A DNA stretch of 63,514 nucleotides, the filler included, from Octopus bimaculoides (Eukaryota), in the NCBI RefSeq assembly GCF_001194135.2. It is 6 parts of 5 records of this genome, joined end to end, with 100 filler letters (N's around TTAATTAATTAA, not from the genome) between each part and the next. Parts side by side here need not be neighbours in the genome. Positions count along the whole stretch, not along the records: positions 15,227 to 20,672 come from NC_069010.1; 5 more parts are not named here. The stretch is one strand, 5' to 3'. The notes below the pieces were generated by a model. The model searched no databases. It was given only the letters and a program-made list of their open reading frames with translations, and was not told the origin of the DNA. Of the stretch, positions 1 to 63,514 are shown piece after piece. The first letter of the stretch is position 1. The number at the start of each line of letters is the position of its first letter. The translations under genes were made by a program, and so were the position numbers.

Positions 1-40
<40 letters not shown>

Positions 41-2026
41 AACTAAATCTACAGGATTCTATTGGAATCCTGTACGTTCCGCTTCTCTCAAAGTCGATAA
101 CGTGGTCATTGATACAATTCCTACTAGTGGGTCAACTTCAAATCTTATGTAATCTCATTAACGTTGATTATGTTAAACAAGTCTTATAAACGCAATATAT
201 AAAATAGCTTCTCATTTTTTGTAACATCTAAAATATATATTTCGTATTTAATCAAAAGGTTGCAACATCTGTTAATTGTGTCATGTGCTACACTAAGCTT
301 ATATAATATCTCATCGAACCTCGTCGACCAGAATGTTTTACTTTGACGACAATCCATCTGAGTAGAACATCTCAACGGATTTCTAGCGATATATTTCCAA
401 ACTCCATATCGCCACATCATATGTAATTCGGCTATGAAGCCTTATGTGTTAGTTTTGTCCCATGAAATAATAATAATAGTGATAATAATAATAATAATAA
501 CAATAATAATAATAATAAAGGAACATGAAAACCCATTCATTAGAGTTTTCACTAGCGACGTCATTACTTTGAAGAATATTGGATTCCAATTTTGGTCCAA
601 GCTCAACGGTGTATGTTATAGAATATTAAAAAGGGAAATCATAATATTTTTAATTTGGAATTTCAAACTACCAAAATAACATACAAAATAAAAAATTGAA
701 ATTAGTATAAAATATATTCAACTTCTGTTTAAAAATCGATGTTGGTAAATATTTAAATTGTGACGAAACAAGTTAAATAATATTTAACGTATTAATCATC
801 TGTCAACTGTTTGACTATCACTTTTTACCTAAATTACGTTTTCTATACCTGTAGAATTAGTGATATTTCTCCTAGATTAAAAAGGAATACGTATGCTTAG
901 AGTGAGTAATCTGTATCTACATACTTGGTTATTCGCTAAGATTTCTCTGATGATCAAATATCACCATCTGTATCTCAAACATTTATCATTCGTCACGTGG
1001 CGTGTTCACTCGAATTAACCATAGGCTACTTTGAAGATAAAGAGAGTGAGAGAAACAATGTGATACAGGGAATACTATGTGCATATGTACATGTATATAT
1101 GTATGTATGTATGTATATATATATACATGTACATTCACGCTGTTCGTAATGTTCGATCATACTAACAAGTTTTAGGATACCTGACTTAAACACCTTGAAC
1201 AATTCCAATTAAAACACAAATGAATTAACTTCACAGGAAATATTAACTGTACTCTCCGGACGTTCGCTATTTAGCCTTTATTTCCCTCATCATATACACC
1301 TTGTTCCATGGCCATATTAAATGAGTATTTAATCGAATTTTAGGTTTTGTCTTGGTGAGAAAATCCAAATCTCCATACAGTTATGCTTATCACTATTATG
1401 TGCCTGTTAATACACATATCGTGGCTCTACATTGGAACATGTAGATGATGACATAACTTAAAATGAACCTTACAGTGAAATGATGCGGTGTGGTTAAATA
1501 ATTTACCAGAGATTTAATTTGCCAAAATCAATTTTGACTAAGTTTCATAGAGATAAAATGAGTGGATGATATAGAATCTGAATTATAACCAAACNNNNNN
1601 NNNNNNNNNNNNNNNNNNNNNNNNNNNNNNNNNNNNNNNNNNNNNNNNNNNNNNNNNNNNNNNNNNNNNNNNNNNNNNNNNNNNNNNNNNNNNNNNNNNN
1701 NNNNNNNNNNNNNNNNNNNNNNNNNNNNNNNNNNNNNNNNNNNNNNNNNNNNNNNNNNNNNNNNNNNNNNNNNNNNNNNNNNNNNNNNNNNNNNNNNNNN
1801 NNNNNNNNNNNNNNNNNNNNNNNNNNNNNNNNNNNNGTTTCATAGAGATAAAATGAGTGGATGATATAGAATCTGAATTATAACCAAACACATTCCTGTG
1901 TTGGGTGTAACAGTGATTCTCAAATATATTATCACATAGACGCAGGCATGGCTATGCGAGAAAATCGTTTCCCAACGAAATGGTTCGTTGTACGTGGATT
2001 CGGTAGACGGAAAATAAGGAAGCCCG

Positions 2027-2065
<39 letters not shown>

Positions 2066-2561
2066 TACACACACACACACACACAAACACACAAACACAT
2101 ACACACACACACACACAGACACACACACACACACATCTATGTGTGTGTATATGTTTGTCCCTAGCCACCGCTTGACGACGGATGTTGGTGTGTTTACCTC
2201 CCCGCAACTTAGCATGCATATACATATAAAACGTGTATATATGTATATATATATATAATCATAAATATACAGGGAAACTCCATGAAGAGCATTTTCTTCC
2301 TCTTAATCCAGCGTAATCCACAAACGATGTGTGAAAATTTCAAATATTGAAAACAGTTTAGTCACTTAAAGACATTTTTCAAATATGTGGGAGCTTAACA
2401 TTGAAAGAAACGTCTGACATACAGCAGCGAGTGGTCTTCTCTAGTACTATTAACCTTATTGAAATTACTTCCACCATAACCATTCTCCTACTACAGTGAC
2501 AGCTCCTGTAAAACCAATGCAAATAGCACGTTTCTTAGTATCATCTTTATATTTCAAAATT

Positions 2562-3206
2562 GGGATCTTGTTCAAAACGGGGGCACCAGTATTTTCTTAA
2601 CGAAACACTAACGAAACACTTTGAAACTTGGGACACTGGTAGAATGTGTCATATAAAACATCTTTTTCTCTTAGTCTTCTTAACGAAAAAACCTACATCG
2701 CAAGTTATTTCATGTTAAAGTTGTCGTATTTCTGTAATTTCAACCAATCACTGACGTCTATTCAGCTGAATAGAGTTACTGCTGCCCGGTCATAAAAAAT
2801 GTTATTCCCTGTGACATATTTCATCCGGTTTAATCGTAATTTATACGCATATATTGTTTATATAATAAATTACGCTGTGCGTATCTATGTGTGTAACAAT
2901 TTTAGAGTTCGGATTCTAGAGTTAGGGTTAGTGTTACGGTTAGGGTTAACAGTCTAGTTAGGGTTAGGGGATTAATACGATACACACCGTTACAGCGCTA
3001 ACTGTTTTCAACTGAATAGACGTCAGTGAGTAGTAGAAATTATCGAAATAAGACAATTTTTTACATGAAATAAATTCGAATAAAAACTTTTTTTCTGTTC
3101 TATAATACAAAATAGATAAGTATACGAAGTTTGAAAGTCTTTCGGTACCAAAAACACGACATAAAACATAAATGAAAACTAGTGCCCTCGTTTTGAACAA
3201 GATCCC
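2562..3206. mobile_element. Non-autonomous DNA transposon (MITE) with about 30-bp TIRs and internal TTAGGG-like repeats
   Basis: Left GGGATCTTGTTCAAAACGGGGGCACCAGT matches the reverse complement of the right end, GGGATCTTGTTCAAAACGAGGGCACTAGT; AAAATT on both flanks. Confidence 0.8.
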
Positions 3207-3519
3207 AAAATTGATATTTAAAAATAAGCACTTTTTTTCCGTCTGCAGTCGGTCTTGTTAAGGGAAATAACTCAAACGTCAACGATCAGTTTTGCTCCCG
3301 CAGTGCTACTGCAGTCGTTGTCTTTCTGAAAAGTTTTAATTATTCATAAACAGCGACATCTATTTATACAATTACTAGTAAGAAATAAAGGAACAATGTT
3401 GTAAATGTACCATCATTTAAGACGCGTAAATATTTAATAGTCGGAGAAACAGCTTACAAAATCTCGTGAAAGTTGTGATTATTTTCTTCAAATTTTCCTT
3501 AATAATAAAATAAATGAAT

Positions 3520-3913
3520 ATGGTGGCGAGCTGGCAAGAACGTTAGCACGCCGGGCGAAAGCTTAGCGGTATTTCGTCTGCCGTTACGTTCTGAGTTCAA
3601 ATTCCGCCGAGGTCGACTTTGCCTTTCATCCTTTCGGGGTCGATAAATTAAGTACCAGTTACCCACTGGGGTCGATGTAATCGACTTAATCCGTTCGTCT
3701 CTTCTTGTTTGTTCCCTCTATGTTTAGCCCCTTGTGGGCAAAAACGAAATAGGTATTTCGTCTGTCTTCATGTTCTGAGTTCAAATTCCGGCGATGTCGA
3801 CTTTGTCTTTCATCCTTTCAGGGTCAATAAATTAAGTACCAGTCGCGTACCGGGGCCGATCTAATCGACTAACCTGCTCCCGGAAAATTTCGGGCCTTTT
3901 GCCTAGAGTAGAA
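3520..3913 (+). mobile_element. tRNA-derived SINE (family 1, duplicated core) with 19-bp target-site duplication
   Basis: Head GGCGAGCTGGCA...GAGTTCAAATTCC; core gtcgactttgcctttcatcctttcggggtcgataaattaagtaccag present twice; AATAATAAAATAAATGAAT at 3501-3519 and 3914-3932. Confidence 0.9.
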
Positions 3914-5410
3914 AATAATAAAATAAATGAATCAACAGCAAAACCAGTATGAAGATAAAAAGGAATACAAACGGGTAGGTTTGGCCTCATCAAGGCAGCA
4001 ATAACGCAGCAAACATGGACGCCATTTAACTTTTATTTGTGAAATGTGTTTAGTTTATTATCGATTTCAAAAGAGTTCCATTAAGTTCAATGAACATTCA
4101 AACTAAAGCAGTCAGGTTTTATAATAAAAGTTTAAGAATAGGAAGAGTGGGAAACTAATTGGAAATTTAATGTAAGTGGATTGTAGATCTATCGCTTTTA
4201 ATGTAAAAAAAATTCTCACGAACCTTCAAATGCTGTAAAATATACTACTGCATATTCTCCTTTGTAATAGATTACGATCAAGAATTGAAGAAACTAGATA
4301 ACCCACCCACCGCCACCCCACAACTTTTCGTGTTGACGAGTCCGGATTGTTCAGGGAAAAAAGAGCAACAGAAAATTTTTGCTGAGAAAATGAAATCACA
4401 AAGATATCAATTTGTGAAGTATACTTTGATGTTTGTACGACAGAAATGTGACTGGAGATTGCTAAGAGCCTATGCTTGAGTATCGGTTTCAAAAGTCCCT
4501 ATAGCTGTACTGTGTTTTTAAAAATTTCCTCTACGGTAATATTTCAATCAAATAAGTAGGTAAACGTCCTCAAAAAATTATCTACTGAGAGGTTATCTCA
4601 CAACATTTGTCGCATAATTCAGAGTTGCTGAAAAGATAATAAACTAGTTTCTTTTAATGTTCTCTTATCTTTAGATAGTGGTTAATTGATTTTAATGACT
4701 TAAATGATCATGTGAAATGCATTTTATTCATAGCCAAACATAGGTCAATGGAAACTACAGACTGGAACACCTGAAATTATGGTAGATGGAATCACTGTAT
4801 ATTTCTCAGCATGTGACAAAATCTATACGAGCAGTTTCGAAAACTTCCATGCATCCTGGTCCAGAGTTACTAGAAGCATCTGGTGTTTTGTATGGTATCA
4901 AATACATCATTGTATCTCACAGTTCACTACTCTTCCAGGAACTGTTTATAATGATTTTTTTTACAATTGCCGATAGATTTTCCTTTACAAAGAAGTAAAC
5001 GTCGTGTCATTAACGCATCCTTTAACAAATTTGCGACATATATTCAAATGGGAAACACTTATTACAGCTATTTCTATTCAGTAGCAGATTCATATTTCAG
5101 CTTTGATGTAGTGATTAGTTGCAGATGGAATTAATTCCGGCGGTGAAATATTAACTGAAATTGATAATGGCTTCAACAATTAATACTGCCATTATTAAAA
5201 CTAAAAACTGTACTATAAGCAAACACCATCCCCCCACCCCAAGAAAAAAAAACAACTTGTGGCAACAGAACGATTAAATATGTTGGCAAAATTCCACACG
5301 CCAGGGAAGGAACCCCCTCACCACACATATTAGTTGAAAGTACTGGCAAACAGAAGATAACGACAACATTCAAATCCACTATGTTTATTCTTTATTGCAT
5401 TGATCAAACA

Positions 5411-5626
5411 TACGAAAGAGTGCTGAAGAGTTCCTGGTTTAAAAATATTGCAAAACGCCTGGCTGGAGGCACAACCACCCGAATTCTTTTATAGGGCTTA
5501 CAAAAACAGCAGGACCGCTCCAATAAGTGTATGAATCTAAGAGGGGAACATGTTGAATAAAATTATAATCAACTGATCCTACTGAATATTTACGCGAACC
5601 CAGGAGTTTTTCAGCTTCCCGTCATA
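5411..5626 (+). mobile_element. Mariner-derived MITE
   Basis: Degenerate TIRs (TACGAAAGAGTGCTGAAGAGTTCCTGG and reverse complement TATGACGGGAAGCTGAAAAACTCCTGG); internal GLQKQQDRSNKCMNLRGEHVE* resembles a mariner transposase C-terminus. Confidence 0.75.
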
Positions 5627-6951
5627 AAGAATGCAAGGAACATATAGGTAGAACACCATTTTCTGTTATTCACGATGCAGAGTCAAACTAATAAGTTAAA
5701 GAAAGAATTGCATATATGATATCTATAAAGTGTCATGTCGAACACTAATGATATAGACGCTACTATCTCTTGAGTTCTGAAAAAAAAAAAATAACATTTA
5801 ATATCTCTGAAGGAAAGGAAATCGTAAATATCTACGTTATAAAGTTTTGTGCGGTAGCGTATTAACGAATGAGGCGAATTATCTTCCTAGATTTCTATCA
5901 GAGATTCAGACAATTACAGCAGGAATTTCTTCAGAAACAATATACTGAGGATATGAAACTTTCGATGCTGCTATTGTTTGCGAGAACATTGACTCTCATT
6001 CAAATAATCTTAATAATATAAAGCTTCTTGAAATGGATGAATATCATGCTTATAAAAATGCAACTCCAAAATAATTATTTGAAATTTTTAGTGTCTTTGT
6101 GCTGCAATTGTGTAAGGAAAGAAAACTGAAACCGCAAGGGTCCTTACAAAAGTAGCTTCCTTGTTAAAAACAAACGTACCAAAAATAAAATGCCGTATGC
6201 CTAACGGACATTATGTAATTGGTTTAACATTTATTTAGTTGATGTGGAAGTTTAATCAAAAACGCATGCCTGAGATATTTTTTTATATTTTCTTGTTCTC
6301 TTTGCGAGTTCGTGTGCAAAATGTGTCAGTAATCCCTTTGAGTAGGTAACGTGGGTCTTACAACGCGATTTTCTGTAGTGCAGTTTTCAATAGAACGGCA
6401 ACGTTGCAAAACGTATTTAAAACGCTTCATTGACAGCCTTGAGAAGTTAAACATACATCGGAAGCGGAAGAGTTGGTATATTTATTTAATATGATTTGTC
6501 GAAATTCACTGACATTGTACACACGCGCAGGAAACATCGCATTCACGCACGTACGCGCGCACACACACACACGCATACCTGTATAAAATCTAACAATCAA
6601 CTTCTAATAAATATATACTCTACTGAAAAAAAAAAAGGATTGTGTAATCTTTCAGTTTGATGTAAAATTCTTATGAACATTATACTTACATACATACGTA
6701 CATAATTAAATACATACATACATACATACGTACATACATACATACATACATACATACATACATACATACCGTTATGTCTCAAGCTATTGCTGTCTAGCAC
6801 CTTCGGATGATCTCTACTCGGCAGGTACTCAACTGTCAGTCCACTCCTACCACGATCAGACTACCTCTCTTTATATATATGTCTTCGTCGAGCCTACTTC
6901 TTCGTTTGGGGGCGTCCACACAACATATACATACATACATACATATGAGAA

Positions 6952-7270
6952 ATTGAGAAATTAGGTATCTCAAAATGAGGAAGGAGAAAGTTAATTCGAA
7001 GACTACAGATCCAATCCACTTCTCGAATTGTAAAAGCCTGTAAAACCTTGAAGAAGTTTGTCATTTAAATATATATAAGCATGTGTAGACTTTTAACTAT
7101 ATGCATAAGTATACGTACATAACACAAATCGGACAAATATGTACATATATATACATGCATACATACATACACACACAGAACATACCCTGTTGTTGATATT
7201 GAGATTCCAATGGATCTTGGTTAGAAACGGGCTTTCTCTATTGGCAAGAAATCTTGAAATAAACTGAATA
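6952..7270 (+). mobile_element. 5'-truncated R4/Dong-like non-LTR retrotransposon 3' end within a (TACA)n tract
   Basis: Aligns by eye to 48533-48815 (ORF end EKLGIS...RRLQIQS...KKFVI* and 3' UTR ending ttgaaataaac); TACA repeats on both sides. Confidence 0.8.
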
Positions 7271-7351
7271 GCATATGTACATATATACATACATACATTC
7301 ATATATACATACATACATATATACATACATACACACAAATACATATATATT

Positions 7352-7762
7352 TTTCTACTCTACGCACATGGCCCAAATTTTTTGGGAAGGGGCCAGTCGA
7401 TTAGATCGACCCCCGTATTCAACTGGTACTTAATTTATCGACCCCTGAAAGGATGAAAGGCTAGGTCGACCTAAGTCGAATTTATCTCAGAACGTAACAA
7501 CAGAAGAAATACCGCTAAGCATTTCGTCCGGCACGCTACCGTTTCTTATTTCTTTATTGCCCACAAGGGGCTAAAGATAGAGGGGACAAACAAGTACACA
7601 CAAAGGGATTAAGTCGATTACATCAACCCCAGTGCGTAAATGATTCTTATTTAATCAACCCCGAACGGATGAAAAGCAACGTCGACCTCGGCGGAATTTG
7701 AACTCAGAACGTAACGGCAGAGCATTTCACCCGGCGTGCTAAAATTTCTGTCAGCTCGCCGA
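7352..7762 (-). mobile_element. SINE family 1, duplicated-core form
   Basis: Reverse complement of the 3520-3913 element. Confidence 0.88.
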
Positions 7763-7799
7763 CTTATATACATATATATGAAATGAAGAGGTATAGATT

Positions 7800-8097
7800 A
7801 ATTAATGTGTTTACCTTCCCAAGTGAAAGGTCACGAGTTCGATTCTTGGCGGCGCGTTAAGTCCTAACCAAGAATTCTTACTTCACTTTGCAGCAGTCAA
7901 CTCGGATGGGAAAACCTAATGCAAAGATACAGCCTTGTTACATTCTGTGTCACGCTGGATTACCCTCAGATCTACGTTAAAGGTACGCCTACCAGTGGAG
8001 TACTCTGTCATTTGCACGTTGATTTCAAGAGCTAACCTCTCCCGTTAATCACAACTCGGATCAACAGGAAGACTCGTCGTAAGCGACGGAGTGCCAG
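7800..8097 (+). mobile_element. tRNA-derived SINE (distinct family)
   Basis: B-box-like GAGTTCGATTC near 7835 followed by about 250 nt of SINE-like body ending cgacggagtgccag. Confidence 0.6.
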
Positions 8098-8146
8098 TTT
8101 CGTTTCTTTTTATTATACATACAAACATACGTACATGTATCCGCGC

Positions 8147-8179
<33 letters not shown>

Positions 8180-8533
8180 AAAATATATATATAATATATT
8201 ATAAAAAGAACTAGTTTGGTATCTCTAAGTGAGATTTATGTAATAACAGCAATGAATAAAATAGTTTATTGTCAATATGATGTGGCAGTCCTGCTAAGGA
8301 GTATGTTACNNNNNNNNNNNNNNNNNNNNNNNNNNNNNNNNNNNNNNNNNNNNNNNNNNNNNNNNNNNNNNNNNNNNNNNNNNNNNNNNNNNNNNNNNNN
8401 NNNNNNNNNNNNNNNNNNNNNNNNNNNNNNNNNNNNNNNNNNNNNNNNNNNNNNNNNNNNNNNNNNNNNNNNNNNNNNNNNNNNNNNNNNNNNNNNNNNN
8501 NNNNNNNNNNNNNNNNNNNNNNNNNNNNNNNNA

Positions 8534-8565
<32 letters not shown>

Positions 8566-9366
8566 TGCATATGATTATGCTGGCCTAAGTCCGTTGCTTA
8601 TGTTTTATAAACAAAGCAGAATTGCACCCAGTCAAAAAAATCAAACAGTTTATTTTACAGTCTGCATCTAAGTAAATATGTATGATATAAACATTGAATT
8701 TCATATTTTTCGGAAAACCATATCAGATTGATTGATGACCTTTTTCCAAAATTAATTTTATCTTATTTCCAGCTTTTATTCCACCCATATAATTTGCTTT
8801 AATATGTTATTATTTGAAATACGATATTCTAAATATTTTTTCCCCTTATCTCTGTTCCGTAAAAATCTATAAAAATACATCCGGGATATAAACATAATTT
8901 AATACTGCGTATGATGTGAATCTATAATATCTCTCATAAAATTAATCTACTCGTTTTTAAGTTCTTTTGCTATTAGTTGTATTTATCGCTCACCGATTTA
9001 TTTACTTTGGTATCGTTGAGTGATCAAAATATTTACAAGTTAACAACTAGCGCACTTTATCACATAAGAATCATCTTCTTGTATTCATTGACATCTGATG
9101 ATTATTGGAATATTTTTCTATTAATATAATCAGTTGTACATAGAGAAAAATATAAGCAATAAAACGTTAAAATATTGGGAGCCAAGGAGTGAATATTAAT
9201 ATGATACTTCGAGGTACTAGAAATAAGAGGTACATGTTTCACAAGGCACACCTTATTGCACCCTAAAAAAAGATAGAGTATGTTATATCGTAGTCTTAGA
9301 TATAAATACAATGTATACGCAAAATACATATATGCCTACAACCATATATATACATTTCTATATCTC

Positions 9367-9428
<62 letters not shown>

Positions 9429-9429
9429 G

Positions 9430-9462
<33 letters not shown>

Positions 9463-9938
9463 TTTAATTAAAAGATTAAATGTGGTACATAAAATGTTTG
9501 AGACACCAGAATTTGGTAGGGTAAAAACCAAAAACAAAATCAAAAGATTTGGTGAATAAAATTTGAAGAAAAGCAACAAAAATTCAATAGGTTATAGCAG
9601 TACGTACGTTTCGTACAAGCTCCATTTATNNNNNNNNNNNNNNNNNNNNNNNNNNNNNNNNNNNNNNNNNNNNNNNNNNNNNNNNNNNNNNNNNNNNNNN
9701 NNNNNNNNNNNNNNNNNNNNNNNNNNNNNNNNNNNNNNNNNNNNNNNNNNNNNNNNNNNNNNNNNNNNNNNNNNNNNNNNNNNNNNNNNNNNNNNNNNNN
9801 NNNNNNNNNNNNNNNNNNNNNNNNNNNNNNNNNNNNNNNNNNNNNNNNNNNNNNNNNNNNNNNNNNNNNNNNNNNNNNNNNNNNNNNNNNNNNNNNNNNN
9901 NNNNNNNNNNNNNNNNNNNNNNNNNNNNNNNNNNNNNN

Positions 9939-9981
<43 letters not shown>

Positions 9982-11587
9982 TTTAATTAAAAGATTAAAT
10001 GTGGTACATAAAATGTTTGAGACACCAGAATTTGGTAGGGTAAAAACCAAAAACAAAATCAAAAGATTTGGTGAATAAAATTTGAAGAAAAGCAACAAAA
10101 ATTCAATAGGTTATAGCAGTACGTACGTTTCGTACAAGCTCCATTTATCCATGTAGTGAGAACACTACATAGAATGTACAATGAAAATGTACTCCTCAGC
10201 TCTCCTGACGATTTCCCATTTAAGATTAAAATCTGTCCATCACTACTTAATCTACCTTCCTCTAAATTTGAAATTACTACTATCCCTCCAATTAGATTAT
10301 ATAAAATTTAAATTCTTGTTTGATTCACTAAGTCTGTTGAACAGCAGCATAGTCGAGATGGTATGTCTTCTTCTCTTACTCTTGTTTTTTTGCACACATC
10401 TTCAAAATGTCTTTCTAAAATGAAATTCCATTATGCAGCTGAGGAGTACATTTTCATTGTACATTCTATGTAGTGTTCTCACTACATGGATAAATGGAGC
10501 TTGTACGAAATATATATATATATATAATCATGATAATAATATTAGGGATAAAAATCCAAATTTACAGGTAAAAACTCTTAATTTAATGTATCAAAAATTA
10601 AAATTAAATTTTAAGTTTCACAGTATATAATATATAAATATATAATTTAAAGAAAAGAACCACAGTTCCTGAACTCATCCATGGAAATCCACTGTCACAT
10701 ATAGAAAAATTTAATAAGTAAATACACTAAAAAGNNNNNNNNNNATTTAATTATTTGTTTCTTTTCCGACAATTTTCATCGGAACTGCCGTTGTGTTTCA
10801 TACAAAAAAATTCATTTTTAAAGTGGCTTGTAAGAAAGACTTCGTCATGATGCGTATTTGAATAACCGCTGGTGAGCCTAACAGGAATGAAATATGGAAA
10901 TCAATACAGACTATGAATATAAGTCAGCATTTACTATTTCTTTATTTTAAAATATTCTACGTTAATGATTATGTTAAACTACAGAGAAGCCTATGTTGCT
11001 AAAGTTGTATATAGTAACGTTCATTTAAACAGATTTCCAATAGCTTTTGAGAAGATATCTGCAATATATAAATATGCATTCACACTGGATTTAAAGTTTC
11101 AGCCGATCTAAATTTCCTTTGAATCTAGAATAGATAATATTAATGCATGATCTATGGATTCTTGAGCATTTCATGTCAGAATATATTTCGCCTACCGTGG
11201 CTGTACATTCGATGGAATTAATGACAAAATAACTGCAGTATAATGCAAGAAGGTGGGTAAAAGTTGCATTTAAATGGTGCCATTGGAGACATTGGAGTGT
11301 GTACGCTGTTATCTTCAATTGCATTTAATTACATACAAGCTCCTCTCATTGACTGACACATTATCATTAGGCTTCCTTTGTCTTGAGCTCACTCTTCTGC
11401 TTAATACACACGTGTAATTCATACTCTCCCCTCACCTCTCTCTCTCTGTTACATTTAAATACGCATGTATACTTACATACATAAACATAAAATATGACAT
11501 CGCATACCTATGTATACCTCACCTACGTGCTATGTATCTACCTACCTACCTACCGACCAACTGACTTACATATAGTTATCTATATAT

Positions 11588-11633
<46 letters not shown>

Positions 11634-11739
11634 GTATATATCGTATATTACTACATTCTCATACAGATATATGTATACATATATAACGATATATTCATGC
11701 ATACATGCCTGTCTACCTATCTACAAATATATGTGTGTG

Positions 11740-11811
<72 letters not shown>

Positions 11812-11879
11812 TGTGTGGTGTGTATCTTTTATGGATTTCAACCAGAGGGTGAGGCCATGTTGGTGCACCACCTTCACTG

Positions 11880-13200
11880 CATCTGGTTTTTTGTTACAGT
11901 GTTGCTTCTGGTGAAGTAGCGTGTTGGACGTTGCCTCTCTTCTTTGTGCCCCTTGCCGTGATGTTGGTTCATCCAGCATCGCAGATAAAAAAATCTGTGT
12001 AGACGGTTTTTGAAGACTTACCTGTAAACAACTTGTAGATCCCAGACGTTCTGTGGTAGGAGATTTAAAATTTATGATCCCTGAATCAGAAGCTCTTAAA
12101 ATGTTGGGTGTATGTCCTCAATGGAGAAAATGGGACCAGTAGCGCAGTGCCACCCAGTTCGGGGATTGTTGTAGATTTCGATTCCAAAATGTGGAGGTAG
12201 ACTCTCCATTATTTTCCATATGTATAACACAGCATATCTCTCACATCTGCTCTCGAGGGAGCAGAGTTCCAGCTCTTTCAGCCTCACCCAGTAGCCCATG
12301 TGTTTTACTGAGTCTATCTTCTTTGTGTAGTGGCGTTGGGTCACTTCTATTTCCGCAATTAGTATTACACTCTGAGGGGACCACAGTTGGGAGCAGCAGT
12401 CCAGACGACCGAGGACAAAGGTTTTTCAAAGCAGAAGCATTGTGTCTCTGTCTCTGGTCCGGAAGGAGCTAAGGATCCAACCTGCCACCCGCCTGCACAT
12501 TGTTACGATCTGAGCAATGTGCATATTGAAAGTTGCGTCGTTGCCCATGCTGATTCCCAGGTCACGCACCGACTCTAACTCTGGAATTGGATTGTTTGCG
12601 GGCCGATAGCGTAGTGCTTGAAATTTTCAGCCATTGAACTGCTTATTATTCTCATCAGCCCATTTATATATTGCGTTCTGGTCATTATGTAGTCCCAAGA
12701 TCCCTGAATGCCTGCGATACTTTTGTATCATCGGCGTAGCTGGTGACTGTGGATGATTCTATGGATGAGACCAAGCGTTGTTCCCTTGAGGACTTCACTG
12801 TACATTGGTGTCACTTCAGAGAGAGCACCATTTGCTGTGACAGCCTGACTTTTGCCTTTCAGGAAATCATGCAGCCATTCTCCCACACTACTAGCCATAC
12901 AGAAGTCACGAAATGTGTGATATATCATCCAATGGTACACTTTGTCAAAGGCCTTGGCAAAGTCGAAATATATCACATCCACATTTGAATGGTTGAGCCG
13001 TTGTTTTAGTCCCCAGTCGAAGTGCTGTAGTAGCTGCGTTAGTCTACCGTGTTGCGTGTCTGTAAGCAAGCCACTTCCCACTAGGAACGTGGTCTGTCTT
13101 TTTCTGACAATGCGTTCCAGCATCTTGATGTGTGAGGTCAGAGAGATAGGTCAGTAGTTTACAGCATCGGCTCTGCTTCCTCCTTTGTGGACAGGGCAGA
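11880..13200 (-). mobile_element. Decayed CR1/L2-group LINE, RT domain to C-terminus
   Basis: VDVIYFDFAKAFDKVYH...VGEWLHDFLKGKSQAVTANG...SEVLKGTTLG (12728-13123), YAVLYIWKIMESLPPHFGIEIYNNPRTG, and MLDEPT...RREATSNTLLHQ; frameshifts and stops. Confidence 0.9.
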
Positions 13201-14145
13201 TTATTCCTTTTTTTAACGTTTGAGGAAATATACCGCACTCAAGGGAAATGTATATATATATATATATATCAGAGTTAATAATATAGAATAGCACATCCTT
13301 AATTGAGGATTACATCATACAAAGACCGTTACTTGTTTTTATTACCTAAGTATTTTTAGATAAAATAAATGGCTCATTATACCCCTCGGTGCTTATCGGT
13401 TCGATTTCACTTCCTAGCCGATGTGAGAATATAGAAAATTTTTTAACCGCAAGATAGTTTAAAGCAATATAATAGGTGCTCCTACATTTTGTTGCACATT
13501 GTGAGGAGAGACAGCTGTCGAAGAAAATTCAGAATGGGTAGTTGTCAGCACCATTTCTCTCAACTACTAAAGTATAAAATGAGTTATGTAATCTGGATCA
13601 GCTGTCAAATGTTGGCAGCATTAACATCCTGCACAATGTTATCTTCTAAACGGAGGATGGCACAATCACTAAGCTATGCATCGATTCTATAAATATCTGA
13701 GGGGCTAGCATAAAGTTTCAACAACATTTCTTAAGATAAGTCTCCACTTTTTAGAATCTTGTTATCTCCATGCTAAATGTGAATATATAATTGAAATATT
13801 GTTCTTAGTTGAAGCAGAACTTTTACAAAGTAGGTTGTATTTAGTGCTATGTTAATACTAGCAGTATGATAAAGCGTGTCTCTTAGTTTGCTAATATTGT
13901 TTTTATTTTGATATACATTCAACACATAAACACACGCACAATGTGAGATGAGAGACATATATTACCTGAAATGACCAGAGGGCGAGATTGAAATTCCACG
14001 CATAATATATTATTTAAGTTTCTAAGATTTAAATAGAATATTAGAATTACACATTTGAAGAGATGGTACGTGGTTTCAAATGAAACTGAGAAAGGTTAGT
14101 TGCCAGCACAGTTAATCTCTACTACTATAATATGAAATGACTTAC

Positions 14146-14334
14146 GTAATGAGGATCAGGCTGGTAGCGGCCGAATGTTGGTAGCATTAACATTCTGCAG
14201 AATCTTAACTCCAAACGGAGGATGGCACGATCACCAGCTTTCTGGAACACCACTGCCCGACGAACGGAACGTGAAACTCTGAGTAGAATTCCTTTGTGAT
14301 GTTTCGTGATACGTTGCAGCTTTAATAATAATGT
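14146..14334 (-). other. Candidate minus-strand exon (189 nt, open in one frame, ending ...MLMLPTFGRYQPDPHY) of an unidentified gene
   Basis: Donor gtaagt at 14145 (minus), weak acceptor atacag, CpG-rich unique sequence; upstream minus-strand donor cag|gtaat at 14877. Confidence 0.3.
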
Positions 14335-14449
14335 CTGTATATACACTAGCTGGCCCTGTGCCATTAAAAAATGACGGCTAATTGTAGAATTTTATATATA
14401 TAAATATGGCACAAAACTAAGTTTTTTAGTTTACTAATTCTTTTATTGT

Positions 14450-14735
14450 GGAGGCGTAATGGCCCAGTGGTTAGGGCAGCGGTTTTCGCGGTCGGAGGAT
14501 AACGGTTTCGATTCCCAGATGGGTTCTGTGTGTGTTTATCGAGCGAACACACGTAAAGCTCAACGAGGCTCCGGCAGGGGGGTGGCGACCCCTGTTGTAC
14601 TCTTTCGCCCAAACTTTCTCTCATTCTTTCTTCCTATTATTTTTAATAAAGCTGCGATGGGGAAGGGACACATACGCCATAGAACCTGGGGGAAGGGACA
14701 CATACGCCATAGAACCTGGGAAACCGGGCCCATGA
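14450..14735 (+). mobile_element. tRNA-derived SINE with 29-bp tandem duplication near its 3' end
   Basis: A box TGGCCCAGTGGTTAGG, B box GGTTTCGATTCCC; GGGGAAGGGACACATACGCCATAGAACCT occurs twice. Confidence 0.75.
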
Positions 14736-15455
14736 TATATTATTGAACTTATAAAGCAAAATACACCGAATATGCTCTTTTGTCACTTCCATTATAGCTT
14801 TGAAAACAATAACTGTTAAAACCGAACTGCACTCTCCAAAATTACATTGAGAATAAGTAAAAGGTAAAATTATTACCTGTTTTATAGCAAGTTGATACAG
14901 GTAGTTTATACCGTTCGGTCTCGACTAAGCAATTGAATTTATTCAGCATGAGGGTCGTGCGTCTTTCCAGTAGTGGTAGGATACTGTGCATCTCGTTGTG
15001 TTCGAAGGTTATAAAGGACCTCCCCTGTTCGAAGGTTATAAAGGACACAGGTTTCGTGTGTCACATAGCTAGCTAGAGGCGATGGCTTCTTGGAGCTAAT
15101 TCACGGCAGCTTTCGTCCTAATTTTGNNNNNNNNNNNNNNNNNNNNNNNNNNNNNNNNNNNNNNNNNNNNTTAATTAATTAANNNNNNNNNNNNNNNNNN
15201 NNNNNNNNNNNNNNNNNNNNNNNNNNGGATTGCCAACAACAATATATTTCATTCAATTTTAGAAAAATTGAAGTATACCTTTGAAGTATACCTGAGCATA
15301 TTGAACCGGTTGTGTGACTTTTGGCCCACCCTGTGTGCAATGTCAGTGTGCACACACGACAGAGTGTAAGCGCCTGTCTGTATTTGGTGGGGAGGAGGGG
15401 AAAACTTGTGGTAAGAGGCCAGAATGGTAGTTATATGGAGAAGGAGGTGTGTGTG

Positions 15456-15488
<33 letters not shown>

Positions 15489-15611
15489 TTGTGTTTGTGG
15501 GTATGATATGTGTATAATCAAGTGAAGTGTATATTGACCATTCTCTGGACTTTCTCTTTGTGTCTTTTGCAGGAAAAGAAATGCTGCCACAACAAGCCAA
15601 AGCTATTTCTC

Positions 15612-15643
<32 letters not shown>

Positions 15644-16651
15644 TGCATACACATACACGCACCAATCATCGTCATCATCATCATCATCATTTGGTGCTGC
15701 AAACATTCCGTCTTCCGAGATCTCCAGCAACCTTGGACCCCCCCCTCCCTGTGGCACCTGGGGGGGGCTGAGGCCATCCACCTCTTCCTTCCCTCCCACC
15801 GCACCAGCCCTTCTCTCCAACCCATTTTCTACTCTTGGTCTCACCCACTCTCCCCAGTTACGTCGCTCTCTTTCACCCTTTCTCTTCTCATACTTCATCT
15901 AACTCCCTCCCACTTATCTCTCTCTCTCTCTCCCCACACCTCTGTCTCTTCTCTCCCTCTCACATAATCTACCTTTCTGTCCCCTTCTCTCCATTTAACT
16001 TCTTCCTTCCTTCACATACTCTCTTTCTCTCTATATGCATATAACACACACACACACACACATGTATATATACCCAAACACTCAGACACACATAGGGGTG
16101 TCCGGGTGTTGTACTCATGATCACGAGTTCGGTTCCTGGATCAAGCAGTGTGTTGGTTGTGTTCTTGATCAAGACACTTCCTCTCACTTCGCTTGGCAAA
16201 TCACTTCAACACCTGACACACCTGTGAACCTGTTCAGACAACATCGATTTGCTGGAGGCAGGTGAGCTAATATATTTGATCGTCATAAACAAACAAATCA
16301 TTTATACAGGCCATTCTGCAAAAACTGAACACTCATACGTCATCCTCGACAGCAGAGTCCACCATGTGTGTGTGTGTGTATGTATGTACATATATATATA
16401 TATATATGAAAGCAAAGCATTTTATCTCGCGTTGCTTTGCATTCCCCTTAGATACCTGGCGCGGTGTTCAGGTAAAGTTGATTTGATAGAGTGAGCTAAT
16501 GTGTGACATGAACACTTGATCACTTATAAACAAATCATTTGTGCAGATCGTTTGGCAAAGACTGAACACTCATACATTGAGGAGAATATATATATGTCTC
16601 GGCAGTCATAATATCACCCGAACTGTTTTTCATTCACTGACCTTTCAACAG

Positions 16652-16701
16652 CCATCATCATCAACATATCAGATGCCAGAAAACATTACAAAAACACAAA
16701 G
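16652..16701 (+). other. Candidate 50-nt internal exon of unknown gene or 5' UTR exon
   Basis: Polypyrimidine acceptor ttttcattcactgacctttcaacag and donor aaag|gtaact; no recognisable homology. Confidence 0.3.
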
Positions 16702-16820
16702 GTAACTGCATTTGTCATCCGTTTTTGGATTTTATTTGTCATCTGATTTAGTTTTACAAATTATTTCTGCGTATTTTTAATTAAAAGTGGGTTTTTTTTT
16801 CAAGAATTATTATTTTTCTC

Positions 16821-16857
<37 letters not shown>

Positions 16858-16859
16858 GG

Positions 16860-17040
16860 TGGTGTGCTGGCAGAATCATTAGCATGCCAGGCAAAACTCT
16901 TAGTGATATTTTGTCCATCTTCATGTTCTGAGTTCAAATTGAGGTCAATGAAATAAGTACCAGTCATGCACTTGGGTCAATGTAATTGACTTGCTCTCTC
17001 GCCCCCCTCAAATTTCCGGCCTTGTGCCTATAGTAGAAGG
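16860..17040 (+). mobile_element. SINE family 1, CpG-decayed copy
   Basis: Same head, core and tail as 3520 with CpG to TpG/CpA changes (agcatgccaggcaaaa vs agcacgccgggcgaaa). Confidence 0.8.
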
Positions 17041-18211
17041 GGTTGTTATGAAGGAGGTGTGCTGGCAGAATCGTTAGCATGCCGAGTGAAAGTACTGACA
17101 TGCAACTGGTTGATTGTTTAACAAACTGATTAAACAATCTGTTTGTTGGTTGTTTAGATATCTAACCGATAGACTAGTAATAAAGAAGTGAAATAAAACG
17201 GCGGTGTGTTTACATTGACATAATGACCCACCCAAGACAAATATGATTTCACATCTAGAACCTTGTAAAACAAACACAAAACAAAATAGACATATTTTAT
17301 AAATGTTTTTATTCTTTATTTTTAAAAACGAAACATTGCAAGTTGTAAAATAATTAATAGTACAAATTAATTCATCATAAATGTTTTTCTTGCACAGAAA
17401 ATTCATATCTTTAATAATAGTGAATTAGTTGAAAAGATAGATACATAGATAATATATACATGACCGTTAAAAACTAAGCGAAATTACTGTGTAGTGACGC
17501 GTTTTGACTTTGTCACTACACAGTAATTCCCCTTCGTTTTTAGATAGATAGATATATATATATATACATATATAGATAAATATATACACATACATATATA
17601 TATATATATAACTACATATATATATACAAACAATAAATGAGTATATGCATATATACGTACATGTATGTACACACCTACATCNNNNNNNNNNNNNNNNNNN
17701 NNNNNNNNNNNNNNNNNNNNNNNNNNNNNNNNNNNNNNNNNNNNNNNNNNNNNNNNNNNNNNNNNNNNNNNNNNNNNNNNNATATGTATGTATGTATATG
17801 TGTATGTGTGTATGTGTGGACACAGCTGTATGTAAGCCGACTCAAGAAATCTCTACTGTGATTTTTGATTAATGTGCCCAGAGAGACCCTAGATGCCAAA
17901 ATATCGTTCACTTGATAACAATGGCACTCTTCTTTTTTTGCTATTATTATTATTACTATTATTAATAATAATAATAATAATGATAATAATAGTAATAATA
18001 ATAATATTAAGGCGGCAAGCTAGCAGAATCATTAGCACGCTGGGCAAAATGCTTAGCAGTATTTCATCCATCCTGACAAGATTGATGCATAGCTGATGAT
18101 TATTCATCCTGTCACGTGTATTTTGGATGCATTCATCGAAACATATGTAGGAGATACGAAGATATAAATGTTTTAATAATATTTTGAATGTTCGTCTTCT
18201 TTTTCTATTTT

Positions 18212-18253
<42 letters not shown>

Positions 18254-18322
18254 TACAGTATATACATACATGCACACATATGCTTAATGCTTGATCTTCT
18301 TTTTCAGAATCCCACCAACAAA

Positions 18323-18368
18323 ATGTATAAGTATCTACTATTTTTGGCCCTCGTCACCATCTTTGGAG
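18323..18368 (+). CDS. Candidate small secreted/GPI-anchored peptide, coding exon 1 (signal peptide MYKYLLFLALVTIFG)
   Basis: Acceptor tctttttcag|18308, start context caacaaaATG, hydrophobic signal-like ORF, donor ag|gtaata at 18369, phase 1. Confidence 0.65.
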
Positions 18369-18905
18369 GTAATATAGCCTTTCTTTCCCTTACATCCTGA
18401 TTGTGTGTGTGTGTGTGTGTGTTTAAGTGTGTGCACATGTGTATCTGTGTTTGTGTGTGTATGTATGTGTGTGTATGTGTGTTTATGTATGTGTGTATAT
18501 GTATGTGTGTTTATGTATGTGTGTATGTATATGTGTGAGTGTGTGTATGTATGTCTGTATGTGTGTGTGTGTACTTATGTGTGTGTATGTATGTGTGCGT
18601 ATGTGTGTATATGTATGTATGTATGAGTGTGCGTGTATGCATTGCATGCATGTGAGTGTATACACGTGTGTGATTGTATGTATGTGCATGTGTATGTGTG
18701 TGTACGTGTGTATGTGTATGTGTGTGTGTGTAAGTATACACGTGAGAGTATATACATGTACGATTGTGTGGATGTGCATGCGTATGTGTGTGCGCATATA
18801 CATGTATATGTGTGTGTATGTATCAATGTGTGTGTATGTGTGCAAGCAACTATATATTAATATTTATGTGTGTTTGTATGGTTGTGTGCTTGCACAAGGA
18901 AATAG

Positions 18906-18941
<36 letters not shown>

Positions 18942-19033
18942 ATTTTTGTTTTTATATATAACTTTATGTTTTTTTTATTTATATTCACACATTTCAATTC
19001 ATATTTATTAATTGGCGCCGTTATATTTTCCAG

Positions 19034-19060
19034 GACAAGCAGCAAAAGGAGAAAGTGCAA
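19034..19060 (+). CDS. Candidate small peptide, 27-nt exon 2 (GQAAKGESA)
   Basis: Strong acceptor atattttccag and donor gtaagt; phase 1-1 and in frame with exon 1. Confidence 0.62.
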
Positions 19061-19363
19061 GTAAGTGTGATTCCTTTTATGGTGGAAAAGGGTGGGTCTG
19101 TGTGAGTGTGAGTGTGAGTGTGAGTGATGACTGTAAATGAGATCCACCATCATACAAGCGGTGTATTTCGTTTCCAACCTTCCATGAAAACATAATGCCT
19201 GGCCATGGGAAAGTGTTACCATACTCGGAAACAGATCAGATGGAGGTTGGTGACAGGAAAGGCATCCAGCAGTGAATAATCTGCCTCAGCAAATTCTGTC
19301 CAGCACGGGAAAAGTGGATCCTAAAACAATGACGAGGAGGATGCTGATGATGACATATCACAG

Positions 19364-19455
19364 TATTGACCAGACCATCAGGTGGTGCTATACACCGCTG
19401 GTCACAATGCACTTCCAGTTCTGCCTTGATTGCACTATTATTTTTTTTATCTTAA
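19364..19455 (+). CDS. Candidate small peptide, terminal exon 3 (ILTRPSGGAIHRWSQCTSSSALIALLFFLS*), GPI-signal-like
   Basis: Weak acceptor atatcacag|19364 in phase 1 gives small residues, a polar spacer, a hydrophobic C-terminus and TAA at 19453-19455; AATAAA at about 19739 and 19768. Confidence 0.45.
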
Positions 19456-19701
19456 CAACTGAAATCGCCTGACTAAATTGTCTTCCCATCATTGAGGAGG
19501 CCTTCCCAAAATCCTCTCCAGATCTCTTGGATACCACTCGGCAACTGCAGATGACGATGATGATGATGATGACGATAATGTGTGCGCGTATATATATATA
19601 CATATATATATATACTGTCGTTTTTTTTCTGCTGTTTTGGTGATGATTTTTTGAGTTAGCTTACCAATTATTTTTGTTGGTAGTTAATTTATGATATATT
19701 G

Positions 19702-19732
<31 letters not shown>

Positions 19733-19779
19733 GTAAATGAATAAATTGTAAATGCAAAAATAAAACAAAAACACAAAGG

Positions 19780-20500
19780 ATTCTGCGGTACACATGTTTC
19801 AAGCTTTATATCAGTGTATAATTGACAACATAAAACTATCTTCAGCCGCAAATGTATTCTCTCCCAAGAATTATATCACATAGGCGTTAAAGGAGGAAGA
19901 AAGATGAGATATAAGAGGTGAGGTTCCGTTTGGTATTTTGCATTGTACTATACCTCGTAGAATTCTTACTTTGATATATTTATACATAATTTTCTCTGTA
20001 CTCCGGAATCCGTCCATACCTTGCCACAATTCAGTGTGTAGTGTTAAGTTGGTGGTTACAAACAATACAATAAAATAACATAACAAAAATGAAATAATAA
20101 TAATATAAAATAGGAATATAAAATACTAAGAAGAAAAAATAATACAGATATTCATACAAAAATAAAACTAAAATAAAGTAAAACATAAAAGGAGTCAAAT
20201 CGGTGGGGTGGGTAATCTAAGAAACAATAAGAGAAAATCTGGATAGTCGAGTAAGATACATCTAAGCTATTTAGACGGGTTGGCGAAGGGTGGTGAGGCA
20301 AAATCTAAATGTAGAAGAAGAAGATAAAAAGATAAATAGATATAGATAACAGAGATCTTAAAGGTCGTGAGGGATAGATATATATGAGCTGTGTCTGCCT
20401 ATATCAGTGGTGGGTCGTAAATAAGTAGTGTCAGGCCAGAATAAACTTGAAACATGATATTCTTGTGGTGAGTGGTCAACCTAAGCGAATTACAACTTAA
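19780..20500. promoter_or_regulatory. CpG-retaining unique segment, possible DNAJC13 promoter or non-coding first exon (donor ag|gtgagg at 19917/19918)
   Basis: CpGs are frequent here by eye, against CpG-poor flanks; DNAJC13 coding exon 1 needs an upstream exon. Separated from the gene by the 20717 spacer. Confidence 0.3.
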
Positions 20501-20949
20501 TTGTAGTAACTTATCTACATACACTTATCTAGATGAAGAAGGGTGAAGGAAGTGGAAAGGGTAATTATAACATAGAAGACCTTAAAGAATGAATAATTAA
20601 ACATGTCAACAAGAAAAGGGAAATAAAGTATATGGACGTTAAAATTCAAAATACAGAGTATTGGGGGCATTTNNNNNNNNNNNNNNNNNNNNNNNNNNNN
20701 NNNNNNNNNNNNNNNNTTAATTAATTAANNNNNNNNNNNNNNNNNNNNNNNNNNNNNNNNNNNNNNNNNNNNTGTGTTTTTAAACGGAGTGTATTTTTTC
20801 TGATGTTATATCTGTTCCTGAATGATGTGTAAAGAAATTTTGATTTAAGCATCTTAATGAATTCTTTATACTGAAATATATATTGAAGAAGATAAATATG
20901 TTCTTTTGAATTTATACGTTTTTGCGTCGTAACTCCTTTATTATTATTA

Positions 20950-20981
<32 letters not shown>

Positions 20982-22341
20982 ATGTATATATTTATATATG
21001 TGTGTGTGTGTGTCTTTGTGTCTGTTTGTCACTCCCACCATTGCTTGACAACCAATGTTGGTGTGTTTACGTCCCTGTAACCTAGCAGGTCAGCAAAAGA
21101 AACCGATAAAATAAGTATAGGTTAACAAAGGAAAAGTCCTGGGGTTGATTTCAACTAAAACCATTTAAGATTGTGCTCCAGCATGGCTACAATCAAATAA
21201 CTGAAACATTAAAAAAAAATAGAATACACACACACATATGCTCAGACATCTACACACTCATGTATATGTGTAAATATAAACACTGTTGGCTGATATGTAT
21301 GCCTGTGTATGCTCTAAGTAGGTATCACTATGAATTTTTCGAAGTACTTAAATGTAATTTCGACTGTGCTTTTTCTTGGCAAACATCCAAAAAAAGAGAA
21401 ATGTTTTTATACCTCATTTGTGAAATTTGGATGAATATTTTAGGAAATATGACAATTTGAATGGCCAGTAAATGGGTTGAAATCTTGCCTAATTGACTGA
21501 AGTGAATAATTAGCCATATTTGTGATGTCATATCTTTGAAACTGAGGTGATAATCATCTTCAGATTACACTAATAGTGACCATGATGTAGCTGTTGCCTT
21601 TTTTTTTTTTTTTTTTTTTTTAGGTTCTTGGAAAGGAAACGTATTTTTTGGTAATTTTTGAAATGTTTATGTAAAACCTGTTTTGTTACGTGTAACAAAC
21701 AGTGAATTTGTCTGTTTTCAGGCCTACCTAAATCCAAAATTACTAGCCATAGGGACTTGAGTTTCATCATATTTGTAGCAAGTATAAAGCTAAATAAATC
21801 CTGAAATTTTGGGACATGAACACCATTTCAGTAAAATTTGGATGGACTATTAAAAATGGCTGTAAATGGTGGCATTTTGGATCAGGACACTTAACATAAG
21901 TTGGATTTTCTCCATTTTGACAAATTTTTTTCCAATTTTTTTTTTCATTATGGTCTTTGAAAAATGATGGTGGGAAGCTTTTTCTGAGAAAAATTTTTTT
22001 TGAAAATATCCATAGTCTCAGTTGGTTAAACATGACAATCCAACCAGAAAAGGTAGTGAGGGTTGCTTCTAATAGGACACTATGGAGGATTTTACTCCTA
22101 AAGACACTCCAAGAATGGTGGGCAGAGAAAATGGATGGATGGATCTTCTAGTGTGATACGCTTCCCTTTTTTAACCTAGTAGATGTGATTTGGAGGAGAT
22201 TTTGTTCTATTTCTTTCTTGGCTGCCATTATTAGCATGTCAAGTAACCACATAGTTCCCCATTAATTTATCAAGACATACACAGGTTGCGTTGTTGCAGC
22301 AATCATCTTTATCTTCCTTTCTTTTCTACTTGCAGGACAGC

Positions 22342-22409
22342 ATGGATTCCATCAAAGACAACATAGACATAGCTTGTTATTTCATCACAAAACATTCTTG
22401 GAAAGGAAA
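22342..22409 (+). CDS. DNAJC13: DNAJC13 coding exon 1 ([22 protein letters not shown])
   Basis: Acceptor ttgcag|22336, ATG 22342, donor gtaagt at 22410; ends phase 2. Confidence 0.93.
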
Positions 22410-25400
22410 GTAAGTATGCTATCATATTGGTACTCTAGAATGTATTTATCGAACAGATTTCACTCAAAACTACTTGTGCCAATTAACCCATGTATGCCCA
22501 TAAAAAAACGAAGTCTTAAAATTTCACTGTATTTAGATTAAACGTTATGGTAAGCCTTCGCAATGTGGAAGAGAGGGACAACATGCAACTGTCAGCTATC
22601 GGTGTCGGCTACCTACTGGACATTTTGTGTGCTCCATCAGATGCTTTTTGGTGAGTTCATGTCCAAACAAGTTGGAGCAGGTTTTGCATTGTGAAAATGC
22701 AACCAGGGGTATATATGGGTTAACTCTTCCTTTTTTGTTACCATAGAAACTCTGCCAAATCAGATTGGAGCCTGGTGTAGCCATCTGGTTTCACCAGTCC
22801 TTAGTCAAATCGTCCAGGTAGGGCATCCAGCTGTAGAAACTTTGCCAGATCAGATCATTATTATTATTATTATTATTAAAGCAGTGAGCTGGCAAAACGA
22901 TGAGCATACTGGTCAAAATGCTTCACAGCATTTCTTGCAGCTCCTTATGTTCTGAGTTCAAATCCCGCTACATGATCGACTTTACCTTTCTTTCATCCTT
23001 TTGGGGTTGATAGAATAAGTACCAGTTTGAGTATGTGGGTTGATGTAATCGACTTATCCCTCCCCCTCCCACCTGTAATTGCTGGCCTTGAGCCAGAATT
23101 TGAAGCCATTATGATTGTTATTGCTATTATTATTGTTTTATACATGGAATTTATTTGTCTTTTACAGATATAAGCGCATTTTTTCTGTTGGTACCCATGG
23201 CATTACAACTTATAACCTCAACACATTGGAGATCACCAATCGGGTAAGATTTTCCTTTTTAAGTTATCTTAGAATAGACGACACTAGAATGTCAGCGAAT
23301 ATCTTTGTTGTCCTAAGAAGCAGTCAGCTACAAACAGGAATATTATTTGGTTAACAACAAATGGGATTTTCTTTTTTAAGTTATCTTAGAGTAGACGACA
23401 CTAGAATGTCAGTGAATATCTTTGCTGTTCTAAGAAGCAGTCAGCTACAGACAGGAATATTATTTGGTTAACAACAAATTGGGGTTCCGCAAGAAATTAC
23501 GGAACAGCCTGCATGGGGGATTAGTTTTCTAGAGGCACAAATGATTGTGCTCTACACAAGCTCACTCCCTCCAACGAATTGATGTTCCCTGAACCGGTGC
23601 ATGGTGTGCCACTTGTCAGATGTAGAGGTGATCGTGTAACTGTATGAAATGAAGTGTTTTGCTTAAGAATACAATGCACTGCCCAATCTGGGAATTGAAA
23701 CCTTGGTCTTGTGACACCCTAACCGCTAGATGTACGAACACGGACTAGAATATAAATACCAGTTAAATGAATGGGAAGAAAGGTTAGTCAGGCATAAGCC
23801 TCTTCTTTACCCCAAAGAATTCTTGACTTTGTCCCAATGTTAAACCTTTTAGCATTGATACTGGCCATATCTGGCCCTGTTTTATGTTCAAACCAGCCAG
23901 ATCTGAACTCTCACAAGTACCCTGCAATCATCATCATCGTTTAACATCCGCTGGCATGGGTTAGACGGTTTGACAGGAGCCCAAACCAGACTTCTGTGTC
24001 TGTATCGACACAGTTTTTACACCTGGATGCCCTTTCTAATCCCAGCCACCCAGCAGTGGGATTGAACCAGGAATCATGTGGTTGGTAAGCAAGCTACTTA
24101 ACCACACAGCCACTCCTGCGCCTATGTTAATGTTATGCAAATATGTATGTAATACATAAGTATTAACATTTCCTTTCTGCTCTCTCTTATTTTCCAGTGG
24201 CCCTATAGTGAATTTATTAGTATTGTGCCAAATAGTAAGGCACCCACCAACAATGAATTCTCCATTACAATGCGCAAGAGTCAGCGTAAAATAGAGACAA
24301 TGAGGTTCTCAACAGACCATCGACCAGACCTTTTGACGGAGGCATTGGTAAGTTAAACCGTAAATCTTCTATTTTTTGTGTTCTTTTCGTTCCTGGTTCT
24401 TTCAGCTTCTATTTCCATATTTCCTTGTAACTATAGGTAAGATAAAGCAGTAAAATAATCTTTGCGTGCTTGGTTGAGCTGCTAGAAACAGCAGCTAGAT
24501 CTAAATCTTCCTCAAATTACACACCATCTTAACGAAGAACATATTGGGTGGTAAAATCAATGGTGCATTTTCTTGATGGGATGGTTGTGGCTGGAGTGTC
24601 TTCGATCCTAGATCTGCTCAGTAGAGGCTGGCTTGGGACTAAGCAGTCACCACATTCCACATGTCTTGGGTTTTATGTTAAATATTCTTTTTTAATCCTT
24701 TAGTATTTAAACTGGCCACATCTGTCTCCTGTGGCCAGCTCATCTGTCTCCCATGGACAGCTTGTATGTCTCCTGTAGTCAGCCTGTTACCAGTTCCTAG
24801 TCTCTGTCCCTTTTAGCCAGTCTGTTTGTTTCCAGGGACCATTTGATGGCCAGTTATATAATTCATAGAACTACTTTGGTTATTCTCTACTTATTGTTGA
24901 TTTATTTTCTTTCCCAGCGTTTCCGAAAACTATTTGCTGAACAGAACACCAATGTCAAGGTAAGACAATTAAAAAAGCTACATATTTTTTTTTAAATGAT
25001 TGTTGCATCTATACATGACAGAAACAGCTAGAACTGAACAAGTTTCTTGCTGTAGAGCAGCTAAATCTGTTCATTTCTAACCATTTATTTCTTACTTTAA
25101 CATCATCTATCATCATCATCATGCTGGTGTCACATAAAACGCACTCTGTCCATTCTGCGGGATGGTTGGTGTTAGGAAGGGCATCCAGCCGTAAAAACCA
25201 TGCCAAAACAGACGGGGAAGTCTGGTGCAGTCATCTGCCTGGCCAAGTCCTGTCAATCCATGCCAGCATGGAAAGTGGATGTTAAACAATGATGATGATG
25301 ATGATTAAAGAAATTGTTAGAATATTTTGTGTATTGTGGAATTATAACCAATTTATTGCAGATAAATTTTAACAACAAAATCCTATGTGGACCACACCCC

Positions 25401-28400
25401 GCAAGGGCCATGTAGACCCTGGTTGAAAACCACTGCTTTATGTGGTCACTGGACTGTTAGAAATAGAAGCTAAATTAACCTGAAATCTCAAAGTCTTAAA
25501 GCCAGAAGGAAAGGGACAGTGGATAATGTGATCTGAGATCCCTCTAAGATGATTGGTTAGTCATGGTTGGAACACATTAAATCATATGTCTGCTTGATCA
25601 TGGCTGACCCTGAGCTAAAGATCATCATCATCATCATGACTTATGCAGGTCAGTATCTCCTGGATTGGTCAAGTTGATGTGTCTGATGTCCAGTTTGAGG
25701 TATCAACAGGCAAAGCATGGACAAGACTGTTGTTGTTTCAAACGATGGTGACAGTGAAATCTGCTAAAGGCCACCATGGAGTTTGTGGAGGCACAAGCAT
25801 TAAACAAGGTGACACATTTGACTGACCTTAGAGTTCAATTTGGACTGTTGGCGCTATGGTATTCTTCCCTTTTATATTCGAGGAGTCACTATATTGAGTC
25901 AAAGCAATTTCATCTATCCTCTGGCCTGTGTGTGTGCCTGTATGTTTCAGTGTGTCTGTCTGTCTCTCTCTCTTTCTCTCTGTGCCTGTTTTTAAGTTTT
26001 TTTTCTTTTTTCTTTCTTTCAGCGATTCAATGCCTTCAAATATCACTGGTCAGAAACTCGTGTCACTGTGATCCTTGAGGTCAATCCCTCATCACTGGAT
26101 CAAGTCGATCCAGTAACAAACAAAGTCTTAACTTCATATGATTACAAAGACATGGAAGGTTTAACTATGGTGAGTTTGATTTTGGACTCTTCTCTATTCT
26201 TAACCACACACACACACACTCTCTCTCTCTCTCTCTCTCTCTCAAGCTTCCATCATTCGGAGTTGACAACAGGAAAGTTCCTATCCAGGAAAGAGATATA
26301 GATAGGTTATTTTGTATGGAGGACCATCAGCTTCCCGTGCTGTATGTTTCCTTTCTCCATGCCACTGATTTTGTTCAGGGGATGTGGAGGTGACAAGGAC
26401 TAATACAGCTCAGTATCAGTATTTTCTTTACAGCTGTTTCGAAACAATATATGTATAGATACATATATATGTGTGTGTGTGTGTGTGTACATGTATGCTT
26501 GTGTATATGTGAATCTTTACGTATGTATGCATGTGAATATCTAATTTAAGACATTGTTACATTTCACTGTAATTAATGAGCGCTCTGTCTCTCTTTATTA
26601 GGTGTCTGATTACCCAGGAGGTGTGGCTGTGATATACGGAGGCAACAGTCGATTGGTAAGTCATGTTTCCATTAGTCTTTCTGTTCAAAGAAAACAATGT
26701 AATTGCAAATATAAAATGGGAAATAGTAGACTGTGTACTATCATGCATAAATGGTTCTTGAACCTGTCTCCTATGTACCATGCAAACATACCACATACTT
26801 ACACACATACATCCTATATAAAAGAAATGAGCTCATGTCACACTGAAGACACAAAAGGAAATTTATCTTCAAAAGATGGTCTGAATTTCAAACAGGACTT
26901 TGGACCATCTTTTAAAGATTTATTTTTCATTGAAATTTTAATTACTAATTCTAATACTCTGTTAGGAAATTACAAAATCCTATTTCAGCATCAATATTTC
27001 ATGTGTGTTTTATTTATAATTGTTGTCATGATGATGATTTCAGCATCTGTTTGTGCTGGACCAGAAAGAACAGCTGATCAAGAGTATAACAGAGTCGGCG
27101 GCGAACAATATTGGAATTTCTGTAAAATATAGAAAAGATCCCATTACATTTGACCAGTTTCTTTCCCACAAATTTGGTAATTTCAGGTGAGTTTGTAAAC
27201 TTTATTATTATTATTATTGTTATTATTATTACTATTATTATAACTGAGGTATGGTTGTAAGGGTAAGAAGTTTGCTTTGTAACCACACAGTTTTGGTTTC
27301 AGTCCCACTGTGTGGCATCTTGCCCTACTGTCTTCTATAGGCTTGGACCAACTAAGGCTTTGTGAGTGAATTTGGTAGATGGAAACTGAAAGAAGCGTGT
27401 GTGTCAACTGAGAGGTGCTAAAAAATTTTTGGTTTTGGGTAAAAGAAAACACAGGAGGATCAGTTATGTTTTTATTCAACATATAGGCGCAGGAGTGGCT
27501 GTGTGGCAAGTATCTTGCTTACCAACCACATGGTTCCGGGTTCAGTCCCACTGCGTGGCACCTTGGGCAAGTGTCTTCTGCTATAGCCTCGGGCCGACCA
27601 AAGCCTTGTGAGTGGATTTGGTAGATGGAAACTGAAAGAAGCGTGTGTGTCAACTGAGAGGTGCTAAAAAATTTTTGGTTTTGGGTAAAAGAAAACACAN
27701 NNNNNNNNNNNNNNNNNNNNNNNNNNNNNNNNNNNNNNNNNNNNNNNNNNNATATATATGTTTGTGTGTCTGTGTTTGTCAATGATTAATAACTTTGCAA
27801 GTCGAATATTTCTACTGTTTTTTTTTTTTCTTTTTCTTTCTTCCTCAATTTGTTTTGTTTGTTTGTTTTTTTGTTCTTTTGTCAGTTCGGATGAATGTTT
27901 AACTTCCTACTCAGAATTTATAGTCCAGAAAATCTCGCCCCGCCACACTGATTGTGTTCGACGAACCCTGTGTCTTACTGAAAACTGTTTGGTTGAACGT
28001 GATCCAGCCACATACAATGTAGTCACGTGCAAGCCTCTCTGTGATGTAAGTACACAACTGGTCTCTTTTATCAATTCACTTTGCTTCTAGTGTGTCATGC
28101 ACAGGCAGTGGTGGACTGGCCAGGTTGTCAGTTTCCCCACTAGCAAGTGGGCCCCTGCGCCATTAGAATCCATATATGAGGGCCCATCCCCTCAAATTTG
28201 AAAATTTTTTATTCACTCCTGTAAAGATGCATTAATTATTTCAGCTTGGTTGTGTTTGTAGACAGTTGAAAGGAATACTTTTAACAAAAAATAAATAAAT
28301 AAATAAATAATTTAAAGATAAAAATAAATGATGGCTTTGTAGTTGCGGATGAGCCCCTTTGTAGTTGTGGGTTTAGTTTACTGTGTAAACAATTGAGTTA

Positions 28401-31400
28401 TGCTGTTTGCTATTATTGAACATATCTGAGCACTGAAATTTTGGAGATTTTTTTTTTTCCCATTTTCTTCTAATTTGATTCTCTAAAACGTTTTACTATG
28501 GATGAGTTGTTTTATGAAACTAGTCTAAATTCATGATTATTTTAGAATTCAATTGAAACACAGAAGGGGTGTATTTTGGTTAGAAACATAGTTACGAAAG
28601 GATTAAATCTGATTTACCATTGCCCTTTGCTCCAAGTACAGTTCTTGTTCCCCTCCACCATTTTACCTTCACCAAAAAAAAAAAAAAACTCTCAAAACAA
28701 ACAACAAACAAATTTCCATTTTTGTGTAATGTTCATTTTGTTTCCTTGTGTTCTTTAGATATTTGCTATAATCCGTTATAATGAGAACCCTCAGAAATTT
28801 AGTGTTGAACACGTGAAAGGTGATGTGAGGACATACCAATCAACCGATAGGTAAGGATAATAAACACTTGAGATTTTAGTTTTGTTTTCTTTAATGATTG
28901 TTGGTTGTTAAAAGGCTTTTTCTTGCCTTTCAGCAAATCTTTTCTATTTGTGGAATAATATTTCTGTGGAGGAGAGTGTAAATAAAACAGAATGGTACAC
29001 AAACATTGAGCTGTTGTTTGTTGTGCGTTTGGAGCTATATCAAAAGCAGCTCAAGCATGGAGTTGTCACATGTAGTGTATTGGGAATTGCCACATGTAGC
29101 AAATTTAGAGCTGCTTCTTGGGGTGCATCGGGGGACAGTCTCATGTAGCACATCAGGAGTAGCCGGCATGTATGTAGCACATTTGGGGTTGCCCACGTGA
29201 ATTTGGAGTTATGTGCTGCTCAGGCAAGCGGTTGTTACATGTACTGTAATGGGAGTCACCACATGTAGCATATTTGAAGCTGCCTCATGTTGTGCATTGG
29301 GAGAAACCTTATGTTGCACACTGGGGAAAGTGTCATGCATCATAAATAGGAGCAGCTCCCACATGTAGCACCTTTGGAGCTGCCCACATGTAGTGCATTT
29401 GGAGTTTATCCATATACAGTGACTTTGAAGCTGCCCACATGCAGCATATTTGACCAGCGTAAACAAACAATCGCAACAATGTGCAAACAATGCAATGTGG
29501 CCATTCTTGCCTGAGATTTTGTTCTGTCCATAAAACCCCATAATTTACTTCAAAGGCCACAAAACAACCCACTTCACCCCACTGGACATTACAATGACCA
29601 TTCTCACAAACCAGTTAAATAAAACCAAAATTATAAAAATGTAAGATGATCTGAACATGTGACGGATATAATTTATTAGTTTAGTTAAGTCTTTTCTGAG
29701 TTGATTTTAAACTAATTAATTAAATTGCTTTCCCTCTTCTCAATTCACAGGGATGCCTTATTAGCATCATTGTTAGATGGTGTCCGTGCATCCGGCAACC
29801 GAGATGTTTGTGTGAAGATGAGTCAAACTAAAAGAGGATACCGATTGGGTAACATATTTTTTTGTTTTGCTTTGTTTTTTCTACATAAATTTTTCATTAT
29901 TATTTGGTCATAACACAAATTTTCACTGATTCATCATCATTTTAAGGTCCACTTTTCCATGTTTCCGTGAGCTGCATCAGAGTTTATTGAGACAGGTTTT
30001 TTTTTTTTTTACGGCTACATGCCTTTCCTGTCTACAACCCTCACTTGTTTCCAAGCAAAGTACTATTCCCTGATGGCCAGATATATTTTAGCAGAATATA
30101 GAAATGAATGACCTTGCTTCCATGGCAACCATTTGTGGCTCTCACTCAGTGTCAAAACAAGGAGACACATACAACACAGCACAAAATGACATGCACCACA
30201 CATGCAACACAACATGCACTGCACATGAAGCACAACACAAAATGCACCATACAATGCAACACAACACAAAATGCACCCACATGCAATACAACATAAAATG
30301 CATCATACATGCAACACATGTACCACACATACAACACAATGTACCTCATGCAACACAACATACAACACAAAATGCACCATACATGCAACACAACACAAAA
30401 TGCATCACACAGGCAGCACACCAAACACACACACACACACACACACGCACGCACACACATTTTCAGTTTCCTGTCCACCAGATTCAGTTACAAGGCTTTG
30501 GTTGGCCCAAGGTGCCACCCAATGGGACTGAACCTGTAACCATGTTGTTATGGAGCAACTTCTTGACCACACAGCTATGTCTTTGCCATCCCTGTCACTT
30601 TTTAATTTCCTTAATTTAAAAAAAAATTTTTTGGTTATCTTAAACCGCATTTTTAAATTAGGGGCTATTTGTTGTTTTCCCAGGTCCCTTCACAGTACCA
30701 GTTGATGAAGAAGTGGAAAGTCAGCACTTGAGGTTTATTCATAGTCCTCCACGTAAGTTTAATAAATACATTATTTACATTATTTACATTTGACGGATAT
30801 TTATCCACAAGATGAGTACAGATATCGTCATCATCGTCCGCTTTCCATGCTAGCATGGGTTGGACGATTTGACTGAGGACTGGTGAAACCGGATGGCAAC
30901 ACCAGGCTCCAATCTGATTTGGCAGAGTTTCTACAGTTGGATGCCCTTCCTAACGCCAACCACTCAGAGAGTGTAGTGGGTGCTTTTACGTGTCACCCAC
31001 ACGAAGGCCAGTCAGGCGGTACTGGCAACGGCCACGCTCAAAATGGTGTATTTTATGTGCCACCCGCACAAGAGCCAGTCCAGGGGCACTGGCAACCATC
31101 TCGCTTGAAAATCCTACGAAGGCTAGTCAGGCGGTACTGGCAACGGCCACGCTCAAAATGGTGTATTTTATGTGCCACCTGCACAAGAGCCAGTCCAGGG
31201 GCACTGGCAACCATCTCGCTCGAAAATCCTAATTCCTCATCTTTTAAATATAGAACGAAATTTATTATAATTATCATTAATGATAGAGTATTGTATAAAA
31301 GATTGTTTGGCAAAACATGGCAGTCCTGGTTTAGGACGAATGTTACTGTAATTTAGCACCAGGAGACATCATCTCCAGCTGGCTATACGACACAATCTGT

Positions 31401-34400
31401 GTCCTTATATTTTCAAACAAGGGAATCTAGCACCCCCACTCAAAAATATAAGAACACAGATCGTGTTGTATAGCCAGCTGGAGATGACCTCTCCTGGGAC
31501 TAAATTACAGCAACATTAGTCCTAAACCAGGACTGCCATGTTAGGTTGGCAAACAATCTTTACTACAAAGTACACCATTAAGCAACCAACGCACCTCTAC
31601 ATGAACCTTGTACCAAACTAAATTCATGAGGGTTTATAACTTGAATTTACTGAACCTAGTACTGAACTACTTTAAAATTATAAATCCTTATTTCTAAACC
31701 AAGACTGATAAAGAAACTTTATTCAAATTTTTGAACTCTTCACCTCATCTTGTATTATTGTATTGTATCTTAGAACACTACAGACAATCTCTTAGACTGG
31801 TTCTTATGTTCTTAACTTCTTTGTTTATCGTAGAACACAAGAAGCAGTTTCTTAGACTGGCTCCTGTGTTCTAAACTTCCCTACTTATCTGCTTCTGATT
31901 TCTCGTTTTTAAGCAACAATGAGTCACCACGAAGCTGTAGAGAGATTCAACTGTAACACATCCTACAGTGGTCTGATGCATGCCGTCACCCAAGATGTCA
32001 GTAACCACTGCATTTTTTTTCTATTATCTTTTCTTCATTATTTAGCTGTCTTTGATACTAAACTCTCTGAGACTGTGTCAACATATGAGACACAATGTTT
32101 TAAAGTGATATAAATTTAAACCTTCCATCAATATTTCATGTTAACGTATGTTCCAAATATCAATTTAATAACAATGAGGTTTTATTGTGTCTGGGGAGAG
32201 TCATTCTATTTTAGTGCCTTATTAAATTAACACACTCACCAGCCTGATTTCCACTCATTTACTTACTATTTTTTGGATAAAATTTTTGTTGTGATTTACA
32301 ACTTTTTACAAAAATGAAACAATGTTATTTTACTAAATTCTTCATTTTCAAAATTAATTGAGCCGACTATTGTGGTTTGATCGAAGTTTGGCTGTTATTT
32401 CCAGTAGGTCAAACGACCTCATAACTGTTCCCCCATTGGTTTGTTATTCAACGTAAAGTTATTACGCAACCCCCTATCCCTTTAAAACAATAAAATAAAT
32501 TAATTAATTAAAATAAAATTCATAACCTGATCTTTTTTTTTTTTTCTTGTTCCCTAATTTCTTCCTCCAGGGCCTATTTGCTGAGAACAAAGAGAAATTG
32601 ATAAATGCTGCACTATCAGGTCTACTTGAACGTGAGGGTGACCAAGATAACATCACCTCCGAAGCTTTAGAAGCACAGTTCCAGGCATTACGTCGACTGG
32701 TCGCTTCCAAAGCAGGTTTTCAAGCCTTCACTAGTCTGACCAAGTAAGATCACAATTGCCCTTATTTATCATTTCGCACTTATTGTTGTTAGGGTGCATG
32801 GCTTAGTGGTTAGGGTGTTACAGTCATAATCGCAAAAGGTTGTGTGGTTTCAGTTCCTAGATCGAGCGCTGTGTTGTGTTCTTGAGCAAAATAATTCATC
32901 TGGTGTTGCTCCGAGATCACTTTGGCACCTGACGTGTGGTACACTGTGCACCTGTCCAGATAATGTTGATTTGACGGAGAGAGTGAGCTGATGTATGACA
33001 TATCCATTTGATCACTAAAAGCAAGTCATTTCTGTAGGTTCTACAGCAAAAGCTAAACACTTGTGTTATTTTTGATGGGAGAGGCCATCATACTTGAGAA
33101 TAGTCATATTTTGCTAGTTAAACACATGTACCATATATTTGGGTTTTCACTTCAGCATTATTATTATTATTGAGTGAGAGAGCAGTGCATGCCATCAAAG
33201 TGACACTGGGGTAAAATATACAAAGCCTAGTATACCCATCATGACTACCCGTCTGATAAGGGTACACCAGGTACATGCATCACAACCATATGTGCACGAC
33301 ATGGTGATCTCTTATCAAGATAAACAGCGCATGACCTCACAGGTGGGGCCCAGTTAGAATTTCTTCAGGTCGAGTAGCCCATCCCGCTCAAAACGGCCCT
33401 GAATAAGGTTTGTTTAAGGATGTTGAATGAAACACCCATGTTTCCAGAGGTGAATTATTCAAACCCCAAAGAATTCCTCTCAACACATGGCCATGATGCT
33501 CCCCCCACTACTTCTGCTCGTGATCAGAGATGCACATATGGTCAGCCACCAAGGGATATGCTCAACTGGTTAAGGTCAAACAACTGACAAGCAAATCTGT
33601 GGTATTGAGCAGAATATTTGCTGTAGCCCATCTTTTTATACCAAGACAAAACAATGTACATGATAACACTTCCAATCGATTAAGATCAGAGGCCATGAGA
33701 GCCACTGCCTGGCACTGCATCAGGGCATTATTATTATTATTACCTTTGCACAGCTTCTAACGCTGGAGATGTACTGCGGTGTCAGCTGTTCACTACCGGT
33801 GAACTAAGGTAACATCTCTCATGGACAGACAGACTCATTCACACACACACACACACACACACAGGCAGTTGTTGACACACGCTTACAATGCAACCCATAT
33901 TTTATGAATTATCAATTGTGGAAATTAATTTTTTTTTTCCAGAATGCGAGAGAGAGTTGGTATTAAGGTTGTGAAAGCACTGAAGCGTAATGATGATGCG
34001 GTTACCCATGCAGCTGTCGACATGCTGTGTGCATTGATGCAGGTAAACAAGACCTACTCACCACCAGCTCACTTCAACACAACATCTTGTCATCAATTAA
34101 CTAGTGGCATTGTAAATATCTTAGGCATTAGAAAGGAGTGGTTTGTGCCCCCTTTTTTTTTATGTAGTTTGGTTAAATGAAGGAAGAGGGACCCAGGACA
34201 TTATTTTAGAGGCTTTAGTAACAGTTGGGAGGAAGTTCTTTCAGTATGGAGATTGATCCAAATGTTTATCAAAGAATGAACTCTACTAAATGTGTATTTG
34301 GCTTCAGTTGATACCATTAGCATCATTTAAGATCTTGGAGATCAAAACTGATGCTCTACAAAGGAAAAGCAAGGTCTGTTATAGTTCGGCACCAGTATCA

Positions 34401-37400
34401 TTGCAGGTATTTTTGTCAAAATGCAAAGAATGGAAAAGCTATCAGAAATCATCTTGACCTTGTGCTCACATTTCATTCAATATGTTTTGTATCTGGAATG
34501 GTTTTGAAAATTTGCTTCTTGCATATTTCATTACAATCTATTTCTTTCCTTTTGACACTTTTCGTATCCTTTACTGTATTTTGTGTTATAAGGGAACAAA
34601 TGAACACGTGCGTGTGTGTATACATATATACAAATGATGATGATGATATATATATATANNNNNNNNNNNNNNNNNNNNNNNNNNNNNNNNNNNNNNNNNN
34701 NNNNNNNNNNNNNNNNNNNNNNNNNNNNNNNNNNNNNNNNNNNNNNNNNNNNNNNNNNNNNNNNNNNNNNNNNNNNNNNNNNNNNNNNNNNNNNNNNNNN
34801 NNNNNNNNNNNNNNNNNNNNNNNNNNNNNNNNNNNNNNNNNNNNNNNNNNNNNNNNNNNNNNNNNNNNNNNNNNNNNNNNNNNNNNNNNNNNNNNNNNNN
34901 NNNNNNNNNNNNNNNNNNNNNNNNNNNNNNNNNNNNNNNNNNNNNNNNNNNNNNNNNNNNNNNNNNNNNNNNNNNNNNNNNNNNNNNNNNNNNNNNNNNN
35001 NNNNNNNNNNNNNNNNNNNNNNNNNNNNNNNNNNNNNNNNNNNNNNNNNNNNNNNNNNNNNNNNNNNNNNNNNNNNNNNNNNNNNNNNNNNNNNNNNNNN
35101 NNNNNNNNNNNNNNNNNNNNNNNNNNNNNNNNNNNNNNNNNNNNNNNNNNNNNNNNNNNNNNNNNNNNNNNNNNNNNNNNNNNNNNNNNNNNNNNNNNNN
35201 NNNNNNNNNNNNNNNNNNNNNNNNNNNNNNNNNNNNNNNNNNNNNNNNNNNNNNNNNNNNNNNNNNNNNNNNNNNNNNNNNNNNNNNNNNNNNNNNNNNN
35301 NNNNNNNNNNNNNNNNNNNNNNNNNNNNNNNNNNNNNNNNNNNNNGAAAGAGATAGAGTAGCGTCGGAGGATAAGTTTACGAAAACTACTTACAATTTTT
35401 GTGAGATGCTGCGTTCAATCATGTAAAAACAAAAGTAAATGAGTATATGCATATATACGTACATAGATGCATATATATATATACATACACATATGTATGG
35501 TCTTGGGTTCAGTCCCACCACGTGGTACTTTGGGCAAGTGTCTTTTACTATAGCCCCAAGCCGACCGAAGTTTTGTGGTTGAATTTGGTAGGCGGAAGTT
35601 ACTGCCATGTGTGTATATGTCTGTATGTGCTTGTGCCTCTCTGAAAGAGAGAGAGGGGGTACATACACACACACACACACAAACACATTTATTTCAAATT
35701 ATATCTTTGACAAGTTAACTTGAGATTCCTTAACGACAGTGTAACCTTCATATAATTAAGGTATCTTCAGCCTGATGAGTAGCTAACTGCATACCTCTTA
35801 CTGAGTAATTATTACATCAGAGGATGTAATAGCTACCCTAGTTGCTCACCATGAACTACATAAAAAAATGTTTTCAGCTTATCAAACTTCAATATGGGGA
35901 AAAAAAACTTCAAGCTTCAATGCCAATAAATTATTATTGTTCCTAAACCTAGTTTTTTTTTTTTTTTCATACCTAAGACAGACTGCTCGAAGATTACAAA
36001 CTTCCTACTTTCATCTTCGGATCTTATAATTATGTGCACATACACACTTACATACATATATGGCAAAATCCATCTTTATCTTTCTCTGCCAATTCCAGCC
36101 AATGCATGATGACTACGACATCCGACAAGAACAGATGAATAAATTCTCTCTAATGTCTTCGAGAAAATTCCTTGAAAGTCTTCTTGAGATGTTCAACTAT
36201 CACGTGGTGAGTTAGCTACGAACCATTATCACTCTCTCTCTCTTTCTCTTGTTGTTTGTCTTGACCTCTCTATATCTGTTTGACTTCCTGTCTATCTGTC
36301 TATCTTCCCTCTGAATATCCCCATTCCTGCCCCCTGCTTCCAGAAAACCCTGACAACCCCCCTGACCACCACTACCACCCTTACTGCCTCTCGTCCAAAT
36401 TCTTATTCTACCTGTCTATGATTGGTCCCTGTCTTCTCCAGGTACATGCCACAGGTGCTTTGGTGATTTCATCCATGTTGGATTTTTTAACATTTGCTCT
36501 GTGTGCTCCCTATAGTGAAACAACAGAAGGGGCCCACTTTGACACCATGCTGGAGATGGTTGCTGCAAATGGTAGAATTGTCTTCAAATTATTTCAGGTT
36601 TGTACACTTTTAGCTTTTTTTTTTTCTGGTTATTTTTCATTTTTTTTTTACCTTTTTCTTCTCTTCTTTTTTTTTTTTGTAAAAGAGAGAAGACTCTTAT
36701 CACTTCTTTATTCAGCATTGTCTTTTATTAATCTCTTTTACAGCATCCCTCTATGGCTATTGTGAAAGGTGCTGGTCTGGTGATGAAAGCCATTATTGAG
36801 GTCAGTACATACATTCTGATGGATTTTTTCTATTTACAATTCAAAATACATCACTCATCACTCACTCTCTCTATAAAACCCTCCTAGTTAATGCTCCCCT
36901 CCCAGCTCAAGGGGTTTTTGTTTCTTGGTGACCCTGTTGGTGCCATGTAAAAAGTACTGGTAGTGGTGCCACATAGGAAGGACTGGTGATGGTGCCATGC
37001 AGAAAGCACCCAGTACCCTCTGTAATGTGGTTGGTGTTAGGAAGAGCATCCAGCCGTAGATAATTGGAGCCTGGTCCAGCTCTCTGGCTTGCCAGTTCCT
37101 ATCAGACTGAAACTGTCCAACTCATGCCAAGCATGGAAAATGGCTGTTAATTGATGATGATTATATATATATGTATGTATATATATATATATATAATATA
37201 TATATAAAAGACTTGTGTCTTAAACATCAAGACTCTTTTAGTGGCACCTGCACTGACTGGGTCACCAAGTACTTGCAAGACAGAAAAAAAAAAGTGTGAA
37301 TATGTGCATGTCTGCCTGGGTAAATATGCATGTGTGTGTATGCATATGCATGCTTGTGTGTATATGTATTTCCATGTGTGTGTGTGTGTGTGTGAATATA

Positions 37401-37936
37401 TGTGTGCTTGTGTGTATGTGTGTGTGTGTGAATATATGCATGTGTGTATGAATGTATGCATGCTTGCGTGTATATGTATTTGTGTGTGAATGTGTGTTTG
37501 GATGTATGTGTATTTGTGTGTGTGTGAATGTTTGCTTGCGTGTGAATATATGCATGTCTGCTTGGGTATATATATATATGCATGTGTGTGTATGAATGTA
37601 TGCATGCTTGTGTGTATATTTATTTGCATGTGTGTGTGTGTTTGGATGTATGTGTCTTTGTGTGTGTGAATACATGTTTGCTTGTGTGTGTGCATGTATG
37701 TGTGAATACGTTTACTTGTGTGTGTGTGAATATGTATTTACTTGTGTTTGTGTATATTCATGTGTGTGTGTTTATTAACATAGTCATCTAATATATCTGT
37801 TGTGCATGTTTCAGGAAGGTGATGCTGAAATTGCTGCCAAAATGCAAGACTTGGCTCTTGGAGAAGGTGCTTTACCCAAACATCTCCACACAGCCATGTT
37901 TACACAAAGTGCCGATAGTCGCATGCTGACTAACAG
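22342..37936 (+). CDS. DNAJC13: DnaJ homolog subfamily C member 13 (RME-8), partial gene model: 18 coding exons, 1898 nt, N-terminal 632 codons
   Basis: Manual splicing of 18 GT-AG exons gives one open frame, [39 protein letters not shown]...[23 protein letters not shown]. It is colinear with the RME-8/DNAJC13 N-terminus as I recall it ([66 protein letters not shown]). No 3' exons found. Confidence 0.97.
22880..23100 (+). mobile_element. SINE family 1, CpG-decayed intronic copy
   Basis: gagctggcaaaac...gagttcaaatcc...catccttttggggttgatagaataagtaccag...ggccttg. Confidence 0.8.
23168..23243 (+). CDS. DNAJC13: DNAJC13 coding exon 2 ([26 protein letters not shown])
   Basis: ttttacag acceptor, gtaaga donor, phase 2 to 0. 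Confidence 0.96.
23248..23480 (+). repeat. 117-bp tandem duplication at the start of the intron after coding exon 2
   Basis: Two near-identical units starting at 23248 and 23365. Confidence 0.9.
24198..24347 (+). CDS. DNAJC13: DNAJC13 coding exon 3 ([11 protein letters not shown]...[15 protein letters not shown])
   Basis: tttccag acceptor, gtaagt donor, 150 nt, phase 0-0. Confidence 0.96.
24918..24959 (+). CDS. DNAJC13: DNAJC13 coding exon 4 ([14 protein letters not shown])
   Basis: ttcccag acceptor, gtaaga donor, 42 nt, phase 0-0. Confidence 0.92.
26023..26169 (+). CDS. DNAJC13: DNAJC13 coding exon 5 ([22 protein letters not shown]...[11 protein letters not shown])
   Basis: ctttcag acceptor, gtgagt donor, 147 nt. 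Confidence 0.96.
26602..26655 (+). CDS. DNAJC13: DNAJC13 coding exon 6 ([18 protein letters not shown])
   Basis: ttattag acceptor, gtaagt donor, 54 nt. Confidence 0.95.
27044..27186 (+). CDS. DNAJC13: DNAJC13 coding exon 7 ([14 protein letters not shown]...FLSHKFGNF)
   Basis: atttcag acceptor, gtgagt donor, phase 0 to 2. Confidence 0.95.
27486..27640 (+). mobile_element. tRNA/CORE-like SINE (family 2) 5' half; another copy at about 27243-27400
   Basis: GGCGCAGGAGTGGCTGTGTGG...GGGTTCAGTCCC...CCTTGGGCAAGTGTC (resembles the CORE motif). Confidence 0.85.
27886..28045 (+). CDS. DNAJC13: DNAJC13 coding exon 8 ([20 protein letters not shown]...[18 protein letters not shown])
   Basis: tttgtcag acceptor, gtaagt donor, phase 2 to 0. 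Confidence 0.97.
28759..28850 (+). CDS. DNAJC13: DNAJC13 coding exon 9 ([30 protein letters not shown])
   Basis: ctttag acceptor, gtaagg donor, phase 0 to 2. Confidence 0.95.
29040..29460 (+). repeat. Degenerate minisatellite (about 25-30-bp unit, CACATGTAGCACATTTGGAGCTGCC)
   Basis: Recurring catgtagcac...ttggagctgccc units. Confidence 0.7.
29751..29848 (+). CDS. DNAJC13: DNAJC13 coding exon 10 ([33 protein letters not shown])
   Basis: ttcacag acceptor, gtaaca donor, phase 2 to 1. Confidence 0.97.
30165..30420 (+). repeat. CAACA/AAAATGCACCA minisatellite
   Basis: Repeated acaacacaacacaaaatgcacc..catgc units. Confidence 0.8.
30684..30752 (+). CDS. DNAJC13: DNAJC13 coding exon 11 ([23 protein letters not shown])
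   Basis: ttcccag acceptor, gtaagt donor, phase 1-1. Confidence 0.96.
30828..31230 (-). mobile_element. SINE-like element with (GAT)n tail and an internal 115-bp tandem repeat; CpG-rich, apparently young
   Basis: atcatcgtccgctttccatgctagcatgggttggacg... followed by two copies of acgaagg...gccacgctcaaaatggtg...gaaaatcct; decayed relatives at about 19160, 22690, 23930, 25100, 36930. Confidence 0.8.
31298..31561. mobile_element. Foldback MITE-like element with about 110-bp inverted arms
   Basis: aacatggcagtcctggtttaggac...ccagctggctatac...tgtg matched by cac...gtatagccagctgg...ctaaaccaggactgccatgtt. Confidence 0.85.
31914..31996 (+). CDS. DNAJC13: DNAJC13 coding exon 12 ([28 protein letters not shown])
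   Basis: ttttaag acceptor, gtcagt donor, phase 1 to 0. Confidence 0.93.
32571..32743 (+). CDS. DNAJC13: DNAJC13 coding exon 13 ([15 protein letters not shown]...[18 protein letters not shown])
   Basis: cctccag acceptor, gtaaga donor, phase 0 to 2. Confidence 0.97.
33172..33726 (-). mobile_element. 555-bp non-coding interspersed element flanked by (TTA)n on both sides
   Basis: (TTA)n at 33157-33171 and 33727-33742; partial second copy at 51546-51787 in the opposite orientation. Orientation is inferred. Confidence 0.75.
33943..34042 (+). CDS. DNAJC13: DNAJC13 coding exon 14 ([34 protein letters not shown])
   Basis: tttccag acceptor, gtaaac donor, phase 2 to 0. Confidence 0.96.
36099..36206 (+). 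CDS. DNAJC13: DNAJC13 coding exon 15 ([15 protein letters not shown]...LLEMFNYHV)
   Basis: attccag acceptor, gtgagt donor, 108 nt. Confidence 0.96.
36442..36597 (+). CDS. DNAJC13: DNAJC13 coding exon 16 ([30 protein letters not shown]...VFKLFQ)
   Basis: tctccag acceptor, gtttgt donor, 156 nt. Confidence 0.96.
36744..36800 (+). CDS. DNAJC13: DNAJC13 coding exon 17 ([19 protein letters not shown])
   Basis: tttacag acceptor, gtcagt donor, 57 nt. Confidence 0.96.
37262..37790. repeat. Compound (TG/TA)n cryptic microsatellite; similar tracts at 18404-18935, 38330-38690, 39540-39790, 40150-40890, and (GA/GATA)n at 58140-58470
   Basis: Direct reading. Confidence 0.95.
37815..37936 (+). CDS. DNAJC13: DNAJC13 coding exon 18 ([40 protein letters not shown])
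   Basis: gtttcag acceptor, gtgagt donor, phase 0 to 2; last exon found. Confidence 0.96.
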
Positions 37937-38406
37937 GTGAGTGGAACATTCTACTTTCCCCTTCGCTCTCGGAGAGGTTAGCCATCAACGTTGTGTAGCT
38001 TCACATCAACCCAGATTAATCAGAGGCATTCCACATGTTACCACCCCTGCTTTTTCATATAGTTCTCCATCAGCTAATGCATCCTTTCCTTTTCCAAGAA
38101 GATTGGGTGTGATTTGAGGGAGAATTGGCTGCTATGGGAATTTCAGCAGGTTGAGTCTGCAGTCACTGCTGCTGCTGTTCTTGTTGCTCTGACTTGTGTG
38201 TGTGTGTGTGTGTGATCTCTGTTGTTTGGTCTGAGGTGTGTGGTATAAAGTATATTGTGGTGGTAGTGGTCTGTTGAACTCTGAACCCTGTACAGTATGA
38301 CCTGTGTTTGTGTAGTGCACCCTGTATGATGTTTAGTGTGTATACATTGGTTGGTGTGTATATATTGTGATCTGTATGTATATTATGGTCTGTGTATTAT
38401 AGTCTT

Positions 38407-38466
<60 letters not shown>

Positions 38467-38655
38467 TCTGTTGTGTGTGTATGTTGTGATCAGTGTGTGT
38501 GCATTGTATCCTCTGTATATTATAGTCTGTGTGTGAATATATTGTGATTTGTGTGTACGTGTGTGTGTGTATATATAGTTGAGTGTGTATGTTATGATCT
38601 GTTTTCTGGGTGCATGTTGTGATCTGTATACACACATATATATATATTTATTATA

Positions 38656-38691
<36 letters not shown>

Positions 38692-38735
38692 NNNNNNNNN
38701 NNNNNNNNNNNNNNNNNNNNNNNNNNNNNNNNNNN

Positions 38736-38747
38736 TTAATTAATTAA
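38736..38747. other. Assembly spacer TTAATTAATTAA between N runs (also 15171-15182, 20717-20728, 51490-51501, 59997-60008)
   Basis: Identical 12-mer with stops in all six frames, centred in a roughly 100-nt N block, five times. Confidence 0.95.
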
Positions 38748-38791
38748 NNNNNNNNNNNNNNNNNNNNNNNNNNNNNNNNNNNNNNNNNNNN

Positions 38792-38842
<51 letters not shown>

Positions 38843-39617
38843 CATACACACTCTTGCATATATATACATATATATATATTAATAATTTTGCAGGATCCAA
38901 TTGAATCAAGGTATGTTGATAATAAAAGCATCTAGTTAGGGTCGAGAAAATCATGTGTATGAACAGTATATATGGACACAAGCGTATATATTAATGTATA
39001 TACAAACTTTTCTTACCACTTATATACACATGCACATGAACAGATCAATATACTCATCGATATAGCTATACATGTATAACTAGAATCACATGCAGACGTA
39101 CTCTAGCATGCAGTTTCTCGGTTCAGTTTAAGTTCTAGATCTGACGCAAGAAAGGTTCCAGGTACAGTGTAAAGTAAGAAAGAACATAAATAGGTTGAGA
39201 TTCATTACAGCTGTTTCAGAGGTGTTTTTCATATTGTTGAATAGATTCATTACCTCATGAAAAAATGAAAGAAATCTTTTTCTTCAAGTGAAAAAAAATT
39301 TATGATGACGAGAGAATGTTTTAACTTTGATTTGTGAAATCGCTCCCGGACTGTCACCGAGATGAAGGAGTCACAAAAAATATATTCGTTATGAACCAAA
39401 TCTTAAATTCTACATTTTGGATTTAAATTGTTATTTACCTGAGGGAAACGGCTTTTCCATGTTGTAATTGATTTTTCTATTAATAAAAAACGCGTCTGAA
39501 ACAATTGTAGTGAACGTCACCCATGTCTGTTCTTATACACACACACATATATGTACATATGTATACACACAGATAGACACATATGTATGAACATATGTTC
39601 ACACACATATATATGTT

Positions 39618-39678
<61 letters not shown>

Positions 39679-40786
39679 GTTGTATATATATAAATATATG
39701 CATATATATATGTGGGTGTGTAATACACATATATATATGTATATTCATTTGTGTGCATGTGTTTATAGGTGTGTGTGTAAGTGTGACAATTACATTTAAC
39801 ATATTCCTGTGCACTCGATCGCGGAAGACAATCACTGCAGAAATTATCACGAGAGAAAAAAATTCTTTATATCCAATATATATGAAAACATACTATCGGA
39901 AGATGAATGATGTCATGGACTGTAGGACGCGAGCGTTTCTGCAGCTGTCCTTACTGGGCGATAAATTATGGATTCAGTGTCTTTATTATAAAATGAACGT
40001 GGTTAGGATATAAGACATGGTTTACATGAAACAGCTGTCAAGGTAATAATAATAATAATGCATACCTTTTTCAAAAGTTTATTATGTAATCTTCCGTAAT
40101 TTTTTATTCCATGCAAAATATACTCATTAATTTTACTTGTGCTTATCTGCTTTTATACACCCCCACACACACTCACACACACACACAACACACACACTCA
40201 CACACACACACAAACACACACACGCACGCTCACACATACAGGAAGACACACACAAACATGTATGTATGTGTGTGTATATATACTCCCTCTATATATATGT
40301 ATATATATGTGTGTATATATATATATATATGTATATATGTATATATATATGTGTGTATGTATTTATATATATATATATATANNNNNNNNNNNNNNNNNNN
40401 NNNNNNNNNNNNNNNNNNNNNNNNNNNNNNNNNNNNNNNNNNNNNNNNNNNNNNNNNNNNNNNNNNNNNNNNNNNNNNNNNNNNNNNNNNNNNNNNNNNN
40501 NNNNNNNNNNNNNNNNNNNNNNNNNNNNNNNNNNNNNNNNNNNNNNNNNNNNNNNNNNNNNNNNNNNNNNNNNNNNNNNNNNNNNNNNNNNNNNNNNNNN
40601 NNNNNNNNNNNNNNNNNNNNNNNNNNNNNNNNNNNNNNNNNNNNNNNNNNNNNNNNNNNNNNNNNNNNNNNNNNNNNNNNNNNNNNNNNNNNNNNNNNNN
40701 NNNNNNNNNNNNNNNNNATATATATATATATTTATATACATATATATATCTATATATATATGTATAGCTATATGTTTAGATATATG

Positions 40787-40820
<34 letters not shown>

Positions 40821-42981
40821 TCTATCTATCTATATTTATTTATATATATTTATATGTATATTTATATGTACACGAATGTGTACATATAAATATATAAAAA
40901 ATGTGCTTGAATGTAGTTTCTATGTATTCCTCTGTTTCTGCATAATTTATAAACTTTGGCAATATTAGTTCCAACGTAGTCATTATGCCCTTTTTTTTCT
41001 CTCTCTCTTTCTCTTGTCGTTTTAGCAACGTCTTTAAAAATGGATAACTCTACAGTAGAAATCTTCTGCATTCATGATGCGACTGTTGTTGATGTTTTTG
41101 TTGTCATTTAAGCCTACAGTTTTACAAATTCACGCGATTACAAATGTTTCGACAAAGGGCTGCTTTGGATCAAGAATCTCTAAAAAGAAATGTCATTTTA
41201 AATAACATTTTATTGCTGAATTCGGTACAAATTCTCTCGATATAAATTCCGAGAGATTTTTTTTTTGATGAATGGAAGGGTGGCCGATGACAGAAATGAC
41301 GGTAAATGACAAAATCGGTAAATCACTTGACAAAATCTCACGCAACATTATTAATTTAGTCCTTTGACGTTCTTAGTTCTAATCAAACCGTGGTGGACTT
41401 TTATCCTTTTTGTCATTTCTGGATCCACGAAACATCCATCAGCCCAGTACCATGAATCGATTACAGAATCTTTAAACATTTGTGATAGAAGTCAATAACG
41501 TTAGGCTTTCATATTGCCGTATTTGATGGCACAAGTACGCAAGGGTGTATTAGATGCACCCCAGTTTAAGAAGCCCGTATTCGGATAAAAGTATTTTTAG
41601 TGCATTGAATCACGTAATATCTAAAACAACTTTGCATATAGGACCCAAGATGATATTTTGAGATTTTGTTTTGGAATAAGTGCGTCTCACATATCTTCCG
41701 GTGTGATAACTAACATAATTATCCCTTACATAGGGTGAATTGTTTTTATATACCAAGCAGTGAGAGAAAGAGCTTATTATTATAATTTTGTGGCGAGTAG
41801 ATTTTTTTTACTGTTAAAGAGAGAGAGAGAGAGAAAAAAAAAGAAACGCAGTAAATAGATGTCATTAGGGAGGTAGACACAACTATATTGAAAGTTTAGA
41901 TTAATGGACCAGTTCTGAATTAACCGTGTCTAATACATTAACTGTGTCTTATACACTTAGTGCAATTAATCTTAAAATTAGAAGTGCTATGATTTTATCA
42001 TGTTAGAACTACAATGCTACCATTATCAAATAGTTTGGTAGAATACATAAAACTTTCTACTCTGCTCACGGATTCATCAGTCGTGCAACGAAGTATTCTT
42101 CGATTGTTTATTAACCGACTTTTTTTCATTGTTTCTATCATTTTTATTTATGAAGTTTCTAATATGGAATATTTGTTGTTTAAGGAAACTGCTTCGCTAT
42201 GCATATTACTATGTTCTTATTCAACGGTGGATTGAATCGGATTACATGTCTCTCTCACTGGCAGAAGGGTTTTTGTTGTTCATACTGGTCGAGTAATTGA
42301 CGTGGCATTGCAAAGTGCCAGGTTTAATTTCTCCTTAGAGATGTGAAAAGTTGCTGCTCGTTGATTTATAGAAATTGTTTAATAATATTAGGTGGGTTGG
42401 TAATCTAATACAATCTATGTTATACCGATGTTACTTTAGGTTATCCGTTGACTTCCAAAAATGCTTTGAAAATGCTGCAGTGTTCCCCAAGTGTCGATGA
42501 CGGAATGAACTGTAGCGCTAGTTCAGGTGAATTTTTAAGTACTTTGTAGCTTATTGGAACTTATGATGGTATATGATGGCAAAGAAAAGTATTATAAGAA
42601 GTGTTAAAATCAAATAGTAAACGGGAGGAGAGAAAAATGAAATGAGAAGAGAACAAAGTGGAAAGAGAAGGAAAGAGGAAAAAGGAACGATAGGCAGAAA
42701 GCGAGAAGGGGGAGATGAAAGACAGAAGGAAAAGAAAGAATGAGAAGAAAAATGAAAGCAGTAAACAAGATGACCGCAGAAAAATATTAAGAACATTAAG
42801 ATGGGTGAAAGATTAGTTTGGCGTTACAATCAAACGGAAAAATTGTGTGAATCAAATCTTTCCTACAATGCGTTCTTGGTTTCCTATGATTATAATTGTA
42901 CTGCTTACGTATGGTGTATTTGTTTTGAACTTGGGTTAACTACTAAGTGAAGTGGATAGTTGCAGGGATTAGAATGTTGAA

Positions 42982-43340
42982 CTAATAGACATAAGACTTC
43001 TCAGTCCTCTTCATGGTCCCAGTGGACAAAGTGGAAAAGACGTTCTGCCGAAGAATGGCGAGTGCGATACGCTGGATCTGCCATTCCGACTCACGGAACT
43101 TGCTATTGCGGATAACTATTTCTTTCCCGATAGCAGTCAACAAGGATTTAGTTCGAGGCCGAAGAACGCCAGAGGTCTCCGCTGTCGCAGGATCGACCAC
43201 AAATCTGTCAAAGAGCAGTCAATACTTTGTCAATTTGCCCTTCCCGGTTTGATGAGCATCAAATCCTGGGCTGGCAGTTGAACATATCAAGGCTTGTCGT
43301 TGGGGAAGGTGTCGCTGCATGTGGTATCTCAGATGAGGAG
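42982..43340 (-). mobile_element. Fragment of CRE-like non-LTR retrotransposon C-terminal restriction-like endonuclease
   Basis: Frameshift-corrected *DTTCSDTF...STASPGFDAHQTGKGKLTKY*LLFDRFVVDPATAETSGVLRPRTKSLL...RESEWQIQRIALAILRQN resembles the WDATCxDT...KYxxL...ETxG...QRISIAIQRGN pattern. Confidence 0.6.
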
Positions 43341-43384
43341 CTTACCACTGTTGACCGAAAAAATTGTCATTCCATTAACTACTT

Positions 43385-43932
43385 CATGTTTTTCTTATTT
43401 CTTTACTGCCCACAAGGGGCTAAACATAGAGGGGACAAAGAAGGATAGACAAACGGATGAAGTCGATTATATCGACCCCAGTGCGTAACTGGTACTTATT
43501 TAATCGACCCCGAATGGATGAAAGGCAAAGTCGACCTCGGCAGAATTTGAACTCAGAANNNNNNNNNNNNNNNNNNNNNNATTAAGTCGATTATATCGAC
43601 CCCAGTGCGTAACTGGTACTTATTTAATCGACCCCGAATGGATGAAAGGCAAAGTCGACCCCGGCAGAATTTGAACTCAGAACGTAAAGACAGACGAAAT
43701 ACCTATTTCTTTACTGCCCACAAGGGGCTATACACAGAGGGGACAAACAAGGACAGACAAACGGATTAAGTCGATTATATCGACCCCAGTGCGTAACTGG
43801 TACTTAATTTATCGACCCCGAAAGGATGAAAGGCAAAGTCGACCTCGGCGGAATTTGAACTCAGACCGTAAAGACAGACGAAATACCGCTAAGCATTTCG
43901 CCCGGCGCGTTAACGTTTCTGCTAGCTCGTCG
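43385..43932 (-). mobile_element. SINE family 1, multiple tandem cores (partly duplicated across an N gap)
   Basis: Repeated tatttctttactgcccacaaggggcta...gtcgacctcggcggaatttgaactcag units, ending gctagctcgtcgcc. Confidence 0.88.
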
Positions 43933-45295
43933 CCTACTACTTCATTTTTTTTCTATCGCTCTCTTCTTTCAGGCGCAAACATCCAGCGATCTATTATCTG
44001 TTCTCTTTTAGCGTTACTTGCCTGGTCTCTCTCTGGTCTCCCTCTGTCTTATGTTTTTACTTCAGTCGAAAGACATTCAATATTTATTACGCTTTATCAC
44101 TTGGTCCTAAGTCCTGTTTGTCTTAGCCGCTGTATAGCAATTTTTCCGTGTTCCTTTTGCTAAGTCGACAAACTTAAATAATCATCAAATTTAACTTTTA
44201 GTAGATTATAATATACTGAATGTCACCTCCCCTTCCTATCGCAATCCCTTTGAAAAGTCCTCTCTTCATAACACAATTTTCTGGTTGTATTTGTGGAAAA
44301 TTTATCAGCAGTAAGAAGCCAGAGATCTAGTTAATAAGATGAACCAAAATAACTACAATCTCAAGCCAGCAGACGACAAGAAGGGATTGGCGTTCATGTT
44401 TGTGCTTTCTTGTCTCGAACTTGTTTTACCTGTTCTTTATGCCTAATTATTCTTATATAATTATATATACGTATGTATGTGTTATGTGCGCATGTGTGTG
44501 CGCGTGTATGCACACATGCATATATGTACATACGCATATACAAATACGTATCAAATAAATTACACACACACAAATAATATAGGTGGCTAATTCGCAATTT
44601 TACAACCTAAAGGCAGAAATAAAAACGCCGCTGAAGTTAGAAAGGGCACTAATCGGCACCTGTATTGCTAGAAATAAGAGTCAAAACAGCTCAATTGCCA
44701 CAGAAAGCACTATTTTAATGACTGACAATGGAGGCAAACATTACCAGATCCTCGATGATTTCGCATTTCAATGCTCATCAGTGGCTCTCATCGCGCCTAG
44801 GGTTAAACTCAGATCGCCTTGTCTGTTTATAAGATTTCCGTTGAAATCATACGCTGATTTCATAAACTGAGAAAGTGAAAATTATAAATAATATGGGTGA
44901 CTTATTCACAATTTTACAACCTAAATGCAGGAATATAGACGTCACTAAAGTGGATAGAGGGTAATAATCAGCACCTGTATTGCTAGAAATAAGAGTCAAA
45001 ACAACTCAATAGCTACGGAAAACACTATTTTAATAACTGACAATTTCTAGCAATGTTGGAGCTTAATAATGCCCGTTGTCACTTTAATGACGTCTCTCTC
45101 TCTCTCTCTCTCTCTCTCTCTNNNNNNNNNNNNNNNNNNNNNNNNNNNNNNNNNNNNNNNNNNNNNNNNNNNNNNNNNNNNNNNNNNNNNNNNNNNNNNN
45201 NNNNNNNNNNNNNNNNNNNNNNNNNNNNNNNNNNNNNNNNNNNNNNNNNNNNNNNNNNNNNNNNNNNNNNNNNNNNNNNNNNNNNNNNNNNNNNN

Positions 45296-45668
45296 NTAGT
45301 CGAACAAATCGACCCCAGGACTTATTCTTTGTAAGCCCAGTACTTATTCTACCGGTCTCTTTGCCGAACCGCTATGTTACGGGGACGTAAACACACCATC
45401 ATCGGTTGTCAAGTGATGGTGGTGGTGGTGGTGGTGCGGGTGGGTGGTGATGGGCAAGCACACAAGAAAATACACACACACACACATATATATATACACA
45501 ACGGGCTTCTTTCAGTTACCGTCTACCAAATCCACTCACATGGTCAACGCAAGGCTATAGTGGAAGACACTTGCCCACGGTGCCACGCTGGGATTGAACC
45601 GGAACCCACCTGGAAGTAGGACTGGATCCAGAACCATGTGGTTGGGAAGCAAGCTCCTTGCCACACAA
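45296..45668 (-). mobile_element. Composite SINE family 2 with internal microsatellite
   Basis: Reverse complement of the 58505-58908 architecture. Confidence 0.8.
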
Positions 45669-47344
45669 CCGGAGGTCTATCTAAACTTTAGATTCTAAAG
45701 ATTGATGTTTATCAAAGTGAAGCGCTCCACACTTGAAGTATAACACAAGTCAACAGATTAAAGAATCTAACCCCATTCGTGAAGGGTTCATTAATGAAAG
45801 GAAGTTTGCTGGTGTGCGGTAATCCACAGATTAAAGACTATCGAGATTTAGAGAGGAACTTTAAGCGTAGCGTAATACAATAAAAGCAAAAAGATTTTAT
45901 TGTGAAATAATATCATACATTTAGTTATGTAAGACGTGTGCAATACTTTACAATATAGTAATCTCCCAAATCATCGGGCAACCACATGCAGCTCAATATG
46001 TGACATGTTGTTAGACTTGCAAGTTTAACTACTTAATGTACATTCAAAATAGGAATATCAAAAGTGGGCGGTAGTGTAATCGGCCAATCAAAATTGTAGG
46101 TAGTTCACTTAGGTTGTCAGAGAATGATTGATATCTAAATTGGGCGTGTCAAGCGAGACGAGTGGTGGATATAAATTATAATTGATTAGAACAAAGAGCA
46201 GTTATATTACCAACGTTATATTATCAACGAGAAAACGTTATAGAATGGGTTGAAAGCATAAATAAATTCTTCGGAGAGAATGCAGACATTTAATTCTTAG
46301 CTCAATATGATACTGGAGTTTTTAAAATTTCTAATAGTTCAGTACAAATACCCATCCATTCCATAGCGTTTTCTCAAACTGCTTTCCTTATATATTTATG
46401 TTATAAAACCTCACAAATTATCATCGGTTTAACTTGAATTTAAGCCGACTTAGCGTATTATTATAGTTCGATCAATATAAAATAGACGGACATAATTTAA
46501 TAATTATATAAAAGTAATAAAATTAATAAAATTTGTCTCAAGCTTCAAATAACATCTCTTTATGCTATTTTCTTCTTTTTTTGGGGATTTTCTTTAATTT
46601 CCAGACATAACTCCATGATATATTTTAGCTATACACTAATTAGCTACAGTGCTTTTAATTAACTCTAGTCTATTCATTTATTTATTGCGTGTTTGAAATA
46701 TAAACGTTCGTACATATTAAATTTAGGAAATTAAGTAAATCCGTAAATCCTATTCTCGTAACCGTATTACACAAATATAATTTAGTACACCGGTTTTTCA
46801 TGATTAGCGCCTGTGGCCTACTCCAGAGCAGTATATATTAACGACGGGGAAGGCCGGTTTATGGGATTATCTTAGGTTTCCCGTCCATAAAGTGTTTAGC
46901 TTTATAGTGTATCATCGGGCCAACAGCTTGTTGGCATCTGACGATACGTTATGAAGCTAAATCCTAAGATATTTCCCCCATTTTTAATATATATNNNNNN
47001 NNNNNNNNNNNNNNNNNNNNNNNNNNNNNNNNNNNNNNNNNNNNNNNNNNNNNNNNNNNNNNNNNNNNNNNNNNNNNNNNNNNNNNNNNNNNNNNNNNNN
47101 NNNNNNNNNNNNNNNNNNNNNNNNNNNNNNNNNNNNNNNNNNNNNNNNNNNNNNNNNNNNNNNNNNNNNNNNNNNNNNNNNNNNNNNNNNNNNNNNNNNN
47201 NNNNNNNNNNNNNNNNNNNNNNNNNNNNNNNNNNNNNNNNNNNNNNNNNNNNNNNNNNNNNNNNNNNNNNNNNNNNNNNNNNNNNNNNNNNNNNNNNNNN
47301 NNNNNNNNNNNNNNNNNNNNNNNNNNNNNNNNNNNNNNNNNNNN

Positions 47345-48820
47345 TGGGAATATTACAGAATATTACAGCCGAATAAAGAAAACTTGGACCTCAGAACTCT
47401 CTGCATTCAATAAAACAGTGGCCTACAATGTGTTTGCAGTGCCAGTACTCATACCAACATTCGGGCTGCTTGATTGGACGCTTGATGAGATCCGAGCCAT
47501 TGATGTGAAAACCCGAAAAATACTAACAAGCACACATAATTTCCACATAAAGACCGACATAGACCACCTCTACCAAAAACGAAAACAAGGCGGCAGATGC
47601 TTAACATCGGTCCAAAAGGCCTTTGAATGTCGCATCATATCCTTTCGGCATCATCTTTTAACCGCCAAGTGTCGGAGTGCATCCCTTGACCAAGTTTGCA
47701 TACATGAGGCTGATAATGTCACAAGACTTGGAAGGCAGCTCTTTGAGCAACACTCTCTGTCTGATAACCTAGAATACATGCCCAAAGAAGTCGCACGACT
47801 CTACCGCAACGTATCGTCAGAAGAAAGGATGAACCTATACAAGCAGAAGACTATGACTGGATATGTTAGAAAGCGACGAGATGATAGTAACATCGATCAT
47901 CAAAGCAGTTAATTAATCATGGACCAATAAGCGGATCACTACGTCCCACTTTGAAAGGTATGCCTTTGCAATCCAGAAACAGGAAATATCAACCAAGTAC
48001 CTGATGTACAAAAGGGATAGAGATACAGGAAAAGCCGTAAAATGTGACAATCGATGCAGACATTGTGGAGTTCATACTGAAGATATCACCCACGTCATAA
48101 GTAGTTGTCCAAAAATGTCATCACGGTATTATCTCCCGATAAGACATGGCGTTGTAGCTAGGATACTCTCTAATGAAATCCGTTGGAAGGATAACCCCGA
48201 GGACAAAGAAATAAGAACCCACAGTATGGTAGAAGCCATTGCCACTCATAATAAAAAAGAATGCTGGTGGAATGTCCCAGTGAAGACCTCAATAAAATGT
48301 AAGCACAACAGACCTGATATTATGATTTGCGATAGAGAAGAGAAACTGTGCACAGTTGTAGAAATTAGCTGCCCAGCGGATGTTAACATAAAGCTGAAGA
48401 TCAGTGAAAAAGAGAACACCTATGCTGAACTATTGAGAAATCTGCAGTTACTCTATCCAGATTACAAGTTCAGGTTTATACCTGTAATTATTGAGATCCT
48501 GGGATACGTAATACACTGCCTAAATACCAATCTTGAGAAATTAGGCTTCTCAAAACCAGAAAGGAGAATGCTAATTCGAAGACTACAGATCCAGTCCATC
48601 ACTGGAACTGTAAAAATCTGTAAAACTTTCCAGAAGTTTATCATTTAAATATATATGAGCATGTCTAGATATGCAACTATATGCATGAGAATATATACAT
48701 AAAACATACAAACAAATATACCCTGTTGTTGAAGATGAAATTCTACTGAAGGAGCCTTGGATCTAGGTTACAAACCGGCTCTTTCTTCATTGGTGATAAA
48801 TCTTGAAATAAACAGAATAA
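47345..48820 (+). mobile_element. R4/Dong-like non-LTR retrotransposon, 3' 1.5 kb (RT thumb, CCHC finger, RLE endonuclease), frameshifted
   Basis: AYNVFAVPVLIPTFGLLDWT...DIDHLYQKRKQGGR; CRHCGVHTEDITHVISSC; HNRPDIMICDREEKLCTVVEISCP; frameshift at about 47910; (TACA)n tail. Confidence 0.92.
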
Positions 48821-48837
48821 TGACATACATACATACA

Positions 48838-48891
<54 letters not shown>

Positions 48892-49761
48892 CGACGGAGA
48901 GTCAGGTATTATACGCACTCTGTTCTTTTCAGTGTATTCACTCCAAAGCAGGAGATCAACAAGTACGTCATTTTTCGATATCGTCTCCTTCCTTTTTGAT
49001 GCACTTGGTCCAGCGGTCCACAAGCTTGCATATTTCCTCAAAGAATAAGGTTTTCCGTTGGTCGTACAACCATTTATGCCCTGCTTCCTTCACATATCCA
49101 TGCCTAGGAAATCGACGATCTCGTAAACTACCTTTGAGTGGTCCAAAGATATGATAGTCGAAAGGGGCGAGATTTGGGTTGTGGACAGGGTGTTCCAGCA
49201 CCTCAAAACCCAATTGGTTAATGGTTTCAACGGTCTGTGCGGCCGTGTGAGGGCGTGCATTGTCATGCAACAACAAAACTTCCTTCAACAATAGACTTTG
49301 GCGTTTGGTGCGAATTGCTGACTTCAGTTTGTTGGCCAGCAGAGCACTGTACCATGCACCGTTGATCGTACCCCACTTTTTCAGGTAGTCTTCCAGTATA
49401 GGCCCTTTTGAGTCCCATAAATGGATTGGCATCACCTTTCCTGCGGAAGACTGGCTCTTGAATTTCTTCATCGCTGTCGAGACAAGATGTTTCCACTCCA
49501 TATTCTGTCTTTTGGATTCTGTCATATTATAATGGACCCACGTTTCATCTCCTCTGACTATTCTGCTCTCTGTTCTGCTTTGTCGCACATTGGTAGTGGA
49601 GCGGTCATGCTTACACCGTAAAGCCAGAAAAAAAAAATGGTGCGATCATGCTCCAAGTTCGATCTCATGACCACAATAGCACCAACCATTAGCACACATG
49701 AGCAGAAGTCAGTGTGACAATGTTATGGCGAAAGTACGGATACTTTTTTGACTTAACCTCG
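48892..49761 (-). mobile_element. Internally deleted mariner element with DD34D catalytic domain (ORF 48968-49588)
   Basis: GDETWVH, LHDNARPH, PNLAPFDY motifs; degenerate TIRs CGACGGAGAGTCA and CGAGGTTAAGTCA with TA on each flank; no N-terminal HTH found. Confidence 0.93.
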
Positions 49762-50425
49762 TATATACAGAAGAGGAAGAGTTTAGGTTACTGGTGACCT
49801 AAACTCATAGGTCTGCAGTCTAAATGGTTCAATTGATAAGCTGCTATGATCCAAGTTCACAACGAAGCAATGTACCCTACCACCGATCCGGTAAGATCAA
49901 GGTAGCACAAGATCATCAGTTCATTTGAATTAGTTTCATTTAGCTTAAAACTGATTTAAATGAACTGATAAGCTTGTCCTTACATTATATATATATACAC
50001 ACACACATACATACGTGTATATATATATATATATATATNNNNNNNNNNNNNNNNNNNNNNNNNNNNNNNNNNNNNNNNNNNNNNNNNNNNNNNNNNNNNN
50101 NNNNNNNNNNNNNNNNNNNNNNNNNNNNNNNNNNNNNNNNNNNNNNNNNNNNNNNNNNNNNNNNNNNNNNNNNNNNNNNNNNNNNNNNNNNNNNNNNNNN
50201 NNNNNNNNNNNNNNNNNNNNNNNNNNNNNNNNNNNNNNNNNNNNNNNNNNNNNNNNNNNNNNNNNNNNNNNNNNNNNNNNNNNNNNNNNNNNNNNNNNNN
50301 NNNNNNNNNNNNNNNNNNNNNNNNNNNNNNNNNNNNNNNNNNNNNNNNNNNNNNNNNNNNNNNNNNNNNNNNNNNNNNNNNNNNNNNNNNNNNNNNNNNN
50401 NNNNNNNNNNNNNNNNNNNNNNNNN

Positions 50426-50477
<52 letters not shown>

Positions 50478-50674
50478 TTTAAAGTTTCAGCTTAGAGCTG
50501 CGGCCATGCTGATGCACCACCGTGTTTCAGTCATTTGACAACGGCCATGCTGGAGCACCGCCTTTTCGTCGAATAATTTGACGCCAGGACTTATTCGTTG
50601 GAAGCCTAGTGCTTATTCTATCAGTCTCTTTTGCCGAACCGCCAGATTATGGGGACGTAAACCATAATTATAAT

Positions 50675-50826
50675 CAGGGGTCAGCTAATTGCTTCGCCAC
50701 GCACCGAATTTAGAAATAGGAGTTAAAATGCCTTTTACTGTCTGGGAGATCCTTAATGTAGCATAAAAGGCATTTTAACTCCTATTTCTAAATTCGGTGC
50801 GTGACGAAGCATTTAACTGACCCCTG
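50675..50826. mobile_element. 152-bp hAT-type MITE with 8-bp TSD ATTATAAT
   Basis: CAGGGGTCAG...CTGACCCCTG termini, about 63-bp inverted arms, TSD at 50667-50674 and 50827-50834. Confidence 0.88.
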
Positions 50827-51305
50827 ATTATAATTATGTTTATAATTATAGAATATTTGTATAATTTTACCTAAAAAGATTATCTTAACGTACCGAACTA
50901 CTTGGTAAAATTACTAATTATTAATTATTTAATTGATTAATTAATTAATTAATTTTACCCTTTTATTATTATTGCACTAATTATAACGATAGAGAATATG
51001 GAGGCTGGTACATCCTAAAGACACATTTCCTCTTATTTTACAGTTTCATACTGCATATTTTTATGGTTGTTACGATTTACATATGCTTTCACTGCACAAA
51101 GTATGGGCAGTTGCACATGCAATCGGGCATAATTTTCTGTTCTACTTCGTGCGGGGTCTTTCAAGCAGCTAGCCTCGAAGCGAAACCGACCGTGAGTGAC
51201 CGTGAGTAGTTATACAATTTAAATGGTAATCGATGCTATTAGCCTTAACCTGGAACGTAACTGAGAGCTACCACGGCATCTGCCGGATTATATATTTCTC
51301 TAAAT

Positions 51306-51382
<77 letters not shown>

Positions 51383-51787
51383 AAACAATGGATAACGAAG
51401 ATACAGTATACTGGAAACTATTCAACACATCAATCTGATAAATAANNNNNNNNNNNNNNNNNNNNNNNNNNNNNNNNNNNNNNNNNNNNTTAATTAATTA
51501 ANNNNNNNNNNNNNNNNNNNNNNNNNNNNNNNNNNNNNNNNNNNNTTTGAGCTTAACCAGTTGAGCATGTCCCTTAGTGGCTGACGATATGTGCATCTCT
51601 GATCATGAGCAGAAGTAGTGGGGGAGCATCGTAGCCATGTGTTGAGAGGAATTCTTTGGGGGTTTGAATAATTCACCTTTGGAAACATGGGTGGTTTGTT
51701 CAACATCCTTAAAGAAACCTTATTCAGGGACCTTTTGAGCGGGATGGGCTACTCGACCTGAAGTAAATTCTAACTGGGCCCCACCTT

Positions 51788-52540
51788 GATCTATTCTTTT
51801 CTGATATCTAGAAAGCTTACCTGCTACTCTATGATACGTTGTTTCAACTCTTCTATGACTGTCCCAAATCCTTCCTCTTTGACTAAGTATCTTTTTACTA
51901 TTCTACTCAGATCTTGTCTTAAAGATTTCGCTTTGTCTTGTAGTTTCTTTTCCCACATTTGCTCTTTTCTAATCTTTCCTTGTGGAATATCTAATCTTCT
52001 AGTAACTACTACCCCTCCTGCGTAGATAAATAAGTTAGTGTCTCTTACATTTTAGTATCTATCTTACTGATAACATAATTTACTTTCCTAGTCATATCTA
52101 GCAAAAAGATTGATGCTGGAAATCTTTTTGTTACTACTTTACTCATTGTTTCCTGCAACTCATCTAAAATCTTCTGATCTTTCTCACTTGAATTGCTTAA
52201 ATCGCTGGTGTAAGTTGTCCCTTCCTTATTGGTAGTGCTATTATTATTATTTCCTTTAGGTTCTTCTTTGATTTGAGCTGTATCTCTTATGTTGATTGTC
52301 TTCCCTACTGTTTGATCTTCCCCTCCCCCCCCCAGTTCTCCTGATCTCTCCTTCCTCCAATTCTGTCACCCACTTTCTTCTAATAGCATTAGCTTGATCT
52401 ACTAGTCTCTGCTCGCCCACTTTAAACATGCCCTTCTCTACCCAAAGTGTTAACATCCGTTTTTTTATAATCCCTTCTTTTCAGTTCACTTTCTCAGTAG
52501 CACTGCATCACTATCCTGTTTTCTTCGCTGGTCCACTTCC
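51788..52540 (-). mobile_element. R4/Dong-like ORF N-terminal region (inverted segment)
   Basis: MLTLWVEKGMFKVGEQRLVDQANAIRRKWVTELE... and ...WEKKLQDKAKSLRQDLSR...EELKQRII/VAGKLSRYQKRIDQ. Confidence 0.8.
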
Positions 52541-52554
52541 TTAGGCCCCCAAGC

Positions 52555-53130
52555 AGGCTATCCGACAGGTATACTGCGACAGGCTATCAGACAGGTATAC
52601 TGCGACAGACCCAGAGGAGATTTTATCACCAAATAAATGGTAGAGAAGAAAGTACTGAAGATAAGATACCTAATGCAGAGGAAGCTAGAAAGTTCTGAAG
52701 TAATATTTGGAATAAGCCAGTCAATCATAATGGAGATGCTGTATGGTTAAAGAAAGTGAGGGAAGTAGTGAGTGAAACAGCCAGATCTAAGACTAACTAG
52801 TGCATTAATGAGTAGAGTGTTAGGAAAAATGCTGAACTTGAAGGGCCCAGGATCAGACTTAGTTTAAGGGTACTGGTTAAAGAAATTTAGTAGTTTACAT
52901 GGGAGGCTGAGGGAACAACTTCAGGATTGCTTTAAAGGAGAAATAATACCAGATTAAATTACTAGAAGGACATCAATTCTTCCTATGAAAGATAAAAGTA
53001 AGGCTAATACAGCTAACAATTATGGACCAATCACTTGCTAACCATTAGTGTGGAATCTGCTAACAGGAATATTTTCAGAAAGCATTTACGAGCGCCTTGA
53101 CAACCAGAATTTACTACTACAAGAACAGAC
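52555..53130 (+). mobile_element. R4/Dong-like pre-RT and RT N-terminal region, decayed
   Basis: QRRFYHQING...PNAEEARKF*SNIWNKP...WLKK...KGPGSDLV*GYWLKKFSSLH...NYGPITC*PLVWNLLTGIFSESIY. Confidence 0.88.
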
Positions 53131-53966
53131 AGATGGAAATTCCAAGTTAACGTCACCAAAAATACATCAACAGGTACCCTGTGCAAATGATGGTAATGTA
53201 CGGAAATAAAACAGAGGGATATGATGACATCCTACATGCATATTTTACAGTGGCACATCACTTGAAATCGAAAGTACAATATTTTCCTATGAAATTTTGA
53301 GATAAATAACTTTGATCTAAAAGTAACAATAGATAACAACAAACTGATAAAAATATTCGAACCTGCAAGAGTGTATTAAGAGTGAATTGATACGTAATTA
53401 TTTCGATTCTTTGTTCTGCATGCATCCCATGAATTAACATTATAATTATTTCGCTGAATACTTACTGCCGCCATGTAGAAGGTGCTCGCTTCTAACTCTG
53501 TCTTTATCTGTTTGTTCAAGTTTTCAACGTCGCTAGTATCAACTGAAAAAAAGCATAAATGAGATCATTAGATCGAGTAAACTTAACGTTGTTATTGTTC
53601 ATACTATACCACTACCATCCCCCACCTGAATCATTCCTCTATCCCCTTCCCCTTCTGTCTTTAAGACTTGACCTATTTACCCTACACACATCTCTCACTT
53701 AATTTGGGACATCCTTCAAGTAAACACAAGCAATATACCTCGGACACAATATGGCATATATCCACCTCTGCTATTTCAGCCTTTGCTGCAGCAACTATCT
53801 CCGGAAAACTCCCACAAGGATCATTTTACACGGATACTTACTACTGGAATGAAACTACACTCCAAGTACTGTTTTTTCTTTCTTTTTTCAGCGCATCACA
53901 TTCACTCTCACTTCATACTTTAACTCTCCGCTTATGGATATAATAATCGATTCCTTTACTATTTCT

Positions 53967-54015
53967 GTCTCCGATGAAGGGATGCATTGGATCTTCCTTG
54001 AAACAGCTGTAAGAC
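53967..54015 (+). ncRNA. Minimal type-I hammerhead-ribozyme-like motif (variant core CCGAUGA)
   Basis: Stem I GUCU/AGAC, core CCGAUGA, stem II AGGGA/UCCUU, GAAA, palindromic stem III ACAGCUGU, GUA triplet at 54009-54011. Confidence 0.55.
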
Positions 54016-55967
54016 TCTATCCATAAAATATATTTCCAACTTTACCATTGCTCTCTTTATCTTTTTATATATTTATACATACACACGCTAATACACGACT
54101 TATAATCCCCAATCCTATTCATACAACGATTGGGGCATAACTAGTCGGTATACAGCACTTACTCGGTATTACCTGTATCTTTTGGGTTTAGTTAAATCCA
54201 ATACCCTCCTCAACCTTATATATATATTCAATTTTTTTNNNNNNNNNNNNNNNNNNNNNNNNNNNNNNNNNNNNNNNNNNNNNNNNNNNNNNNNNNNNNN
54301 NNNNNNNNNNNNNNNNNNNNNNNNNNNNNNNNNNNNNNNNNNNNNNNNNNNNNNNNNNNNNNNNNNNNNNNNNNNNNNNNNNNNNNNNNNNNNNNNNNNN
54401 NNNNNNNNNNNNNNNNNNNNNNNNNNNNNTATATATATACATATATATGTTCCGTTTATATATTTGTCTTGCAAGATTTTTGATGTGAAATCGTGTGTTG
54501 AAACAGATGTAGTACTTGGGGATGGTGTCATATTGCCAGTTTAGCCAATAAAAACACACGCACTGTATATTTGGTGTTAATTTGCTTCAGTTTTATATTA
54601 CATTACATTTATCCTATTTCGCTCAGAGTTCTTTCGTCACACTTCTGTGACCTCATCAGTGGTCCTTTGCTTTCTTCTTTCTTATGTGTGTCCCACCTTG
54701 CTAACTATCAGCCATTTTGTATTTTGTATTCCTATTGTATGTGTCTACGCATGCGTATCCCTCAATGTGTGTCTATGTTTTGTAAGTGCATGTGTGTGCA
54801 TGGGGAGTGTCTGTATTATCTATATCCTCTGTTAATATATGTTCGTTTATTTTTGTTTTTATTTATTTATTTGTTCATGTGTTTATACCTACTTTTTTTG
54901 TATTTAATTTAATTTTGTTAACGTATGTAGTATTTAATTCCATTTGTTTATCTATGTATTGTATTGTATTATATTTTGTTCATATTGTTATTGGTTTATG
55001 GGGAATTTATTGTCATATGTTGTGGTTTGTTAGGAGTGTGTGCTAGTGTTCCATTCCAGTTTCCTATTCAGGCTAGGTTNNNNNNNNNNNNNNNNNNNNN
55101 NNNNNNNNNNNNNNNNNNNNNNNNNNNNNNNNNNNNNNNNNNNNNNNNNNNNNNNNNNNNNNNNNNNNNNNNNNNNNNNNNNNNNNNNNNNNNNNNNNNN
55201 NNNNNNNNNNNNNNNNNNNNNNNNNNNNNNNNNNNNNNNNNNNNNNNNNNNNNNNNNNNNNNNNNNNNNNNNNNNNNNNNNNNNNNNNNNNNNNNNNNNN
55301 NNNNNNNNNNNNNNNNNNNNNNNNNNNNNNNNNNNNNNNNNNNNNNNNNNNNNNNNNNNNNNNNNNNNNNNNNNNNNNNNNNNNNNNNNNNNNNNNNNNN
55401 NNNNNNNNNNNNNNNNNNNNNNNNNNNNNNNNNNNNNNNNNNNNNNNNNNNNNNNNNNNNNNNNNNNNNNNNNNNNNNNNNNNNNNNNNNNNNNNNNNNN
55501 NNNNNNNNNNNNNNNNNNNNNNNNNNNNNNNNNNNNNNNNNNNNNNNNNNNNNNNNNNNNNNNNNNNNNNNNNNNNNNNNNNNNNNNNNNNNNNNNNNNN
55601 NNNNNNNNNNNNNNNNNNNNNNNNNNNNNNNNNNNNNNNNNNNNNNNNNNNNNNNNNNNNNNNNNNNNNNNNNNNNNNNNNNNNNNNNNNNNNNNNNNNN
55701 NNNNNNNNNNNNNNNNNNNNNNNNNNNNNNNNNNNNNNNNNNNNNNNNNNNNNNNNNNNNNNNNNNNNNNNNNNNNNNNNNNNNNNNNNNNNNNNNNNNN
55801 NNNNNNNNNNNNNNNNNNNNNNNNNNNNNNNNNNNNNNNNNNNNNNNNNNNNNNNNNNNNNNNNNNNNNNNNNNNNNNNNNNNNNNNNNNNNNNNNNNNN
55901 NNNNNNNATATATATATTACACAGGTGCTTACAATTGTCAAGTATTACCTCTAATTTTCAATTTACC

Positions 55968-55999
<32 letters not shown>

Positions 56000-56654
56000 T
56001 ACATTGTCTTAAGATCGGATTCGTAAGATAAATATTCAGATTAAATACACCATATGCTCTACAAAATGTACCACCGCCTTATCCTTGGTTGTCTTTAACG
56101 GAGACCACGGTGTTGTAAGCGTTTGAACCAGGTCTCCAGTTTCCAGTTTAGATATACCTCCCTCGCTCCCTCCTTTCCTATCACCTGCCTCTGATGATAA
56201 AGCGCCACAGATATCGCCATTTTTCCTGTCTGAAAATTTGATTTCAAAAATTCCTCATTTGTTTCATACAAACAACATTTAAGTGTACATTTATATCTAT
56301 ATCTATGTATTCATCTATCTATCTTCACACACACACACGTACACATATATATGCATGTGCATGCGCGTGTGCACGTATGTATGTTTGTATATATATAAAT
56401 CTCATTTTCTTTTGTTTCACTTGTGCTGCGCTTTAGCATATCAGCAAATAGACTTTACGCTATTTGCATATATATCTCAGACCAACGATTCGCTTTGTTT
56501 CCAGGTGAGTCGAGTGTACAGTGCTGAAATATCGATAACCACGTTCTCGTTCGTCTGCGAAGCGAGTTATCCTCGCCTGGCCTGAAATATCCAGTGTTTT
56601 TTACCAGCCGGTGTCATGAAGGGACGTATCCTAGATTGCAGCTTTTATCTTTTA

Positions 56655-56860
56655 CACGTTTCAGTCATTAGACTGCGACCATGCAGGGGCACCGCCTCGA
56701 AGAGTTTTTAGTGAAATGTATCGACCTCAGAACTACCTTTTTTAAATGTGGTACTTAATCTGTCGGTTCCATTTGCCGAACCGCTAGATTAACTGGGATG
56801 TGAACACACCAACACCGGTTGTCAAACGATGGAGGGTGACAAATACAGAGACAAAGTCAG

Positions 56861-56918
<58 letters not shown>

Positions 56919-57100
56919 GCATACATACACATGTATACGACGAGCTTCTCTCAGTTTATGTCCACCGAATCTACTCACAAGGCTTTGGTCGACCCGAGGC
57001 TATCGCAGATGACACTTGCCCAAGATACAATGCAGTAGGACTGAACCCCGAACCTTGTGTTTGGCAAGCAAGCTCTTTACTACAGAACCTCACCTGCGCC
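56655..57100 (-). mobile_element. Composite SINE family 2 with internal (CA/CT)n microsatellite
   Basis: Both halves of the 58505-58908 element in reverse complement. Confidence 0.8.
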
Positions 57101-57128
57101 TATCGATAATGTTTTGACATATATATAC

Positions 57129-57189
<61 letters not shown>

Positions 57190-57340
57190 GTGAAATTACA
57201 GTATTATATATCCATCAAGGCTGATCTAACCAATCGGTTTCGTGCTAGAAATACAACGGAGTGTTAGGTAACAATCCGATGATATAATCTTACACTCATT
57301 AGAGTAAGCCGATATGGAAAGGAATATGGCAACTCATGTG

Positions 57341-57383
<43 letters not shown>

Positions 57384-57387
<4 letters not shown>

Positions 57388-57657
57388 CGATTTAAATGAA
57401 AGCTCAAAACTGATCCATTGAAAATACTTTATTATGATAATGATAATGACCTATGATCATTTCGATGCAATATCCAGATTGATTCATGCATATTATAAAA
57501 TATGGGATACTGCATCTCCTCATGGAGATGCAGTAATATGCATATAATATGCATGAATCAATTTGGATATTGCATCGAAATGATCATAGGTCATTATCAT
57601 TATTATAATAAAGTATTTTCAATGGATCAGTTTTGAGCTCTCATTTAAATCGGTATA
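57384..57657. mobile_element. About 270-bp near-perfect palindrome (foldback MITE)
   Basis: tatatcgatttaaatgaaagctcaaaactgatccattgaaaatactttatt... mirrored by ...aataaagtattttcaatggatcagttttgagctctcatttaaatcggtata; centre tactgcatctc-ctcatg-gagatgcagta. Confidence 0.88.
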
Positions 57658-57743
57658 AATACAAAACTCACTTGTGAGTATTTTGCTACGTTTGTTAACA
57701 GATACAATATTTTTGCCTAATTTTGGTATAAAAATATATATAA

Positions 57744-57815
<72 letters not shown>

Positions 57816-58403
57816 AATAATATAAATAATATATAAATATATGCATATATCCATAGATATATGTACATACCTATATATATATATATACATAGTTCACAGA
57901 GGAGATTCAGATATTCTCCGTATAGAAGACACTTAGTAGTACTCAAAAGTTTCCAGCTTAGACTCCGATGTCATTACAAGGGATTATTTGACTATGGTAA
58001 AGAAAGGCTCTAAGAGAGATGAAGTTGAACGGGTATAAAAACAGTCTGTATTATATAAAAGAAGCTGATCCCTGTCCGTGTAGTCGTCGCAACTTATATG
58101 TAGGAGGGAGTAGAAAAAGTTGTTGTTCAGAGGGAAAGAGAAATGGAGAGAGAGAGAGATAGGGAGGGAGAGAGAGAGGGAGAGACAGAGAGATAGGGAG
58201 AGAGAGAGAGATAGGGAGAGAGAGAGAGATAGGGAGAGAGAGAGAGATAGGGAGAGAGAGAGAGATAGGGAGAGAGATAGAGATAGGGAGAGAGAGAGAG
58301 TGAATGATAGAATTCAAATTTGTTTCAAGAAAAAAACAGGTTGCTGTTGTTCTTGAGAGAAATACAGTGGGAGTGAGGGAGTGCTTGTGAAAGATAGATA
58401 GAC

Positions 58404-58473
<70 letters not shown>

Positions 58474-58504
58474 GTAAAATGTTGTCACCATAGTAATTAA
58501 CGAG

Positions 58505-58659
58505 AGTGGTAAGTAGCTTGCTTACCAACCACATGGTTCCGGGTTCAGTCCCACTGCGTGGCACCTTGGGCAAGTGTCTTCTGCTATAGCCTCGGGCCGA
58601 CCAAAGCCTTGTGAGTGGATTTGGTAGACGGAAACTGAAAGAAGCCCGTCGTATATATG

Positions 58660-58690
<31 letters not shown>

Positions 58691-58908
58691 TTGTGTGTGT
58701 TTGTCCCCCCAACATCGCTTGACAACCCATGCTGGTGTGTTTACGTCCCCGTAACTTAGCGGTTCGGCAAAAAGAAACCGATAGAATAAGTACTAGGCTT
58801 ACAAAGAATAAGTCCTGGGGTCGATTTGCTCGACTAAAGGCGGTGCTCCAGCATGGCCGCAGTCAAATGACTGAAACAAGTAAAAGAGTAAAAGAGTAAA
58901 AGAGAGTC
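58505..58908 (+). mobile_element. Near full-length composite SINE family 2 (tRNA/CORE-like head, microsatellite, second domain, (AAAGAGT)n tail)
   Basis: ggtaagtagcttgcttaccaacc...ccttgggcaagtgtc...(TA)(GT)n...gcttgacaacc...gtccccgtaacttagcggttcggc...gaaacaagtaaaagagtaaaagag. Confidence 0.88.
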
Positions 58909-59019
58909 TGCTATTAACGTACCATACGGGGGAAATTATTGGTAGTTTCTGTAATAGCAGCCGTATTATCTTTACGCACGGCCAGCCAGAGTATACAAAG
59001 TGAGATATCGTTCAGTGAA

Positions 59020-59530
59020 TATGAAGAATGGAGACGAGTTATTTAATGTCACGATGGGAAGCTATGATAGTGTAGAAATAGCGGATCTGGTTAGCCTTTA
59101 TATTCTAATGTCCTTAAAGAAGGAATAAAAGAAACTGTTATACGACTATATAGGAACGATGGCCTTGGAGAGGTACATAACAAAAATGGACACGACATGG
59201 ATCAGACAAGGAAAAAATTATGCAAAATATTTAGCCTATTAAATTTAAGAACTCCAATTAACACTAACCTTAAAGACGTTAATTTCCTAGATATTAACAT
59301 GAACCTTTGTACAGGTAAACCCTAATATAAACCAAATGAGATGACTTCATACATTAATACAGGATCCAACCACCCACCGTCAATCATAAAACAATTAGCT
59401 AATAATATTAGCAGGCGCGTTTCCAACCTACTCTCTGATAAGGCTACTGTCGTAAAGGATGTCCCATACTACAACGCAGCATTAGAACGGCCCAACTTTA
59501 AGTGTAACATAAATTATATTGAACCAATTG
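59020..59530 (+). mobile_element. Penelope-like element reverse transcriptase fragment, decayed
   Basis: FNVTMGSYDSVEIADLVSLYIL...LYRNDGL...VNFLDINMNL...YINTGSNHPPSIIKQLANNISRRVS...YYNAAL. Confidence 0.88.
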
Positions 59531-61098
59531 TTAATAGACCAAGAACCCAACCCACCCCTCATCATTCCACTCCAGACAGATTTTGGCCAATTATTTTTTT
59601 GCATTTCAAAACCATGGGAAGAGCCTTTTCAGTAAAAAAAAAAATTTAATTCTTATTTTCAGAGGAAAAAGTGAGTGAATTAAGGGAGGTTTAGTAGTTG
59701 TTTCTAGCACATACCAAGACAACCCTCTTCGTTTCTTTCTCTCTCCCAAATGTATTGATATTCTTCAATATTTTTCTCCCCATAAATACATTTATATGTT
59801 ATAGAAAAAAACCTGGAAAATTATGATTTTTTTTGCATCCCTACTCCCTGCCTCCAATTGTTTTTGTTTATAAATTGAAATATTGGAGAGCTTGAAAATG
59901 GCATTGCTAGCATTTATCCACAGAAGTATGTAAATGATAATTCATTTTAATANNNNNNNNNNNNNNNNNNNNNNNNNNNNNNNNNNNNNNNNNNNNTTAA
60001 TTAATTAANNNNNNNNNNNNNNNNNNNNNNNNNNNNNNNNNNNNNNNNNNNNGAAGTACAAAATGAAGAAAATAATATATAAGACAATAATATATAAAAA
60101 AATAAATATACCCATACATTATATTGTTTTTGAGCTTTTGAAGTTCAATAGTAGTTCATGTATATAGTGGTAGGAAAAATAAGGATGCATGAGAGTTGAG
60201 AGTTTTGTTAGGTTCAGAAAAAGGGTTAAAAGTTCGTGTTCAGCAGGAAATGTGGTGTCAAAACAGGAAGTGTGTGTAAGGGGAGACAACTAAAAACATT
60301 TGTCTCCCCTTACACACACTTCCTGTTTTGACACCACATTTCNNNNNNNNNNNNNNNNNNNNNNNNNNNNNNNNNNNNNNNNNNNNNNNNNNNNNNNNNN
60401 NNNNNNNNNNNNNNNNNNNNNNNNNNNNNNNNNNNNNNNNNNNNNNNNNNNNNNNNNNNNNNNNNNNNNNNNNNNNNNNNNNNNNNNNNNNNNNNNNNNN
60501 NNNNNNNNNNNNNNNNNNNNNNNNNNNNNNNNNNNNNNNNNNNNNNNNNNNNNNNNNNNNNNNNNNNNNNNNNNNNNNNNNNNNNNNNNNNNNNNNNNNN
60601 NNNNNNNNNNNNNNNNNNNNNNNNNNNNNNNNNNNNNNNNNNNNNNNNNNNNNNNNNNNNNNNNNNNNNNNNNNNNNNNNNNNNNNNNNNNNNNNNNNNN
60701 NNNNNNNNNNNNNNNNNNNNNNNNNNNNNNNNNNNNNNNNNNNNNNNNNNNNNNNNNNNNNNNNNNNNNNNNNNNNNNNNNNNNNNNNNNNNNNNNNNNN
60801 NNNNNNNNNNNNNNNNNNNNNNNNNNNNNNNNNNNNNNNNNNNNNNNNNNNNNNNNNNNNNNNNNNNNNNNNNNNNNNNNNNNNNNNNNNNNNNNNNNNN
60901 NNNNNNNNNNNNNNNNNNNNNNNNNNNNNNNNNNNNNNNNNNNNNNNNNNNNNNNNNNNNNNNNNNNNNNNNNNNNNNNNNNNNNNNNNNNNNNNNNNNN
61001 NNNNNNNNNNNNNNNNNNNNNNNNNNNNNNNNNNNNNNNNNNNNNNNNNNNNNNNNNNNNNNNNNNNNNNNNNNNNNNNNNNNNNNNNNNNNNNNNNN

Positions 61099-61132
<34 letters not shown>

Positions 61133-61184
61133 TTATATATATATATATACATACAGAATATATATATGTACGTATGTATATTTG

Positions 61185-61219
<35 letters not shown>

Positions 61220-61374
61220 GCGTGTGCGTGTGTGTGCGTGTGTGTGTGTTCATTTCACTAATGAAAAGATATTCAACAACTGGAAGATTCATGCTTTTAG
61301 TTGGCAATCCTCAACTATTAGCTCACATTGCGTACGATGGTTGTTCTTCTCTGCAGGCCAACAACAGGTTTTGA

Positions 61375-61930
61375 CCAGAAGCAACGTGCCATCATTGAGC
61401 GTTTGATGAAGGAAGGGTGCGAGCTGTCCAACATTAACAGAGGGCTACAGTTGTGTAGGGTGATAGCAGCATCGACAAGAGCAATGTGTAGGGACAGATG
61501 AAATGTAAAGAAAGTAACACTAGCGCTGAAGACAAACCACGCCACTGCGAGACCAACAACTGCGGCAGCTGACAGGAATCGTGGACAGAAGCGTCACAAT
61601 CTGTGAACGTGCTGCACAACTAGACTGTTGTCACAATGTATTACAGAAGGTGGTGGAAGACTGAGAATCGAGAAGTGTATGCAAAGTGGGCATCTGACAT
61701 CCGATCTGCAGAGGAAAGAGTAGAACTTGTTATGATCAGTTGGAAGCGTTTGAAGCTAAAGGAAACAAGTTTTTGCCAATCTGTTGGCCGAAGATGAAAC
61801 GTGGGCGTATCTTTATGATCCGCAAAGTGAGATTTCAGACCATGAAATGGCGTAACCACTCTTGTCCAAGGCCAAAGAAGTTCAAGGGTGAGTGATCGGC
61901 ACAGAAAATCATGGGAACTGTTTTGAGAGG
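61375..61930 (+). mobile_element. Highly decayed mariner transposase (N-terminal HTH region to first catalytic Asp)
   Basis: QKQRAIIERLMKEG, GDSSIDKSNV...EDKPR, EDETWAYLYDP, TMKWRNHSCPRPKKFK...SAQKIMGTVF across frameshifts. Confidence 0.8.
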
Positions 61931-63514
61931 TGATTTATGTCTCTTTCATTGGGGCCAAAAAGGGCTTCCCTGGTGTACAAGACATATAATTGTAAGATGG
62001 TGCTATCACTGGGATGAGGGTGAGCTGAGATAAAGGTGCCGTGGGGACAGTGTCGGGCTGGAGAATTTGTGGAGAAATCAATTTTATAATCATACGTAAT
62101 GGTGAACACATATCGAAGTTGTGTGTGGCAAATCTTATGTTAATTAATTGGATTGTATTGAGAGGTAACAGCAATGTAGGTGGATCTAATACTTATATTT
62201 ATGGCAAGTCGGCCAGTTTGCTGAAGTGTATCTGCCTCATGAGTAAATGAGCAAAATTCGTCAGTTTTACAGAGTGGATAGGGGGCCTGTGAAGAGACTA
62301 TTTCAGGATGATTCTTTTCTCACAGACGATTCTTTTCTCCTACTGCTAAAGAAAGATTTGTGGTTTTCTAGTATCTTTACATTGGACTGTAATGCGCAGC
62401 ATTGTCCTTGAATGCCCATGCATGCCTTACTAGAGTTGTAACATTTCACCTCTCTTGGATATATCTATATCTATCTATATGTTTATGTACGCGTATGTAT
62501 GTGTGCATTTATCTATTTACATATGTATACAGACTATATATANNNNNNNNNNNNNNNNNNNNNNNNNNNNNNNNNNNNNNNNNNNNNNNNNNNNNNNNNN
62601 NNNNNNNNNNNNNNNNNNNNNNNNNNNNNNNNNNNNNNNNNNNNNNNNNNNNNNNNNNNNNNNNNNNNNNNNNNNNNNNNNNNNNNNNNNNNNNNNNNNN
62701 NNNNNNNNNNNNNNNNNNNNNNNNNNNNNNNNNNNNNNNNNNNNNNNNNNNNNNNNNNNNNNNNNNNNNNNNNNNNNNNNNNNNNNNNNNNNNNNNNNNN
62801 NNNNNNNNNNNNNNNNNNNNNNNNNNNNNNNNNNNNNNNNNNNNNNNNNNNNNNNNNNNNNNNNNNNNNNNNNNNNNNNNNNNNNNNNNNNNNNNNNNNN
62901 NNNNNNNNNNNNNNNNNNNNNNNNNNNNNNNNNNNNNNNNNNNNNNNNNNNNNNNNNNNNNNNNNNNNNNNNNNNNNNNNNNNNNNNNNNNNNNNNNNNN
63001 NNNNNNNNNNNNNNNNNNNNNNNNNNNNNNNNNNNNNNNNNNNNNNNNNNNNNNNNNNNNNNNTCATAAGGGTAGTGGAGGATAACTACATGATTGAAAT
63101 ATCCTTAAATAGCTGTTCCTATTGAATGTAGCTGCCTCCCCGACCCAATGCTTACCTAAAGAGACTTCTAGACTTTTGATATAGAAAAATTCTATTGCAG
63201 AGAATACCATTTCTTCATGTTGCATTAAAGAAGTTACTTCGAGTGGAACGTCATTTTCGACGTTCCACTCCGTTGGCTTTTACTGCAGCAGTTTTTTGAG
63301 TCATGAGGTAATATTTTGATATTTCTCTTGTGATTTGGCATTCCAAGGTGTTCCTTTAACTGTCAATACATCTTTCTGTGCGCATGTTAATGCGAAATTG
63401 TATATTACACTATTACAGACACACGTACACAGACACATATATAATGTATTATATATGTGTGTGTGTGTATAAATTTATATATATATTTATACATATATAT
63501 GTATGTGTATATAT

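What the first reader, a model, noticed from the sequence alone, without database searches (positions are those of the whole stretch)
18308..19790. Candidate unannotated 54-aa micro-gene: signal peptide, roughly 10-aa mature peptide and GPI-anchor signal (CD24/CD52-like architecture)
Seen: three phase-1-linked exons hidden in microsatellite and SINE DNA (18323-18368, 19034-19060, 19364-19455), and no ORF in the supplied track captures the spliced product. They splice to MYKYLLFLALVTIFGGQAAKGESAILTRPSGGAIHRWSQCTSSSALIALLFFLS*, with AATAAA at about 19739 and 19768. Established: GPI precursors have an N-terminal signal, a small-residue omega site, a polar spacer and a hydrophobic tail, and mammalian CD24 and CD52 are tiny GPI-linked peptides built this way. 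Inference: cleavage near G22 and attachment at S30 or G31 would leave about ESAILTRPS on the cell surface. Exons 1 and 2 have strong splice sites. The exon 3 acceptor is weak and sits just behind a (GAT)n-tailed SINE, so the C-terminus is the least certain part. No homology to CD24 or CD52 is claimed.
Basis: partly seen in the sequence, partly recalled or inferred. Interest (0 to 1): 0.72.

Follow-up and report, generated by a model that had tools for sequence, protein, structure and literature searches.

The report
Octopus secreted-protein exons; GPI tail unsupported
The first two proposed exons look genuine and already form a public Octopus bimaculoides gene prediction for a small secreted protein, but nothing supports the third exon that would make it a GPI-anchored mini-protein, so the finding is largely ordinary.

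Summary
The sequence facts are correct. The three segments, their GT/AG borders, the phase-1 linkage and the 54-aa product are all as stated.

The locus is not unannotated. The only database relative of the 54-mer is UniRef100_A0A0L8GTK4, a 62-aa Octopus bimaculoides protein. It maps 100% to window 18287-18368 + 19034-19140.

Exons 1 and 2 have a canonical signal-peptide shape and high-ranking splice sites.

Exon 3 has no support:
- Its acceptor scores below background: rank 90 of 249 in the piece and 26 of 96 downstream.
- Its peptide has no relatives.
- Hydrophobic C-termini are common in this T-rich DNA.

The public model's name, "Saposin A-type", could not be reproduced. The model has no homologues among 1.84 billion representatives.

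Verdict: this is the 5' end of an already-predicted orphan secreted-protein gene whose 3' end is unresolved. The CD24/CD52-like GPI reading is unlikely (about 5%). No transcript data could be consulted.

The parts
18287..18368 (+). First coding exon of the public O. bimaculoides gene model A0A0L8GTK4. The model starts at ATG 18287, which lies inside the pyrimidine tract of the acceptor-like site at 18308.
   Evidence: P0001 equals the translation of 18287-18368 + 19034-19140 exactly. ATG 18287 is the first start after an in-frame stop.
18323..18368 (+). It ends in a phase-1 donor, GAG|gtaata.
   Evidence: Donor rank is 31 of 451. It is the only ATG + signal-like + donor combination on either strand of the piece, against 0.017 per simulated strand.
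18369..19033 (+). Intron 1 (665 nt), mostly a degenerate TG/TGTA microsatellite.
   Evidence: TRF arrays at 18402-18732 and 18909-18939. It is spliced out in the public model.
19034..19060 (+). It has a strong acceptor (tttccag) and a consensus donor (gtaagt).
   Evidence: Acceptor rank is 6 of 249 and donor rank 7 of 451. The acceptor is used by the public model.
19061..19140 (+). Read-through continuation used by the public model instead of the 19060 donor: SKCDSFYGGKGWVCVSVSVSVSDDCK, then a stop at 19138-19140. It translates a (GTGTGA)4.5 microsatellite as VSVSVSVS. It could be coding or intronic; this is unresolved.
   Evidence: The microsatellite is at 19100-19126. There is no SapA similarity.
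19141..19356 (-). Presumed minus-strand repeat element with a (GAT)n/(ATC)n head at about 19329-19356, lying between exon 2 and the claimed exon 3. I recognised it as a repeat from memory only.
   Evidence: There is no second copy in the piece apart from the triplet tract. A protein search with an ORF spanning it found nothing. Its repeat status was not verified here.
19364..19455 (+). It is most likely not an exon. It would lie in the 3' UTR or in an intron of the real transcript.
   Evidence: The acceptor scores -6.1, rank 90 of 249 overall and 26 of 96 downstream. The peptide has no relatives. It lies in the same genomic frame as the exon 2 read-through but is separated from it by stops.
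19740..19764 (+). Two AATAAA hexamers (19740-19745 and 19759-19764). They could serve as poly(A) signals for any of the transcript models and do not discriminate between them.
   Evidence: 7 AATAAA in 2.4 kb of AT-rich DNA.

Best explanation
The piece is Octopus bimaculoides genomic DNA.

How it would work (inferred):
- Exon 1 encodes a cleavable N-terminal signal peptide and ends in phase 1. I recall this as the commonest arrangement for signal-peptide exons.
- The signal peptide sends the product into the secretory pathway.
- Exon 2 starts the mature chain (AKGESA...).

The 3' part of the gene is not resolved in this piece. Either exon 2 runs on to the stop at 19138-19140, as in the public model, or the consensus donor at 19060 splices to an exon beyond 20672.

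Such DNA readily translates into F/L/I-rich tails.

Shown: identity to the gene model, the ranks of the splice sites, and the absence of homologues. Inferred: that the model is transcribed, signal-peptide function, and non-use of exon 3.
For: - The only database hit to the 54-mer is P0001 (UniRef100_A0A0L8GTK4, O. bimaculoides), 100% identical over the 24 residues of exons 1 and 2.
- P0001 is exactly 18287-18368 + 19034-19140 of the window.
- Exon 1 and exon 2 splice sites rank in the top 1.5-7% of GT/AG sites in the piece.
- An exon 1-like combination is rare in simulated sequence, 0.017 per strand. The exon 1 plus exon 2 combination occurred in 0 of 600 simulated strands.
- The exon 3 acceptor scores below background, and better acceptors exist downstream.
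- Eleven of the 25 alternative downstream acceptors that give 15 aa or more also end in a hydrophobic tail.
- 12 of 126 open segments in the piece end in an uncharged hydrophobic decapeptide.
- The exon 3 peptide has no relatives.
Against: - The public model may itself be an ab initio prediction made from the same sequence signals. If so, it is not independent proof of transcription.
- P0001 has no homologue in 1.84 billion representative proteins, so there is no conservation evidence that exons 1 and 2 are coding.
- Given the real density of strong sites in the piece, exon 2 adds only modest statistical weight. I worked this out by hand from the site lists.
- By my own ad hoc rule, the exon 3 open segment is the only 1 of 126 that combines a hydrophobic tail with a small-residue triad (S-G-G) 5-14 residues upstream. 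The GPI-like look is therefore not trivial.
- No RNA-seq data, cephalopod genomes, SignalP or NetGPI could be consulted.
Confidence: 0.6

Rival explanations
1. No real gene. Exons 1 and 2 are chance ORF and splice-signal coincidences in repeat-rich intergenic or intronic DNA, and A0A0L8GTK4 is a spurious short ab initio model.
For: - P0001 is a 62-aa orphan with no relatives and no Pfam domain.
- It translates a microsatellite as VSVSVSVS.
- Its curated-looking name is not reproducible.
- Extrapolated to an octopus genome of roughly gigabase size (size from memory), 0.017 exon 1-like events per 5.3-kb strand would give thousands of chance occurrences.
Against:
- Exons 1 and 2 sit in unique-sequence islands between microsatellites.
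Confidence: 0.22
2. A three-exon gene encodes a 54-aa precursor that is cleaved after the signal peptide and GPI-anchored at S30 or G31, displaying a peptide of about 10 aa on the cell surface (CD24/CD52-like architecture).
For: - The ORF exists as described.
- S30-G31-G32 is a good omega/omega+1/omega+2 triad, followed by a 12-aa spacer and the tail ALIALLFFLS.
- It is the only open segment of 126 in the piece that meets my crude tail-plus-triad rule.
- A CTGAT branch-point-like motif lies about 15-19 nt upstream of the AG.
Against: - The acceptor has no pyrimidine tract and scores -6.1, rank 26 of 96 downstream.
- The uninterrupted hydrophobic run is only 9 residues. The tails I recall for CD52, CD24 and CD59 are 13-17 residues.
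- There are no relatives.
- The public model does not use this junction.
Confidence: 0.05
3. The locus is the 5' end of a prosaposin-like or other SapA-domain gene, as the UniProt name suggests. Exon 2 would extend to about 19101 (..GWVC|gtgagt) or further, and the rest of the domain would lie on exons beyond the piece.
For: - The source name is 'Saposin A-type domain-containing protein'.
- The layout superficially parallels human prosaposin as I recall it: a signal peptide, about 8 residues, K-C, then W-x-C, then D-C.
- GTGAGT donors follow the GWVC codons in phase 0.
Against: - Pfam SapA gives no hit to P0001 or its parts at E up to 10, while three genuine SapA controls score 56-70 bits against a cut-off of 22.
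- BLASTP against the human PSAP N-terminus finds no alignment.
- A three-sequence SapA HMM scores 1.2 bits, and 424 of 2000 shuffles do as well or better.
- The Cys spacing (C-x10-C-x11-C, with W-V-C) differs from SapA (C-x7-WC, then a 9-residue step to the next C, then 6 more).
- No remainder of a SapA domain appears in any + frame up to 20672.
Confidence: 0.05
4. Exon 1 is an internal exon entered through the strong acceptor-like site at 18308. Coding sequence would begin further upstream, and LLFLALVTIF would be a transmembrane segment of a larger protein rather than a signal peptide.
For: - Acceptor 18308 (cttgatcttctttttcag|AAT) ranks 3 of 249.
- The frame stays open from 18287 through the ATG at 18323.
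Against: - No upstream coding exon is evident.
- The T-rich tract may be coincidental, or may serve a 5'-UTR intron.
- The public model starts at 18287.
- There are no homologues to suggest a larger protein.
Confidence: 0.08

Closest known systems
UniProt/UniRef A0A0L8GTK4 (Octopus bimaculoides predicted protein, 62 aa, named 'Saposin A-type domain-containing protein')
   Same: It uses the same first-exon donor (18368) and second-exon acceptor (19034). It shares 24 identical residues, MYKYLLFLALVTIFGGQAAKGESA, and maps 100% to the window.
   Different: It starts 12 codons further upstream, at ATG 18287. It ignores the 19060 donor and ends at 19138-19140, and it has no hydrophobic C-terminus.
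Mammalian CD52 and CD24 (tiny GPI-anchored glycopeptides)
   Different: The hydrophobic tail is 9-10 residues, against the 13-17 I recall for CD24 and CD52. The exon that would encode the tail has no credible acceptor. The short mature peptide has no N-glycosylation sequon and few Ser/Thr, whereas CD24 and CD52 are, as I recall, heavily glycosylated carriers.
Prosaposin-type SapA domain (Pfam PF02199, PROSITE SAP_A)
   Same: It is the source's name for the public model. Cys and Trp residues follow the signal peptide soon afterwards.
   Different: No detectable similarity: no Pfam hit, no BLASTP alignment, and an HMM score no better than shuffles. The Cys spacing is wrong, and only three Cys are present.
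Phase-1 signal-peptide exons of secreted metazoan proteins (a general gene-structure pattern, from memory)
   Same: Exon 1 encodes essentially only the signal peptide and ends in phase 1. Exon 2 is a symmetrical 1-1 exon.
   Different: This is a pattern, not a family, and it says nothing about the mature product.

Membership tests
Public gene model A0A0L8GTK4 (O. bimaculoides) | Exact encoding of the model's protein at this locus | tested here: met
   The translation of 18287-18368 + 19034-19140 equals P0001. Exons 1 and 2 of the finding are contained in it.
GPI-anchored micro-protein (CD24/CD52-like architecture) | Cleavable N-terminal signal peptide | tested here: met
   Tested by rule only. 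K3 forms the n-region, and LLFLALVTIF is a 10-residue h-region with mean Kyte-Doolittle hydropathy of about 3.1 (hand calculation; it passed the 2.8 cut-off). The c-region is GGQAA, and the (-3,-1) rule allows cleavage after A18 or G21. No SignalP was available.
GPI-anchored micro-protein (CD24/CD52-like architecture) | C-terminal GPI signal: small omega and omega+2 residues, a polar spacer of about 5-10 residues, and a hydrophobic tail of about 12-20 residues | tested here: inconclusive
   The S30-G31-G32 triad is present and the spacer is 12 aa, but the hydrophobic tail is only 9-10 aa. No NetGPI, PredGPI or big-PI was available. The typical lengths are quoted from memory.
GPI-anchored micro-protein (CD24/CD52-like architecture) | The exon encoding the GPI signal is actually spliced to the signal-peptide exons | tested here: not met
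   The sequence signals do not favour it. Acceptor 19364 scores -6.1, rank 90 of 249 and 26 of 96 downstream. The public model does not use it. Transcript evidence could not be consulted.
GPI-anchored micro-protein (CD24/CD52-like architecture) | Experimental GPI linkage (PI-PLC release, ethanolamine labelling) | not testable with these tools
   This needs a wet-lab assay.
Saposin A-type (SapA) domain proteins | Match to the Pfam PF02199 profile above the 22-bit gathering score | tested here: not met
   No hit to P0001, its mature part or exons 1-2 extended, at E up to 10. Human PSAP N- and C-terminal SapA and the SFTPB SapA controls score 61.5, 69.7 and 55.9 bits.
Saposin A-type (SapA) domain proteins | Four conserved Cys, spaced as in the controls: C-x7-WC, a 9-residue step to the third Cys, 6 more to the fourth, then a V-W motif | tested here: not met
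   P0001 has C-x10-C-x11-C, W-V-C instead of W-C, no fourth Cys and no V-W. My own SapA HMM gives 1.2 bits, and 424 of 2000 shuffles score at least as well.
Saposin A-type (SapA) domain proteins | PROSITE SAP_A profile match, the presumed origin of the UniProt name | not testable with these tools
   No PROSITE profile scan was available. Only the name itself is on record.

The most novel reading that the evidence does not exclude
The 54-aa product is real: a lineage-specific octopus micro-gene whose last exon was recruited from unique DNA wedged between repeat elements. It would yield a peptide of about 10 residues on a GPI anchor, an invertebrate analogue of CD52 and CD24 that arose independently and that current annotation mis-terminates.
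Probability: 0.05. Interest if true: 0.55.

Novelty: already known. Interest (0 to 1): 0.12.

Why it matters
As it stands, it matters little. The credible part, a signal-peptide exon spliced to a short second exon, is already recorded as an O. bimaculoides gene prediction. The novel part, a GPI-anchored mini-peptide, rests on one weak AG site and on a hydrophobic tail of a kind that T-rich DNA produces readily.

Two things are useful:
- The public model A0A0L8GTK4 is probably mis-terminated or at least uncertain. It reads through a consensus gtaagt donor and translates a microsatellite. Its 'Saposin A-type' name could not be reproduced here and should not be propagated without checking it against the PROSITE SAP_A profile.
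- If transcripts exist, the locus may be an orphan secreted-peptide gene. Such lineage-specific genes are of interest in cephalopods.

If the GPI reading were confirmed by junction reads and PI-PLC release, it would be a neat case of convergent evolution of a minimal GPI-anchored peptide.

Tried and rejected
- Rfam scan of the piece: only sub-threshold miRNA-family hits on microsatellites. ARAGORN found no tRNA.
- Exact look-ups of P0001 and of two window ORFs in the contig collection, to obtain flanking octopus DNA: not on record.
- Representative-library search with P0001: the only other hit is an actinobacterial-looking repeat protein of 595 aa, P0002, which matches GGxGWxC. I judged this to be chance.
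- Protein search with a minus-strand ORF that spans the presumed SINE head and the start of exon 3, to delimit the repeat: no candidates. Self-BLAST of 19130-19600 against the piece found only the triplet and TA tracts. Whether exon 3 lies in a repeat family therefore stays open.
- Exact DNA scan of JGI metagenome contigs for exon 1: nothing.
- SapA hypothesis: rejected on Pfam, BLASTP and a small HMM.
- Search for further exons downstream of 19060 within the piece, requiring acceptor score at least -1, donor score at least 1.4 and an open frame: none. No SapA-like remainder in any + frame.
- Literature: no paper mentions A0A0L8GTK4. The 2015 octopus genome paper is not held. The 2022 paper only confirms that SINEs dominate octopus repeats (PMC9068888).
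- The third homologue search, structure prediction and fold search were left unused, because no remaining question justified them.
Full report
**Observation**

I read the piece 15227-20672 and rebuilt the proposed transcript. The three segments are:
- Exon 1, 18323-18368, 46 nt: ATG..TTGGAG|gtaata.
- Exon 2, 19034-19060, 27 nt: ttttccag|GAC..GCAA|gtaagt.
- Exon 3, 19364-19455, followed by a TAA stop: atatcacag|TAT.

AATAAA hexamers lie at 19740 and 19759. There are seven AATAAA in 18301-20672, so they carry no information.

- The DNA is AT-rich, 22-42% G+C around the finding.
- Intron 1 is filled with TG-type microsatellite.
- SINE-like heads are repeated three times upstream (families D12 and D13).
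- There is a 100-N assembly gap at 17682-17781.

Rfam and ARAGORN found nothing real.

**The locus is already annotated**

A search of 5.8 billion protein clusters with the 54-mer returned one protein, P0001. This is UniRef100_A0A0L8GTK4 from Octopus bimaculoides, 62 aa, named 'Saposin A-type domain-containing protein'. Its sequence is MLDLLFQNPTNK-MYKYLLFLALVTIFGG-QAAKGESA-SKCDSFYGGKGWVCVSVSVSVSDDCK.

It equals the translation of window 18287-18368 + 19034-19140 exactly. Three things follow:
- The window is O. bimaculoides.
- The model differs in starting at the upstream in-frame ATG 18287, and in reading through the 19060 donor to a stop at 19138-19140.

'Unannotated' is therefore wrong for two thirds of the proposed gene. 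The remaining third, exon 3, is exactly the part the public model lacks.

**How good exons 1 and 2 are**

I scored every GT and AG in the piece with a generic donor and acceptor weight matrix. The frequencies were written from memory, so only the ranks should be trusted.

| Site | Rank |
|---|---|
| Acceptor 19034 | 6 of 249 |
| Donor 19061 | 7 of 451 |
| Donor 18369 | 31 of 451 |
| Acceptor-like site 18308 (just 5' of the ATG) | 3 of 249 |

The exon 1 peptide has a textbook signal layout: K3, the hydrophobic run LLFLALVTIF, then GGQAA. The (-3,-1) rule allows cleavage after A18 or G21. No predictor was available to confirm this. ATG 18323 has an A at -3, whereas ATG 18287 has a T at -3 and lies in the pyrimidine tract.

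In a chance test, an ATG plus signal-like peptide plus a donor at least as strong as the observed one occurred:
- once on the + strand, which is exon 1 itself;
- never on the - strand;
- 0.017 times per simulated strand (600 first-order Markov strands).

Adding an exon 2-like exon gave 0 of 600. Two caveats apply. The thresholds were set after seeing the data. The real piece has more strong sites than the simulations, so exon 2 on its own adds only a modest factor. Overall, exons 1 and 2 are better than chance for the amount of sequence read, but they are not proven to be transcribed.

**How good exon 3 is**

Its acceptor has no pyrimidine tract, because the 20 nt upstream are GAT repeats. It scores -6.1, below background. 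It ranks 90 of 249 in the piece and 26 of 96 among AG sites downstream of exon 2. Sites at 19522, 19497 and 19382 score better.

From the phase-1 donor at 19060 there are 98 AG choices:
- 25 give 15 or more residues.
- 11 of those end in a hydrophobic tail, drawn from five distinct ORF ends (...FFILTTEIA, ...ALIALLFFLS, ...FFSAVLVMIF, ...TVVFFLLFW, ...IVLYLVEFLL).

Across all six frames, 12 of 126 open segments of 25 or more codons end in an uncharged hydrophobic decapeptide.

From residue frequencies I would expect roughly one to four such segments per piece. That puts the chance of one being available downstream of a given donor here at about 0.1-0.4. This is an inference, not a computed result.

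The uninterrupted hydrophobic run is 9 residues. That is short compared with the 13-17 residues I recall for CD52, CD24 and CD59. The exon 3 peptide shares no words with anything in the protein database. No credible internal exon follows exon 2 within the piece.

**The SapA name**

If the UniProt name were right, the locus would be the start of a prosaposin-like gene. I tested this four ways:
- Pfam finds nothing in P0001, its mature part, or exons 1-2 extended to GWVC, at E up to 10.
- In the same run, three genuine SapA domains score 61.5, 69.7 and 55.9 bits against a 22-bit cut-off.
- BLASTP of P0001 against the human prosaposin N-terminus gives no alignment.
- A small HMM built from the three controls scores P0001's mature part at 1.2 bits, and 424 of 2000 shuffles do as well or better.

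The Cys spacing also differs, and part of the supposed domain is a translated (GTGTGA)n microsatellite. No remainder of such a domain appears in any + frame up to 20672. I therefore treat the name as unreproducible. The PROSITE profile that presumably produced it could not be run.

**Relatives and context**

- A full HMMER scan of 1.84 billion representative proteins with P0001 found only itself and a 595-aa repeat protein, P0002, which looks actinobacterial. P0002 matches GGxGWxC at E 1e-5, which I judge to be chance.
- A protein search with an ORF spanning the presumed SINE and the start of exon 3 found nothing.
- Self-comparison shows no second copy of 19130-19600 in the piece.

Whether exon 3 lies in a repeat family, and whether 19141-19356 is the SINE I think I recognise, both remain untested. 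The literature has nothing on this accession. PMC9068888 confirms only that SINEs dominate octopus repeats.

**Conclusion**

The best reading (about 0.6) is that exons 1 and 2 are the signal-peptide-encoding 5' end of an already-predicted orphan secreted-protein gene, with an unresolved 3' end. Either the exon reads through to 19140, or the consensus donor at 19060 splices to an exon outside the piece. These two options cannot be separated here. A chance gtaagt-quality donor within the 107-nt exon has a probability of about 0.14. A chance 26-codon open read-through has about 0.16. Both are my estimates from the composition and site density.

The rivals are:
- no gene at all, with a spurious model (about 0.22);
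- exon 1 as an internal exon entered through 18308 (about 0.08);
- a SapA-type gene (about 0.05);

Spliced RNA-seq across the named junctions would settle all of these at once.

**Novelty and interest**

The credible part is already known as a database prediction, and the novel part is unsupported. Interest is low (0.12). The practical by-product is that A0A0L8GTK4 looks mis-terminated, and its name could not be reproduced with Pfam, BLASTP or a small HMM.

Noticed in passing
window 17467-17543 (+): A strong hairpin about 780 nt upstream of exon 1. An 18-bp stem (17482-17499 pairing with 17511-17528, 17 Watson-Crick pairs plus one G-U) sits inside imperfect arms of about 30 bp. RNA MFE is -32.7 kcal/mol, z-score -8.2, and 0 of 200 shuffles fold as well. 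There is no Rfam match. It could be a miRNA-like precursor or a small palindromic mobile element.
   Followed up: partly
window 16847-17030, 17042-17083, 18000-18072: Three copies or fragments of one SINE-like element head (GGTGTGCTGGCAGAATCATTAGCATGCC...), 69-88% alike, each preceded by a triplet microsatellite, (TTG)n or (TAA)n (families D12 and D13).
   Followed up: no
window 16291-16338 and 16528-16575: A local duplication, 83% identical (D14). The highest-scoring donor-like site of the whole piece (16262, gcag|gtgagc) lies just upstream of the first copy (16291-16338), and a similar gtgagctaat motif precedes the second copy near 16490, so it is probably repeat sequence and not an exon border.
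   Followed up: no
window 19100-19126 and protein P0001: The public model A0A0L8GTK4 translates a (GTGTGA)4.5 microsatellite as VSVSVSVS and reads through a consensus CAA|gtaagt donor. Its UniProt name, 'Saposin A-type domain-containing protein', is not reproducible with Pfam, BLASTP or a small SapA HMM.
   Followed up: yes
window 18290-18322: An acceptor-like site, cttgatcttctttttcag|AATCCC, ranks 3 of 249 and lies directly 5' of the exon 1 ATG, with the frame open back to 18287. Exon 1 may have an upstream 5'-UTR or coding exon. A TATAAATA motif at 18246-18253 lies at the end of a (TA)n tract, so it is uninformative.
   Followed up: partly
window 15668-16030: An (ATC)n tract is followed by a CT-rich block of about 340 nt that is strongly C-skewed, with GC skew of -0.45 to -0.5. 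It is probably another repeat element. It shares only the triplet tract with 19545-19600.
   Followed up: no
window 17682-17781: A run of 100 N (an assembly gap) flanked by TA/TG microsatellites, inside the piece and about 540 nt upstream of exon 1. Any upstream exon or promoter element could be hidden there.
   Followed up: no
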